Shown: positions 1-44,105 of the stretch, piece by piece
Layout: each line of letters begins with the position of its first letter
Numbering within the stretch: position 1 is the first letter of the stretch
IMG/VR virus record: IMGVR_UViG_3300020044_011666
Span: 1 to 44,105 of that record
Length of the DNA: 44,105 nucleotides
Reading direction: 5' to 3' (one strand)
DNA from: a virus
Taxonomy: Duplodnaviria > Caudoviricetes
The notes under the pieces: model-generated
The model's input: the letters and a program-made list of their open reading frames with translations, nothing else
What the model was told of the DNA's origin: nothing
Database searches by the model: none
Translations under genes and position numbers: made by a program

Positions 1-121
1 CGAGCAAAACAAGCTTTGGTCAATTTTTTGGTCTGGTGGACATATTATCAGTAAAAAAGACATTAGCAATAAAAAAGCTAAGTGGCCTTACCGTGTGCAA
101 AAACTACATACCTCTAACAAA
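1..121. repeat. Terminal direct repeat (circular assembly overlap), left copy
   Basis: 1-121 is identical to 43985-44105 (cgagcaaaac...ctctaacaaa) and lies inside the portal ORF. Confidence 0.95.
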
Positions 122-1132
122 GTAGAATACTACGGTGTATTTAGAGATGTGAGAGAATCTCAGCATGCTATAAACCAGGCTATTCTTAAAATTCAGCTAA
201 TGGTTAACACAGAAAAAGTATTTGTAGAAGAAGGCGCAGTAGAAGACTTAGATGCTTTTATTAACTCAGTAAACCGAGTTAACGGAGTAATCCCAGTTAA
301 GTCTTTGCAAGGAGTGAAAGTAGAAAAGCTTACTCGAGAAATACTTGACCAGTATGTTATTGTTGACCGTGCGTTGGATCGTATTCAACGAGTACTAGGG
401 ATAAACGATAGCTTTTTAGGTATGGCGTTTGCCTCGGACTCTGGTCGTAAAGTTAAGCTGCAAAAAGACTCAACTATTATGTCGCTGCGCTACATCACAG
501 CACGAATTGCAGGATTTTATCGCTCTCTTGGAGAAGACATTGCTAAGTTAGCTCAACAGTACTATACCGCAAATCAGATTCTTATGATTGCTGATGAAGT
601 AGTAGGTCAGCGTTGGATTGAGCTAAATAAACCAATGGTTGCATTTTCAGGTGAGTACAATCCTGATGGTACGCCAATTTATGAACCAATACTGTTGCCA
701 ATGGAAGACCCAGCAAACGGAAAAATACTGGAAGATGAAGAAGGTAATGTAATACTTGCCCCTGTATCAGAAGCTGGTTCCGATTTTAGCGTTACTCAAT
801 TTCAAATTAGGGTAGAAGCATCTTCTTACAACGACGAAGACGAGAAAGCTCAGCTAATGTTAGAGACAGTATTGTCTGGCCAAGTCGGTCAAATGATGGC
901 ACAGATCAATCCTGCAGGCTTCTTTAAAATGTCAGCCTTAGCTTTAAAGTCAATGAAAACTAAATATAGCCCTAACATAGTTGAAGTCTTGGACGAGACA
1001 GCTAATATGCTGGGCGGTAATCCTCAAGCAAATGCTGAAGCTGCTGCAGTTGCACAAGGTAATCCTTTAGGTCAGCAACCTATGAGTAGAAGTCTTAAGC
1101 TTCCTACTAACACAAATGAAGGGGTAGAATAA
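1..1132 (+). CDS. Portal protein, C-terminal part (continues from 43272 across the origin; about 614 aa in total)
   Basis: The 95..1132 frame is continuous with the ORF starting at 43272 after circularisation; P22/N4-like portal C-terminal features (LGMAFASDSGRKV). Confidence 0.85.
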   Translation, partial: EQNKLWSIFWSGGHIISKKDISNKKAKWPYRVQKLHTSNKVEYYGVFRDVRESQHAINQAILKIQLMVNTEKVFVEEGAVEDLDAFINSVNRVNGVIPVKSLQGVKVEKLTREILDQYVIVDRALDRIQRVLGINDSFLGMAFASDSGRKVKLQKDSTIMSLRYITARIAGFYRSLGEDIAKLAQQYYTANQILMIADEVVGQRWIELNKPMVAFSGEYNPDGTPIYEPILLPMEDPANGKILEDEEGNVILAPVSEAGSDFSVTQFQIRVEASSYNDEDEKAQLMLETVLSGQVGQMMAQINPAGFFKMSALALKSMKTKYSPNIVEVLDETANMLGGNPQANAEAAAVAQGNPLGQQPMSRSLKLPTNTNEGVE

Positions 1133-4100
1133 TGGCATTGCCACCATCTAAATTAGCTAAAGTTATTTCTGATTTGCCTGAAGACTTTGCCATGGCTGGC
1201 AAGTCTATACCTAATGCGCTTAAAAAGCAAGGAGTTAAAGAAGAAGAACTTAAATTTGCTGGTTTAGGCTTACCTGCACCTAACTCTACTCAAGGTGTAG
1301 AGCAATGGACAAAAAGTATGCTTAAAGAAGCTGAACGTAAAAGAAAAGACTCTCATTCTGTAACAAGTAAGCAAGGCCGTAACAATACAGATTATGGAGC
1401 TGTAAATGTAACTGCACCTACTAAAGAATATGAAGAACGTATTTATAACTTTAAAGCTCCTAATTATGCATTTCGTAGTGAACATTTTCCTGAAGACGGT
1501 AAAAACTATTTAGCTCATACTCGTATTCAACCTATGGAGCTAAATGGTAAAAAAGTTCGCACTATTCTTGAAATTCAAAGTGATGTTTCTGTAGCAAACA
1601 GAACTAATACAGATAAACCTGGCAATACACTATTAGCTCTAGTAAAAGACGACGGTTTAGAAGATCGTGTGTATGACGATATTCGGCGTAGATATGAAGA
1701 TGAGATAGGAAATAAAGATATTGGAGATTGGCTAGTATCTAAATCACCAGAAGAATTAGCAAAGATAGAAAACTATGTAGGTCTTACAAAATCGCAAGTA
1801 GATATACCTTACAAAGACAGTATGACCCGCAAGTTGATAGAGCGTGAGTTGTTCCAAGCTGTTGAAGAAGGTGCAGAATTTACAGCTATTCCAATACGTG
1901 GAGAAGCGTTAGAAAATCTTTATAGAAGTCCTGCAATTCAAAAGCAGTACGAAACAGCTGTACTAAGCAGTGCACAAAAAATTGCTAAACAGCAAGGTTT
2001 AACTACAGCTATTGAAACAAGCGCCCCTAGAGCTAAAGTTGGCGATGAATTGGCTAAACTACTTCAAAACTTTAAAGATAATCCATTAGATGGCGAAATA
2101 AATGCCAGGCTGCAAGATTTTGTAGATCAAGAGAATGTCATAGAAGTGTTACCTTTTGTTTATGGACTACAAAAAAGAGAAGTAACACCTAAAGAATTTG
2201 ATGTGCTGTCCAAACACGTAGTAGAAGAATTAAAAAAAGGTGCAGACTATTTAGTTATTAACCATCCTAAAGGCACCAAGCTTAATTTAAATCTTTATGC
2301 TTCACCAGTTGCAACTGCTGGCGGTGCTTATTTAGCTTATAAAGCAGGTTATGATACAAAAGAAGTTGAAGAATATCTAGTAAATAAAGAAGGCTATGCA
2401 CCTGAAGAAGCTGCAGATATGGCTGCAAAGACTAAGCAAGCTATTGATGCTGGTTATACTCAAGAAGAAGTAGAAGGGTTTTTTAGTTCTAAAGAAGTTG
2501 AAGCACCTGAGCTCTTAGAGGACAAAAAACCGCCTGTTGAGTCTACTGCAATTGTTAAACCAATAACAGCAGAACAAGCAGAACAAATGACTCATAGAAC
2601 TAGTTATGCTAAAGAGATTCAAAGAGCCGCGACAACTACTGCTTTTAACGCAAAAGAGCTTGTAGCTTCTCAAGAAGTGCTAAATCCTGTGATGGCTAGT
2701 GCACTGCAGCAAACAAAAGCTTTTGTTAGCTATGACAATAAAACAACTCAATTTGTAGAGCAACAAAGAAAAGCACAACGTCAACAAATAGCTAACTTTG
2801 CCGCAACCAAAGGTATAGAACTTCAGTTTGATAACAAAAATAGTCAATGGAAAGTTATGACGGAAAACGGTTGGCAAGATGCTGATCCTAGTATTTGGCA
2901 ACAAATAGCTAATAGTAAAGGTGAAACTTTAGGTGCACTAGGTGGTGCTTTTACTGGTGCTATGGCTGGACAAAAAGCTGGCACATTTTTAGGCTACTAC
3001 GGCAAAGCTGCTGGAGTTATTGCCGGTGGTGCTGTTGGGGCTATGGTTGGCTCCGAGATGGACTATATTTGGCAAGCTATGAAGCATGACCAAGAAATGG
3101 AGTGGGAAGCTCAACAGCAACGTTTAGTCAATGCAGCACAAGCCAGCTTAGTTTATGACGCAGTTGGTTTAGCTGTAATGAAAACACCTGGCGCTGTTAT
3201 GCAAGCTGTAAAAAGCATCAAAGAAGTGCCAGCCTCTATTAGAACTAGAGTTAGCGGTGAAGCTTCTATTGATAAAGCAATGGCTGATACGATGTTTTTG
3301 AACACTGATGAAGCTAATGACCTAGTTCGCATTATGGAAAGATTTGCAGAAGTGCCTGGTGCTACTGCTCAAGATAAGCGTATTGCTGCTGCAATTTATT
3401 CACAACCAGGTAGTGAAGGCATAGCTTCAGCTGCTGCACGTATAGATCCACTTACTTCTAGAGCTATAGCAAAAACAGTAGACAACCGTGCTCAAGACTT
3501 GCTTAAAACAGCAGAAAACTTGACAGATGAAAACTTAACTCGTATAGTTCAGCAAGATATTAAAAACTATGAGGATGATGTCAAGAACTTCTACACCGAA
3601 GTTAAATTAAAAGCTGCTAAGGCTCCTTTGGCGTCAATGTATCAATTTAATCCATCCAAATTGGCCATAGAACCAGTTTTGGAGAGTTTAAAAAAGAATA
3701 TTGATGATCCACGTACCATGGAAAAGTTCATGCTCCAGATGAGCCGTGTACAACAATACGGCTTGACCAGAGACTTTAATGATCTGTTAGAATTACGCAA
3801 GATAGTGAACGGATTTAAGTACAACACTAAAATTACGTCTGCCAAAGACTTTGACAGGCTTAACGAAGTGGTACAAAACATAGATACAGCAATTGCGTCT
3901 GGTGCTAAAGAAGTTATGCCTGATTCAGATTCTTGGGTAACAGAGTTTAAGCAAGCAAACTATCAATATGCAAAAATGATGAACGTCAAGAAAAACGTGC
4001 TATACAAAGCATTGACTAAACCTGGCCAAGACTATAACAAGACAGTAAGCGCACTGACTCGTTATATTACCGCTGATGACTCAACATTTGTAGACGTGGT

Positions 4101-4845
4101 GCAAAAGTTGCCAAAGTCTACTCGCAGTAAAGTCGAAGGCTCTGTTGTCAATGCTTTAGCTGAAAAATATACTGCAGGTACTCCAGGCGGAGAACGTGCG
4201 GTGTATTTTCCTCAGCTAAGTGATGCACTAGATAAAATTACTTTTACGACGCCCGAAACTCGTAAGTTCAAACAAGCAGTAAAAGAAATGGGTGAAGTGT
4301 TTCGTAATGATGTTCCATTAGCTAATGTGTCAGGTAGTCTTGCTGCACCTAAAGATGTATCGCTATTGACTTCAGACTTGTATGCCGCAACTAAGCGTAA
4401 CATTGCTCAAAAAGTATTTAACCATGCAAGAAGGCTTATAGGTGATGGTCCAGCTAAGTTAATTCATAAAGCCGCGGATGTGCTAGAGAATCCTTTGAAT
4501 ACTAAAAGCATTGATGAGCTAATGAAAGAGCTAGATGGTGCGGTAAACATTCAAGAAGATATTAAAAACTTGATGTCTGCAGCAGCTAAAGAACAAGCAG
4601 ATAAAGGTCACGTCGGTGCACCTAAAGTCTTGCTGTATGGTCAAGGGAAAGTGTTAGGACCCAAAGGACCTGGTACACCTACTAAAGTGGCATTGCATCG
4701 TATAGCTAGTATTGAAGACGCTATGAGAATAGCTGAAGCTGATGGTATTAGCCGTGCCGATACTGTTGCTATTGATGCTCGCTTACTTGACATGGGCTAC
4801 AAAGCAATACAGTATGGCGCGGATAAAGTTAGACTGCTAGAGTAA
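1132..4845 (+). CDS. Large internal virion/DNA ejection protein with putative N-terminal enzymatic domain
   Basis: 1237 aa, last gene of the structural operon; glycine zipper GALGGAFTGAMAG...AGGAVGAMVG; AGYxxxE repeats; N-terminal H..N.LAH.R...EIQSD motif. Confidence 0.65.
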   Translation: MALPPSKLAKVISDLPEDFAMAGKSIPNALKKQGVKEEELKFAGLGLPAPNSTQGVEQWTKSMLKEAERKRKDSHSVTSKQGRNNTDYGAVNVTAPTKEYEERIYNFKAPNYAFRSEHFPEDGKNYLAHTRIQPMELNGKKVRTILEIQSDVSVANRTNTDKPGNTLLALVKDDGLEDRVYDDIRRRYEDEIGNKDIGDWLVSKSPEELAKIENYVGLTKSQVDIPYKDSMTRKLIERELFQAVEEGAEFTAIPIRGEALENLYRSPAIQKQYETAVLSSAQKIAKQQGLTTAIETSAPRAKVGDELAKLLQNFKDNPLDGEINARLQDFVDQENVIEVLPFVYGLQKREVTPKEFDVLSKHVVEELKKGADYLVINHPKGTKLNLNLYASPVATAGGAYLAYKAGYDTKEVEEYLVNKEGYAPEEAADMAAKTKQAIDAGYTQEEVEGFFSSKEVEAPELLEDKKPPVESTAIVKPITAEQAEQMTHRTSYAKEIQRAATTTAFNAKELVASQEVLNPVMASALQQTKAFVSYDNKTTQFVEQQRKAQRQQIANFAATKGIELQFDNKNSQWKVMTENGWQDADPSIWQQIANSKGETLGALGGAFTGAMAGQKAGTFLGYYGKAAGVIAGGAVGAMVGSEMDYIWQAMKHDQEMEWEAQQQRLVNAAQASLVYDAVGLAVMKTPGAVMQAVKSIKEVPASIRTRVSGEASIDKAMADTMFLNTDEANDLVRIMERFAEVPGATAQDKRIAAAIYSQPGSEGIASAAARIDPLTSRAIAKTVDNRAQDLLKTAENLTDENLTRIVQQDIKNYEDDVKNFYTEVKLKAAKAPLASMYQFNPSKLAIEPVLESLKKNIDDPRTMEKFMLQMSRVQQYGLTRDFNDLLELRKIVNGFKYNTKITSAKDFDRLNEVVQNIDTAIASGAKEVMPDSDSWVTEFKQANYQYAKMMNVKKNVLYKALTKPGQDYNKTVSALTRYITADDSTFVDVVQKLPKSTRSKVEGSVVNALAEKYTAGTPGGERAVYFPQLSDALDKITFTTPETRKFKQAVKEMGEVFRNDVPLANVSGSLAAPKDVSLLTSDLYAATKRNIAQKVFNHARRLIGDGPAKLIHKAADVLENPLNTKSIDELMKELDGAVNIQEDIKNLMSAAAKEQADKGHVGAPKVLLYGQGKVLGPKGPGTPTKVALHRIASIEDAMRIAEADGISRADTVAIDARLLDMGYKAIQYGADKVRLLE

Positions 4846-5166
4846 AGGTTTACTTTTGGCTTGGTACAAGGATGGTACCTCTTTAGTTGGTAAATTGTTA
4901 AGCTTCATATAGTCATAAAACTCTTCAATTGTCCAAACAGTGAAAGTAATGCCATTACATTTTTTAACTTGTTCTTGTCGGTGCTCTTGTAGAGCTGACA
5001 TTTTGTTATTACCAAACTTTACTTCTATTTCTAAATATCTGCCTTCTGGTGTGCAAGCTATAATGTCTAATACACCTGCAGTGTTAGCTACTACTATTTT
5101 AGTTACAACATAACCAGCTTTTTTAAGCACATTTAATATTTTAGCTTGTAACTTTGATTCACTCAT
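4837..5166 (-). CDS. VRR-NUC family nuclease (resolvase-like)
   Basis: MSESKLQ..I; GVLDII; EIEVK; SALQ motifs of PD-(D/E)XK VRR-NUC. Confidence 0.85.
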   Translation of the reverse strand: MSESKLQAKILNVLKKAGYVVTKIVVANTAGVLDIIACTPEGRYLEIEVKFGNNKMSALQEHRQEQVKKCNGITFTVWTIEEFYDYMKLNNLPTKEVPSLYQAKSKPLL

Positions 5167-6041
5167 AAATCCTCTCTAAAGCTTTTGAATACAGGAAAAC
5201 GATAAGCGTTCGTATCAGGCAAGCGGTCTTGGAACTTAAACGTAAAAGACTTACCAAAATACTTAGCCTGGTTACGCCAGATGTGGTCACGTTGAGCAGC
5301 AGTAAAACCCGAACCAACTTCTACTTTTGTACCATCACTAGATATGCCAATTAATCCACCAAGAGTGTTACCACCATATAAACCTGCTTGTTGCTTGTTG
5401 CGCTCTTGCCCACCTACGTTGTTTATTACTGCTTCATTGCCATTACGCATTAGTTCATAAAAGCCTGCAACAGTAGCTTCAGTATCTTCAACAGGCTTAA
5501 GCTTTAGCATCCATTGTTGCTTTAAAGTGCTACGACCTTCTTTGTATAAGCCTTGCGGTGAACGAAGTATTAAGCCTTCGTAACCTTGTTCAATAGCTAA
5601 GTCATAGTAGGCTTGTACTTCACTAGCAGAGTGGCAACGTTTTTGCTCCACTAGTTTAATTCGAGGTAGCCATTTTCCTAACTCTTGCACATAAGCCTTC
5701 AACTCTTTTTGCCGAGCTTCGAAAGGTGTATTTGCAGGCTGGTCACACAAGTCAAAAACCCAATATTCAAAATCAGGCGCACCTTCAAAGCTCATTATAG
5801 CTGAGCTAACATCATTAAAATTGCCTTTAACCATTAGTTCACCATCAAAACCAACAGGCATACCAGCAAGTTCTTTTTGTATAAACTTATTAGGTATAGG
5901 CTTTAATTTACGAGACAGTACTTGGTCATTAGGGGTAGTGCAACGAATACCATCTAGCTTAAAAGAGGCATCAATAGGATAAGTTAAAGTTTCCAAATTT
6001 GGTTGTGTTGAACAAGCCAACATAGGTTTTTTTGCTTGCAT
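5163..6041 (-). CDS. lig: ATP-dependent DNA ligase
   Basis: KLDGIR (KxDG), FDGEL, VFDL, EGLILR, LKLK, VGSGF motifs. Confidence 0.95.
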   Translation of the reverse strand: MQAKKPMLACSTQPNLETLTYPIDASFKLDGIRCTTPNDQVLSRKLKPIPNKFIQKELAGMPVGFDGELMVKGNFNDVSSAIMSFEGAPDFEYWVFDLCDQPANTPFEARQKELKAYVQELGKWLPRIKLVEQKRCHSASEVQAYYDLAIEQGYEGLILRSPQGLYKEGRSTLKQQWMLKLKPVEDTEATVAGFYELMRNGNEAVINNVGGQERNKQQAGLYGGNTLGGLIGISSDGTKVEVGSGFTAAQRDHIWRNQAKYFGKSFTFKFQDRLPDTNAYRFPVFKSFREDL

Positions 6042-7249
6042 TATAGTTTATCTCTTGTGAAAACACTGTCAACAAAGTTGCGTTTGTTAATTGCCACAGT
6101 TTTATACACTTGTTCACTAACAGCTTTTTTAACTAGTAAAAAGTGCACGTTTATAGGATCTTTGCGCAGTTGATTAGCTTGACGTGCCCTGCGCTGAGAA
6201 TGCTTTGAGGTAGAGAAATTCATACTGTATACAACTAAGTTGTCATACATACTAAGGTCCACCCCTTCTGCATAAGACGTGGCATGCAAAATTGGGCAGT
6301 TCTTAAACACTTCCCTTAGTTTGTTGCCTTCTGCTATATAGTTGTACATAATAACAGTATTTGCAGTGTCACCCCAAGTTTTAAGAATGTAGTCAATTTT
6401 TTCTCTGTTCTTCAGCTGAAGGTATTGATCTTCAATCTTAGTAACACCACCTTCAATCATATGCAAAGCTGGGCGTAGCTTTGACATAGTTTCACAAACT
6501 AATAGACCAGCGTGAAACTCTACAACTCTATTCTCCATTAGTTCATTATAGACTTCTTTTGTAACTGGGTCAAGGTTAATGTAGTGCAGTACGTCTTTAG
6601 GCTCATGCTCAAAACCACACTCTGCACGAGTCATTGTTACAAACAAATGCTTTACAGAGTTGATGATCTTTTCAGACTTTGCTTTGTCGTACTGATTGCA
6701 ATCTCTACCTTGAATTTTTATGGTATAAACATCACCATAATCAGCAAACCATTTGTAAAAGTCTTTGTAAGCTTTCCAAGGTGAAAAGCTGCTCAGAGCT
6801 AACTGATTAAACAACTGTTGTTCACCTTGTGCGTGCGGAGTTGCCGACACAAACAATACAAGCCTACCAATACACAGTTGCCGCATAGTTTTCCACATTG
6901 CACTACGCTTAGGATAGCCTGACATGTAAGCATGTGCTTCATCTACAATTACTAAAGTATTAGTAGTAGGCTTAGGCATTTTATGCGCTTGATGATAGTT
7001 TGTGACTATTACAGGTTTGCCTATAGGATAAGCAGCAACAGTTTTGTGCCATCCATCAAGTGCAATTTTTTTAGTAACAACAATAACTAAATCAACTTCA
7101 GGCATTCTTTGCGCCATAACTAGAGAAGCTAATGTTTTGCCTGTGCGTTCTTCTGCAGCTAAATAGGCTGACTTATAGCTGCGGATCACATACAGGCATT
7201 TCTCTGCCATCTCTAGTTGCTTTGGTCTTGGTATCATACACATCCTCAA
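6041..7249 (-). CDS. SF2 (SNF2-like) helicase
   Basis: RTGKT Walker A, IVDEAH, SATP, EGVDL, QRRAR motifs. Confidence 0.85.
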   Translation of the reverse strand: MRMCMIPRPKQLEMAEKCLYVIRSYKSAYLAAEERTGKTLASLVMAQRMPEVDLVIVVTKKIALDGWHKTVAAYPIGKPVIVTNYHQAHKMPKPTTNTLVIVDEAHAYMSGYPKRSAMWKTMRQLCIGRLVLFVSATPHAQGEQQLFNQLALSSFSPWKAYKDFYKWFADYGDVYTIKIQGRDCNQYDKAKSEKIINSVKHLFVTMTRAECGFEHEPKDVLHYINLDPVTKEVYNELMENRVVEFHAGLLVCETMSKLRPALHMIEGGVTKIEDQYLQLKNREKIDYILKTWGDTANTVIMYNYIAEGNKLREVFKNCPILHATSYAEGVDLSMYDNLVVYSMNFSTSKHSQRRARQANQLRKDPINVHFLLVKKAVSEQVYKTVAINKRNFVDSVFTRDKL

Positions 7250-7424
7250 TCTGTATCACATACAGTTTTTTAAATAACTCTGCTTTAGCTGCGGTCATCC
7301 TTGTACCGCGTAGCCACTGGTTGACAGACACCGGAGCAGACTTCAGAGACTTGGCCAAAGCATACTTACTAATATGCCTAGAGTCAAGAACAAATTGAAC
7401 TGCTACTTTAGTCAGCATCTCCAT
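7173..7424 (-). CDS. Cro/CI-like HTH DNA-binding protein
   Basis: SKYALAKSLKSAPVSVNQWLRG helix-turn-helix pattern. Confidence 0.6.
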   Translation of the reverse strand: MEMLTKVAVQFVLDSRHISKYALAKSLKSAPVSVNQWLRGTRMTAAKAELFKKLYVIQIEDVYDTKTKATRDGREMPVCDPQL

Positions 7425-8226
7425 TCACCCATGGACAAGTAGAGTACAAAGAGCAGTATTTATCGCTGCACAAGTAATACTTTGGATTGCCTCTCAATAA
7501 TGTTTCAATGGGTTGTTTATCAGAGGCAATTACTTCCATAGTTGCAAGCATACCATTGATAAGAGCCTTAGCTTGAGGCACACGAATAGGCATAGGCAGA
7601 ATCATACCTTCAGGTACTTTCTTTAGCACAACGCCTTGAATAAGCGCAGTGTGCACGTTTTCACCATTAGCTTCAGCTAATAGTTTATACGTAGACTGTT
7701 GCACAATATAAGACGAAGCTGTAAGTGCACGTTTACTTGTCTTAACATCCGCAAGCACTCCGTGGCCCAAATAGTCTACGGTACCGCCAATTTCTTTGAT
7801 AATTGGATTGTCTACATCGATACCAAAGAATTTTTCAACATGCTCTGGTATATCTGTAAAAGGTAGTATGTCTTCTACAAAAGCTTCTGTGCCTTTAATA
7901 ATTTCTACTGCTGCGGTACCGCTGCTTTCGCCGTCGTCGTACTTCATGCCTTTTTGTTCTTCTTCTTTCCAGGCCAACATTGCTGCATCAGTCATTGCAC
8001 CAATGTTTACTTCTTTTTTACCTTTGGCCATAGACTCAGCCCACATTTGTTCTACGCCGGCATGAATACTTGTACCAATAGCGGCACGCGAATTAGGTAT
8101 TGTTACAATACCTTCTAAAAACACTTTGCCCCATTGCCAAGAACAGTTATAAAACAGGTCAATTGCAGAAGGACGAATGCGAACATCAGTAGAATTAATT
8201 TGAATTGTTTGTTTCATTGCTAGCAC
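7408..8226 (-). CDS. PD-(D/E)XK (RecB/Cas4-like) exonuclease
   Basis: IRPSAI..C; GTSIH; GTVD; DVKTS; Q..Y; C-terminal CxxxxCxxxxxC. Confidence 0.85.
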   Translation of the reverse strand: MLAMKQTIQINSTDVRIRPSAIDLFYNCSWQWGKVFLEGIVTIPNSRAAIGTSIHAGVEQMWAESMAKGKKEVNIGAMTDAAMLAWKEEEQKGMKYDDGESSGTAAVEIIKGTEAFVEDILPFTDIPEHVEKFFGIDVDNPIIKEIGGTVDYLGHGVLADVKTSKRALTASSYIVQQSTYKLLAEANGENVHTALIQGVVLKKVPEGMILPMPIRVPQAKALINGMLATMEVIASDKQPIETLLRGNPKYYLCSDKYCSLYSTCPWVNGDAD

Positions 8227-8782
8227 CTTTTAGTAAGTTGAATGCGGCAGAAATTGTCTCAGCCTGAGCAATAGCATCAGACAAAGCATCGTGGGCTATT
8301 TTAGGACGAACAGAGAACTCGCCTGTAGACTTACCAGAGATTTCTTTAGCTAAATCTACAATAGTTCTCATAGACCGTTCTTCATAAAACTCCCAAGGCA
8401 CTTTGTGCCCGTATACACGCAAAGTATAGCCTAGATTAGCTAAATCAAACTGAGGATCCTTAGCCCACATACGATTATTGTTTGCACTACGTTCATAGCG
8501 ATACATTTGATGCATCCATGCTACTAATTGACGTATTGCATTTTCGCCGTCTACTTTGTTTTTCTCAAGTGCAAGATGAGCTTCTGCACTTTGCTTTGCC
8601 CACCAGTCAACAGTACTTTGTGACAATTCAAAGCGATTAATTAGTTCTGGCTTGTGATCAAGACTAACATAGAAAGAGTTTTTAACTTTGCCTGTGTTAA
8701 TATCAAACACACAAGCACCAATTGACAAAATCAATGCTCGATTTGTCAGCGAAAGGGTCTCGATATCGATTGATACATCCAT
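8195..8782 (-). CDS. DEDDh 3'-5' exonuclease (DUF5051/ExoVIII-like)
   Basis: IDIETL, ILSIGA, TVDWW.KQ, FDL, HDALSDA motifs. Confidence 0.85.
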   Translation of the reverse strand: MDVSIDIETLSLTNRALILSIGACVFDINTGKVKNSFYVSLDHKPELINRFELSQSTVDWWAKQSAEAHLALEKNKVDGENAIRQLVAWMHQMYRYERSANNNRMWAKDPQFDLANLGYTLRVYGHKVPWEFYEERSMRTIVDLAKEISGKSTGEFSVRPKIAHDALSDAIAQAETISAAFNLLKGASNETNNSN

Positions 8783-8796
8783 TTTTAGGACCTTTT

Positions 8797-8826
8797 AAAA
8801 ATGGCCTATACAAACGCATAGGCCTA
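8797..8826 (-). terminator. Probable intrinsic terminator
   Basis: Minus strand ggcctatgc-gttt-gtataggcc followed by attttt, directly after the dCMP deaminase gene. Confidence 0.55.
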
Positions 8827-8830
8827 ACGG

Positions 8831-9253
8831 TTAAAACACGGTGACGGTCACGGAATTAGACGATTTCAACAAATTTATGGCCCGTTTTTGATTCGAAAAC
8901 CACGAACTTGTTTCTTTAGGCATCGGCATGACCACTTTACTTATGTTTGCTTGTATAATTGCAGCAGCACATTTAACACAGCATGCTTCTGAAATATACA
9001 TAGTCCAGCCTTTGGTATCATCCGCATTAAAAATACAATTTAACTCTGCGTGAACCATTAGCTCATTTTTTTCTTCTTTGTTAGACAGTAATTCTTCACT
9101 GTCTATTATACCTCTAGGAAAACCGTTGTAGCCCCAACTAACTTTACGATTGTCAGGTGAAACTAATATGGCACCGACTTTTTTGCTAGGGTCTTTACTC
9201 CAATGCGCAATTTCTTGCGACAGTAAAATAAAGCGAGCATCCCATTTAGTCAT
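8831..9253 (-). CDS. dCMP deaminase
   Basis: SKDP..KVGA, GYNGFPRG, HAE, CCxxC (PCxxC variant); likely start MTKWD at 9253 rather than 9325. Confidence 0.9.
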   Translation of the reverse strand: MTKWDARFILLSQEIAHWSKDPSKKVGAILVSPDNRKVSWGYNGFPRGIIDSEELLSNKEEKNELMVHAELNCIFNADDTKGWTMYISEACCVKCAAAIIQANISKVVMPMPKETSSWFSNQKRAINLLKSSNSVTVTVF

Positions 9254-9542
9254 TTGGTACACAGCGGTCTTCTGCAAGAGTAGCGTATCCTGCAATGTCG
9301 TGCCAATGGTCTGGTTCATTTGCATTACCTGTACAAATACGAGCTGACTTGTGCATCACCATATCAAGAGCCTCTTTCTTGTCCGGTGACAGTGATTCCC
9401 AGCCAGGAGAGTTGCGTAAGATGTCTTTTAAGTCTTGTGCAATTTGCGCATTGACACTAAACTCGCCATGAGTATTACCGCGGGCTTTAAGAGTTGATTG
9501 TACAGACTTTACTGTTACTGCTTTAGTCGAGGTTCTGGCCAT
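9246..9542 (-). CDS. DUF6378/nucleotide-modification-associated small helical protein
   Basis: RG..HG.F ... K.ARI..G...DHWHDIAGYA.L signature. Confidence 0.75.
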   Translation of the reverse strand: MARTSTKAVTVKSVQSTLKARGNTHGEFSVNAQIAQDLKDILRNSPGWESLSPDKKEALDMVMHKSARICTGNANEPDHWHDIAGYATLAEDRCVPND

Positions 9543-10098
9543 TTAGTTCTGCCTCTGCTATAATTAGCTTAAGTGCTTCGGTTGGTGGAATATAGCTTTG
9601 GCCTTTGCCTTCAGATGAATACTTTTCACTGATTGCAATGACTTTAGCTGTTTTAGTGTTGTTGCTTACTACAATTGCTTCAAAAGCTTTTTTAGCTAAA
9701 GCTTCTGAATTCAATATTGCGCACACATGCACATAACAAGCACCAATAATTTGGTACAAGTTACCTACTGCAATATATGTGCCAGGCATCATTATCATGC
9801 TACGTATATTACCTGCAATACTTTCATGAAAAGCCATTTGCATTTGAAGCTCTTCATTAAACTTAATAATAGACTTTAGACTTTCTTCGCATAGCGGATA
9901 GCTGGACTTCCAAATAGCCCCAGCGGCAACAAAAGCTAGGTCTACAGTGGCATCGATAGCATCAATAGCTACTTCGGCGTCGTAATATTCTTTTAACTCT
10001 TCTTGCAGTAAAGACAAAGTTAAAACTGGCTCAAAAGTTTGAGAATACCGAAGCTTATTCCACTCACCTGCAGCAGCTATAAACTGAATTAGTTCCAT
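9523..10098 (-). CDS. All-alpha NTP pyrophosphohydrolase (MazG/PRA-PH-like)
   Basis: LLQEELKEY ... DATVDL.FVA.G acidic metal-binding motif; V..SN..K and Y.PP C-terminal motifs. Confidence 0.75.
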   Translation of the reverse strand: MELIQFIAAAGEWNKLRYSQTFEPVLTLSLLQEELKEYYDAEVAIDAIDATVDLAFVAAGAIWKSSYPLCEESLKSIIKFNEELQMQMAFHESIAGNIRSMIMMPGTYIAVGNLYQIIGACYVHVCAILNSEALAKKAFEAIVVSNNTKTAKVIAISEKYSSEGKGQSYIPPTEALKLIIAEAELNGQNLD

Positions 10099-10100
10099 TA

Positions 10101-10928
10101 TTAATCCTTAAGAAGAAATTCAACTTTAGGGCCAAAAGCCTTATAGTTGATAAGTGAAACATCAGAAGGTAAAAAGTCTACTAGTTTTTTACCTGGTTCA
10201 GCAGTGTAGCGCCACTTAGTTATAGGTATTCCATCATAATAAGAAGCATCGGAATACAGCTGTGCAAGTTGCGCTGCTTTTTCTTTATGCTCTTCGTAGA
10301 TGTGAGTATCTGCAAAGTGCATAGTGCACTCACCTGCTATTAAACCTGTTTCATTAGCTAAAGCGATTAACCACAGTGCTGCTAATATTGCATCAGCAGG
10401 AATACCTATCATTGTGTCAGCAGACCGCTGTATCCATACCATATGTAGAGTATTCCCGCGAACAATAAACTGATAAGCATAATGACAGCAAGGTAAACTA
10501 AGGTTATTATTAATAACGTTAGCAGGATTCCAACCAGATACAATAAGTCTGCGACTTTGCGGGTTAGTTTTAATTTCATTAGCTACCCACTCCAGTTGAT
10601 TCACGCCGTTGAAGTCTAACCAAGCATTACCGTAGTCTACTTTAATAGACAAGTCTTTTTCTGCCCATTTTTGCCAATAACCGCAGCCAAACTTAACAAA
10701 GTCCTCTAAAGCTTTAGGACCTCTTACTATAGCTGCAAACTCTCCAAACACTCCGCGGTAAAAGTATTCACGAGCTTGTAAAATAGGAAACTCTTTACGT
10801 AAATCAAAGTTAAGAGTTTGACCAATTAAGCTGACAGTGTTGCCATTACGTCCTTTAACTTGTTCTCCTGTTGCTAGTATGCTTAAAACAAGAGAAAAGT
10901 ACATGTGTTCAAAATTAGTGTGGGTCAT
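10101..10928 (-). CDS. Thymidylate synthase (ThyA) family protein, possibly dCMP-specific
   Basis: NPQSRR, LPCCH catalytic Cys, QRSAD..IG.PAD, DTHIY; Asp at the E. coli Asn177-equivalent position. Confidence 0.9.
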   Translation of the reverse strand: MTHTNFEHMYFSLVLSILATGEQVKGRNGNTVSLIGQTLNFDLRKEFPILQAREYFYRGVFGEFAAIVRGPKALEDFVKFGCGYWQKWAEKDLSIKVDYGNAWLDFNGVNQLEWVANEIKTNPQSRRLIVSGWNPANVINNNLSLPCCHYAYQFIVRGNTLHMVWIQRSADTMIGIPADAILAALWLIALANETGLIAGECTMHFADTHIYEEHKEKAAQLAQLYSDASYYDGIPITKWRYTAEPGKKLVDFLPSDVSLINYKAFGPKVEFLLKD

Positions 10929-11233
10929 TTCACTACTCCTAAATAATCTAAAGTAGGTAAATTGTCTACAGCTTCTTGCTCTGTAGAACCACTACCGTAT
11001 GTTTGTGTTTGTTCTATAGGAATAGCAGAATACCTAGCCATCCAATTGTTGTCATCGACTTTTACAGTCTCTACTTTATTCCAAGCAGTGTCTGTGTTAT
11101 CTAAACATTCAGGGTGACCTTCATGCGTACAATGACTGCAAGGAGGTGACATGTTGCAAGAGCAACCTCGGTCTTCGTAAGTGCTTTCAAACTCTTCTTT
11201 CCAACCTTCTGCTTCAAGAGTTAGCTTCTTCAT
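10925..11233 (-). CDS. Hypothetical Cys-motif protein
   Basis: GCSCNMSPPCSHC motif; likely start MKKL at 11233. Confidence 0.6.
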   Translation of the reverse strand: MKKLTLEAEGWKEEFESTYEDRGCSCNMSPPCSHCTHEGHPECLDNTDTAWNKVETVKVDDNNWMARYSAIPIEQTQTYGSGSTEQEAVDNLPTLDYLGVVK

Positions 11234-12929
11234 AAAATGCCATTCCATCAAGTTTATAGTCGTAGATATTAGGAATATCGTCGTTCTCAATATCTGCCCA
11301 ATTTTTACCTACTGCAACTTCTACCGGCATAGGTAAATCTTTTACTTTAAAACACTTTGACATTTCAAACCAAGCTAATTGCATGCACTTAGCTAAGTCT
11401 TTAGACACCGGAACATAAATATCAGCATTGTCATCGCATTCTAAAATATAAGAATCGTGCACAAAGTTGCAGATTAATACATTTTGCTCTTTGTATTTAG
11501 GGTAGTAGTCGCGCACAAAGTAGTGCATAGCTAATTTAGCTACTTCTGCACCTGCGCCTTGGTTTTCAATATTCAAAAAATCAGTGAGAAGTACCGCTAA
11601 ATACTCACGACCTAGTGGAGTAGAGTGAACCGCACCGCGTTTATACTTACTTATACCTGCTTGTTGCCATTGGTAAATTTCACGCCACAAATTGCGCCAT
11701 TTAGTTCTAGCTTTAATAGCATCGCTTTCAAGCATTGCAATATCCATTGTTTTTAACATTACAGTCAAAAACATATCAATACCACCGCCGTATACAAGCA
11801 AAAAGTTACAGCCTTTAGCTACTTGTCTATTCCATTTAGCTTTTGCTTTGTCTTCAGTCGGCCCAAACAACATTAAACTTGTATAAGCATGTAAGTCTTC
11901 GTCATCTCTGAATAACTTAAGCATTCTTACACAATGGGTTATTGCACAAATTGTGCGAAGTTCTAACTGCGCATAATCTGCATAAATCAAGACACGACCT
12001 TCAGGAGCTTCAAATACGCATTTTAATGCCCGTGGCAACTGCTGCAAATTTTGATCATCCGAAGTAAGGCGACCCGAGCGCGCAGACGGCTTAAACTTAC
12101 CGTAAATGCGTTCGCCTTGGAACTTGTCCATAAAGCTAAGTTGTTTTCTTAACTTGCGAACAAGTCTAACTCTAGCAGCGCGCTCATCACCTTCTTGTGC
12201 CATTCTAGCTAATGCAATGTCGTCAGACTCAGTAGAACCTAAATATTTGCGAACTTGCTGCCAAGAATTTACATTGATAGGTACTGCAGCTTTTTCAATT
12301 AACTCAAGATTTTCAGAGTACTTTGCATTAAGACGCTCTTGGGAAATAGGCATGCCATGCCATTGAAACAGCAAGCAGTTTTTCAATGCTGCAATATCCA
12401 GTTTATAACTAGGGGTGTTTTCAACATGCTTCACTTTAGCTAGTATATCAGGCATGAACCAAACATCCATTGCAGCATAGAGCAATTGATCATTGGTTAG
12501 TATTGGAGCAGCCCAATTTGACTTCTGTAAAGCGCTTTTGTCTAAACCTGCTTCATTATATGGGTCATGGCCAATACATGCCGCAACAACATCATCATAA
12601 GAATACGAATCAAGCCTAGGTAAAGCTAAACGAGACAATAAAAATGTATCTTCTATGTTGTCAGGAATCCAAGACTGCACACCATTAGCTTGACAAGTCG
12701 TAATTTCATAGTGCGCGTTGTGTGCAGCAAATGGCTTAGCTAAAAGTATTTGAAGTTGAAAGACTTCAGGCCAACGAACTAATAAAACTTCTGGCCATGA
12801 AGCTTGGTAAAATTGTGCCAGGCTTACTTCGCCGTACAAGCCAACCGTCTCAAAGTCTACGCAAAGTAAACGGTCGTCAAGTACAGCTGCAGCCACGTCT
12901 TGCAACGTGGCAAAGCGGTAGGGTACCAT
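11214..12929 (-). CDS. polA: Family A DNA polymerase with 3'-5' exonuclease domain
   Basis: DFET, HNAHYE, YAAMD exonuclease motifs; SGRL..NLQQLP; DYAQLELR; RQVAKGCNF..YG; VHDS. Confidence 0.95.
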   Translation of the reverse strand: MVPYRFATLQDVAAAVLDDRLLCVDFETVGLYGEVSLAQFYQASWPEVLLVRWPEVFQLQILLAKPFAAHNAHYEITTCQANGVQSWIPDNIEDTFLLSRLALPRLDSYSYDDVVAACIGHDPYNEAGLDKSALQKSNWAAPILTNDQLLYAAMDVWFMPDILAKVKHVENTPSYKLDIAALKNCLLFQWHGMPISQERLNAKYSENLELIEKAAVPINVNSWQQVRKYLGSTESDDIALARMAQEGDERAARVRLVRKLRKQLSFMDKFQGERIYGKFKPSARSGRLTSDDQNLQQLPRALKCVFEAPEGRVLIYADYAQLELRTICAITHCVRMLKLFRDDEDLHAYTSLMLFGPTEDKAKAKWNRQVAKGCNFLLVYGGGIDMFLTVMLKTMDIAMLESDAIKARTKWRNLWREIYQWQQAGISKYKRGAVHSTPLGREYLAVLLTDFLNIENQGAGAEVAKLAMHYFVRDYYPKYKEQNVLICNFVHDSYILECDDNADIYVPVSKDLAKCMQLAWFEMSKCFKVKDLPMPVEVAVGKNWADIENDDIPNIYDYKLDGMAFYEEANS

Positions 12930-13345
12930 TAGATGCGAGTACGTTTAATGGCTTGTTCAACTTTAGCAACGCCTTTTTTGCCTAAATTAGCTTTGACTTC
13001 AGCAAGACGTGCTTTTTCTTCTTTTTCACGCGCATCGTCAAGAAGGATTTGCTTAACTTCTGCTTCAACTGTTTTGACCGTTTCAAAAGCAGTAAAGTCC
13101 AGCTTAGCTACAAGCCACTTATATTCATAAGTGCTAATAGGAACTACGTCTACTTGTACAATACGCACAGTTTCAAACTTACCTTCAGGAGTTTGCACAA
13201 CACAGTAGTCATCTTGTGCAACATCCAAGTTAGTTTTGTACGTGTATTGCTTTTGTTGGTGTGAAGGTTGTGCTACGTTGAAAACAACTGTAACAAATTT
13301 AAAGCCTACCAAATGTTCTTTTAATAACAAGTTAACTGCTTGCAT
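12929..13345 (-). CDS. Hypothetical phage protein
   Basis: 138-aa ORF with RBS, overlapping the polymerase start; YTYKT..D..VV pattern. Confidence 0.7.
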   Translation of the reverse strand: MQAVNLLLKEHLVGFKFVTVVFNVAQPSHQQKQYTYKTNLDVAQDDYCVVQTPEGKFETVRIVQVDVVPISTYEYKWLVAKLDFTAFETVKTVEAEVKQILLDDAREKEEKARLAEVKANLGKKGVAKVEQAIKRTRI

Positions 13346-13415
13346 AGTTTCTATTTCCTGTGTTTTTAGCTGATAATGTTTTGTAGTAACTGAGGCATAC
13401 TGTTTAGTGAGCTTT

Positions 13416-13754
13416 TCATGTAACTCTACAGCTTTTCACCATATCTATTGTAATATTTGAACCAAAATCAGCAGAGTCACCTAAGTTAGTACCTCTGTGC
13501 GGATTTAAAAGTTGTCTAGCTTCTTCAAAGGTTATTGAAGGTATAAGCTCGTGTAAATAACTTGGGCACAATCCTCGGTCAATTAATTGACGTTTAATTG
13601 AACTGTGGAGTATGTTAAAAGAGCCATAGTCATGAATAGCATGCGCATAAAACCACCGACCTAAAAAAGCCATTATACTGGCTTTAGTCCTTGTACGGGC
13701 TTCAGTCATAAATTTAGAATGCGCAGTAAACAACTCAGTATTAATATGTGACAT
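13416..13754 (-). CDS. Hypothetical protein
   Basis: 112-aa ORF with GAGG RBS, in operon orientation. Confidence 0.6.
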   Translation of the reverse strand: MSHINTELFTAHSKFMTEARTRTKASIMAFLGRWFYAHAIHDYGSFNILHSSIKRQLIDRGLCPSYLHELIPSITFEEARQLLNPHRGTNLGDSADFGSNITIDMVKSCRVT

Positions 13755-13769
13755 TACTGTTTCCTCAGT

Positions 13770-13797
13770 AAAAAGGCTATGTATTTCTACATAGCCT
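13770..13797 (-). terminator. Intrinsic terminator after SSB
   Basis: Minus strand aggctatgta-gaaa-tacatagcct followed by a U-tract. Confidence 0.8.
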
Positions 13798-13806
13798 AGT
13801 CGTTAG

Positions 13807-14487
13807 TTAAAGACGTGGGCCAGCTTTAGGCTTGTCTTCAGTTTTTGCTTGTTCATAAGCATCAACATCTTCAAACTCATCACCAGTCCAAGCATCTTCA
13901 TCTTCAACAGCTTCAAAGCCTGCATCAGAAGAGTACTCAACAAATTTAACCAACTGAATTGCATCCAGATAAATGGTTACGCCTGCATCAATAGACTTTT
14001 TCTTACTGTCAGTGACTTCGTAAATATCCAAAGCACCAGACACAAAGCCTACAGAACCATTGCCAATTTTTTTATTACCAAGAGCAACTTCTTTGTTTTT
14101 GGCGTTAAAAATACGGACAATTTTGGTAGAACCATCAGGAAATGTAGTTGCTGTTTTAAAAGAAACAGTAACACGGCCGTCAGGATCGTACTTAACTTTA
14201 TCTTCTTCATCCCGAATAGGCTGACCTTCAGCATCACGCAGTGGATCGCACAGCGAATAGCCAAGAGATTTAGCTTTGCGCTTACCCATGAATTGGGGTT
14301 TGTTATCTGCCCAGAATTCGTCAATTTTGTCGATGAATTCTTGATGTGCAGGAACATTTTTTGGGTCAAGAATTAAAGAGGCAACATACTGCAGTTTGCC
14401 GCTCATGTTCTCTTTACCTTCGCCGGTAATGTTAACCCAAGCAAGCTCGCCTTTAGGAGAATTAATTTTAAGAAGTGTTTTTGACAT
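13807..14487 (-). CDS. ssb: Single-stranded DNA-binding protein (T7 gp2.5/DUF2815-like)
   Basis: PKGEL.W; IGNGS; GVTIYLDAIQLVKFVEY; acidic C-terminal tail. Confidence 0.8.
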   Translation of the reverse strand: MSKTLLKINSPKGELAWVNITGEGKENMSGKLQYVASLILDPKNVPAHQEFIDKIDEFWADNKPQFMGKRKAKSLGYSLCDPLRDAEGQPIRDEEDKVKYDPDGRVTVSFKTATTFPDGSTKIVRIFNAKNKEVALGNKKIGNGSVGFVSGALDIYEVTDSKKKSIDAGVTIYLDAIQLVKFVEYSSDAGFEAVEDEDAWTGDEFEDVDAYEQAKTEDKPKAGPRL

Positions 14488-14539
14488 TTGTTACCTCGTT
14501 ACAGTGATTACATTAGTTACATTTATAAACACTACGCCC

Positions 14540-14668
14540 TAGTTTTTCTACTAGCTGTATACATTGCTGCAGATACCGCAGAGAGATCAGGATTCATCAC
14601 CCAACACTCAGTTATACAGCGGGTACGCTCTCGGTATAATGAATTCACAGATTCATAAAACTATTATA
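14540..14668 (-). promoter_or_regulatory. Promoter (-10 TATAAT) and structured, pseudoknotted 5' leader of SSB
   Basis: TATAAT at 14663-14668 (-); crossing complementary segments 14628-14637/14573-14585 and 14613-14620/14554-14561. Confidence 0.55.
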
Positions 14669-14727
14669 CACCATTTTAATATATTTAATAAATAATAAAA
14701 CGGAATAAAAATAACAATTTTTATAAC

Positions 14728-15471
14728 TTAGTCAAGTACCGCAGTAAGCTTGTCTCTAGCAGACTCAAGTTGCGACTCTACTGGGTCTTTACTTTGCCTA
14801 ATAAATTTGCTAATTGCGTATTCTAATGACTGAATTTCTGACAAGGTAAAAGTAATACTTATAGGAGTACTAGGTAATAGAGCTGGTTGACTTACTTCTG
14901 GCTCTTCAACTTTATCCGCTCTTGCATTAGCTTGATCATCTGAGTAACTACCAGACTTATAACGGGCTTTGTCGCCTTTAAGTAGTTTATTCATGTTACC
15001 TTCAAGCACTTCTTCTCTTGTAATATCCATTGTATTACTGGTATAAAACTGATCTAATTGATGCCGACAAATGTCTGCAAGACTTAAAATTTCTTCTGTA
15101 TCAACAGACTTACCATACATAGTTAGCCTTTTTATTTTGTCTAGTAAATTACCTGTACTAATTAACAAATCGTCGCATAATGAAGAAGAGCTTTTCATTT
15201 TAACAATGCCATCAGTTGGTATAGTTCTAGGGCCTGCCTCTAAGCCTTGATAAATACCTTGTAAATAGAACTCATAATCTCCGAGTTCTTCTACTACATT
15301 AGTTCGATCATTTAACAAGCAAGCTTCTTTAAGCTCAGCAACTTCTCCAATTGCACCCAAAATCATATGAATTAAGTGCATGCTTGTAGCTTTCATTTGA
15401 GTTAAAATGAGTTCGCCTGGCTTAGCTAAGTCTTTTACCATTTGAACAAATTGCAACAATAGTTCTTTCAT
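14728..15471 (-). CDS. MazG-like nucleotide pyrophosphohydrolase
   Basis: GEVAELKE...EELGD..FY; N..KL...RY..G.YS...A..RADK. Confidence 0.8.
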   Translation of the reverse strand: MKELLLQFVQMVKDLAKPGELILTQMKATSMHLIHMILGAIGEVAELKEACLLNDRTNVVEELGDYEFYLQGIYQGLEAGPRTIPTDGIVKMKSSSSLCDDLLISTGNLLDKIKRLTMYGKSVDTEEILSLADICRHQLDQFYTSNTMDITREEVLEGNMNKLLKGDKARYKSGSYSDDQANARADKVEEPEVSQPALLPSTPISITFTLSEIQSLEYAISKFIRQSKDPVESQLESARDKLTAVLD

Positions 15472-15512
15472 CTTAATTTCCTCAGTTTGTTTAGTTTATA
15501 GGTAAATACAAT

Positions 15513-15707
15513 TTAGCTTAAAGCTTCTTCTAAAGCTTCAAACAGTTCTTCACGCATAGAAGCTTCGTGAATAGGTTCAGGTGAATCTTCATCTTCCGTT
15601 GCCACATACATATAAGGATTTTGCAATAATCCTTTTAAATACTGTGCTTCTTGTTCATTTAATTCAAGCGTAATTTTCTTTTTACACTCTACTGTAGTTC
15701 TTGCCAT
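15513..15707 (-). CDS. Hypothetical protein
   Basis: 64-aa ORF with GAGG RBS; ITLELNEQEA..L pattern. Confidence 0.65.
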   Translation of the reverse strand: MARTTVECKKKITLELNEQEAQYLKGLLQNPYMYVATEDEDSPEPIHEASMREELFEALEEALS

Positions 15708-15714
15708 ATTAACC

Positions 15715-17067
15715 TCAGTTTGTCATTACATAGTGAGTTGCGCGGCTTAATGCCACGTACATTAGTTTTAGATACAGAGTGTAATTCATATCTGCAGCTA
15801 CCCCTAAATCTTCCGAGTCAAGAAAAACACTGTGATAAGTGCTACCTTGACTTTTATGCACCGTTTTTGCATGGGCAAAATCTAAGCATATAACACTTTC
15901 ATTGAAGCTTAAAAACTTACGCCAGCAATAAGCTCTGTCCCGAGCTTTTCTACTATCCATGTTTTCTTTGACCCATTGAGCAGCTGAAATGCCTTCTGCG
16001 TCAAATATGGCTTTGTTAGCTCCGGCCGCTAAAGACTTTAGGCCTTCTAATTGCTGCTTGTATTCGTAGTGGCCAAATACAAAAGCAAAAATATACTCAT
16101 TACCATCGTCATCAGCGCACTCACAAAACTGATAGCCTTCTTGAATTAAAAATTCTAACGTTTTGTATTTTGAACCAAGTTCAATAGGCTCTCCAAAAGC
16201 TCTATCAACGCAATATACGGCCCACGATGGAACGATACGTTGAAAAGTGTATGTCTGTTTAGTTGTAGGACTAAACACAATATCACCTGGCTCAGGCTCG
16301 TCATAGCCTTGTATAGCACTGTTCAAGTATTGAACTTGTTTATTAGTATAAGCTAAAAGAATTTTGTGCTCTTTGCAAGCTTTGTATTCTTCAAGTATAT
16401 CTACGCCACGTTTAAAAAAATCACTTGTAACTAATGGTTCAGACTTAGCACCAGTAATAAAGCTAATTAATTGCGAAATAGGCTTAGCTAAAGGGTTACC
16501 TTCAATTAAGCGGTACTGTTTTGTTAGCTTTATACTAAAAGGGCCATGCGGACTAATAGCTTGAGCGTCACCAACTGGTGGTAACTGATGCGGATCACCA
16601 ATCCATACAAGCCGCAAGCCTATGGGTGTAATAGTTTCACCTTCTTCATTTTCATATTCTTCTTTATCTTGAGCCTCTCGTAAATCCATCAAGTCTTTTT
16701 CACCAACTTGAGAATACTCGTCAATAAATACAACTTGTATGTCTTCTTCTATGTCACCAAATCTGCTATTTGTAGTTACATGAGACACTTTCATTGCTTC
16801 GGTATTTACAGAAGGACGCTTTTTAATAAACTTGTGCAAAGTCTCTACACGAGCTCCTTCAGGAAGCTTAGAGCGCAAAATTTTGCAAGCATCGTGGGTA
16901 AAGGCGCAAACTACGTATTGAATGTTTTGCTCTACGCAATACTCAATAGTACCGCGCAGGTCCGTAGTTTTACCAGTACCTGCAACACCTGTCACAAACA
17001 TATCATAGGAATTGTCAGAAGCCATAAACTTCTTAAAACAGTCTAAGATTGCGTTAGTTCCGCTCAT
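15715..17067 (-). CDS. SF1B (Dda/RecD-like) helicase
   Basis: GVAGTGKT, TLH, IDEYS, GDPHQLPPV, YTNK, TVHKSQGSTY, YVALSRA. Confidence 0.9.
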   Translation of the reverse strand: MSGTNAILDCFKKFMASDNSYDMFVTGVAGTGKTTDLRGTIEYCVEQNIQYVVCAFTHDACKILRSKLPEGARVETLHKFIKKRPSVNTEAMKVSHVTTNSRFGDIEEDIQVVFIDEYSQVGEKDLMDLREAQDKEEYENEEGETITPIGLRLVWIGDPHQLPPVGDAQAISPHGPFSIKLTKQYRLIEGNPLAKPISQLISFITGAKSEPLVTSDFFKRGVDILEEYKACKEHKILLAYTNKQVQYLNSAIQGYDEPEPGDIVFSPTTKQTYTFQRIVPSWAVYCVDRAFGEPIELGSKYKTLEFLIQEGYQFCECADDDGNEYIFAFVFGHYEYKQQLEGLKSLAAGANKAIFDAEGISAAQWVKENMDSRKARDRAYCWRKFLSFNESVICLDFAHAKTVHKSQGSTYHSVFLDSEDLGVAADMNYTLYLKLMYVALSRATHYVMTN

Positions 17068-17077
17068 TTTAATAACC

Positions 17078-17474
17078 TTATTTATGACTTACGAATATAG
17101 TAGTTGTAGGACCGTAAAAAGCATGAAGCCTACTTAAACATATAGCTCGTTGCAAAGAACTGTGAACTCCTATATGAACACCAAAATTAGTAAAATGCGT
17201 AACAACCCATTTACTACCTTGTTTTAGCATAGCAAAAGTATGGTTGTCAAGTAAATTACCGCAGTGTTCCCAATCTTCTGTAGGACTAAACCAACCACTA
17301 GTGTACTCGTTGCTTTTATTAATTGTGCTGTTTAAGCCTGCACTTTTAATAAGCTCACTATTTCTTTTTAGCTTGTAATTTAGTTAAATCAAATACTTCG
17401 TAGCCTGAAGCAAGTAGCACAAGAAAATCTATTTGCGCATTAGTTAAATAGTTAATAACTGCAGGTTTACTCAT
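17078..17474 (-). pseudogene. Frameshifted phage ABA-sandwich (NinX/DUF2591-like) gene
   Basis: ATG 17474 gives MSKPAVINYLTNAQIDFLVLLASG..., stopping at 17358; the +1 frame continues ...FSPTEDWEHCG...LQRAICL to TAA 17078; span is 397 nt (3n+1). Confidence 0.6.
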
Positions 17475-19707
17475 TTTCATTTTCCTCTTTAAACGGTGAT
17501 TCTTCAGCTACAGGAGCATCAAACCATAAATCGTAATAATAAGCTTTAGCACCTTTAACTGTAGTAGGTTTAATGCTAATGCCTGCTGCTTTTACTAACT
17601 TATTTAAAGCTCTCATATCGCCATTGTGGTCTGTTAAAATGCTGTATAAATCTTCAAGATCAGTTGTAAGCACTCTTCCACGTTCAATAGCTTCTGTCAT
17701 CGCTGTACAGTTACATTCAGAAGCCAAATCTTTCAAGTAGTCCATCATTTTGTGCTTAAGTATATAAGCTATTTTAGCAGCCGGATACATACTATCAGCA
17801 ATAAGATGATGCTTTTCTTTAGTGTCTGGCGGATTTGTGTAATCTGCAGCCGACATCATAGGCACTTCAGTAGCTAAGTAGTAGCAGAAATCTTTTACTT
17901 CATCAAGAAGTTTATTACGAGTTTCTACTACGTCTGTAACCCAATCTTGCTCCATTAATTTATTAGGAGTAGAACACAAAGCAACACGTCTATCACCGTC
18001 TTCCAGCATCAAAGGGTTTTTATTAGCTGTCATAATGAAAGTAGCGTGATGCATATAAGTATAACTGTCAGTTCGCATAATACGAATTTGCACTTTAGGA
18101 CTACCTGTATAAGTCTTAAGCTTACCTGTTGCTTCTTCCCTGTCTCTAGAATTGGTAAGCTGATTACCATATTCGTCAAGCTGCACAAAATAACTGTCAA
18201 GCATAAACCCATTGTATACATCTAAAAACTCTGTTACAGAAGGCTTAGTTATACCTCCCATAATTGTGTCTAGTATTTCTACAAAAGTGTCTTTACCAGA
18301 ACCATGTACACCTAACAAGTAAATAATAACTGGGCTGTACTCAAACAAAGTAAGCTTTCGTTTAAGAAACTTAATAATATAGTTTCTCATTAGATCGTTA
18401 GGTATTAAAGACTCTAAAAACCGCAAAGTAGTTGTTGGCGGTTTATAAAAAGGCTTGTAAAGATCAGGTTCGCTAATAATAGCTAATTCAGGTGTACGAA
18501 CAAAAGTGTTTAATTCTCGCACGTCGTGCTCACCTTCATGAAAACCAAAAGGCTTAGAAGGATTACTTGTAACATTAAGTAATGGCACAACGTCAAGTAT
18601 TTGCTTACGATTGGGTGGATTATATGCAATAGCTGCAACATAGCTAACTAATGAAGAGTCCAAGAAAAAAGACTTTATGTACTGGTTAGCAATATCTACA
18701 ACGTAATAAGCACCTCGACGGTCATCAAAACCAATTTCTACTGAAGACTGACGCTTAGTGGTGCAAACAAGCCTACGGTTCATCCAGCCTTCGTCATATT
18801 TCCAAATAGGCACACCGTTTATAGAAGAATTACCTGACATCATTGGGTCTAAGATAGTTTTTTCAAGCCGCGTGGCTTCCATTGGCACGTCCCATAATTT
18901 ATTTATGATAGACATAGCCGCACAAAATAACTCTGCATCGATGCTTATATCAGCCCCAAAGATGGCAGAAACTTTAATAAGGTATTCACTTCCACGACCT
19001 TCAGGAACGCTGTTAGGATGAAGACAGCCTGTTTTAATATATTCTGGTTCAGTACGAAAATCTTTAGGTGTTATAATACGAAACAAACCTGGTAAAAATT
19101 TCTTTTGCTCAACAAACTGTTTAACTAATGGTGCTAAGCACATTGCAGACGATACAACTCTACTTGTATCTGCAACTGGAGCACTTTTCTTAGCTTCTTG
19201 CCCTGTTTTAAGCTGCTGTAACAATACCCGTATTGTATCAGGCATAGGTAGCACATTAGTGTGCGTCACTGGTTCTTTAGTTGAATTAGCTTCTGTAGGC
19301 AAATACACAAAGCCTTTATCACTGTAAAAGTCAAGTGCAAGTACACCGTCATTGACATGAAAAGTAGTTGGCAAATCATCAGCATAGCTAAATAGCAAAG
19401 TGCCGCAAGTTTTATCAGCTTTGCCTTTAGATTTAAATACTAAACCATTTTCAAGGTCACACAAAGAACTAAACAACTGCCAAGTAACTGTGTTGTCACA
19501 GTCTACGGCAACAATATTAGACACTTTACCAGTCAATGCACCGCCTAACTTAGCCTCTTTAGTGTTGAAGCTTTCTTGGTATTTGTCTAGCCAACCTTTT
19601 TCAAATTCTGGTATTGTTTTAGTTCCGTCTGGTAGTCTTTCCAATTTGCCTTTTAATGGTACTGTATGCCATCCTGCGTCTATAAAAGGTTTTATTGTTT
19701 TGAACAC
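17467..19707 (-). CDS. Primase-polymerase/SF3 helicase fusion
   Basis: N-terminal Prim-Pol (GW..VPL, LTG..S.IVAVDCD); C-terminal GVHGSGKD, LDE, TAN, GDRR; likely GTG start at 19707 after AGGAG. Confidence 0.85.
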   Translation of the reverse strand: MFKTIKPFIDAGWHTVPLKGKLERLPDGTKTIPEFEKGWLDKYQESFNTKEAKLGGALTGKVSNIVAVDCDNTVTWQLFSSLCDLENGLVFKSKGKADKTCGTLLFSYADDLPTTFHVNDGVLALDFYSDKGFVYLPTEANSTKEPVTHTNVLPMPDTIRVLLQQLKTGQEAKKSAPVADTSRVVSSAMCLAPLVKQFVEQKKFLPGLFRIITPKDFRTEPEYIKTGCLHPNSVPEGRGSEYLIKVSAIFGADISIDAELFCAAMSIINKLWDVPMEATRLEKTILDPMMSGNSSINGVPIWKYDEGWMNRRLVCTTKRQSSVEIGFDDRRGAYYVVDIANQYIKSFFLDSSLVSYVAAIAYNPPNRKQILDVVPLLNVTSNPSKPFGFHEGEHDVRELNTFVRTPELAIISEPDLYKPFYKPPTTTLRFLESLIPNDLMRNYIIKFLKRKLTLFEYSPVIIYLLGVHGSGKDTFVEILDTIMGGITKPSVTEFLDVYNGFMLDSYFVQLDEYGNQLTNSRDREEATGKLKTYTGSPKVQIRIMRTDSYTYMHHATFIMTANKNPLMLEDGDRRVALCSTPNKLMEQDWVTDVVETRNKLLDEVKDFCYYLATEVPMMSAADYTNPPDTKEKHHLIADSMYPAAKIAYILKHKMMDYLKDLASECNCTAMTEAIERGRVLTTDLEDLYSILTDHNGDMRALNKLVKAAGISIKPTTVKGAKAYYYDLWFDAPVAEESPFKEENENE

Positions 19708-19970
19708 AACCACTCTCCTACTAAAGGGAAAAAACCTTTGAATCGCCAATTAGCTGGGCACTCTTGTAGCAATGGACCGTTTTGGTCTAACCAAGGTGGG
19801 GCTAAATTTTCCGATTCAATTTTCCCTAATATATACAGTTGCTTGCCAGTTGGAGCAGAGCAATTAATATTTAAGTTTTTTAATGCTCGTGCAATAGGCA
19901 CACCGCGATCTAGCTCAGCTCTTAGTAAAAGAAAACCTTGCTTCGTAAGTAACTTACGTTTAGGCTTCAT
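19692..19970 (-). CDS. Hypothetical (possible DNA-binding) protein
   Basis: 92-aa ORF with RBS, downstream of TATAAT near 20005 and overlapping the primase start. Confidence 0.6.
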   Translation of the reverse strand: MKPKRKLLTKQGFLLLRAELDRGVPIARALKNLNINCSAPTGKQLYILGKIESENLAPPWLDQNGPLLQECPANWRFKGFFPLVGEWLCSKQ

Positions 19971-20034
19971 AGTTGCTTATCCTACAAAAATTGAATATTT
20001 AAATTATATCGCATTTTTTGAAAGATTAAAACAA

Positions 20035-20409
20035 TTATTTTTCTAGTCTATAGTAAGTAGCCAAACCTGTCCATATCACTAACTTAGCAGACAAAGCTAA
20101 TGACTTATATACTTCTTGTACTTGCTGCTCTGTACATATAGTAGAATAAGCTATGTTATATCTACAAATTAACATAGATTTACGTAACCTAGCTAAGGAG
20201 TCTTCTTTGCTATAAATACTGTACAAACTACCCTTAGCTAAGTATCGTACTACAATATTATTGTTAGCGCGTGCTGCCCACTCGGCAATGTCTTCAACAT
20301 TTTCAAAGCCATGCTTTTTAGCGGTCGCTTTGTTCATGTTTACAGATTGACCAGGCTTTAAATTTTTAACACTAGTGTAAACTTTAGACAAATAACTATC
20401 ATAAGCCAT
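20035..20409 (-). CDS. Hypothetical protein
   Basis: Likely start MAYDS at 20409, overlapping the upstream stop. Confidence 0.6.
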   Translation of the reverse strand: MAYDSYLSKVYTSVKNLKPGQSVNMNKATAKKHGFENVEDIAEWAARANNNIVVRYLAKGSLYSIYSKEDSLARLRKSMLICRYNIAYSTICTEQQVQEVYKSLALSAKLVIWTGLATYYRLEK

Positions 20410-21028
20410 TTCGATTTTTCCATTGAATAATACTAGAAGAAGACACACCAAACTTTCTAGCCGTTGCAGCTAAAGAGTTAGACTCTAAATAAGACATTAC
20501 AGCTTCCCAGTCTTTGATTTTACCTGGTTTGCTATTTTTAGTTTTGCCTGAGCCTGCGTGCTTGCAAATCCATGCTCGGCTTACATTAAAATGCTCTGCT
20601 GCTTCTTGTTGTGTACCATTAAAAGCTTTTACTTCCGCAGGATCAGGATAAGAGCTGTGGCGTTTAACAGGTACTTCAGCACGTTTGTGTAGTGTCTTAA
20701 CTGATATACCTAACTTAAGTGCCGCAACTTCTTCTGAGCCATGCAAAGCAATAGCATCAATGATGTCTTGACGTGAAGCTTTCTTTACACTTTTAGGTAC
20801 TTGGCCTTTTAAAGCTTTGTAAACTAAGTCTACACGAGTGTTATACACATCGGCAATATTAGCTACTGGTAAATCAAAATGCTCTGCGTTAATCTCGTCC
20901 GCAGCAGAGCGGTCAAGCTTAACAGGAAAAGGCAATTGCTGGCACACTTCCATAATACTTAAATTAAAAGCAGAAGCTAACTGCGCAAGCGTATAACCAT
21001 TTTTGTAACAGACTTGTAAAGCACTCAT
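20399..21028 (-). CDS. Protein with multiple tandem HTH motifs
   Basis: About five HTH-like units (TLAQLASAFNLS, VANIADVYNT, EVAALKLGISVKTL, QQEAAEHFNVSRAWI, LAATARKFGVSSSSI). Confidence 0.7.
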   Translation of the reverse strand: MSALQVCYKNGYTLAQLASAFNLSIMEVCQQLPFPVKLDRSAADEINAEHFDLPVANIADVYNTRVDLVYKALKGQVPKSVKKASRQDIIDAIALHGSEEVAALKLGISVKTLHKRAEVPVKRHSSYPDPAEVKAFNGTQQEAAEHFNVSRAWICKHAGSGKTKNSKPGKIKDWEAVMSYLESNSLAATARKFGVSSSSIIQWKNRNGL

Positions 21029-21270
21029 TTGTCTAAATCTCTTAGTTTGTCGGCATAAAGCGAATCTAGAAAAGCAATAGCTTGACCAGTGATGTTACCA
21101 GCTTTAATTTGCTGCATAAGCATACGTTTAGCTACAACCAACTGCTTGTAAGTTTGGCAACTACGAATAACACACTTTACTTTATGTTTTACTTTTTGAC
21201 GTTGTTCTTCTTTAACTAGTTCTATTTGAGTAACAAGATACAAAGGGCCGTCAGTAAACAAATTAAACAT
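21025..21270 (-). CDS. Hypothetical protein
   Basis: 81-aa ORF, GGAG RBS, ATGA overlap. Confidence 0.65.
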   Translation of the reverse strand: MFNLFTDGPLYLVTQIELVKEEQRQKVKHKVKCVIRSCQTYKQLVVAKRMLMQQIKAGNITGQAIAFLDSLYADKLRDLDK

Positions 21271-21408
21271 TTATACTCTCCTGAAACCTGTGCGGCTAAA
21301 GTAGCCAAGCTCATCACCTTTGGCAAATATCCCGTCGCCGAGATACTGCCAACCCATACTTTCAGCATTTATAATACGCTGAGGCTTTGGCATAACTAAG
21401 TCAGGCAT
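21271..21408 (-). CDS. Small hypothetical protein (45 aa, not in ORF track)
   Basis: MPDLVMPKPQRIINAESMGWQYLGDGIFAKGDELGYFSRTGFRRV; TAATG overlap with the upstream gene and abuts the next start. Confidence 0.6.
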   Translation of the reverse strand: MPDLVMPKPQRIINAESMGWQYLGDGIFAKGDELGYFSRTGFRRV

Positions 21409-21764
21409 TATAAGCTTTGCTCATCAAGACGTGCTTGCAAATCTTGAACTTGCCTTTGCAGTTCTTCAATTTGCTTTAAATGCTGCTCAGTTTCTTGCTT
21501 TTGGTAAAACTCAATATGCTTGTTGAGCATAAACTTTTCTGCAGCTTCTTTAAAGCCGTCAACTCTTACTTTTACATCATAAAAGCCTACTTTACCGCTT
21601 TCTGCAGGTCTTACTTTAGCTTCAGGCACGTTTACTATTTTTACTTCTGTGTCGTTGTAACATAGCTGACCACTAGTTATATACTTTAATGCTTCGTAAA
21701 TAGCTTTTTTAAGCTTTGCTTCAGCATTAGCATTAATTTTGTTTTGCAGTATTTGAACAGTCAT
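21408..21764 (-). CDS. Hypothetical coiled-coil protein
   Basis: 118-aa ORF with C-terminal heptads. Confidence 0.65.
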   Translation of the reverse strand: MTVQILQNKINANAEAKLKKAIYEALKYITSGQLCYNDTEVKIVNVPEAKVRPAESGKVGFYDVKVRVDGFKEAAEKFMLNKHIEFYQKQETEQHLKQIEELQRQVQDLQARLDEQSL

Positions 21765-21772
21765 AGCATTAC

Positions 21773-21877
21773 CTATTTAATTGGTTTATTACACATTGGG
21801 CAGCGCAAGCTAAAGAGCAATTGAATTCTTAAGCCACGCCATGGACAGTTGTTGCAGTAAACATAGTCGCTGTTCAT
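21773..21877 (-). CDS. 34-aa zinc-ribbon microprotein (not in ORF track)
   Basis: MNSDYVYCNNCPWRGLRIQLLFSLRCPMCNKPIK; CxxC-x14-CPxC; ATGA overlap with the upstream stop. Confidence 0.65.
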   Translation of the reverse strand: MNSDYVYCNNCPWRGLRIQLLFSLRCPMCNKPIK

Positions 21878-22278
21878 ATTTTAGTTTCGCTATTTTGTCT
21901 TCTTACTTTAAGTTGTTCTTTTACAAATTTAATGTCAGAAAAACTATCATTAGCTAAATCTACTATATCTAAAGCTAATGATAGTTTTTCTACGTCACTT
22001 GCGTGTATATAAGCAGAAGACTTAATTCTGCTTATCTCTCTTCTAATTAAAGTAGCAACTTCAATGTTAATAGGCTCGCCGTGCAAAGTGTACTCGATAA
22101 CTTTAGGCTTAGTAGCCCATGAGTGTAGCAAAGTAATACTTAGTCGAATAACGCCGTAAATTGAGCCAATAACAATTGTTTTGTAGCAAAAGAAAAGCAC
22201 AAGCACCCATATTGCAGCTTGTGGTAGACTTGCTACCATTTCTACTAGCAGTTTTAACTCTTCCATTTTAATCTCCAA
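21874..22278 (-). CDS. Hypothetical membrane protein
   Basis: N-terminal hydrophobic segments (AIWVLVLFFCY, VIGSIYGVIRLSI). Confidence 0.65.
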   Translation of the reverse strand: MEIKMEELKLLVEMVASLPQAAIWVLVLFFCYKTIVIGSIYGVIRLSITLLHSWATKPKVIEYTLHGEPINIEVATLIRREISRIKSSAYIHASDVEKLSLALDIVDLANDSFSDIKFVKEQLKVRRQNSETKI

Positions 22279-22293
22279 TTTGTTAATTAAATA

Positions 22294-23298
22294 CTACAGT
22301 TTCCACTTTTTAGACTGCGCAATAAGAAAAGCCATACGTTTAGCACCAGCTTTACGGAAATACGAACGGTTTGTTTTAAACCATTCAGCTATTATTTCGT
22401 TAGGCTGTGGAACGCGATAAGCAGTTCTAACACTGCCGCTTTGGCTATAGACACTGTAAAAGCTGTGAGAGACGTAAGTGCCTCGGTAGCCTGACAATTG
22501 TTGGCTATAAGTGACTGGTGCACTTTCCATTTTGTTTGCTAATTTAACACAAGCTTCTAACAGAGGTTCGGGTGCTTCTATTGCACTAAAACCGCTAAAG
22601 TCATGCACTTCTTTTAATAAGCCTTCTGCAATATAATCCCAACGCTCTGTATCGCACCAGATTCGTGCAATTGCTTCGGCCAAGGCGTATGGATCAGACA
22701 CACGGCGATCGCGTTCTAAAGAGATTTGAGACGGTTTTAGATTGTAGCTATGCTTATAGTTCATGGAAGCAATTTTAAGCCCGCCAACATATAAACAATC
22801 CGAGCTGTTGGGTACAATACCAAAAGGATGATCTTTAGCTAAATGTAAGCTGTTAAATTCTGCAAATTCTTCTGCTGTGCATTCAAACTCAATCATTGTA
22901 CCGCCGACGTAATTGCTTACTTCAGTACAGTCAAAGCTAAGTATTTCTAGACCTAGGCTATCTTCCCACCCAGGAGCAATATAGTAAGAACTATGTATGT
23001 CAGGCTCACGACCTTCACGAAGTAAAACTAATATAGCTAGTTTAAGCCCTTCTCCATGAGTACCAATTGCATCTGGGTTGTCTCGCTTACTAGACTCGCC
23101 CATATACAAAGCAGCAATAGGTAATTCAGTACTAGTTGTAATGCTACAAGAATACCTACTTGAGCCTTCAATTGGGCTTAAAACTATATGCCAGCTTTCA
23201 GGATCACTGTCAATAGCGTTTTGCACAAGTTCACGCATGGCATCTTGTACAGTCCAGTCAGGTATGTAATTGCGGGTAATGTTAGTTTGAATTTTCAT
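22294..23298 (-). CDS. GHKL (HATPase_c/MORC-like) ATPase domain protein
   Basis: RELVQNAID (N box); MGESSKR...IGTHGEGLKLA (G boxes); GGT.IEF. Confidence 0.8.
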   Translation of the reverse strand: MKIQTNITRNYIPDWTVQDAMRELVQNAIDSDPESWHIVLSPIEGSSRYSCSITTSTELPIAALYMGESSKRDNPDAIGTHGEGLKLAILVLLREGREPDIHSSYYIAPGWEDSLGLEILSFDCTEVSNYVGGTMIEFECTAEEFAEFNSLHLAKDHPFGIVPNSSDCLYVGGLKIASMNYKHSYNLKPSQISLERDRRVSDPYALAEAIARIWCDTERWDYIAEGLLKEVHDFSGFSAIEAPEPLLEACVKLANKMESAPVTYSQQLSGYRGTYVSHSFYSVYSQSGSVRTAYRVPQPNEIIAEWFKTNRSYFRKAGAKRMAFLIAQSKKWKL

Positions 23299-23836
23299 TT
23301 ACTTGTTCCTTTATTAAAGGTATATAAGCTTTTGTAAAGCCATTAGTTGGTGTGCTAAGATCAAAATTAGCAATAATAAACTCAATAACTTCATTAGGAT
23401 CTGTGTCTTTTGAAAACACTATATTTGGGCCGTGTTTGTCAAGCATAACAGCATAGATATTGCCAAACTTAGTTAAGCCATTTACAGTGTTTTGCCCGCA
23501 CTCATGGCTACCACATTCGTATTGCCATTGACTTTGTACAGGTATGTTGTATTGTGCATTTTCTTTTAGAGGGCAATGAAAATGCACAATACAATCAAGT
23601 TGAGGATATGTATCAAATATTATTCGTTGAGACTGACCACCAACACTAGGCTTAACACCATAAGCAATAACAGAATCATCACCGTCTGTTTTTACTAGCA
23701 CCATGCCATTTGACTCAATAAAGTTAAAGTTTGTTTTGCGTATGCTAGTTAAAAATAAATTACTGGCCAACTTAGCAGCAAAATGACCTGTTGTTACGCC
23801 ATTAAATTCTTTGTAAGCCCTTGAGCAACGCACCAA
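23282..23836 (-). CDS. Class II aldolase/adducin-like domain (probably the C-terminal half of a split fusion gene)
   Basis: GHFA.K...FLTS.RK; KPS; IVHFH Zn motif; AVMLDKHG. Confidence 0.65.
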   Translation of the reverse strand: MVRCSRAYKEFNGVTTGHFAAKLASNLFLTSIRKTNFNFIESNGMVLVKTDGDDSVIAYGVKPSVGGQSQRIIFDTYPQLDCIVHFHCPLKENAQYNIPVQSQWQYECGSHECGQNTVNGLTKFGNIYAVMLDKHGPNIVFSKDTDPNEVIEFIIANFDLSTPTNGFTKAYIPLIKEQVNENSN

Positions 23837-24534
23837 TTAATAACAGTGCGCAGATTTGCAGGAACTCTTTTGTCTTGCCAAGGCACAGGAGTACCCTCAA
23901 TAACTGTAGACCGAGTAAAAGAAAGATGGCTACGGTTATACGCCATATCTATAATCATTTGCAACAAGTGTTCTCTTGTTGCTTCGTATACACCTTCTTC
24001 AGGTGTTATTATCATGTTGCTATGGTGCATAATATCGTTAGCTAAAACTAAATTTAAAGAACAACGCTTTAGCAAGTCTAGTCCTTTAGCAAATTGCTCA
24101 GACTTAGATGCATTATAAGTAGTTTTAAAGCCTACAACAAAAATATCTTTACGATGCTTACGTATTTTAGCTAAGGTTTTTTCTTGTATGCCTAATAACT
24201 CTGCAGCGTAGTCTTCTTTACTGCTAAGTCTTTGCCAAGGAGAATGAACTTTTAAGTGGAAATCTACCATGGCAATGCTAAATATAATAATTTTTACAGT
24301 ATTGTCGTTTACTAAGCTAGTTATATACGCATCAACGTCTAAAGTAGACTCTAATTTAGACGTAGAATCTGCCATTTTAGTTAGCACTAACTTAGTAGTT
24401 AAATTAGGAAATTTAAGCTCTGCCAAATCTGCTAGTTTACGAGCAGTTGTACCGTAGGCTACAGAGCTAATCGACAAATGTGGTCTAACTTTATTACTTG
24501 TACCACCGCCAAGTATGACAATTTGCTTTTTCAT
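23794..24534 (-). CDS. CoaB/DFP-like (phosphopantothenoylcysteine synthetase fold) protein
   Basis: ILGGGT...S..AYGT.ARKLA; A.VDF; K.LAKI; VVGFK; LVLAND match the DFP C-terminal domain pattern. Confidence 0.7.
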   Translation of the reverse strand: MKKQIVILGGGTSNKVRPHLSISSVAYGTTARKLADLAELKFPNLTTKLVLTKMADSTSKLESTLDVDAYITSLVNDNTVKIIIFSIAMVDFHLKVHSPWQRLSSKEDYAAELLGIQEKTLAKIRKHRKDIFVVGFKTTYNASKSEQFAKGLDLLKRCSLNLVLANDIMHHSNMIITPEEGVYEATREHLLQMIIDMAYNRSHLSFTRSTVIEGTPVPWQDKRVPANLRTVINWCVAQGLTKNLMA

Positions 24535-25070
24535 TTGCTCATTTGCTCCTTAAGAATTAGTTGTTCAACATAGTCAAGTACGGCTTGTTGCTTAGTAGTG
24601 CCGTGACCTGTAACATTATTGGCGTTAGCAGTCCAAATAATTTTGCCTTCAGGTTTGTACAGTGTATAAGCAGAGTAATATTTTTCTACGTCTGCAAATC
24701 TTTTAGGCATTGTGCCAGTATTGATAATATGACGGACTAAATCTGCAGCTTGTTGAGCAGTTACATAAGCTGGATGAGCGTCCCAAAACTTATTGGCACT
24801 TATAGAGCTGCCGAAATAACAAGCAACGTGAAAATTCTGTAGATCTCTTAAATCTTTAAGGCCTAAAAAACCCGCTAAGTTATCTAGGCGCCAATTATTG
24901 TTTATAGTGAGCATAGCATGACCTAATATACAAGCGCTAGTGCCACAAGAAGGATAGGCTTCAATTAGCTTGCTGTACTCATGAATTGTTTGGTCTTTTA
25001 TAGAAATAAGACGAGTTAAATTAAAATCAAAAGACTTAGCTAAATGATACTCGAATTCTTTAGGTGTCAT
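24531..25070 (-). CDS. CGTSAC-motif hypothetical protein (paralog 1)
   Basis: CGTSACILGHAML; VTAQQAADLVRH; likely start MTPKE at 25070. Confidence 0.7.
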   Translation of the reverse strand: MTPKEFEYHLAKSFDFNLTRLISIKDQTIHEYSKLIEAYPSCGTSACILGHAMLTINNNWRLDNLAGFLGLKDLRDLQNFHVACYFGSSISANKFWDAHPAYVTAQQAADLVRHIINTGTMPKRFADVEKYYSAYTLYKPEGKIIWTANANNVTGHGTTKQQAVLDYVEQLILKEQMSK

Positions 25071-25191
25071 GTTAGTTCCTAGGCGCAACGAATTGGCACA
25101 GAGACGTTTGGGAAAATAGTTGTTAGAGTAATATTTAATAGCTAGGCTAACAACTAAGATAAATAAAACTAATAAATAAGTTTGTTACGTA

Positions 25192-25374
25192 TTAGAATAA
25201 CCAAATAGCTATGTCGCCCGCGGCAATGCCTACAAGCATACAAAACAACACAAGTGCAAACACTATTTTTCCTGCTAAATTGTTTTCTAGCCTTTCCATT
25301 ATATAAGCACTTAAAGCTACTATAATTAAAGTTTGTAAACAAGCAAAGAACAGCTTACTAAATAATTCAACCAT
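25192..25374 (-). CDS. Small two-TM membrane protein
   Basis: Two hydrophobic helices; likely start MVELF at 25374 after GAGGAG. Confidence 0.55.
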   Translation of the reverse strand: MVELFSKLFFACLQTLIIVALSAYIMERLENNLAGKIVFALVLFCMLVGIAAGDIAIWLF

Positions 25375-25822
25375 AGTAAAACTCCTCGCAATCTTTATAA
25401 TTATTAGGTAGTTCATCGTTTAGGCGAATGTGCCGCAAAACATTTGCTGCTTGGTAAGCAGTTACTTCATTTTTAGGGCGGCAACCATAAAATAGAAAGG
25501 ATTCTGAGTTTGACCAACCACAAATAGCAAATTGTAACTTGCTTAAACCACTGTCATAGTTAGGTAAAACTTTTTTAGCTAGCTCAAATAAATTAAAGTA
25601 ACTATTTTTTTCTTCTAGCATAGCATGTCCCAAAATGCAAGCAGAAGTACCACACTCATTAAACGTAGCAATTTGTGCTTGTAATTGATTTGAGTCGTTC
25701 CAAATAGGCAAATCTAGCTCTTTAGCTTTGCGCATGTCACTAGATACAGCAGTACTAAGATTAAATTTATCTGCGTGAGAAACTAAACGTTTTTCTAGTC
25801 GCTCTATAAAGTGTTTGTCCAT
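25367..25822 (-). CDS. CGTSAC-motif hypothetical protein (paralog 2)
   Basis: CGTSACILGHAML; VTAYQAANVLRH. Confidence 0.7.
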   Translation of the reverse strand: MDKHFIERLEKRLVSHADKFNLSTAVSSDMRKAKELDLPIWNDSNQLQAQIATFNECGTSACILGHAMLEEKNSYFNLFELAKKVLPNYDSGLSKLQFAICGWSNSESFLFYGCRPKNEVTAYQAANVLRHIRLNDELPNNYKDCEEFYYG

Positions 25823-25854
25823 GTTAGTTACTATGTGACGTTAATATACAGTTT

Positions 25855-25885
25855 AAAATAAAGTCGGAGTTACCCGACTTTATTT
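25855..25885 (-). terminator. Intrinsic terminator
   Basis: Perfect stem aaataaagtcgg-agttac-ccgactttattt. Confidence 0.8.
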
Positions 25886-25898
25886 AGACTACCTGGAA

Positions 25899-26399
25899 TT
25901 ATACAGCGGCTTGGTGTGCTTGAAGCTCTTCAAGAGTGTCAAACAATACAACGCCTTCAGGTGCTGCAATAACAATAGCTTTTTCTGCATCCAGGCGAGC
26001 AATTTCAGCACCGATATCAGCTTGTGCAATTTCACCTGAGGCAACTTTGGTCAGCAATTCATCTTTTGCTTTTTTGTACGCATTTTGTTGCTTGGTCCAT
26101 GCGTTCAAGCCAGCTTTGCACATGCTGTTGTAACCAGAAGGAGTGTTAGCTTTCTTACCAGTTTCAGTGACACGAGGGTCAAACCATTTTTGGAAATAGA
26201 AGCAACGAATGCCAACAACTTCACCCGCTTCGTTTTTGTGGAAAGTAGTAGCACGACCGCCACCGCCTTCGCCCACACGAGCTTTGGTCAACTCGGTAAT
26301 TTCTTCCATAACGTCAGAAACGCGCACTTTAGAGTTAGCCGCAATTGCTGCAGTCAATACGGCGAGGATTGGTTCAAAGACTTTCTTAGTTTTGCTCAT
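25899..26399 (-). CDS. Early hypothetical protein, paralog of 27717-28286
   Basis: CFYFQKW...G.NSMCK.G.N.WTKQQ; own -10 (TGTATAAT near 26475) and terminator. Confidence 0.8.
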   Translation of the reverse strand: MSKTKKVFEPILAVLTAAIAANSKVRVSDVMEEITELTKARVGEGGGGRATTFHKNEAGEVVGIRCFYFQKWFDPRVTETGKKANTPSGYNSMCKAGLNAWTKQQNAYKKAKDELLTKVASGEIAQADIGAEIARLDAEKAIVIAAPEGVVLFDTLEELQAHQAAV

Positions 26400-26698
26400 A
26401 GCGATGTACTCTTGTTAATGGTTAGTTGAAAATTATTTTGACTGCTTTCACAGCCAGGGTAGCAATGAATTTTCATTATACAATAGATAGAAGCTATTGT
26501 GTTATACCGTTTTGTTATGTCGGTTATAGCTAAATGACATAAGACCTGTAGTAAACTTTTTAACTAATTAGCTAAGTAGACAATAGAAGGCCGCGGGTTT
26601 AGTTACTTACGATTCTTTTAAACATACTCTAAATATTCTATTTCTGCTTGAGACTTCAATAAAATGCGGTGCTCTGTTGTAATAAGAGTGAATGACGC

Positions 26699-26863
26699 TC
26701 ACACCAATATTTTGGTAGACTTAAACAACACAGAATAGTTTTTGTATTCTGGATGTTTTATTTTAAATACTTTGTCGTGCGGGACAATATTAGTAGGTGG
26801 TATACTGTATTGAACATGCTGAAGAAAGGGCATAAAGCGATAGAGTTTAGTAGTTTTGGACAT
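26699..26863 (-). CDS. Small hypothetical protein (54 aa; frame stays open 26 codons past the TGA)
   Basis: GGAG RBS, ATG 26863, MSKTTKLYRFMPFLQHVQY... Confidence 0.4.
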   Translation of the reverse strand: MSKTTKLYRFMPFLQHVQYSIPPTNIVPHDKVFKIKHPEYKNYSVLFKSTKILV

Positions 26864-27220
26864 TAGTTAGCACTCCGTAGAAGATAAAAAGAACAAGCAC
26901 AAACAATTTGTAGGCATACGATTAAATTTTAGTCAATTTATATACGAGCTGGACAATATTTGTACAAAATAGTTGCATTAATGTCTATATAATGGGCCAA
27001 ATCCGATAAGTCCTATTTTTTTCATGGATGGTGGTGGTGCGGATGATAGGCATTATCGTTTAAAATGGCTTTTATTCTACTAATTTATTAGATTTATAGG
27101 ATTTAAATAAATAATAATACATTAATATAACTACTTCATTTCAAAACAAAGAGTTGTAACTCAAAGTAGAGCTCCGGCTACCTTAGTTAACCAGCTACTT
27201 TAGTTTAGCAAAAGCCAAAT

Positions 27221-27252
27221 AAAAAAGCACTGCTACCCTAAAGTAACAGTGC
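27221..27252 (-). terminator. Intrinsic terminator
   Basis: Minus strand agcactgttac-tttagg-gtagcagtgct followed by a U-tract. Confidence 0.7.
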
Positions 27253-27423
27253 TATTGATTTTGAGTAAAGCCTCCGCTTTATGTTTAGTTCTCTGAGCAT
27301 TTTCAGTTTTATTTGAACATTAGCAGACTCATAAAAAGAGAACCAAGCTAGTATATAGCCTGGTTCATCTCTTAATTGGTATAGTCTATCTAGTTCTTTG
27401 TCAATACAACTAAGACTCTTCAT
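27238..27423 (-). CDS. Hypothetical protein
   Basis: Short ORF overlapping the upstream gene; start uncertain. Confidence 0.45.
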   Translation of the reverse strand: MKSLSCIDKELDRLYQLRDEPGYILAWFSFYESANVQIKLKMLRELNIKRRLYSKSIALLL

Positions 27424-27646
27424 CGTTACACACTTCGTCATAAAACTCTTGAGCAAGTTTTAAGTCTTTTTCTAACAGTATTGCACCTCTAGCAATAGCT
27501 AGTAGAGTTCTAACTATTGTAGTTCTTTGCTTCATCATAGTAAAGTCAATTACTTCAAGCGGGTGATCTAAAAAATCAAGTGAAATTTCATTGAGAAGTT
27601 CCGCAAGCTCTATTAGCTCTTGTTGGTCTAAATCTTGTACATTCAT
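27410..27646 (-). CDS. Acidic hypothetical protein
   Basis: GAGGA RBS before MNVQDLD; rich in D/E. Confidence 0.6.
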   Translation of the reverse strand: MNVQDLDQQELIELAELLNEISLDFLDHPLEVIDFTMMKQRTTIVRTLLAIARGAILLEKDLKLAQEFYDEVCNDEES

Positions 27647-27671
27647 ACTACTATCCTCTTTGTTTACTATC

Positions 27672-28337
27672 AATGACTACAAATAAGTACTTTGCCTAAG
27701 ATGGTTTGATTAAGAATTAAGATGGAACGTTCCAATCGTCTTCTTGTACTTTTGCAACTTTCTTTGCCTTAGCTTTAGTTACTTTAGGCTTCACAGTTTT
27801 TGGCACTTCTACAGCTTCTAAACTATCAAGCAAGTCATCCAAAGAATCAAATGCAGTTGGGTAAGACTCTGCATATACTATTGAGTCTTTGGTAGCCGCA
27901 ATCTCTTCTTGTACAACACTTAGTTGATCAATTGGCAATTCACCAGTAGACAACTTAGTTAACAACTCAGTTTGAGCTTTCTTAAACTCTCTTTGTTGTT
28001 TGGTCCATTGATTCACCCCCAACTTGCACATTGAGTTCAAACCAGTGGTTGTACCGGCTTTTGCACCGTATTCGTGGTCAGCAACAAGTTCCCACTTCTT
28101 ATGATAGTAGCAAAAAACTGCAATTACTTTGCCGTTCTCATCTTTATAAGAAGTTGGACCATTAGAACCACTTGCAGTCTTAGAACTCATTAGTTCAATT
28201 AGTTGAGGCATGAGTTCACTAACCAGTTTGTCTTTGTTAGCTGACAACAAGGTGTTCAATTCATTAAATACTTTTTTGATTGACATAATATTACTCCAAA
28301 GGGTAGTGTTATGACAAAGTACTTATTTGTAATCATT
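27672..28337. repeat. 23-bp inverted repeat pair flanking ORF 27717-28286
   Basis: 27672-27694 aatgactacaaataagtactttg matches the reverse complement of 28315-28337 (aatgattacaaataagtactttg) at 22/23. Confidence 0.85.
27717..28286 (-). CDS. First early gene, hypothetical, paralog of 25899-26399
   Basis: GGAG RBS; CYYHKKW...GLNSMCK.GVNQWTKQQ; Lys-rich tail. Confidence 0.8.
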   Translation of the reverse strand: MSIKKVFNELNTLLSANKDKLVSELMPQLIELMSSKTASGSNGPTSYKDENGKVIAVFCYYHKKWELVADHEYGAKAGTTTGLNSMCKLGVNQWTKQQREFKKAQTELLTKLSTGELPIDQLSVVQEEIAATKDSIVYAESYPTAFDSLDDLLDSLEAVEVPKTVKPKVTKAKAKKVAKVQEDDWNVPS

Positions 28338-28605
28338 AAATTGTTAAATAACAGAGCTACTGCTAATGAGTAGTCTTTATTGCTCCTTCTTACTAACTTT
28401 ACCTCAGTTGGTTGAGTTAATTTGTTCAACTCACTTAAGATATATAATACACTAATATTTTCATTTGTATAATATTAAAAAAGCATATTAAACTAAGTTA
28501 TTATAGCCTATTCCTTTTATTAATATGTGCACGTGCGTTTATCATGAATGACTTAACTTGTACAATACTTTAATAGAATAAGCATATAATTAAAAGCTAT
28601 GTGTC

Positions 28606-28751
28606 TGCTAATCATTGTCAAGCAGCATAAATTCTTATATGACAATGCTATTCATTTGCATATGATAATCATTATCAAACAACATAGCATAACAGTTGCT
28701 ATACTATTACTTTTTATCCTGAGTATCATATGCTTGCGATAATCACTTGCA
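28606..28751. promoter_or_regulatory. Cluster of Fur-box-like sites
   Basis: Perfect 7-1-7 TGATAATCATTATCA at 28663-28677; degenerate copies at 28606-28620, 28646-28660 and 28737-28751. Confidence 0.6.
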
Positions 28752-28822
28752 TTTGCCAGACTTTACTATTCTGAGAGGGCTAGGAAGTCCGAGGCGGCCC
28801 TAAGTCTCCTTACAACGTCAGT

Positions 28823-29010
28823 AGTAAAATATTCTTCATAAGTAACTATAATAAATTTAATATAAATGCTTAGAAATAGACAGTAAAATATTCTTCATAA
28901 GTAACTATAATAAATTTAATATAAATGCTTAAAATAGGCAGTAAAATATTCTTCATAAGTAACTATAATAAATTTAATAATCTTTCTAGTGTAGTATAAT
29001 AAATTTAATA
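28823..29010. repeat. AT-rich tandem repeat, 58-59-bp period
   Basis: 40-bp core agtaaaatattcttcataagtaactataataaatttaata at 28823, 28882 and 28940, plus a 16-bp partial copy at 28995. Confidence 0.95.
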
Positions 29011-29024
29011 AAATCCGGTGTAAA

Positions 29025-29049
29025 TAAAAGGCAGTCATAAACTGCCTCC
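29025..29049 (-). terminator. Intrinsic terminator after TerL
   Basis: Minus strand aggcagt-ttatg-actgcct followed by a U-tract. Confidence 0.7.
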
Positions 29050-29056
29050 GTATTAC

Positions 29057-30760
29057 TTAAACATCATGACCATTTTGCTTCCTCTGCTTCGACCCACCTC
29101 CCTTTATCTTGCCAAGCGCATCTTGTAATCCAACAGCAATTTGACGCAGTACATCAGCTCCATGAGAGTACTCATTATGCAAAGGAGTTGCCTTCCATAC
29201 TTCTTGCTTCTCATCCCACTCTTTAGTATAGTTTAGCATGCAAGACATCATGTATTTACACTTAGCATCAACCCATAAAGACTTTATCATTTGCTTAACC
29301 ATCTCAATGCCCTCAGCTATTGAAGACTTAGGCAATACTCGGATACTAGGATTCCTACCCTTTAGCTTAAGCAACTCTTTCACTTTATCCAATCTAGTTC
29401 TAGCCTTACCAGCGGCGGTTCCGCCTGTTAGTTCACGCACCTGGATATCATGGGGAAATACAAGGCTATTTACTTCAATACCTTGTTCAAACGCGTAATC
29501 TAAATAGTGTTCTATGTCAAAGCCATTGTTCCAGTACTCACCTATGATTCTAAACTCACCATCATAATACTGCACAAATGCTAGCACAAAATAATCGTCC
29601 ACCCCCAAGTCAAAGTAAACCTCAACCGGTAAGTTTACATCATACAAGTCATGCATAATACGACCATTGCCAACTACGTGCACATTGAACAATCTTGAGT
29701 AATATGTACCGTCGCGTGTTGCAGCAAAAGCTTCTTCAGGAGTTGCAGGATATTCCTGATACACATCTTCGCCCAATTCACGGCGTTGAACAATCCAGAA
29801 ATTCTTCTGCTCATTAGTTAGCTTAATACCTAAAGTAGCTTCTAGCTTAGTAAAGTACTGTGCTGCTTTGTCATCAATAACTTGATCAACAGGTTCAACA
29901 CAGTCTGGGTCTTCAACCCAAGGCAAGAATACTGGCTTGAAGTCCTTCTCTGACAACGGCCCGGATGCTTGTGCTACTATAGCTGAGTCCCACATGATTT
30001 TGAACATGTTAGCACCTTCAGCGGTGCTTTCAATCGCTCCAGTGTTACCACGGCCTAGTGCCTGCAAAGTACCAGTCTTTGTTTCTTTAGCTCTTTTAGG
30101 GTTTTCATTAGCTATCTTACCAAACTCAGATATGTGCAACCTTTGCAGTGTCGTAGACCGAAATGACACACGAATAAACACTGTACTGTGGTTAGAAAAA
30201 GCTAACTCTTTAGTGTTGTCTTTCTTTAGCTTAATGCCTAGCGACTCTTTAATCTGCGGATCAAAGTTATCCCACAGAAACTTAGAACGTTCTAGCAGTG
30301 TCATTGCTTCGGCAGCACCTTGTGCCATCAAACCAATGTTTAAAAACGGGCAAAATAAAGCATCATCAAAAAACGACACTAAGAAAAACGTAGATATACC
30401 TTGTTGGCGAGACTTTAGGATAATAATACGAGGATGTTCACGAGTTGCAGAGTAGACTCGATGCTGAGCATAGTTCATTCTAAACTGAACAGCTTTACCG
30501 TTCTTGTCTACCACTTTGTAGAGGTTATTTAACCGCCACAGTTTTGAACGTAAGTACAAGCGTTCAAAGTCTGCATCAGTAGTTCCAGCAGGTGGAGGGT
30601 TGTTATAGCGGTTATACAGCCCAACTAAGTCAGGGTATAACTTATTGAATACTACTTCAGTTATACGAAGTTTGTTAGGCTTACTGGTCAGACTCGGGAG
30701 CGTCACTAAGCCAGCTTGAGTATCTATGATTACCGGTTGAGTCATAATTGTTCTGCACAT
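29057..30760 (-). CDS. terL: Terminase large subunit
   Basis: MNYAQ, LKSRQQGIST (Walker A), LHISE (Walker B), ESTA, QEYP, FDLGVDD and HGAD nuclease motifs; start uncertain. Confidence 0.93.
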   Translation of the reverse strand: MCRTIMTQPVIIDTQAGLVTLPSLTSKPNKLRITEVVFNKLYPDLVGLYNRYNNPPPAGTTDADFERLYLRSKLWRLNNLYKVVDKNGKAVQFRMNYAQHRVYSATREHPRIIILKSRQQGISTFFLVSFFDDALFCPFLNIGLMAQGAAEAMTLLERSKFLWDNFDPQIKESLGIKLKKDNTKELAFSNHSTVFIRVSFRSTTLQRLHISEFGKIANENPKRAKETKTGTLQALGRGNTGAIESTAEGANMFKIMWDSAIVAQASGPLSEKDFKPVFLPWVEDPDCVEPVDQVIDDKAAQYFTKLEATLGIKLTNEQKNFWIVQRRELGEDVYQEYPATPEEAFAATRDGTYYSRLFNVHVVGNGRIMHDLYDVNLPVEVYFDLGVDDYFVLAFVQYYDGEFRIIGEYWNNGFDIEHYLDYAFEQGIEVNSLVFPHDIQVRELTGGTAAGKARTRLDKVKELLKLKGRNPSIRVLPKSSIAEGIEMVKQMIKSLWVDAKCKYMMSCMLNYTKEWDEKQEVWKATPLHNEYSHGADVLRQIAVGLQDALGKIKGGGSKQRKQNGHDV

Positions 30761-31208
30761 TCACTTGAGTGGAGTTTTTGTTGAAGAAAGCATTTTGCAA
30801 TTTGCACAATGATTCCGTGATAGATTCAAGCTCACTAGCATGCTCACAACTTGCAGATAACCCGCGAAGTCGCTTGTTTATAGTAGTTGCAGTCTGAACC
30901 ATTTCCGCAGACAACGTATCAAGAAGATTTTTAGAACTACTTACATTGGTTAAAGCATCTTTAATTTCTGACTTTAAGCTCTGTGGTGCATTAGCTTCAG
31001 CAAGTTCCATTAAATCAGCTAATGTATTTTTATCAAGTTCTAAAAATTCTGCAACTTGGTTATTATTTTGGGCTTCTTCAAGCTCACGTTTGTAGCGCAA
31101 TATAGTTGGATAAGACACATCGTCAAAGTCTTTTGATATAGTACTAGCTTGCTCACCATTTAATAGTCTAGAGCAAATTAAATACTTACTTCTTGCTTCT
31201 GTCGACAT
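30681..31208 (-). CDS. terS: Probable terminase small subunit
   Basis: N-terminal HTH (VSYPTILRYK), helical body, TQVNVQNN tail, directly upstream of terL. Confidence 0.65.
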   Translation of the reverse strand: MSTEARSKYLICSRLLNGEQASTISKDFDDVSYPTILRYKRELEEAQNNNQVAEFLELDKNTLADLMELAEANAPQSLKSEIKDALTNVSSSKNLLDTLSAEMVQTATTINKRLRGLSASCEHASELESITESLCKLQNAFFNKNSTQVNVQNNYDSTGNHRYSSWLSDAPESDQ

Positions 31209-31350
31209 TCTCGCGCTCCCATTTAACTAATAAATCTACAACAAGAGCACTAAAGTTAATATTTCGCTTTATACATAGTTCACGAACTCTTTGCACAGCA
31301 GCAGTTTCTTCTGCATTCTTCTCCTTTGTCGAGAATGTATGAATTGCCAT
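31186..31350 (-). CDS. Small ribbon-helix-helix-like regulator
   Basis: GAGG RBS before MAIHTFST (beta) ...VRELC...NFSALVVDLL (two helices). Confidence 0.55.
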   Translation of the reverse strand: MAIHTFSTKEKNAEETAAVQRVRELCIKRNINFSALVVDLLVKWERENVDRSKK

Positions 31351-31460
31351 AACAAGCACCTCTATTAAAAATAATAAACATTGTACCATTTTTATGTTTA
31401 CAATGTACACTGTTTTGTATAATATATAAAGTCCAATCCACAACCTAAATAGGTACCAAA

Positions 31461-32177
31461 ATGCAAAATGAAAACGTAGAAACTCAGACTTTTGAATCTA
31501 AAGTCACTTCTATCGTCAGTAGCGCCACACTAGACGAGTCCGGTAACTTAGTTCTACCTGAAGGTCTTGAATTAGATGAAGCTACTGCATTTGCAGTAAA
31601 GACTGAAAAACGTCGTCGTGACACTCAGGCCGCATACAGTCGTTCACAGCAGCAACTTAAGCAAGTAACATCAGCTCAAGATGCTGCTTGGAACTTGTTA
31701 GAGCAAGAAATTTCAGTTAGCTTAACACCAGAACAGCAAACTGAATTGGAAGAACTTAAGACAGTTAATCCAGAACAGTGGCGTATCAAGTTAAATCAGC
31801 TTGAAAACGGCAAAAAAGCTAAAGTACAAACTTTGCGTGAAGAAACTACCAACAAGTCTACTATTGAAGTAGAGCTGGAATCTCGTAAAGAGCTTATTGC
31901 TGAATACAACAAAGCAAATCCTGGTAAAGAACTTACTGATGATGTTATTGAAAACGACATTCCTCCTCGTTTTACAAAACAGCTAGAAAAAGGCGAAATT
32001 ACATTTGCTGAATTTGTTAGTAAATGTGGAGACTTCCTAGGTAAAGGCAAAGTGCTTGATAAAGGTACTGAAGCTGACACTGAAGTAGACCTTTCATTAG
32101 CTAATGGCAAATCAAAACTTCCTGATGATGTCATTGCTAAGAGTTCTTCTATGGATTACTCAAAAGAAACTTATTAA
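31461..32177 (+). CDS. Probable capsid scaffolding protein
   Basis: Acidic coiled-coil protein with KRRRDTQAAY motif, upstream of the capsid gene. Confidence 0.7.
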   Translation: MQNENVETQTFESKVTSIVSSATLDESGNLVLPEGLELDEATAFAVKTEKRRRDTQAAYSRSQQQLKQVTSAQDAAWNLLEQEISVSLTPEQQTELEELKTVNPEQWRIKLNQLENGKKAKVQTLREETTNKSTIEVELESRKELIAEYNKANPGKELTDDVIENDIPPRFTKQLEKGEITFAEFVSKCGDFLGKGKVLDKGTEADTEVDLSLANGKSKLPDDVIAKSSSMDYSKETY

Positions 32178-32180
32178 AAA

Positions 32181-32210
32181 TTGTACTTTTGTTAAAAAAC
32201 GGCCTATAAT
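32181..32210 (+). promoter_or_regulatory. Sigma70-like promoter for the major capsid gene
   Basis: TTGTAC-N18-TATAAT, followed by a structured leader of about 150 nt. Confidence 0.65.
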
Positions 32211-32365
32211 AATGTATGAATCCGATAATCCACTTGCTTATTAGATTCTTATGTTTTAACCAGGCCCTTTTAGGTTCCCTGTAACACTGTAGCAAGTTTG
32301 CTGCATACTTTAGGGTTAGGAGTTTCCTGGCCGACACTTAAAATTTTATTAACAGGTGGTGCATT

Positions 32366-33520
32366 ATGTCTACAGGCGTAGTAGCGTATAACTCGGAGCT
32401 TGTTCGCAAGCGCTGGATGCGTGAAGGCTTGATTCAGGCAGCTTCTAAGTCTTTCTGGTCACCAATGACCGGAACGACCAAAGATGCTGTTGTATTTCAA
32501 GCTAATAACGAAAACTCTGGCGCAGGCCATACAGTTGTTTTTAATTATGATGGTAACCTTTCTGGTAAAGCAGTTCGTGGTAAAGAAACTGCTTTTGGTA
32601 AAGGCGAAGTCAAGCGTAAATTTTCCGATAAACTCACTGTTGAACGTTACCGTTTGGTTGTTGACAACGGCGATAAGTTTGACGGCGTTAATATCGGCGA
32701 CTTGAGCATCAACGAGCACTCAGATTCTCGTTCAAAACTTGGTGATTTGTTTGTTCGCTTCAAGGACCAAGGTTTGTTCGACTCTGCCCAAGGTTTGCTT
32801 TTGCAATCTGATGGTGTAGCTCAAACAAGTACACATAACATTGACCTTGGTGCAACCTTTAACTTCAACTCTTTGATTGCCATCGAAACTCAGTTGAAAA
32901 CTGGCCAATTTACTACTGGTGGCGTTCGTCGTCCTCCAGATCCCTACATCATGAAAAATGGTGAGTCTTGCTGGTTGTTTGTTATCGACTCTGCAATGGC
33001 TGGTAAACTGCGTGCTGACACTGCAGGCTATCAGACCGTAATGAAGGATGCAGACTCTCGTGGTATGAACAACCGCAACATCAAAGGCGTTATCGGTAAA
33101 ATCGGCAGTTTGCTGGTTGTAGTAGCTGATCAATTCTTTGGTGCCACTGCAGGTTCTACCTACGGTTGGAGTTTGAATGACTCAGAAATTGAAATCTCTG
33201 GCCTTCGCCAATACGACGGTGCAACTCCTGCAGCGGCTCTTTGGACTGGTCAAGAAGGCTTCAACTATGCTTCTTCAAATCTGCACTCACGTGGTTTGAT
33301 CTTGGGCGCTGGTGCTTTACAGCTTGGTATGGGCAAACAACCTGACTATAAATGGAAGCCTTCTCAAGACTTCGACATTAAGTCAGAATCAGCATTGGAG
33401 ACTTGGATGGAAGTTCGCAAAACCAAGCTTGTTGCTGAAAGTGGTCCTGCGTTGAAAGCTGCTAAAGTTGCTAGTATTGACTATGGCGTTGTTACTGTCG
33501 ACGTACAGATAGGAGTGTAA
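32366..33520 (+). CDS. Major capsid protein (N4 gp56/DUF4043-like)
   Basis: 384 aa; GHTVVF...LSG..V.G.E...G.GE pattern; G.IG.IG; DYGVVTVD C-terminus; biased codon use. Confidence 0.85.
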   Translation: MSTGVVAYNSELVRKRWMREGLIQAASKSFWSPMTGTTKDAVVFQANNENSGAGHTVVFNYDGNLSGKAVRGKETAFGKGEVKRKFSDKLTVERYRLVVDNGDKFDGVNIGDLSINEHSDSRSKLGDLFVRFKDQGLFDSAQGLLLQSDGVAQTSTHNIDLGATFNFNSLIAIETQLKTGQFTTGGVRRPPDPYIMKNGESCWLFVIDSAMAGKLRADTAGYQTVMKDADSRGMNNRNIKGVIGKIGSLLVVVADQFFGATAGSTYGWSLNDSEIEISGLRQYDGATPAAALWTGQEGFNYASSNLHSRGLILGAGALQLGMGKQPDYKWKPSQDFDIKSESALETWMEVRKTKLVAESGPALKAAKVASIDYGVVTVDVQIGV

Positions 33521-33524
33521 TAAA

Positions 33525-33974
33525 ATGGCTTTTACTAATTACTCTCGTTCGCCTAAGTTCAACCAAAAGCGCAGCATTAGTTATTTAGCTATTGAGCTAA
33601 CTGAAGCTGCTGTAGCAAATGCAATGACTGGTGAAATTGGTGTGGTCACTGGCAATGAGCTTGTTGCTAAACTTCCACCTAATGCGATTATCCAAGATGC
33701 TTACGTATTTGTTCGCACTGCATCAAATGCTGCTACTTCAGCAGCATTTACTGTAGGTACTGCCGATGGCGGTGCACAAATTCTGTCAGCTGTAAATGCT
33801 AAGATTCTCGGTAAGCAAGGTACCTTTGCAGGTGCTTCGCAAACCGGTACAGGTGTTAGTATTTACGTTAATCGCACCATCACCGGTGCAGCTACTGCTG
33901 TTGGTAAGTATGTCCTGGTTATTGAATACCTGGAATACACCAAAACATCTGGTGAACTTACTAATCTTGCGTAA
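33525..33974 (+). CDS. Capsid decoration/minor structural protein
   Basis: Beta-rich, A/T/G-rich, LPPNAII motif; lies between the capsid gene and its terminator. Confidence 0.6.
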   Translation: MAFTNYSRSPKFNQKRSISYLAIELTEAAVANAMTGEIGVVTGNELVAKLPPNAIIQDAYVFVRTASNAATSAAFTVGTADGGAQILSAVNAKILGKQGTFAGASQTGTGVSIYVNRTITGAATAVGKYVLVIEYLEYTKTSGELTNLA

Positions 33975-33980
33975 GTTGTT

Positions 33981-34010
33981 AATAAGAGGCCTTAACTGGC
34001 CTCTTATTTT
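33981..34010 (+). terminator. Intrinsic terminator
   Basis: aataagaggcc-ttaact-ggcctcttatttt. Confidence 0.85.
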
Positions 34011-34026
34011 ACTTAGGAGAACTTAA

Positions 34027-34920
34027 GTGCCCACTAGAATAGAAAACATAATTCTTCGTGCCCGTGATACTTTAGCCGATCCTAGTGCTAAACGCTTTTC
34101 CAACGAAAGACTATTACGTCTGGTATCCGATGGCCAGCAAGACATAGTTAAACAGTCTAAGATACTGCGTTCGCAGTTCAATTTGCTACCTGAAACAAAC
34201 AAAGCAATATACGATTTACCTACCGATGTTTGGCAATTTACCAGGGCGTCGGTAAAAGGCATTCCTGTACCTTTTCGCACTTATGACGAACTGGACAATT
34301 TCGGCAGTAACGCCAATATAATGAGCGATGTGTACCAGCTAAATAGCTACGGTAACGAAGTAGATTTTGGCTTACACTATTCTAATTGGCAAGAAAAAAC
34401 AGGTCCTAAAGTTACTACTTTAGTTTACGACCGCATGAATGTTCACCAAATTCGCTTGTTTCCTATTCCTAACGAAGAATCTGCAGATTTTAACTATGTA
34501 TTTAGTTCAGTATATGGGGTCATTACTGATATAGGTGGTGGCACATTTAATAGCCAATATGGTGTGGTAACTAACATAACTATAGTTGGCTATGAAGTCA
34601 CTATATCAGGTAATTTTGGCGTTGTTACGTCGTTACAAGAAGCTTTGTACCCTATTTCAATTTGGTATTTTCAGCTAGCTCCTGACATAGCTACAGTAAA
34701 CGACAACCTAGTTGTTTCACCAATGTTTGATGTCGCTTTAAAATACTATGTTGTTGGTCATGCTTTAAGAGATGACTTGGATGTACAAAATCGTCAAATG
34801 GGCTCAGAATCACTTAGTTTTTACGAACGAGAGTTAGTTTTAGCCAAATCTAGCTCTGCAATAAATAACACGCAAAATAGAGAGCGTGTTGTAAATTACT
34901 CAACCGCTTTTGATAACTAA
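34027..34920 (+). CDS. Head-tail adaptor (tail tubular A-like)
   Basis: I..RAR..L.D....RFS...L; Y.LP.D; IRLFP.P; AL.YYV..A pattern; GTG start after AGGAG. Confidence 0.7.
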   Translation: MPTRIENIILRARDTLADPSAKRFSNERLLRLVSDGQQDIVKQSKILRSQFNLLPETNKAIYDLPTDVWQFTRASVKGIPVPFRTYDELDNFGSNANIMSDVYQLNSYGNEVDFGLHYSNWQEKTGPKVTTLVYDRMNVHQIRLFPIPNEESADFNYVFSSVYGVITDIGGGTFNSQYGVVTNITIVGYEVTISGNFGVVTSLQEALYPISIWYFQLAPDIATVNDNLVVSPMFDVALKYYVVGHALRDDLDVQNRQMGSESLSFYERELVLAKSSSAINNTQNRERVVNYSTAFDN

Positions 34921-34933
34921 TAGGTAAATAGAA

Positions 34934-36829
34934 ATGGTAGAAATAGCCGTACAAAAACAGTTAATTATCGAACAAGACATTGATTACGGCATTGGTACCG
35001 TATCTCAAACAAGAGGCGGAGTTAATATAGTAGGCAATCGGGTAAGAACTATTGTGCCTGTTGGCTCTATTGAAGAACTAAATGCTCTTGATACAAATAA
35101 ATTTACGCGTGCTGCTTTATTTAGTGGCACGAGTACTACCTTTTACAACTATTATGGCGGCAGTTGGAACAAAGGAACCGCTGAAGTTAGCACATTAGCT
35201 GAACTTGCAGCTTTGCCTGGCTCTTTAGGTCAAATAGTTAAAGTTAAAGGTCACACAAATTTAAACGTTGGCGGCGGTAACTTTATCTGCATCACTGGTA
35301 ATGTTGTATCAGATAATGGGGATCATTTACCTTGTCCAAATAATGCTAACTTACAATGGAAGCGAATAAATCCTAAAAAGACTCCGTATGAGTTTGGCTT
35401 TATAGACGGAGCTAACGATGCTTCTGTTGCTATTAATGCTTGCACAAATGCCTACGGTGCGTGCTACCTGGATAAAGGTAAAACTTACAATATTCGTTAT
35501 ACAGTAATTCCTAAAGTGCTTCATTGCATAGGAGGTATTGCTACTCTTAATTGTCAGTCTCCAACTAATAACACGCGTTTTGGTGGTCAGTTCTCTGCTG
35601 TGTACCCTTCAGGTTCTGTAGGAGCTCCGTTAGAAGGAGTTGATGTAAGAAACATCATTGTACTTTGTAATAAACTGATTGGTTCTTCAGGTTCAGTAGG
35701 CATAAAAGGATTTATATTCCAGCAACTTAAACAATTCTATCAAAGTGGTTGCACCGTAATTAACAGTGCATCTTATGGCTTTTGGGATTTAGATACTAGC
35801 GAAATTGGTACTACATATTGCAGCGGCATTCGTGAAAACTGTACAGCTATTGACTGCGCAGTCAGTTTTGAACAGGTTAACGTTAGAGGCGTAACTTTAC
35901 GTAATTGTGTAGCTTATACCTCTACTTCTTTATCTGGCTACGCTGTAGAATGTCAATTCCATCCTTATGGTGGTTCTGACATGCAGTTAGTGTACGAGAA
36001 CTGCCGAGGAATTGCAGATGGGCCTTGTCCAGTAATTATGATGGCTTTGTTAACATGTAAAAATGTTACAGTAAACAACTGTACCTTTATAAATAACTAT
36101 ATTAGCCCTGGTAATATTACCGCTGCATTTTATTGTGATGCATCTGGTGGAGATTTTGACCTATTCCAGTTTAATGACTGTGTTTTCACTAGCTTAGGCT
36201 CTTCTGCTGTAACAGTTCAACCTGGTGCGTTAGGTTCAACAACTAATAACTTTGCATTCAGTAAGTGTAAAATAACAGGTAATGCTGTAGGTGTGCAGTT
36301 TAACGGTGTTGGTGGACGATATTCTTTTGCAGACTGTACGGTATTTGCAAGTGCGGCAAGCCCTACTCAACCTTGGGCTTATTACAACAATGGTTCAGCT
36401 AATATTATACAAATTACTCGAGGTCATGCCACAGCCTCAGGACCTTCTGTAGGCGCAACTGCGACAAACCTGTCTGCTAGTTCTTTTGTAGGAACCATTC
36501 AAACTCCAGCAGGTATTCAACAACCTATAGTTCGGCAGAAAGTACTAGGTCAGGCTGTTATGTCAGGAGATGGTTCTACGTATTCTCAAATACTTATTAC
36601 AATGCCATTTAACTTTTTGAACTGGACAAGTCAAGCGGTAAACACCACTAAAATAGAAGTAAATTTTGTAGTGGATTCTGGCTTGTCTGGCGCCGTAACT
36701 TATCCGGCTTCTTTAGCAATGGCTTATCCTTATGTAGTAAGGCTAGAGAGTGTAAATCAGCTAAGGATAATTGCAAATACTGTAGTACAAGGCAAAACTG
36801 TTCGTTACAGTGTAACTGAGTACGAATAA
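34934..36829 (+). CDS. Tailspike/depolymerase with parallel beta-helix
   Basis: VKGH...GGG.F, WKR, TPYEFG...DASVAINA, then pectate-lyase-like repeats. Confidence 0.8.
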   Translation: MVEIAVQKQLIIEQDIDYGIGTVSQTRGGVNIVGNRVRTIVPVGSIEELNALDTNKFTRAALFSGTSTTFYNYYGGSWNKGTAEVSTLAELAALPGSLGQIVKVKGHTNLNVGGGNFICITGNVVSDNGDHLPCPNNANLQWKRINPKKTPYEFGFIDGANDASVAINACTNAYGACYLDKGKTYNIRYTVIPKVLHCIGGIATLNCQSPTNNTRFGGQFSAVYPSGSVGAPLEGVDVRNIIVLCNKLIGSSGSVGIKGFIFQQLKQFYQSGCTVINSASYGFWDLDTSEIGTTYCSGIRENCTAIDCAVSFEQVNVRGVTLRNCVAYTSTSLSGYAVECQFHPYGGSDMQLVYENCRGIADGPCPVIMMALLTCKNVTVNNCTFINNYISPGNITAAFYCDASGGDFDLFQFNDCVFTSLGSSAVTVQPGALGSTTNNFAFSKCKITGNAVGVQFNGVGGRYSFADCTVFASAASPTQPWAYYNNGSANIIQITRGHATASGPSVGATATNLSASSFVGTIQTPAGIQQPIVRQKVLGQAVMSGDGSTYSQILITMPFNFLNWTSQAVNTTKIEVNFVVDSGLSGAVTYPASLAMAYPYVVRLESVNQLRIIANTVVQGKTVRYSVTEYE

Positions 36830-37392
36830 TGGATAACTTAGCTAAACTACTAAAGCAAGCAGGTTCTTTAATAGAACCTGCCATGCTGCAAGCTATAATC
36901 AAAGTCGAAACTGGTGGTGCTGGTTTTGACTCTAAAACAGGTAAAATTCTTATTCAATTTGAGCCTCATTGGTTTAAAAAGAACGCACCGTTTGCTCCTT
37001 CTGGAGCTTGGACTGTTAATAAAGTAGAAGTTCAAAGCAAAGAGTGGATTGCTTTTAACGATGCTTTTAAGAAAGACAAAATTGCAGCTATGTTGTCTAC
37101 CTCTATAGGTTTGCCTCAAATAATGGGCTTTCATTACGGTAGACTTGGTTATACTTCGGTAGGTGCAATGTGGGACGACTTCAAAGTTAGCTTAGACAAT
37201 CAAATACTTGCTTTAATAACTTTTTTAGAAACTGACAAAAAGTTGTTACAGGCTTGTATTAGCAAAGATTTTAAAACTATTGCTGATTGCTATAATGGCT
37301 TAGGTTGGCCTGAAATAGCTAAAAAGTACAATCGTGAACCTTATCCAATTTCACTCAAAAAAGAGTATTTAAAAGCAGGCGGTAAGTTATAA
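36829..37392 (+). CDS. Endolysin, N-acetylmuramidase (DUF3380)
   Basis: AIIKVETGG.GF, FEPHWF, STS.GL.QIMGFH, YNG. Confidence 0.9.
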   Translation: MDNLAKLLKQAGSLIEPAMLQAIIKVETGGAGFDSKTGKILIQFEPHWFKKNAPFAPSGAWTVNKVEVQSKEWIAFNDAFKKDKIAAMLSTSIGLPQIMGFHYGRLGYTSVGAMWDDFKVSLDNQILALITFLETDKKLLQACISKDFKTIADCYNGLGWPEIAKKYNREPYPISLKKEYLKAGGKL

Positions 37393-37850
37393 TGTCAATT
37401 ACTCCAGTTGGTGCTTTGCTTGAAATAGGTTCTACACTTATTCAAAGGCTTATACCAGATAAACAAAAGCAAGCAGAAGCTTTAGAAAGACTAACTAAGT
37501 TGCAGCAAGAAGGCGACTTAGAAAAACTGCGTCTTGAAGTAAATTTAATGCTTGGCCAACTGGAAGTAAACAAACAAGAAGCAGCACATCCAAGCATTTT
37601 TGTTGCAGGTTGGCGTCCTGCTATTGGTTGGGTTTGCGCTATTAGTTTGTTTACTTACTACGTACCTTACGCCTTAGCGGCTACTTCAATGTGGGTACAT
37701 ACTAGCATGGTCACAGGTATACTACAGCCTAGACCAGATTTTAGTGTTGCAGATTTGATGGCTTTGATCGGCGGTATGCTTGGTATAAGCTGGCAAAGAA
37801 CTAAAGAGAAATTAGAAGAAGTCGACACTAAAGGTGTGAAATGGAAATAG
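37392..37850 (+). CDS. Holin-like protein (GTA holin 3TM family)
   Basis: EA.H.S.FVAGWRPAIGWVC; GMLG...RT.EK. Confidence 0.8.
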   Translation: MSITPVGALLEIGSTLIQRLIPDKQKQAEALERLTKLQQEGDLEKLRLEVNLMLGQLEVNKQEAAHPSIFVAGWRPAIGWVCAISLFTYYVPYALAATSMWVHTSMVTGILQPRPDFSVADLMALIGGMLGISWQRTKEKLEEVDTKGVKWK

Positions 37851-38131
37851 ATCAATTGAAAGCTTTATATCACTTTATAGGTGGAATCATGTTATCAATT
37901 ATTGTCGCTCTATTGCGTGTACTAGCTGATAAAGAAGAAACAAATTGGCAGCGCATAGGTATAGAAGCATTGTTATGTGGCAGTATAACCGCTACTATAA
38001 TTTCATTGGTTGCATTCTTAGATTGGAACCTATCAATTAGTGGATTTATAGGCGGAACAGTAGGTTTAGTAGGTTCTGTTTTTGTTCGCAAAATTGCCCG
38101 CAAAGTAATTATTACTAAGGTCGATAAATGA
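37841..38131 (+). CDS. Lambda-S-like class I holin
   Basis: Three TMs; A.LR......W....EALLCG; FIGG.VG.VG; basic tail. Confidence 0.8.
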   Translation: MEIDQLKALYHFIGGIMLSIIVALLRVLADKEETNWQRIGIEALLCGSITATIISLVAFLDWNLSISGFIGGTVGLVGSVFVRKIARKVIITKVDK

Positions 38132-40032
38132 AACTTCAAAAATTTGATGGCGGGTTATCCACTAGACTTAGTCCTCAGTTCATTAATCAAGATCAAGGAG
38201 TTATCTATAACAACATAGATAACTCCAAAGGTTGTCTAGTACCTGCAAAAAATAAAACACCTACTACGCAAAGTGCGCTAGCTTTCAACTGGTACTCTAA
38301 TGCGCTTAATCGTTGGTTTAGTAATAATAATTATACTACATATGTAGAATATAACTCAATTGTATATGAAGCCGGTTCTAACATACAGCAAGTTCACACA
38401 AGTAATAGCACTTTTGCTATGGGCATAACTGCGCCTGGTTCACTTACTGTAGCTAGTGTATTGCCTTCTTCACCTGTTACTGATGCAACAGTTAGTTCTA
38501 CAATAGGCGGAGGAAACTTACCTAATCAAGATATAACTTATTTATTGATTAACGATTCTGCAGGAACTTTTTCTACCACTTTTGAAATTACTCATACTGC
38601 ATCTTCAATACCACAGTCTTCAGCCTCAATAAATATTTTAGGTAACAAGTTTACAAAAGCAGGTCTTCGCAAACCTACTGCTGCTGCAGACACTCTATTA
38701 AAAAGTATAACAATCAGCAAGCCTAAGACAGCTTTGCTAGGGTCCAATGGTATAAGAGTCTTTAGGCAATACAAAGACGTTTGGCGTCAAGTAGGTATAT
38801 TAGCTACGGAAGCAGATACTTTAGTTGACGCAGTAGAAGACATAAGTGCTAATATTGAATTAGATACTACTAAGTATAGTCCTTTAGTTGGAATATACCA
38901 GTATGTTATGACTTACTACGATTCTAATAGAGGCAGAGAATCTGGTCCTTCTCCTGTATCTGCTGAATTCGACTTGCAGGACTCTGGCTATTTACAACTG
39001 GATAGTTTACCTGTATCTACTAATCCTACAGTAAATCAAAAGAAGATCTACCGTGTCGGTGGCGAGCTAACAAATTTTGCTTTGGTTGCAACTATAAGCA
39101 ATAGCACAACTTCTTTTCTTGACAATTTAGCGGATTTTCAAATACCTGGAGATATTTTAAACACACAAATAGTTTTACCAGCACCTACAGGCTTGAGCTA
39201 TCTAGTCACTGCAAACGCAATGCTTTTTGGTGCATTGGGTTCTAAACTAAGGTATACACCTATAGACCAACCAGAGTCTTGGCCCGAATTGTACTTTATT
39301 ACTTTTGAATCTACTATTACGTCACTAGCAGCAGTTGCTGCAGGTATATTAGTTTGCACCATAAACCAAACTTTTTTAGTTAGCGGTAGTGGACCTAACT
39401 CATTGTCAGTAGCTCCTATTAGCACAGATCAAGGTTGCATAAACCACAAATCTATGCAAGTTTTAAAAGGCTCAGCTTTATGGGTATCACAAGAAGGTAT
39501 ATGCACATCTTCTGGAGATTTAGTAAACGTGATATCTAGAAATTCTTTAGGTGCTTTAAATATTTCAGTACTAGATAGCGAATTGGTTAACGAGGTATAT
39601 TATGTATTAGCTAGTAATGGAACAACATATAGCTTTGATACGGCAATTGGCCAAATTTTTAAAACCTATACTTTTGCAGTTTCTTCGTTAGCTAAAAGAA
39701 ACTCAGTGTTGTATGGCTACGATAATGGTACATTATTTACTTTACTTACTGCTACAAATAATTTAGAAATGCACTTCAAGTCTGCTTGGTTTGTGGAAGG
39801 CTCGTTTACTCTATCTAAACAATATAAACATATTTACATTTTTTCAAAAGGTGATATAATAGTAAAAGTCTATATTAACGATGTTCTTGTTGCTACAGAG
39901 CAACTCGATACTTCACTAGATAATCACCAAATTTCAGTTCCTCAAGAACTTCTTAGAGGAGCTTTTTTACAGTTAGAAATAATTGGAACTGGTGAAGTCT
40001 ACGAAATTGAATATGAAGTAGGTACTGGTTGA
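38128..40032 (+). CDS. Tail stabilisation/tubular protein B-like
   Basis: F.GGL..RLSP; Y..TY......ES.PSP.S; IYR; PESWP..Y; GC; beta-rich. Confidence 0.75.
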   Translation: MKLQKFDGGLSTRLSPQFINQDQGVIYNNIDNSKGCLVPAKNKTPTTQSALAFNWYSNALNRWFSNNNYTTYVEYNSIVYEAGSNIQQVHTSNSTFAMGITAPGSLTVASVLPSSPVTDATVSSTIGGGNLPNQDITYLLINDSAGTFSTTFEITHTASSIPQSSASINILGNKFTKAGLRKPTAAADTLLKSITISKPKTALLGSNGIRVFRQYKDVWRQVGILATEADTLVDAVEDISANIELDTTKYSPLVGIYQYVMTYYDSNRGRESGPSPVSAEFDLQDSGYLQLDSLPVSTNPTVNQKKIYRVGGELTNFALVATISNSTTSFLDNLADFQIPGDILNTQIVLPAPTGLSYLVTANAMLFGALGSKLRYTPIDQPESWPELYFITFESTITSLAAVAAGILVCTINQTFLVSGSGPNSLSVAPISTDQGCINHKSMQVLKGSALWVSQEGICTSSGDLVNVISRNSLGALNISVLDSELVNEVYYVLASNGTTYSFDTAIGQIFKTYTFAVSSLAKRNSVLYGYDNGTLFTLLTATNNLEMHFKSAWFVEGSFTLSKQYKHIYIFSKGDIIVKVYINDVLVATEQLDTSLDNHQISVPQELLRGAFLQLEIIGTGEVYEIEYEVGTG

Positions 40033-40610
40033 TGTCAAATAACGAAACACTTATTCAAGTACCAACAAACTTATCTGACCCTTTTCAGCTAACTTTATTT
40101 TTAAGGAAACTTGTAGAAAAGATAGATGTTGTGCTCGGTTATAGAGGTCAAGATCCTTATTTGGCTTCTTCAGATATGGCGACTCTTACAGAGACTTTAA
40201 ACACTTTACCTGCTACGCTTGATAATTTAGAAAGCAAGTTATCTAAAGCCGGTATAGAATTAACTGAGTTAAGTAAGTCTGTAGCAGATTTGAGGAACCG
40301 CTTTCAACAGCTTCTTCAAGCGCTAAATACCACACAATCTTTAGACATCGCTTACAGAGACTTTAACTTTTCGGGCTATGGTACACTAAAAGGATTTTAT
40401 CAGTTTACTGCACTTGGTTCAGAAATTACTAATCCACCTACAGGTGCTGCATTAGTAGGCCCAACAAGCTATACGTTTATTTTGTCAAGCTATGTTACTT
40501 CTGGAGGTGGAGTAGTACAAGAAGTATATGTTACTTCTGCCACAACAAAAACTTTTCATAGAAGAGCAGGTGACACTTTTGCTCTTGTACTTTCTTTAGG
40601 GTGGTTCTAA
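40032..40610 (+). CDS. Virion protein (tail needle-like; coiled coil plus beta domain)
   Basis: Position in the tail module; central heptad repeats. Confidence 0.5.
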   Translation: MSNNETLIQVPTNLSDPFQLTLFLRKLVEKIDVVLGYRGQDPYLASSDMATLTETLNTLPATLDNLESKLSKAGIELTELSKSVADLRNRFQQLLQALNTTQSLDIAYRDFNFSGYGTLKGFYQFTALGSEITNPPTGAALVGPTSYTFILSSYVTSGGGVVQEVYVTSATTKTFHRRAGDTFALVLSLGWF

Positions 40611-41038
40611 TGAATTTAGAGTTATTTACAAATAGACAACAGTCTAGAGAAGCTATTGATGCGTTTGAGATACAGTTGTTGGCGCAACCTCAACTTGAAA
40701 TAGAGCCTCGCCATTTTTTAATACCAGGTAAAATGTATGCTCGAGAATTGTTTATGCCTGCAAATTCAGTAATTATGGGCAAGATTCATTTAAACGAGCA
40801 TTTTGTTTTTATTGCTTTTGGTGATGTAGTTGTAGCAACAGATGAAACTGTCGTAAGGTATACAGGTCCACAAACTTTCATTGGTAAACCTGGTTCAAAA
40901 AGAGTGTTGCATGTTTTGCAAGACACTTTATGGACTGCAATACATGTAACTGATGCTCATACAGTTCAAGAATGTGAAGACACATTGGTTGCTGCAAATT
41001 ACTCAGACTTGGCTTTGCCAAGTTTTTTGGAGGCCTAA
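40610..41038 (+). CDS. Cupin-like conserved phage protein
   Basis: RHF.PG.YAREL..PA...GKIH...H; PG.KR; W..IH. Confidence 0.65.
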   Translation: MNLELFTNRQQSREAIDAFEIQLLAQPQLEIEPRHFLIPGKMYARELFMPANSVIMGKIHLNEHFVFIAFGDVVVATDETVVRYTGPQTFIGKPGSKRVLHVLQDTLWTAIHVTDAHTVQECEDTLVAANYSDLALPSFLEA

Positions 41039-41039
41039 T

Positions 41040-41675
41040 ATGTCATTTTGGATAGCGGGTGCAACAGTAGTTACTGGAGTAGTAGCAGCAGACGCCTCAG
41101 GAGATGCAGCGGATAAAGCTGCAGGAGCTAATAAAAAAAGTTTAGCGTTTGAAGAAAAGAAATATGCAGACTGGGAATCAGTATACGGCCCAATTCAGCA
41201 AAACTTATCTAAGTACTATAATAAAATGACACCAGAAAATTACGCGGTACAAGGTGTTACTCAGTTTAATAAAGAAAACCAAGCACAGCTAGAAAAAATT
41301 AACCAAAACTTGGCTCAACGTGGTATGCTAAATAGCGGCACAGCTGCAGCTGTTACATTAGCTTCTGGCTTAAACGCAGCAGAACAAAAAGCAACTATTC
41401 GTGCTACTGCCGACGAAGCTGTCGCAGCAGAACAAGGTAGATTTTTACAAATTGGACTCGGCCAAAATCCTGGTGCTTCTTATAGCCAAACATTAGCTCA
41501 ACAAGCTAGTAGAGCTTCTTCAGATGCTGCTTATGCTTCTGGTCAAGCAGGTCAAGCTATTGAATCAGCTATTACAACTATTGGTACAGGGTTAAGTGAC
41601 TACAGTAAAAAGAAAAATCCTACTCAAGACGTCGGAACTATAAACACAGGTAATCAATATGCCAACATCGGTTGA
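41040..41675 (+). CDS. Probable DNA ejection (pilot) protein
   Basis: GGAGG RBS before MSFWIAGA; A/Q/G-rich; LAQRG.LNSG motif. Confidence 0.65.
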   Translation: MSFWIAGATVVTGVVAADASGDAADKAAGANKKSLAFEEKKYADWESVYGPIQQNLSKYYNKMTPENYAVQGVTQFNKENQAQLEKINQNLAQRGMLNSGTAAAVTLASGLNAAEQKATIRATADEAVAAEQGRFLQIGLGQNPGASYSQTLAQQASRASSDAAYASGQAGQAIESAITTIGTGLSDYSKKKNPTQDVGTINTGNQYANIG

Positions 41676-43272
41676 TATTGCATCAGGCGTAACTCGCGGA
41701 CTTGCCAAAGTTGCGGATTATAATCGTGATTCAGATGCTAGAGAAGCTCGTAACTCTCGTGCTCGCTTAATGCAGCAACAGGCAGAAGCTCAAATAGCTT
41801 CAAATTTGCCTAAAGCTCAAGCAGACGTAGAAGTTGAGCAGCTTAAAAGCCAGCTGTCTACTATGCAAGCAGAGTCTCTTAAAAAAGATACTTTTAATGC
41901 TTTTAGTCGCTATGATAGTGATAACGATACTTCGCATTTAAATACTTTCTTAGCTAATGCTAAGAAAAATCCTTTAGGTCAAGGCATGTATGCAAATATT
42001 GCGCGTTTTGACCCATTGCGTGACACACCTGAAGTTAGAGCTCAACTTGGGCAAATGGGTGTAGATAATATTGAAGACTACTTAGCTAATCCAGAATTAG
42101 CGGCTAGTAAAGTATTAGTTACCCAAACTGATGGAACTCAAACTGTTTCTGACATGAATAAAATGTATGCCATGACAGGCTATACAGATTACTTAGGTGA
42201 AAAACAATTAGCTAAGTTAAATCAACGTGCGGCTATTGACCGTTTAATTCAAGGTCCTCAGTCTGCTGAAACTAACTTGATTCGCAAAATGGCAGAAGAA
42301 CAAGGTATTAGTATAACTAAAGCAGCTCAAAACTATTTTAGAGATAAACAAGGCGGTGCATCTGGTGGGCGCAAATCAGCTCAAGAACGTATTGCGGATG
42401 AAATCATGGCAGAAAATCCAGAAATGTCTATGGAAGATGCGATGATTCGGGCAAAACAACTTACTACTTCAGGCTCTGCGTTAGAACGTGAAGCTCGTAG
42501 AGTAGCCGGCGAAACTGGTGAAGACTTTCAATCTGTGTATCAAAGGCTTAAAAACAACGAAGAACGTACTACTAAGCGTAAGCAGCTAGACGAAGCAGAA
42601 AATGTCAGAGCTAAAATCGACGAAACAGTTGGCGGTGATTTTTTAGCGTTAGACACAGTAGACGATAAAACCAGAGCTAAGATTGGTCGTCATATAACTG
42701 AGCTTGAGTCGTTGACAGGTAAATCTTTTTCTACTGATGACAAAAAAGAGTTGCGTAAACTTCGTAACTTAATGCAGCTTGGCGGTAAAGCTGGAGAAAA
42801 ACTTACTGAGGCAGATACTGGCTTTATTGATGCAACTCTGAAAAGTGTTAAAAAGTACTTTGTTGACGACGCCAAAGGAACAGAAGCTTCTTCTGCTTAT
42901 CAAACTTTTGCTAACACTTTGCGTAACATGTTTTATGGTGCTACGTTAACTGATGCAGAGATTGAAGCATTTAGAGCAGCTTCAGGTTCTTTAAAGCAAC
43001 AGTTGAAGCCTGCATTAGCTGGTTTGAAGACGCAGTTAAGTACTGTGCAAGATCAAATGAAAACAATTTACGAGCTTAATGATGAATACATAGCTCAGTA
43101 TTACTTAGGTTCAAGTTTACAGCAAATGGAAAAAGTAATGGACGCTATGGATGAGCGTATTGCTTTGTTTGACGAAATTGAAGATGATGTAATTAAAGCC
43201 GAAGTACCAGTTAAAGGTGCTGAAACTCAATCTCGCCCATCTTTGGACGAAATATTTGGACGTGCTAAATAA
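41659..43272 (+). CDS. Probable DNA ejection/internal virion protein
   Basis: 537-aa helical protein; G.TLTDAE motif; located in the ejection module. Confidence 0.6.
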   Translation: MPTSVDIASGVTRGLAKVADYNRDSDAREARNSRARLMQQQAEAQIASNLPKAQADVEVEQLKSQLSTMQAESLKKDTFNAFSRYDSDNDTSHLNTFLANAKKNPLGQGMYANIARFDPLRDTPEVRAQLGQMGVDNIEDYLANPELAASKVLVTQTDGTQTVSDMNKMYAMTGYTDYLGEKQLAKLNQRAAIDRLIQGPQSAETNLIRKMAEEQGISITKAAQNYFRDKQGGASGGRKSAQERIADEIMAENPEMSMEDAMIRAKQLTTSGSALEREARRVAGETGEDFQSVYQRLKNNEERTTKRKQLDEAENVRAKIDETVGGDFLALDTVDDKTRAKIGRHITELESLTGKSFSTDDKKELRKLRNLMQLGGKAGEKLTEADTGFIDATLKSVKKYFVDDAKGTEASSAYQTFANTLRNMFYGATLTDAEIEAFRAASGSLKQQLKPALAGLKTQLSTVQDQMKTIYELNDEYIAQYYLGSSLQQMEKVMDAMDERIALFDEIEDDVIKAEVPVKGAETQSRPSLDEIFGRAK

Positions 43273-44105
43273 TGAGCCAAACTATTACTACTGAGTACTT
43301 AAGAGAGCTGTTTAAATATGGTTACGAGGCATTTGAAAGTTCTCGTATTGAAGCTAATGACGTGTGGGACCTTTACCACAATCGTCATTACACAGAGCAA
43401 CAACTTAGTATATTAGCTGCAAGAGGTCAGCCAGCTGAAACTTTTAACATTATTAAAATGTTTGCTCGTATGTTAGTTGGTTACTATTCTACTGTAGTTA
43501 ATACTGCTGTGGCTATACCTGTTAACCCTCGTGATATTGATTCGGCAAGCATGTTGACCGATATTATCGACTATACGCTTAATGACAATCGCTATGATAT
43601 TGAAGGTGATCAAATTAAGCTTGGTGGTCTAATATCTGGTATATTAGTTTGCTTCAATAATGTAGTAGACACAGGTTTTAAAGATTCTTTTGGTAGGCCT
43701 ATTAACCGCATTACTTCTCATCACGTGGCAGATGAGGAAGTTGTGCTCGACCCAGACTCAGTGTTAACGGATTACAGCGATGCTCGTTGGTTACACAGAT
43801 TTAAGTGGTTACATAAATCCGAAGTGATTCGTCAGTTTGGCAAATCTCATATAGATCATATGGATGCGTACTATAATAGTTTAGACGTGCCTGAAGCTGA
43901 CTTTGAATTTAAATTTTCTACTAACTTTCAAGGCCGCTATAGAGAGCATGAACACTACTTAGTTATACACACTGTGCTGTTGGACGAGCAAAACAAGCTT
44001 TGGTCAATTTTTTGGTCTGGTGGACATATTATCAGTAAAAAAGACATTAGCAATAAAAAAGCTAAGTGGCCTTACCGTGTGCAAAAACTACATACCTCTA
44101 ACAAA
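43272..44105 (+). CDS. Portal protein, N-terminal part (continues at window start)
   Basis: ATG 43272: MSQTITTEYL...RGQPAETFNII...DPDS...DYSDARW; open to the window end and in frame with 95..1132. Confidence 0.85.
   Translation, partial: MSQTITTEYLRELFKYGYEAFESSRIEANDVWDLYHNRHYTEQQLSILAARGQPAETFNIIKMFARMLVGYYSTVVNTAVAIPVNPRDIDSASMLTDIIDYTLNDNRYDIEGDQIKLGGLISGILVCFNNVVDTGFKDSFGRPINRITSHHVADEEVVLDPDSVLTDYSDARWLHRFKWLHKSEVIRQFGKSHIDHMDAYYNSLDVPEADFEFKFSTNFQGRYREHEHYLVIHTVLLDEQNKLWSIFWSGGHIISKKDISNKKAKWPYRVQKLHTSNK
43985..44105. repeat. Terminal direct repeat, right copy
   Basis: Identical to 1-121. Confidence 0.95.

Follow-up and report, generated by a model that had tools for sequence, protein, structure and literature searches.

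The window, that is, the whole stretch of 44,105 bp analysed here, is the complete genome of an uncultured, Kafunavirus-like podophage, many of whose ORFs fall into no family. ORF and family scans place five genes on its minus strand in the order given by the original prediction: a thymidylate synthase (TS) homolog, a predicted 5-methyl-dCMP synthase and the sole TS of the genome (10101-10928; PF00303, E 9e-52); an all-alpha (PRA-PH/MazG-like) dNTP pyrophosphohydrolase (9523-10098; PHROG 671, E 2.5e-7); DUF6378, a four-helix protein (9246-9542; PF19905, a match at the cut-off); a dCMP/dCTP-deaminase family protein with HAE and CxxC motifs (PF00383, E 2e-16), whose ORF spans 8831-9325 and whose likely start, the ATG at 9253, gives a gene of 140 aa (8831-9253); and a 3'-5' exonuclease (Rv2179c-like/DEDDh; 8195-8782, PF16473). 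The family A DNA polymerase (PolA; 11214-12929, minus strand) lies upstream of the cassette and neighbours it in 71/88 loci, so that the cluster does sit downstream of a conserved polymerase, although not immediately, since an ORF of 121 aa (10925-11290) that matches no family intervenes between PolA and TS. The exonuclease is located where it had been placed but is an unstable companion, found in 17 of the 88 loci and in many of them at kilobases' distance, and we rejected it as a member of the module. As also claimed, no DHFR or dNMP kinase family is recognised among the 53 ORFs scanned, and a Walker-A scan of the genome matched two helicases, the primase and, by chance, the exonuclease, and nothing else.

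The TS homolog is indeed the Asp variant of its family. Residue D179 (codon GAT, 10392-10394, minus strand; sequence and alignments), at the dUMP/dCMP specificity position, corresponds to E. coli position 177 (N177->D). It falls opposite Asn in the ThyA sequences of known structure and opposite Asp in Xp12 and PaMx74, so the canonical Asn177 of ThyA is replaced. The TS fold retains the catalytic Cys146 and the phosphate/ribose residues R21, R126, R127, R166, S167, H207, and Y209. The window residues L145, C148, H149, D171, and D179 are equivalent to E. coli L143, C146, H147, D169, and N177->D, and Leu143, Cys146, His147, Asp169, and Asp177 are kept in 88/88 loci, a redundant set collected with search patterns that did not include position 177. 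N177D is reported to confer dCMP preference, L143 to go with a methyl product, and D169N to mark hydroxylases (PMC13326640; PMC8670742). Neither the mark of T4-type hydroxymethylases, an acidic residue at 143 (PMC13326640), nor that of 5-hydroxy-dCMP synthases of the RB69/DLP3 type, D169N, is found in any of these loci. Because Leu143 and Asp169 are kept, the predicted product is 5-methyl and neither 5-hydroxymethyl nor 5-hydroxy, which narrows the earlier suggestion of 5mC or 5hmC to the former. His147, by contrast Pro in Xp12 and PaMx74, is a differential site with no established requirement; in a published comparison of modified with unmodified contigs, position 147 ranked second among the differential sites (PMC8670742). 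These residues support a dCMP-modifying enzyme, and their signature predicts a 5-methyl-dCMP synthase; among seven Asp-type TS assayed elsewhere, five made 5mdCMP, and two predicted 5mdCMP synthases gave no product (bioRxiv 10.1101/2024.12.05.627091).

The window pyrophosphatase has no PRA-PH match of its own, and its homologs match PF01503. Its E33, E34, E37, and D53 are invariant, the EExxE..D motif fits the all-alpha NTP-pyrophosphatases (T4 gp56 type) at the superfamily level only, and its profile matches that of the cassette enzyme from PaMx74 (probability 93%, E 2.6e-7). A profile search of PDB sequences returned only a designed protein, that is, no solved relative by sequence; the best Foldseek match is the staphylococcal-phage protein 5mil (probability 1.0, TM 0.53/0.63, E 0.11), ranked beside dimeric dUTPase entries, among which the nearest solved folds of the window enzyme sit. 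We infer that it cuts dCTP and/or dUTP, fold matches of this kind not giving the substrate. A degenerate homolog is present in an Asn-TS relative too.

The best PDB matches of the deaminase are human dCMP deaminase and PBCV-1 7fh4, and it is 35% identical to the Xp12 cassette deaminase (35-36% across Xp12 and PaMx74). It is encoded in cis with the Asp TS, the gene context (PF00383/PF14437) used to recognise mSCD. The co-occurrence that the original prediction proposed to look for is strong: a deaminase accompanies 48/53 dereplicated Asp-TS loci of the lineage with at least 7 kb downstream, and 0/3 Asn-TS relatives. By analogy, the window enzyme is predicted to produce dT nucleotides from methyl-dC nucleotides. 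The sole characterised deaminase of this pathway is reported to act on the triphosphate, not on 5mdCMP, and 5mC selectivity among deaminases to be polyphyletic and unreadable from sequence (bioRxiv 10.1101/2024.12.05.627091).

The closest functional parallel is Xp12 (MT664984), whose DNA is 100% 5mC (PMC7653180), together with PaMx74 (JQ067093). Both are PolA phages that combine an Asp177 TS, a PF00383 deaminase, and a PRA-PH pyrophosphatase in one block; in the window, a deaminase and a PRA-PH-type pyrophosphatase likewise adjoin the Asp TS, with no second TS. The phages themselves are different: the window is a 44-kb podophage genome with a P22-like portal and 38% GC, whereas Xp12 and PaMx74 have genomes of 59-64 kb and 68% GC. 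Gene order differs, the window has no DHFR, its TS shares just 26% identity with that of Xp12 and retains His147 and Gln165 (both changed in Xp12 and PaMx74), and DUF6378 is a separate gene, whereas Xp12 and PaMx74 have a small helical Nmad1-like domain fused to the pyrophosphatase. With T4 the window shares an Asp177 TS-fold enzyme and an all-alpha pyrophosphatase (gp42 and gp56 in the T4 gp42/gp56/gp1 set), but it has no glucosyltransferase, second dUMP-type TS, or P-loop kinase. In T4, gp56 (the pyrophosphatase) and gp1 act at the nucleotide level in the hydroxymethyl-dCMP system. The MetaGPA modules with mSCD-B5 agree with the window in Pfam neighbourhood, residue rule, and the proposed logic of making dTTP from 5mdCTP (PMC8670742; bioRxiv 10.1101/2024.12.05.627091). 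In metaviromes, a deaminase is reported beside TS for 104/149 on modified-C contigs vs 17/277 on unmodified ones, with PRA-PH and PolA as top neighbours, so the TS/pyrophosphatase/deaminase/PolA neighbourhood is already published, including for Xp12 and PaMx74 (bioRxiv 10.1101/2024.12.05.627091). A cytosine-methylation cassette as such is therefore known, and the window adds a lineage, not a mechanism.

That lineage includes cultured phages. Edwardsiella KF-1, Dickeya Amaethon, Pseudoalteromonas PH1, and Vibrio VPMS1 have capsids 57-74% identical to that of the window, the same PolA-TS-pyrophosphatase order, and all diagnostic TS residues, but their TS, like that of a Pelagibacter phage with the same residues, is annotated as plain thymidylate synthase. 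Deaminase-DUF5664 fusions occur in KF-1, PH1, and Amaethon; VPMS1 lacks a deaminase and encodes DUF6378. Modified DNA in Kafunavirus-like phages is unreported in the titles, abstract openings, and one review covered, all from outside subscription journals. Restriction-resistant 5mC genomes, if present in these phages, would matter for their host range and for their deployment against pathogens of fish and plants.

As a purely indirect indication of the bases in the virion DNA, restriction-site avoidance differs, with one exception, between genomes with and without the Asp enzyme. In the window, C-containing 6-bp palindromes occur at an observed/expected ratio (O/E) of 0.93, with 1/36 words depleted and CCWGG at 41 observed to 40 expected, and avoidance is slight in all 12 Asp-TS genomes (O/E 0.88-0.98). 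Five of the six relatives without the Asp enzyme have an O/E of 0.36-0.77, these six, with hosts not identified and one of only 4.7 kb, being the only controls. The three TS-less relatives are at 0.40-0.59, with 19-26 words depleted and CCWGG at 1-2 vs 51-61 expected, and the complete Asn-TS genome G043 is at 0.77; the exception is the Asn-TS fragment G044, at 0.88, equal to the lowest Asp-TS genome. A further fragment, G041 (O/E 0.62), was excluded, as it could not be placed by TS state. Xp12 and PaMx74 are themselves still somewhat depleted (0.89 and 0.86), and CCSGG occurs at one site only in the window (O/E 0.22). Neither four-base palindromes nor CpG content distinguished Asp-TS from control genomes.

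Taken together, the cluster is probably an Xp12-type cassette that replaces cytosine by 5-methylcytosine, and the phage DNA is likely methylated throughout because the Xp12 gene recipe for this replacement is present. The TS would make 5mdCMP from dCMP with host folate, and the pyrophosphatase would likely remove dCTP and/or dUTP, returning dCMP. Phosphorylation of 5mdCMP may fall to DUF6378, at slightly below even chances, or otherwise to a host kinase, after which a host kinase would complete the triphosphate 5mdCTP for PolA to insert into phage DNA in place of C. The deaminase would likely convert 5mdCTP, perhaps 5mdCMP, to a thymine nucleotide, drawing dTTP from part of the methyl-dC pool and, by analogy to mSCD-B5 and Xp12, taking over the role of a dUMP-type TS. 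The presumed benefit is resistance to most Type II restriction enzymes. Plain 5mC is predicted because no glycosyl-, carbamoyl-, or dioxygenase family occurs among the 53 ORFs. The original prediction set cytosine modification and a reversed thymidylate route against each other; they are most likely one pathway, as Xp12 runs both. Its argument from a missing kinase, taken slightly to favour the reversed route or reliance on host enzymes, fails because the Xp12 ORFs, when scanned, likewise have no Pfam dNMP-kinase family and because the cluster itself holds a candidate kinase gene.

The reversed route on its own, in which all 5mdCMP is deaminated to a thymine nucleotide and DNA keeps canonical C, would account for the tight linkage of deaminase and Asp TS and for the lack of a deaminase in the three Asn relatives, and it fits a window with no recognised kinase family. 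We nevertheless consider it unlikely, since a search limited to PF00383 gave no match in VPMS1, Kolga, or G010 (98% complete), all of which have the Asp TS, the Asp genomes lack the restriction-site avoidance of their TS-less relatives, and in Xp12 the route coexists with full 5mC substitution. Invariant Asp177 (88/88 loci) and the reported switch of ThyA to dCMP by N177D (PMC13326640; PMC8670742) speak against ordinary dTMP supply, in which this His147-keeping clade would methylate dUMP despite its Asp, fed by a dCMP deaminase and a dUTPase. TS, dCMP deaminase, and dUTPase do form a textbook trio, the clade shares His147 and Gln165 with ThyA, and the pyrophosphatase fold comes nearest to entries filed with dimeric phage dUTPases, but it is the three Asn members of the clade that have no deaminase, the reverse of what dUMP supply predicts, and we regard this reading as very unlikely.

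Cytosine might instead be modified but only partly replaced, or carry a base other than plain 5mC. The clade is distant from Xp12, its activity and dCTP removal are predicted only, the family-less ORFs of the window are many, and in one relative (L109) a divergent TS and a carbamoyltransferase occupy this slot together with the same accessory genes, an arrangement that also counts towards the main reading. Against this stand the invariant Leu143 and Asp169 and a window in which no transferase family was found, and such an outcome seems improbable beside full replacement by 5-methylcytosine.

In most cassettes for 5mC, no kinase is evident for the modified nucleotide, although one is required; the accessible text of the MetaGPA work names no cognate kinase and has T4 gp1 supplied in assays (bioRxiv 10.1101/2024.12.05.627091). 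In this lineage, five kinds of gene alternate in the cassette: DUF6378, DUF5664, Nmad1, a P-loop NMP-kinase-like gene, and DUF3310. Of 77 dereplicated loci, 75 have a single member of this set and none has two. This one-of-five swap is new here. DUF5664 is the commonest replacement of DUF6378 (36/77 clusters), the P-loop gene occupies the slot in 8/77 clusters, representing seven changes on the TS tree (FastTree), and DUF3310, the T7 gp1.7 kinase family, in 1/77, lying directly after TS in L128; the TS-less relatives have a thymidylate-kinase-like P-loop gene there in two cases and DUF6378 in the third. Because DUF6378 trades places with nucleotide-kinase-like genes, this displacement makes it a candidate for the "missing" non-P-loop dNMP (5mdCMP) kinase, at not quite an even chance. 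In an independent-pairs test, every pair on a strong branch agreed with the prediction, but there were just three of them, a number too small to reach significance (p 0.25).

Profile, fold, and atlas searches found no homology of DUF6378 to a known kinase. Its residues R21, H64, K65, R68, D78, and D82 are invariant, and its model has four helices (pLDDT 85) and no Walker A or P-loop NMP-kinase motif; the best Foldseek match (E 1.7) is unusable, the best VIA-align match (Z 7.1) is in the range of generic helical bundles, and atlas matches were DUF6378 itself or unnamed clusters. Profile comparisons gave no match to DUF3310, DUF5664, the pyrophosphatase, or the P-loop kinases (E 0.3-0.7), and a borderline one to Nmad1 (HHalign E 0.07, then 0.03). 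T7 gp1.7/DUF3310 offers a precedent: a small phage domain that lacks a P-loop and is linked to dNMP kinase activity (PMC10700055, PMC11897194). The substrates of gp1.7 are dTMP and dGMP, however, and the DUF3310 profile does not resemble that of DUF6378 (HHalign E 0.4). Among the papers listed by searches outside subscription journals, no title or abstract opening assigns a function to DUF6378.

Independently of the three readings above, it is an even bet that host kinases phosphorylate 5mdCMP and that DUF6378 either acts as another dNTP pyrophosphohydrolase or takes no part in the pathway. DUF5664 is reported to release monophosphates from dATP, dUTP, and dGTP in vitro, with kcat 0.05-0.48 per s (PMC12884076, whose main text does not contain the word "kinase"), and DUF6378 is widespread and near a TS in only 2/80 loci; the kinase-like genes that take its slot, in TS-bearing and TS-less relatives, point the other way. 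The idea that DUF6378 is a dCTPase was set aside because P-loop kinase-like genes occupy the same slot. Somewhat more tentatively, DUF6378, the Nmad1/DUF1599-like domain of Xp12, and perhaps DUF5664 may be unrecognised non-P-loop 5-methyl-dCMP kinases (or pyrophosphoryl transferases). If so, the kinase step of 5mC phages would be named and a common domain given a function, the whole Kafunavirus-like lineage and the SAR11 phage Kolga would be 5mC-genome phages, and their TS would form a second, His147-keeping clade of dCMP methylases. The one-of-five swap predicts a specific function for DUFs that are common in phages and supplies small candidate enzymes for modified-dNTP synthesis; DUF6378 occurs in an estimated 1,700 or so viral stretches.

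At 44,105 bp, the window is an entire virus record bounded by direct terminal repeats; its products include a P22-like portal, a polymerase of family A, a ligase, helicases and a primase. Its capsid protein matched only 12 records in the phage collection (57-74% identity), including Edwardsiella phages KF-1, IW-1, ETP-1 and ZHX (Kafunavirus), Pseudoalteromonas PH1, Vibrio VPMS1, Dickeya Amaethon, and two spring metagenome phages. We confirmed five cluster genes on the minus strand in the order originally predicted, overlapping or separated by a few bases: a thymidylate synthase (TS) homolog (10101-10928; the sole PF00303 match in the genome), an all-alpha pyrophosphatase (9523-10098), the small gene DUF6378 (9246-9542), a deaminase (8831-9253; 9253 is the likely start, the ORF finder giving 9325), and an exonuclease (8195-8782).

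Against solved ThyA sequences (E. coli numbering), the TS motif LSLPCCH...QRSADTMIGIPAD places Leu143, Cys146, His147, and Asp169, with Asp replacing Asn177. These five positions are invariant across 88 TS loci (the window, 7 GenBank genomes, and 80 IMG/VR loci), a redundant set in which 143-147 were selected for by search patterns spanning LPCCH, 169 and 177 lying outside the patterns. Asp177 confers a preference for dCMP, hydroxymethylation goes with an acidic side chain at 143, and D169N marks 5-hydroxy-dCMP synthases (PMC13326640); with Asp177, a non-acidic 143, and Asp169 kept, the window TS therefore reads, by these residue rules, as a predicted dCMP methylase. The cassette represents a variation on the established Xp12 type, in a separate TS clade. 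One caveat to the methylase reading is that the TS of phages Xp12 and PaMx74 is just 26% identical to that of the window, and His147 and Gln165, kept in the window, are changed in both. Single N-to-D TS mutants retaining this His are reportedly already dCMP-preferring, and its removal is said to improve them. Position 147 is described as the second most differential site (PMC8670742, section 11). In another locus (L011, 9098-10801), an Asp-type TS and a 5'-3' exonuclease domain share one open frame of 567 aa.

The original prediction posed a 5mC- or 5hmC-containing genome and a reversed dTMP route via the deaminase as alternatives. The two are halves of one published pathway, since the authors' Xp12 logic unites complete 5mC substitution with dTTP via deamination (bioRxiv 10.1101/2024.12.05.627091). 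The same preprint reports that 5/7 Asp-type TS tested made 5mdCMP, that the 5mC-selective deaminase mSCD-B5 turns 5mdCTP into dTTP and is inactive on the monophosphates, and that 104/149 deaminases on modified-cytosine contigs adjoin a TS versus 17/277 on unmodified ones, PRA-PH and PolA being top neighbors. In Xp12 DNA, 100% of the cytosine is 5mC, and ~90% of Type II enzymes fail to cut it (PMC7653180). Related literature includes PMC9206674, PMC8472413, and PMC11946847, the last with Xp12 titles among its references. In Xp12 and PaMx74 we find PRA-PH, TS, deaminase, and DHFR consecutively. From the genes, residues, neighborhoods, and word statistics observed directly, we infer as fairly probable that dCMP is methylated to 5-methyl-dCMP, which would be phosphorylated and polymerized as 5mC; dCTP/dUTP would be removed from the pool, the methyl-dC pool would be deaminated to dTTP, probably at the triphosphate level, and folate would be recycled by the host. 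What merits attention is the kinase prediction and the inexpensive checks that cultured relatives would allow.

Three comparisons bear on whether the DNA is modified. First, the expected co-occurrence of Asp-type TS and deaminase held in 48/53 Asp-TS loci (dereplicated, with 7 kb or more of downstream sequence), and the deaminase is absent from the three Asn-type clade members: L128 (a fragment of 4.7 kb in which the neighboring gene slot is visible), G044 (20 kb), and the complete G043. The regions of the three Asn177 members are L128:1165-2240, L165:5220-9125, and L304:9509-10734, with DHFR nearby in L165 and DUF3310 in L128. L128 branches from within the Asp members of the TS tree, pointing to a return to a dUMP enzyme. 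Second, VPMS1, Kolga, and G010 (98% complete) have an Asp TS and zero PF00383 matches, in a search that left Dcd-type enzymes outside; with no phage-encoded route to dT, their TS product is likely wanted for itself. The SAR11 phage Kolga (Pelagibacter; MT375529, L006) carries an Nmad1-like gene, Asp TS, and PRA-PH at 29043-30697, without a deaminase. The pyrophosphatase, found in 40/53 of the loci, is thus not obligatory. In the window enzyme E33, E34, E37, and D53 are invariant; its structure model (pLDDT 88) best matches the staphylococcal-phage protein 5mil, ranked with dimeric dUTPase entries (Foldseek E 0.11, probability 1.0), and a profile comparison pairs the window enzyme with its PaMx74 counterpart (probability 93%). 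It belongs to the all-alpha family, with dCTP and/or dUTP as candidate substrates. A second, MazG-like pyrophosphatase outside the cassette (14728-15471, minus strand; PHROG 229) was matched in only 2/88 loci, window included.

The third comparison measured restriction-site avoidance, little avoidance being a possible sign of modified DNA, as observed/expected (O/E) C-containing 6-bp palindromes under a maximal-order Markov expectation. The window gives 0.93, with 1/36 words depleted and CCWGG at 41 versus 40 expected; 12/12 Asp-TS genomes (30-48% GC) fall at 0.88-0.98 and Asp loci of at least 12 kb (n=47) at 0.76-1.02. The TS-less records of the same lineage score 0.59 (G001), 0.40 (G002), and 0.45 (G003); in these, 19-26 words are depleted and CCWGG is close to zero. 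Asn members give 0.77 (G043), 0.36 (L128), and 0.88 (G044), the last failing to separate from Asp genomes; these TS-less and Asn controls are few and of uncertain host. Xp12 gives 0.89 and PaMx74 0.86; for G004, a relative with a carbamoyltransferase, the value is 0.94. A fragment (G041; O/E 0.62), its TS state not known, was excluded. The single CCSGG site in the window (CCCGG 1, CCGGG 0; O/E 0.22) counts against the palindrome argument. GpC is enriched in the window (1.55) and CpG low (0.70); PH1 (L002) and VPMS1 (L005) have 3 GATC versus 81-85 expected, their C-containing palindromes not avoided.

As originally noted, the window lacks any dNMP-kinase family; we found no spare Walker-A protein there, and the Xp12 ORFs scanned likewise lacked both. 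Xp12 reportedly induces a 5mdCMP kinase (1982). Across 77 TS clusters (95% identity; mostly partial genomes), the slot beside TS holds DUF5664/PF18909 in 36, DUF6378 in 20, an Nmad1/DUF1599-like gene in 10, a P-loop NMP-kinase-like gene in 8, DUF3310 in 1, and none in 2 (truncated loci), never two together; all but four slot genes lie within ~1 kb of TS. DUF3310 has been linked to the T7 gp1.7 nucleotide kinase (PMC10700055, PMC11897194). Among TS-less records, G002 and G003 have a P-loop gene resembling thymidylate kinase in the stretch from PolA to the nuclease and G001 carries DUF6378, all fitting one slot gene. The pyrophosphatases of Xp12 and PaMx74 bear a fused Nmad1-like domain, at whose position L056 has a thymidylate-kinase-like one, and the Nmad1-like domain of Kolga is similar to the C-terminal domain of the Xp12 enzyme (E 3e-14). 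DUF6378 is fused to the deaminase in 2/120 longer hits, and such fusions also occur for DUF5664. Because this pattern is one of non-orthologous displacement, we tentatively predict that DUF6378 supplies the kinase step.

P-loop slot genes require seven changes across the TS tree and occur beside carriers of DUF6378 or DUF5664; just three independent pairs fall on strong branches, and each agrees with the prediction (p 0.25). Their assignment as kinases is secure in L027 (PF21448, E 4e-14) and weak elsewhere (E 6e-4 to 0.07 or no match). Fold, profile, and atlas comparisons found no homology of DUF6378 to any kinase. A Z-genome phage DUF5664 is a slow dATP/dUTP/dGTP pyrophosphohydrolase, in a paper whose main text does not use the word "kinase" (PMC12884076). 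Another small P-loop gene ~10 kb away in the Nmad1 cluster L014-16 counts against the kinase reading. DUF6378 lies near a TS in only 2/80 unselected loci and so is not modification-specific.

In the same lineage, the slot of L109 holds a divergent TS plus carbamoyltransferase, of a type described in PMC8670742. The deaminase, pyrophosphatase, and DUF5664 recur there beside a GNAT acetyltransferase that may add another modification; this cassette is an additional hint of modified DNA in the window lineage. L109:11781-15564 belongs to G004, which has 0 GATC versus 113 expected.

Elsewhere in the window (23282-24534, minus strand), a DFP ORF (phosphopantothenate-cysteine-ligase-like, PF04127) shares 43 bases with a class II aldolase-like ORF (PF00596), as if a frameshift near 23820 had split a single gene; hypothetical proteins of Pseudomonas and Caulobacter phages are related to the DFP part. 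An early-region pair (25899-26399 and 27717-28286, minus strand) is paralogous, both in PHROG 10459, and the motif CGTSACILGHAM is common to the ORFs at 24531-25088 and 25367-25822.

Follow-up and report, generated by a model that had tools for sequence, protein, structure and literature searches.

Thymidylate synthase (TS) homologs are a recurrent feature of phages with modified cytosine. TS was reported to be the Pfam family most associated with metavirome contigs carrying modified cytosine (Yang et al. 2021, PMC8670742). The Pfam table in the eLife supplement gives Thymidylat_synt 109 selected versus 303 unselected contigs. According to the same report, positions 177 and 147 of the enzyme tell modified from unmodified contigs, position 147 being the second most discriminating, and Asp177 is enriched on contigs with modified cytosine (PMC8670742). 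A later preprint describes the neighbours of these genes, with PRA-PH, DNA_pol_A and DNA_pol_A_exo1 as the commonest domains (Yang et al. 2024, bioRxiv 10.1101/2024.12.05.627091). There, a TS gene is found within 3 kb of 104 of the 149 deaminase genes on modified-cytosine contigs, the modified contigs resist cytosine-directed treatments, and TS-deaminase pairs are enriched on them. Five of seven linked TS homologs, as well as the Xp12 TS, made 5mdC in vivo, while the other two made none, and one linked deaminase converted 5mdCTP to dTTP. The role proposed for the deaminase is the supply of thymidine out of 5mdC nucleotides in phages whose C is replaced by 5mC. For its genome mining, the preprint filtered for a deaminase together with a TS bearing Asp at N177, and the IMG/VR record studied here has both (bioRxiv 10.1101/2024.12.05.627091). 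Both Asp177 TS homologs of modified-cytosine phages and their formation of 5mdCMP are already published (PMC8670742; bioRxiv 10.1101/2024.12.05.627091).

A three-residue code (E. coli numbering) has been described for this enzyme family. At position 177, Asn reads dUMP and Asp reads dCMP, and at position 143 methyl products are associated with a bulky hydrophobic residue and hydroxymethyl products with Asp or Glu, the latter rule being a published correlation (PMC13326640; PMC6400193). At position 169, Asn is found in flavin-dependent 5-hydroxy-dCMP synthases and Asp in the folate enzymes (PMC13326640). The substitution N177D, or N229D, is by itself reported to turn TS towards dCMP (Liu and Santi 1992; Hardy and Nalivaika 1992, cited in PMC8670742). 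T4 dCMP hydroxymethylase has additional features, namely a Ser/Thr-x-Tyr motif and the absence of the C-terminal tail, and its Ser94, the holder of the catalytic water, is the three-dimensional equivalent of Val93 in E. coli TS (PMC6400193).

The TS homolog and its specificity residue

The whole stretch of DNA analysed here, called the window, is a phage record of 44,105 bp, classed by IMG/VR as having direct terminal repeats and as 100% complete. It contains a single PF00303 gene, whose main features are:

10101..10928, (-) strand: TS homolog of 275 aa, predicted dCMP C5-methyltransferase (5-methyl-dCMP synthase); from the ORF, PF00303 and the AlphaFold2 model
10635..10637, (-) strand: codon GAC of Asp98, at the position of E. 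coli Val93 and adjoining catalytic Tyr99; clade-specific invariant residue
10494..10496, (-) strand: codon TTA of Leu145, equivalent to E. coli Leu143, three residues before catalytic Cys148; Leu in 120/120 homologs (best 120 of 239)
10485-10487, (-) strand: codon of catalytic Cys148
10416..10418, (-) strand: codon GAC of Asp171, equivalent to E. coli Asp169; Asp in 120/120 homologs (best 120 of 239)
10392..10394, (-) strand (ATC on the + strand): codon GAT of Asp179, equivalent to E. coli Asn177, the pyrimidine-specificity residue; from alignments

The PF00303 (Thymidylat_synt) model matches residues 9-264 of the product (E 9e-52), and phmmer against the PDB returned 122 distinct TS sequences at E <= 0.001, the best being 6auj_A (2.9e-35). 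Residues 167-179 are QRSADTMIGIPAD, with the codon of residue 167 at 10428-10430. An earlier note on this DNA had proposed that Asp stands at the position of Asn177 without any gap in the alignment, and this was borne out by three programs. In the phmmer alignment with TS from the PDB, 'qrsadtmigipad' pairs with 'qrsadvflgvpfn' with no gap, while MAFFT and BLASTP set QRSADTMIGIPAD onto YQRSCDVFLGLPFN of E. coli ThyA, which gives D179 = N177. All three alignments are gapless against the canonical TS segment QRSCDVFLGLPFN. The motifs named in that note are present as well: SRR (residues 125-127), PCCH (146-149), DTHIY (207-211) and W..W (85 and 88). PCCH was considered as a diagnostic motif and ruled out, as the TS of Bacillus phage BigBertha has PCCH together with Asn177. 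The canonical ThyA residues Cys146, Arg166, Ser167, Asp169, Tyr94, Glu58 and Arg126'/Arg127' are all present and invariant in the clade. Asn177, the criterion of a canonical dUMP-dependent TS, is replaced by Asp179. Scores with the NCBIfam ThyA equivalog models are below cut-off, except for TIGR03284 (131.8 bits, cut-off 108.35).

The AlphaFold2 model of the TS homolog, made with 120 homologs, has a mean pLDDT of 95.7 and a pTM of 0.93. All the PDB matches listed by Foldseek are thymidylate synthases (TM 0.85-0.93). The E. coli TS entries give TM 0.88-0.93 and an rmsd of 1.7-1.9 Å over about 270 columns, and no dCMP hydroxymethylase is found among the matches listed. Together with the gapless sequence alignment, a predicted fold nearly identical to that of E. 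coli TS supports the equivalence of D179 and N177, the residue pairing being taken from the sequence alignment.

Residues 143, 169 and 177 were compared in one alignment, with the following result (143 / 169 / 177):

E. coli ThyA and T2 td: L / D / N
T4 gp42: D / D / D
RB69 gp48: – / N / D
Xp12 and PaMx74: V / D / D
Window enzyme and its clade: L / D / D

The reference enzymes sort in this alignment as the literature says, with D143 in gp42, N169 in gp48 and V143, D169 and D177 in Xp12 and PaMx74. The statement in the earlier note that T4 gp42 has Asp in the 177 column agrees with the MAFFT alignment, where the Xp12 and PaMx74 TS likewise have Asp. The combination found in Xp12-type enzymes (Asp177, a bulky hydrophobic residue at 143, Asp169) is present in the window enzyme as D179, L145 and D171. 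The T4-type hydroxymethylase signature is absent from the window enzyme in the alignment, where Leu145, Val97-Asp98-Tyr99 and a full-length tail are found, and the Asn169 of the RB69 gp48 type is absent too, Asp171 standing at this place and Asp in 120/120 homologs (best 120 of 239). The window clade retains His147, Gln165, Trp80, Trp83 and a tail of ThyA length (E. coli numbering). Following the published rules at positions 177 (D), 143 (L) and 169 (D), the window enzyme is predicted to be a 5-methyl-dCMP synthase, which agrees with the natural dCMP methyltransferase put forward in the earlier note.

Conservation of these residues was followed in three sets of relatives. The eight closest phage records (MW202665, PH1, KF-1, Amaethon, VPMS1, Kolga, MW202744 and the window itself; identity 41-63%) all have Asp in the 177 column. 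A protein collection gave 239 homologs at E <= 1e-10, the best 120 of which were aligned; Asp is found at 177 in 119 of these 120, the exception being P0023 with Asn, and Leu145, Cys147-Cys148-His149, Asp171, Asp98-Tyr99, Glu63 and Trp85 are found in all 120. In IMG/VR, 164 relatives were recovered by a pattern scan; the best 80 were retained, and the signature D98-L145-C148-H149-D171-D179 occurs in 80/80 of these loci. Since Asp179 is kept in 8/8 records, 119/120 homologs and 80/80 loci, it is neither a sequencing error nor a chance occurrence. Asp98 is invariant in both of the larger sets (120/120 homologs, best 120 of 239; 80/80 loci, best 80 of 164).

Gene cassette and predicted pathway

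The TS homolog lies in a co-directional block with a DNA polymerase at its head and genes for putative nucleotide metabolism downstream; the list opens with a further pyrophosphatase candidate of the window, which is not counted in this block:

14728..15471, (-) strand: second MazG-like pyrophosphatase candidate (phrog_229, E 5.7e-18; no Pfam match)
11214..12929, (-) strand: family A DNA polymerase, head of the co-directional block (PF00476, E 1.3e-30)
10925..11290, (-) strand: small Cys/His-rich ORF between the polymerase and TS, its stop overlapping the TS start
9523..10098, (-) strand: all-alpha (MazG/PRA-PH/DR2231-like) NTP pyrophosphatase, predicted to act on dCTP (or dUTP) (phrog_671, E 2.5e-7)
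9246..9542, (-) strand: DUF6378 small protein (PF19905, E 5.3e-6)
8831..9325, (-) strand: dCMP-deaminase-family protein, predicted to convert 5-methyl-dC nucleotides to dT nucleotides (PF00383, E 2.2e-16; phrog_174, E 5.8e-39)
8195..8782, (-) strand: Rv2179c-like 3'-5' exonuclease, downstream of the deaminase (PF16473, E 7.6e-38)

The genes for TS, the NTPase, DUF6378 and the deaminase follow each other with gaps or overlaps of only a few bases. The NTP pyrophosphatase gene begins 2 nt after the TS stop, and the deaminase homology starts near an internal Met at 9253. No family match was found in Pfam or PHROG for the small Cys/His-rich ORF at 10925..11290. Several weak but consistent matches point to a MazG/PRA-PH-like NTP pyrophosphatase as the product of 9523..10098: BLASTP aligns it with PaMx74 gp53 over 41 aa (E 8e-6), with the stretch of the EExxE…D motif in common, a profile of 12 orthologs (A5) matches the MazG-like DR2231 (E 9e-6), and orthologs match PRA-PH. 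In relatives, the place of the DUF6378 gene is held by DUF6378, dGTP_diPhyd_N or DUF1599 domains, which are sometimes fused to the deaminase; a fused dGTP_diPhyd_N domain is carried by the deaminases of PH1, KF-1 and Amaethon.

There is no Pfam match to ThyX or DHFR among the window ORFs of at least 80 aa. Neither a DNA methyltransferase nor a recognisable dNMP kinase was found in the window, where Walker A motifs are confined to the two helicase ORFs and the ORF of the Rv2179c-like exonuclease. The genome is AT-rich, with 36-41% GC. CpG is depleted (observed/expected 0.70), which was rejected as evidence of DNA modification. A CoaB/aldolase-like cluster at 22294-25088 was weighed as a possible hypermodification module and discarded, since the KF-1-like relatives lack it and its homologs are uninformative or missing. 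Two public sequencing runs hold 0.09 and 0.07 of the sampled words of the stretch, as contigs only.

The neighbours of the TS gene were searched within about 4 kb in the 80 IMG/VR loci (best 80 of 164) with home-made iterated HMMs. An NTPase was found near TS in 62 of the 80 loci and a deaminase in 36. Of the 43 loci whose flanks reach at least 3 kb on either side of TS, 30 have the NTPase, 25 the deaminase, 19 both and 7 neither, and 18 have an Asp-type TS with no deaminase nearby. The deaminase is therefore not universal in the clade (36/80 loci; 25/43 with full flanks). The deaminase-less loci with full flanks were also checked with Pfam; after removal of 4 exact duplicates, the 14 that were left have 133 + strand ORFs of at least 100 aa, among which the deaminase family had 0 matches, while PRA-PH was found in 10/14 loci and DHFR in 3/14. 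DHFR was found in 13 of the 80 loci, in 11 of them directly beside TS; the loci were counted without deduplication and correspond to about 7 distinct sequences. The position of DHFR beside TS fits a reductive methylation that produces DHF, as in Xp12 and PaMx74. A DNMK gene is present in only 1 of the 80 related loci, and one clade member (L023-L025) sits among sugar-nucleotide genes.

Our preferred reading, with a probability of roughly 65%, is that the enzyme encoded at 10101-10928 on the (-) strand methylates dCMP by means of methylene-tetrahydrofolate, that the cassette provides the pathway around it, and that the phage DNA contains 5-methylcytosine. From the residues and the fold we infer dCMP as the substrate and 5-methyl-dCMP as the product. 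The MazG/PRA-PH-like pyrophosphatase would convert dCTP to dCMP, which would both feed the TS homolog and remove ordinary dCTP. The TS homolog would then form 5-methyl-dCMP by ThyA-type chemistry, with attack by Cys148, methylene transfer and a hydride donated by the folate. This would take place in a closed active site, for which Leu143, Trp80/Trp83, His147, Gln165, Asp169 and the full-length C-terminal tail are retained. Kinases would raise 5-methyl-dCMP to 5-methyl-dCTP for the family A polymerase of the phage, which would place 5-methylcytosine in the virion DNA. These kinases are presumably those of the host, since none is recognisable in the phage. The deaminase may turn part of the 5-methyl-dC nucleotide pool into thymidine nucleotides, a route that would stand in for the dUMP-dependent thymidylate synthase missing from the phage.

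Other readings of the enzyme and of the cassette

The product could also be different from the one proposed. All the catalytic residues other than the Asp are ThyA-like and every one of the nearest solved structures is a TS, as would be the case for an ordinary dUMP-methylating TS; such an activity is highly improbable, however, because N177D or N229D alone turns TS towards dCMP (cited in PMC8670742), because Asp is found in 119/120 clade members (best 120 of 239) and because Asp177 is enriched on modified-cytosine contigs (PMC8670742). A dCMP hydroxymethylase of new design would use Asp98 to activate the water that is handled in T4 gp42 by Asp145 and Ser94. D98 is invariant (120/120 homologs, best 120 of 239, and 80/80 loci, best 80 of 164) and aligns with E. 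coli TS Val93, the three-dimensional equivalent of T4 dCH Ser94 (PMC6400193), so hydroxymethylation has to be reckoned with; the sugar-nucleotide genes around L023-L025 might even serve to glycosylate a hydroxyl group. However, the residue at 143 is Leu and not Asp or Glu, there is no Ser/Thr-x-Tyr (PMC6400193, PMC13326640), and both the Trp83 equivalent and the full-length C-terminal tail are kept. DHFR abuts TS in 11 of the 80 loci, which are not deduplicated. Moreover, deamination of 5hmdC would give 5hmdU and not T, and a phage with no dUMP-type TS would then lack a thymidine source of its own. The Asn-bearing homolog P0023 also retains D98, so this residue is not obviously tied to cytosine chemistry. 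We therefore consider a hydroxymethyl product distinctly unlikely.

The same activity, methylation of dCMP, might also have another role, in which thymidylate is made through a dUMP-free route (dCTP -> dCMP -> 5-methyl-dCMP -> dTMP) and the cytosine of the virion is ordinary. The deaminase is encoded in the same operon as TS, no phage dNMP kinase was found that would carry 5-methyl-dCMP on to the triphosphate, and the AT-rich genome (36-41% GC) would impose a high demand for dTTP; synthesis of dT from 5mdC nucleotides is also the role that the preprint proposes for the deaminase (bioRxiv 10.1101/2024.12.05.627091). On the other hand, the same preprint reports the enrichment of TS-deaminase pairs on contigs with modified DNA (bioRxiv 10.1101/2024.12.05.627091), and in 18/43 loci with full flanks there is no deaminase, so that the product of TS has no obvious fate there except DNA. 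Xp12, moreover, uses the pathway for both purposes. A role limited to thymidylate supply is unlikely in our view, and the reading with 5-methylcytosine in the phage DNA is kept as the preferred one.

Lineage and comparison with known systems

A quick maximum-likelihood tree of 31 rows, 23 from the clade and 4 from canonical TS, was built with SH-aLRT support only, no bootstraps and a midpoint root. The 23 clade rows group together (SH-aLRT 99) beside the 4 canonical TS, with Xp12/PaMx74 and gp42/gp48 outside, and the Asn-bearing P0023 is nested inside the window clade. The phylogeny against ThyA, gp42 and Xp12 that the earlier note had called for thus groups the window clade with canonical TS. 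The view that the protein is nearer to ThyA than to gp42 was confirmed by BLASTP (105 versus 38.5 bits), and the Foldseek matches listed are all TS. Common descent with the Xp12/PaMx74 enzyme is not supported (26% identity; separate clade in the quick tree). This small tree suggests an independent switch from Asn to Asp in the window clade. Since the window enzyme is outside the Xp12 clade, the analogy with Xp12 rests on residues and gene context. A bolder proposal, which we regard as speculative and doubtful, is that the clade arose independently as a third lineage of cytosine-specific TS, derived from ThyA and not from Xp12 or gp42, in which Asp98 may give a chemistry or product beyond the three-residue code. 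If this were true, KF-1, VPMS1, PH1, Amaethon and Kolga would have fully modified cytosine that is unreported.

The cultured members of the clade are the Edwardsiella phage KF-1, the Vibrio phage VPMS1, the Pseudoalteromonas phage PH1, the Dickeya phage Amaethon and the Pelagibacter phage Kolga, annotated plainly as 'thymidylate synthase', as the suspicion of mislabelling as thyA had foreseen. The literature found contains no enzyme assay or DNA analysis for this protein or for the cultured members, and no statement either way on DNA modification in KF-1, Kafunavirus, VPMS1, PH1 or Amaethon; the available part of PMC8472413 is silent on the subject. The new part of this work is modest: a large clade with greater similarity to ThyA than to the enzymes of Xp12 or T4 (gp42), which includes cultured phages and has an invariant Asp98. 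Its value lies in a corrected annotation and in the description of a large clade of aquatic podophages, some of them cultured, with a distinct ThyA-like version of the enzyme. The label thyA, as given by automated pipelines, hides the likely presence of 5-methylcytosine in the phage DNA and a likely dUMP-free synthesis of thymidine. This has a bearing on the evasion of restriction and defence, on sequencing and cloning, on host-range work with the cultured relatives and on the mining of methyl-selective deaminases.

The window resembles the MetaGPA TS homologs in having Asp177 on a phage contig and PRA-PH, deaminase, DNA_pol_A and exonuclease neighbours (bioRxiv 10.1101/2024.12.05.627091). Its gene set matches the published MetaGPA description gene for gene, but the window clade keeps His147, of the unmodified type (PMC8670742). 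The phages Xp12 (MT664984) and PaMx74 (JQ067093), which have 5mC in place of C, have adjacent genes for a PRA-PH NTPase, a TS, a deaminase and a DHFR. They share with the window a TS-fold enzyme with Asp177, a hydrophobic residue at 143 and Asp169, the position of TS next to a PRA-PH/MazG-like NTPase and a deaminase, and the lack of a dUMP-type TS, and their deaminases share 35-36% identity with that of the window. In contrast, the Xp12 TS is only 26% identical to the window enzyme (BLASTP 77.8 bits), has Pro, Leu and Phe where the latter keeps His147, Gln165 and Trp83, and has Ala instead of Asp at position 93. The window also lacks DHFR, and its podovirus-like genome of 44 kb differs from the 59-64-kb siphovirus genomes of Xp12 and PaMx74. 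T4 gp42 and RB69 gp48 share Asp177 with the window enzyme, as well as dCMP as the predicted substrate. However, gp42 gives a BLASTP score of only 38.5 bits with the window enzyme and has Asp143, Val83, Thr147 and no C-terminal tail, none of which is found in the latter, while the Asn169 of gp48 is also not found there. E. coli ThyA (EC 2.1.1.45) is the best match in both sequence and structure (105 bits, 28% identity, TM 0.88-0.93). The two enzymes have R21, E58, W80, W83, Y94, L143, C146, H147, Q165, R166, S167, D169, H207 and Y209 in common, and their C-terminal tails are of the same length, although the end is charged in the window enzyme (…FLLKD) and hydrophobic in ThyA (…PVAI). Against this common background, the window enzyme has Asp in place of Asn177 and Asp in place of Val93.

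Record ends and additional genes of the window

A P22-like portal gene is split over the ends of the record, at 1-1132 (+) and 43272-44105 (+), and the two parts match portal profile positions 285-576 and 2-187, respectively. The first and last 50-500 bases of the window are not identical. Together with the split gene, this indicates that the record acts like a circular or permuted assembly that was cut open within the portal gene. The GC content is 36-41% and the observed/expected ratios are 0.70 for CpG and 1.55 for GpC, values that are not interpretable as a sign of DNA modification. Several further ORFs were found:

14728-15471 (-), second MazG-like pyrophosphatase candidate (phrog_229, E 5.7e-18)
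22294-25088 (-), four co-directional ORFs of 334, 184, 246 and 185 aa
within 22294-25088 (-), 334-aa ORF, phrog_6077, function unknown
within 22294-25088 (-), 184-aa ORF, weak match to class II aldolase
within 22294-25088 (-), 246-aa ORF, DFP/CoaB C-terminal domain (E 5.4e-8)
25899-26399 and 27717-28286 (-), two paralogous ORFs, both phrog_10459 (unknown), E about 1e-51 each

Counting this pyrophosphatase candidate, the one adjoining the thymidylate synthase (TS) homolog and the DUF6378 protein, the phage may have up to three proteins of the all-alpha NTPase type. In the four-ORF cluster, the 185-aa product has no match, and none of the four proteins matched PDB sequences. Relatives of the DFP/CoaB protein are present in 40 phage records (phiPsa374-like Pseudomonas phages and Caulobacter phages) and are labelled 'hypothetical' in all of them. 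No counterpart was found in the KF-1-like relatives, the phages close to the window by TS.

Gene surroundings of Asp-type TS

The IMG/VR loci L023, L024 and L025, which stand for one clade member, harbor, within 4 kb of a TS with Asp at E. coli ThyA position 177, genes for SAM synthetase, a DAHP/KDO8P-synthase-family protein, two cytidylyltransferase-like proteins, a CMP-KDO-synthetase-like protein and a cupin, while no NTPase or deaminase was found in that range. This set could serve sugar-based hypermodification or be an unrelated auxiliary cluster. A DHFR gene immediately adjoins the Asp-type TS in L036, L037, L045, L049, L052, L057, L059, L062-L064 and L080, several of which come from T7-like phages that encode a single-subunit RNA polymerase; L037 also carries a deoxynucleotide monophosphate kinase gene 1.6 kb away.

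Position 177 and Asp98 in the clade

Among the best 120 of 239 homologs in the protein collection, P0023, an entry with 11 member sequences, is alone in having Asn at position 177. The quick tree (31 rows, midpoint root) places it inside the Asp clade, and the alignment shows that it retains Asp98; on these two grounds, P0023 could have reverted naturally to dUMP specificity. Asp98 adjoins the catalytic Tyr:

10635-10637 (-), Asp98 of the TS homolog

Asp98 is kept in all 120 of these homologs and, among IMG/VR loci, in 80/80 (best 80 of 164). In PMC6400193, the structural counterpart of this position in T4 dCMP hydroxymethylase is given as Ser94, which binds water. Canonical TS has Val or Ile here and the TS of Xanthomonas phage Xp12 has Ala, whereas the clade of the TS homolog has Asp.
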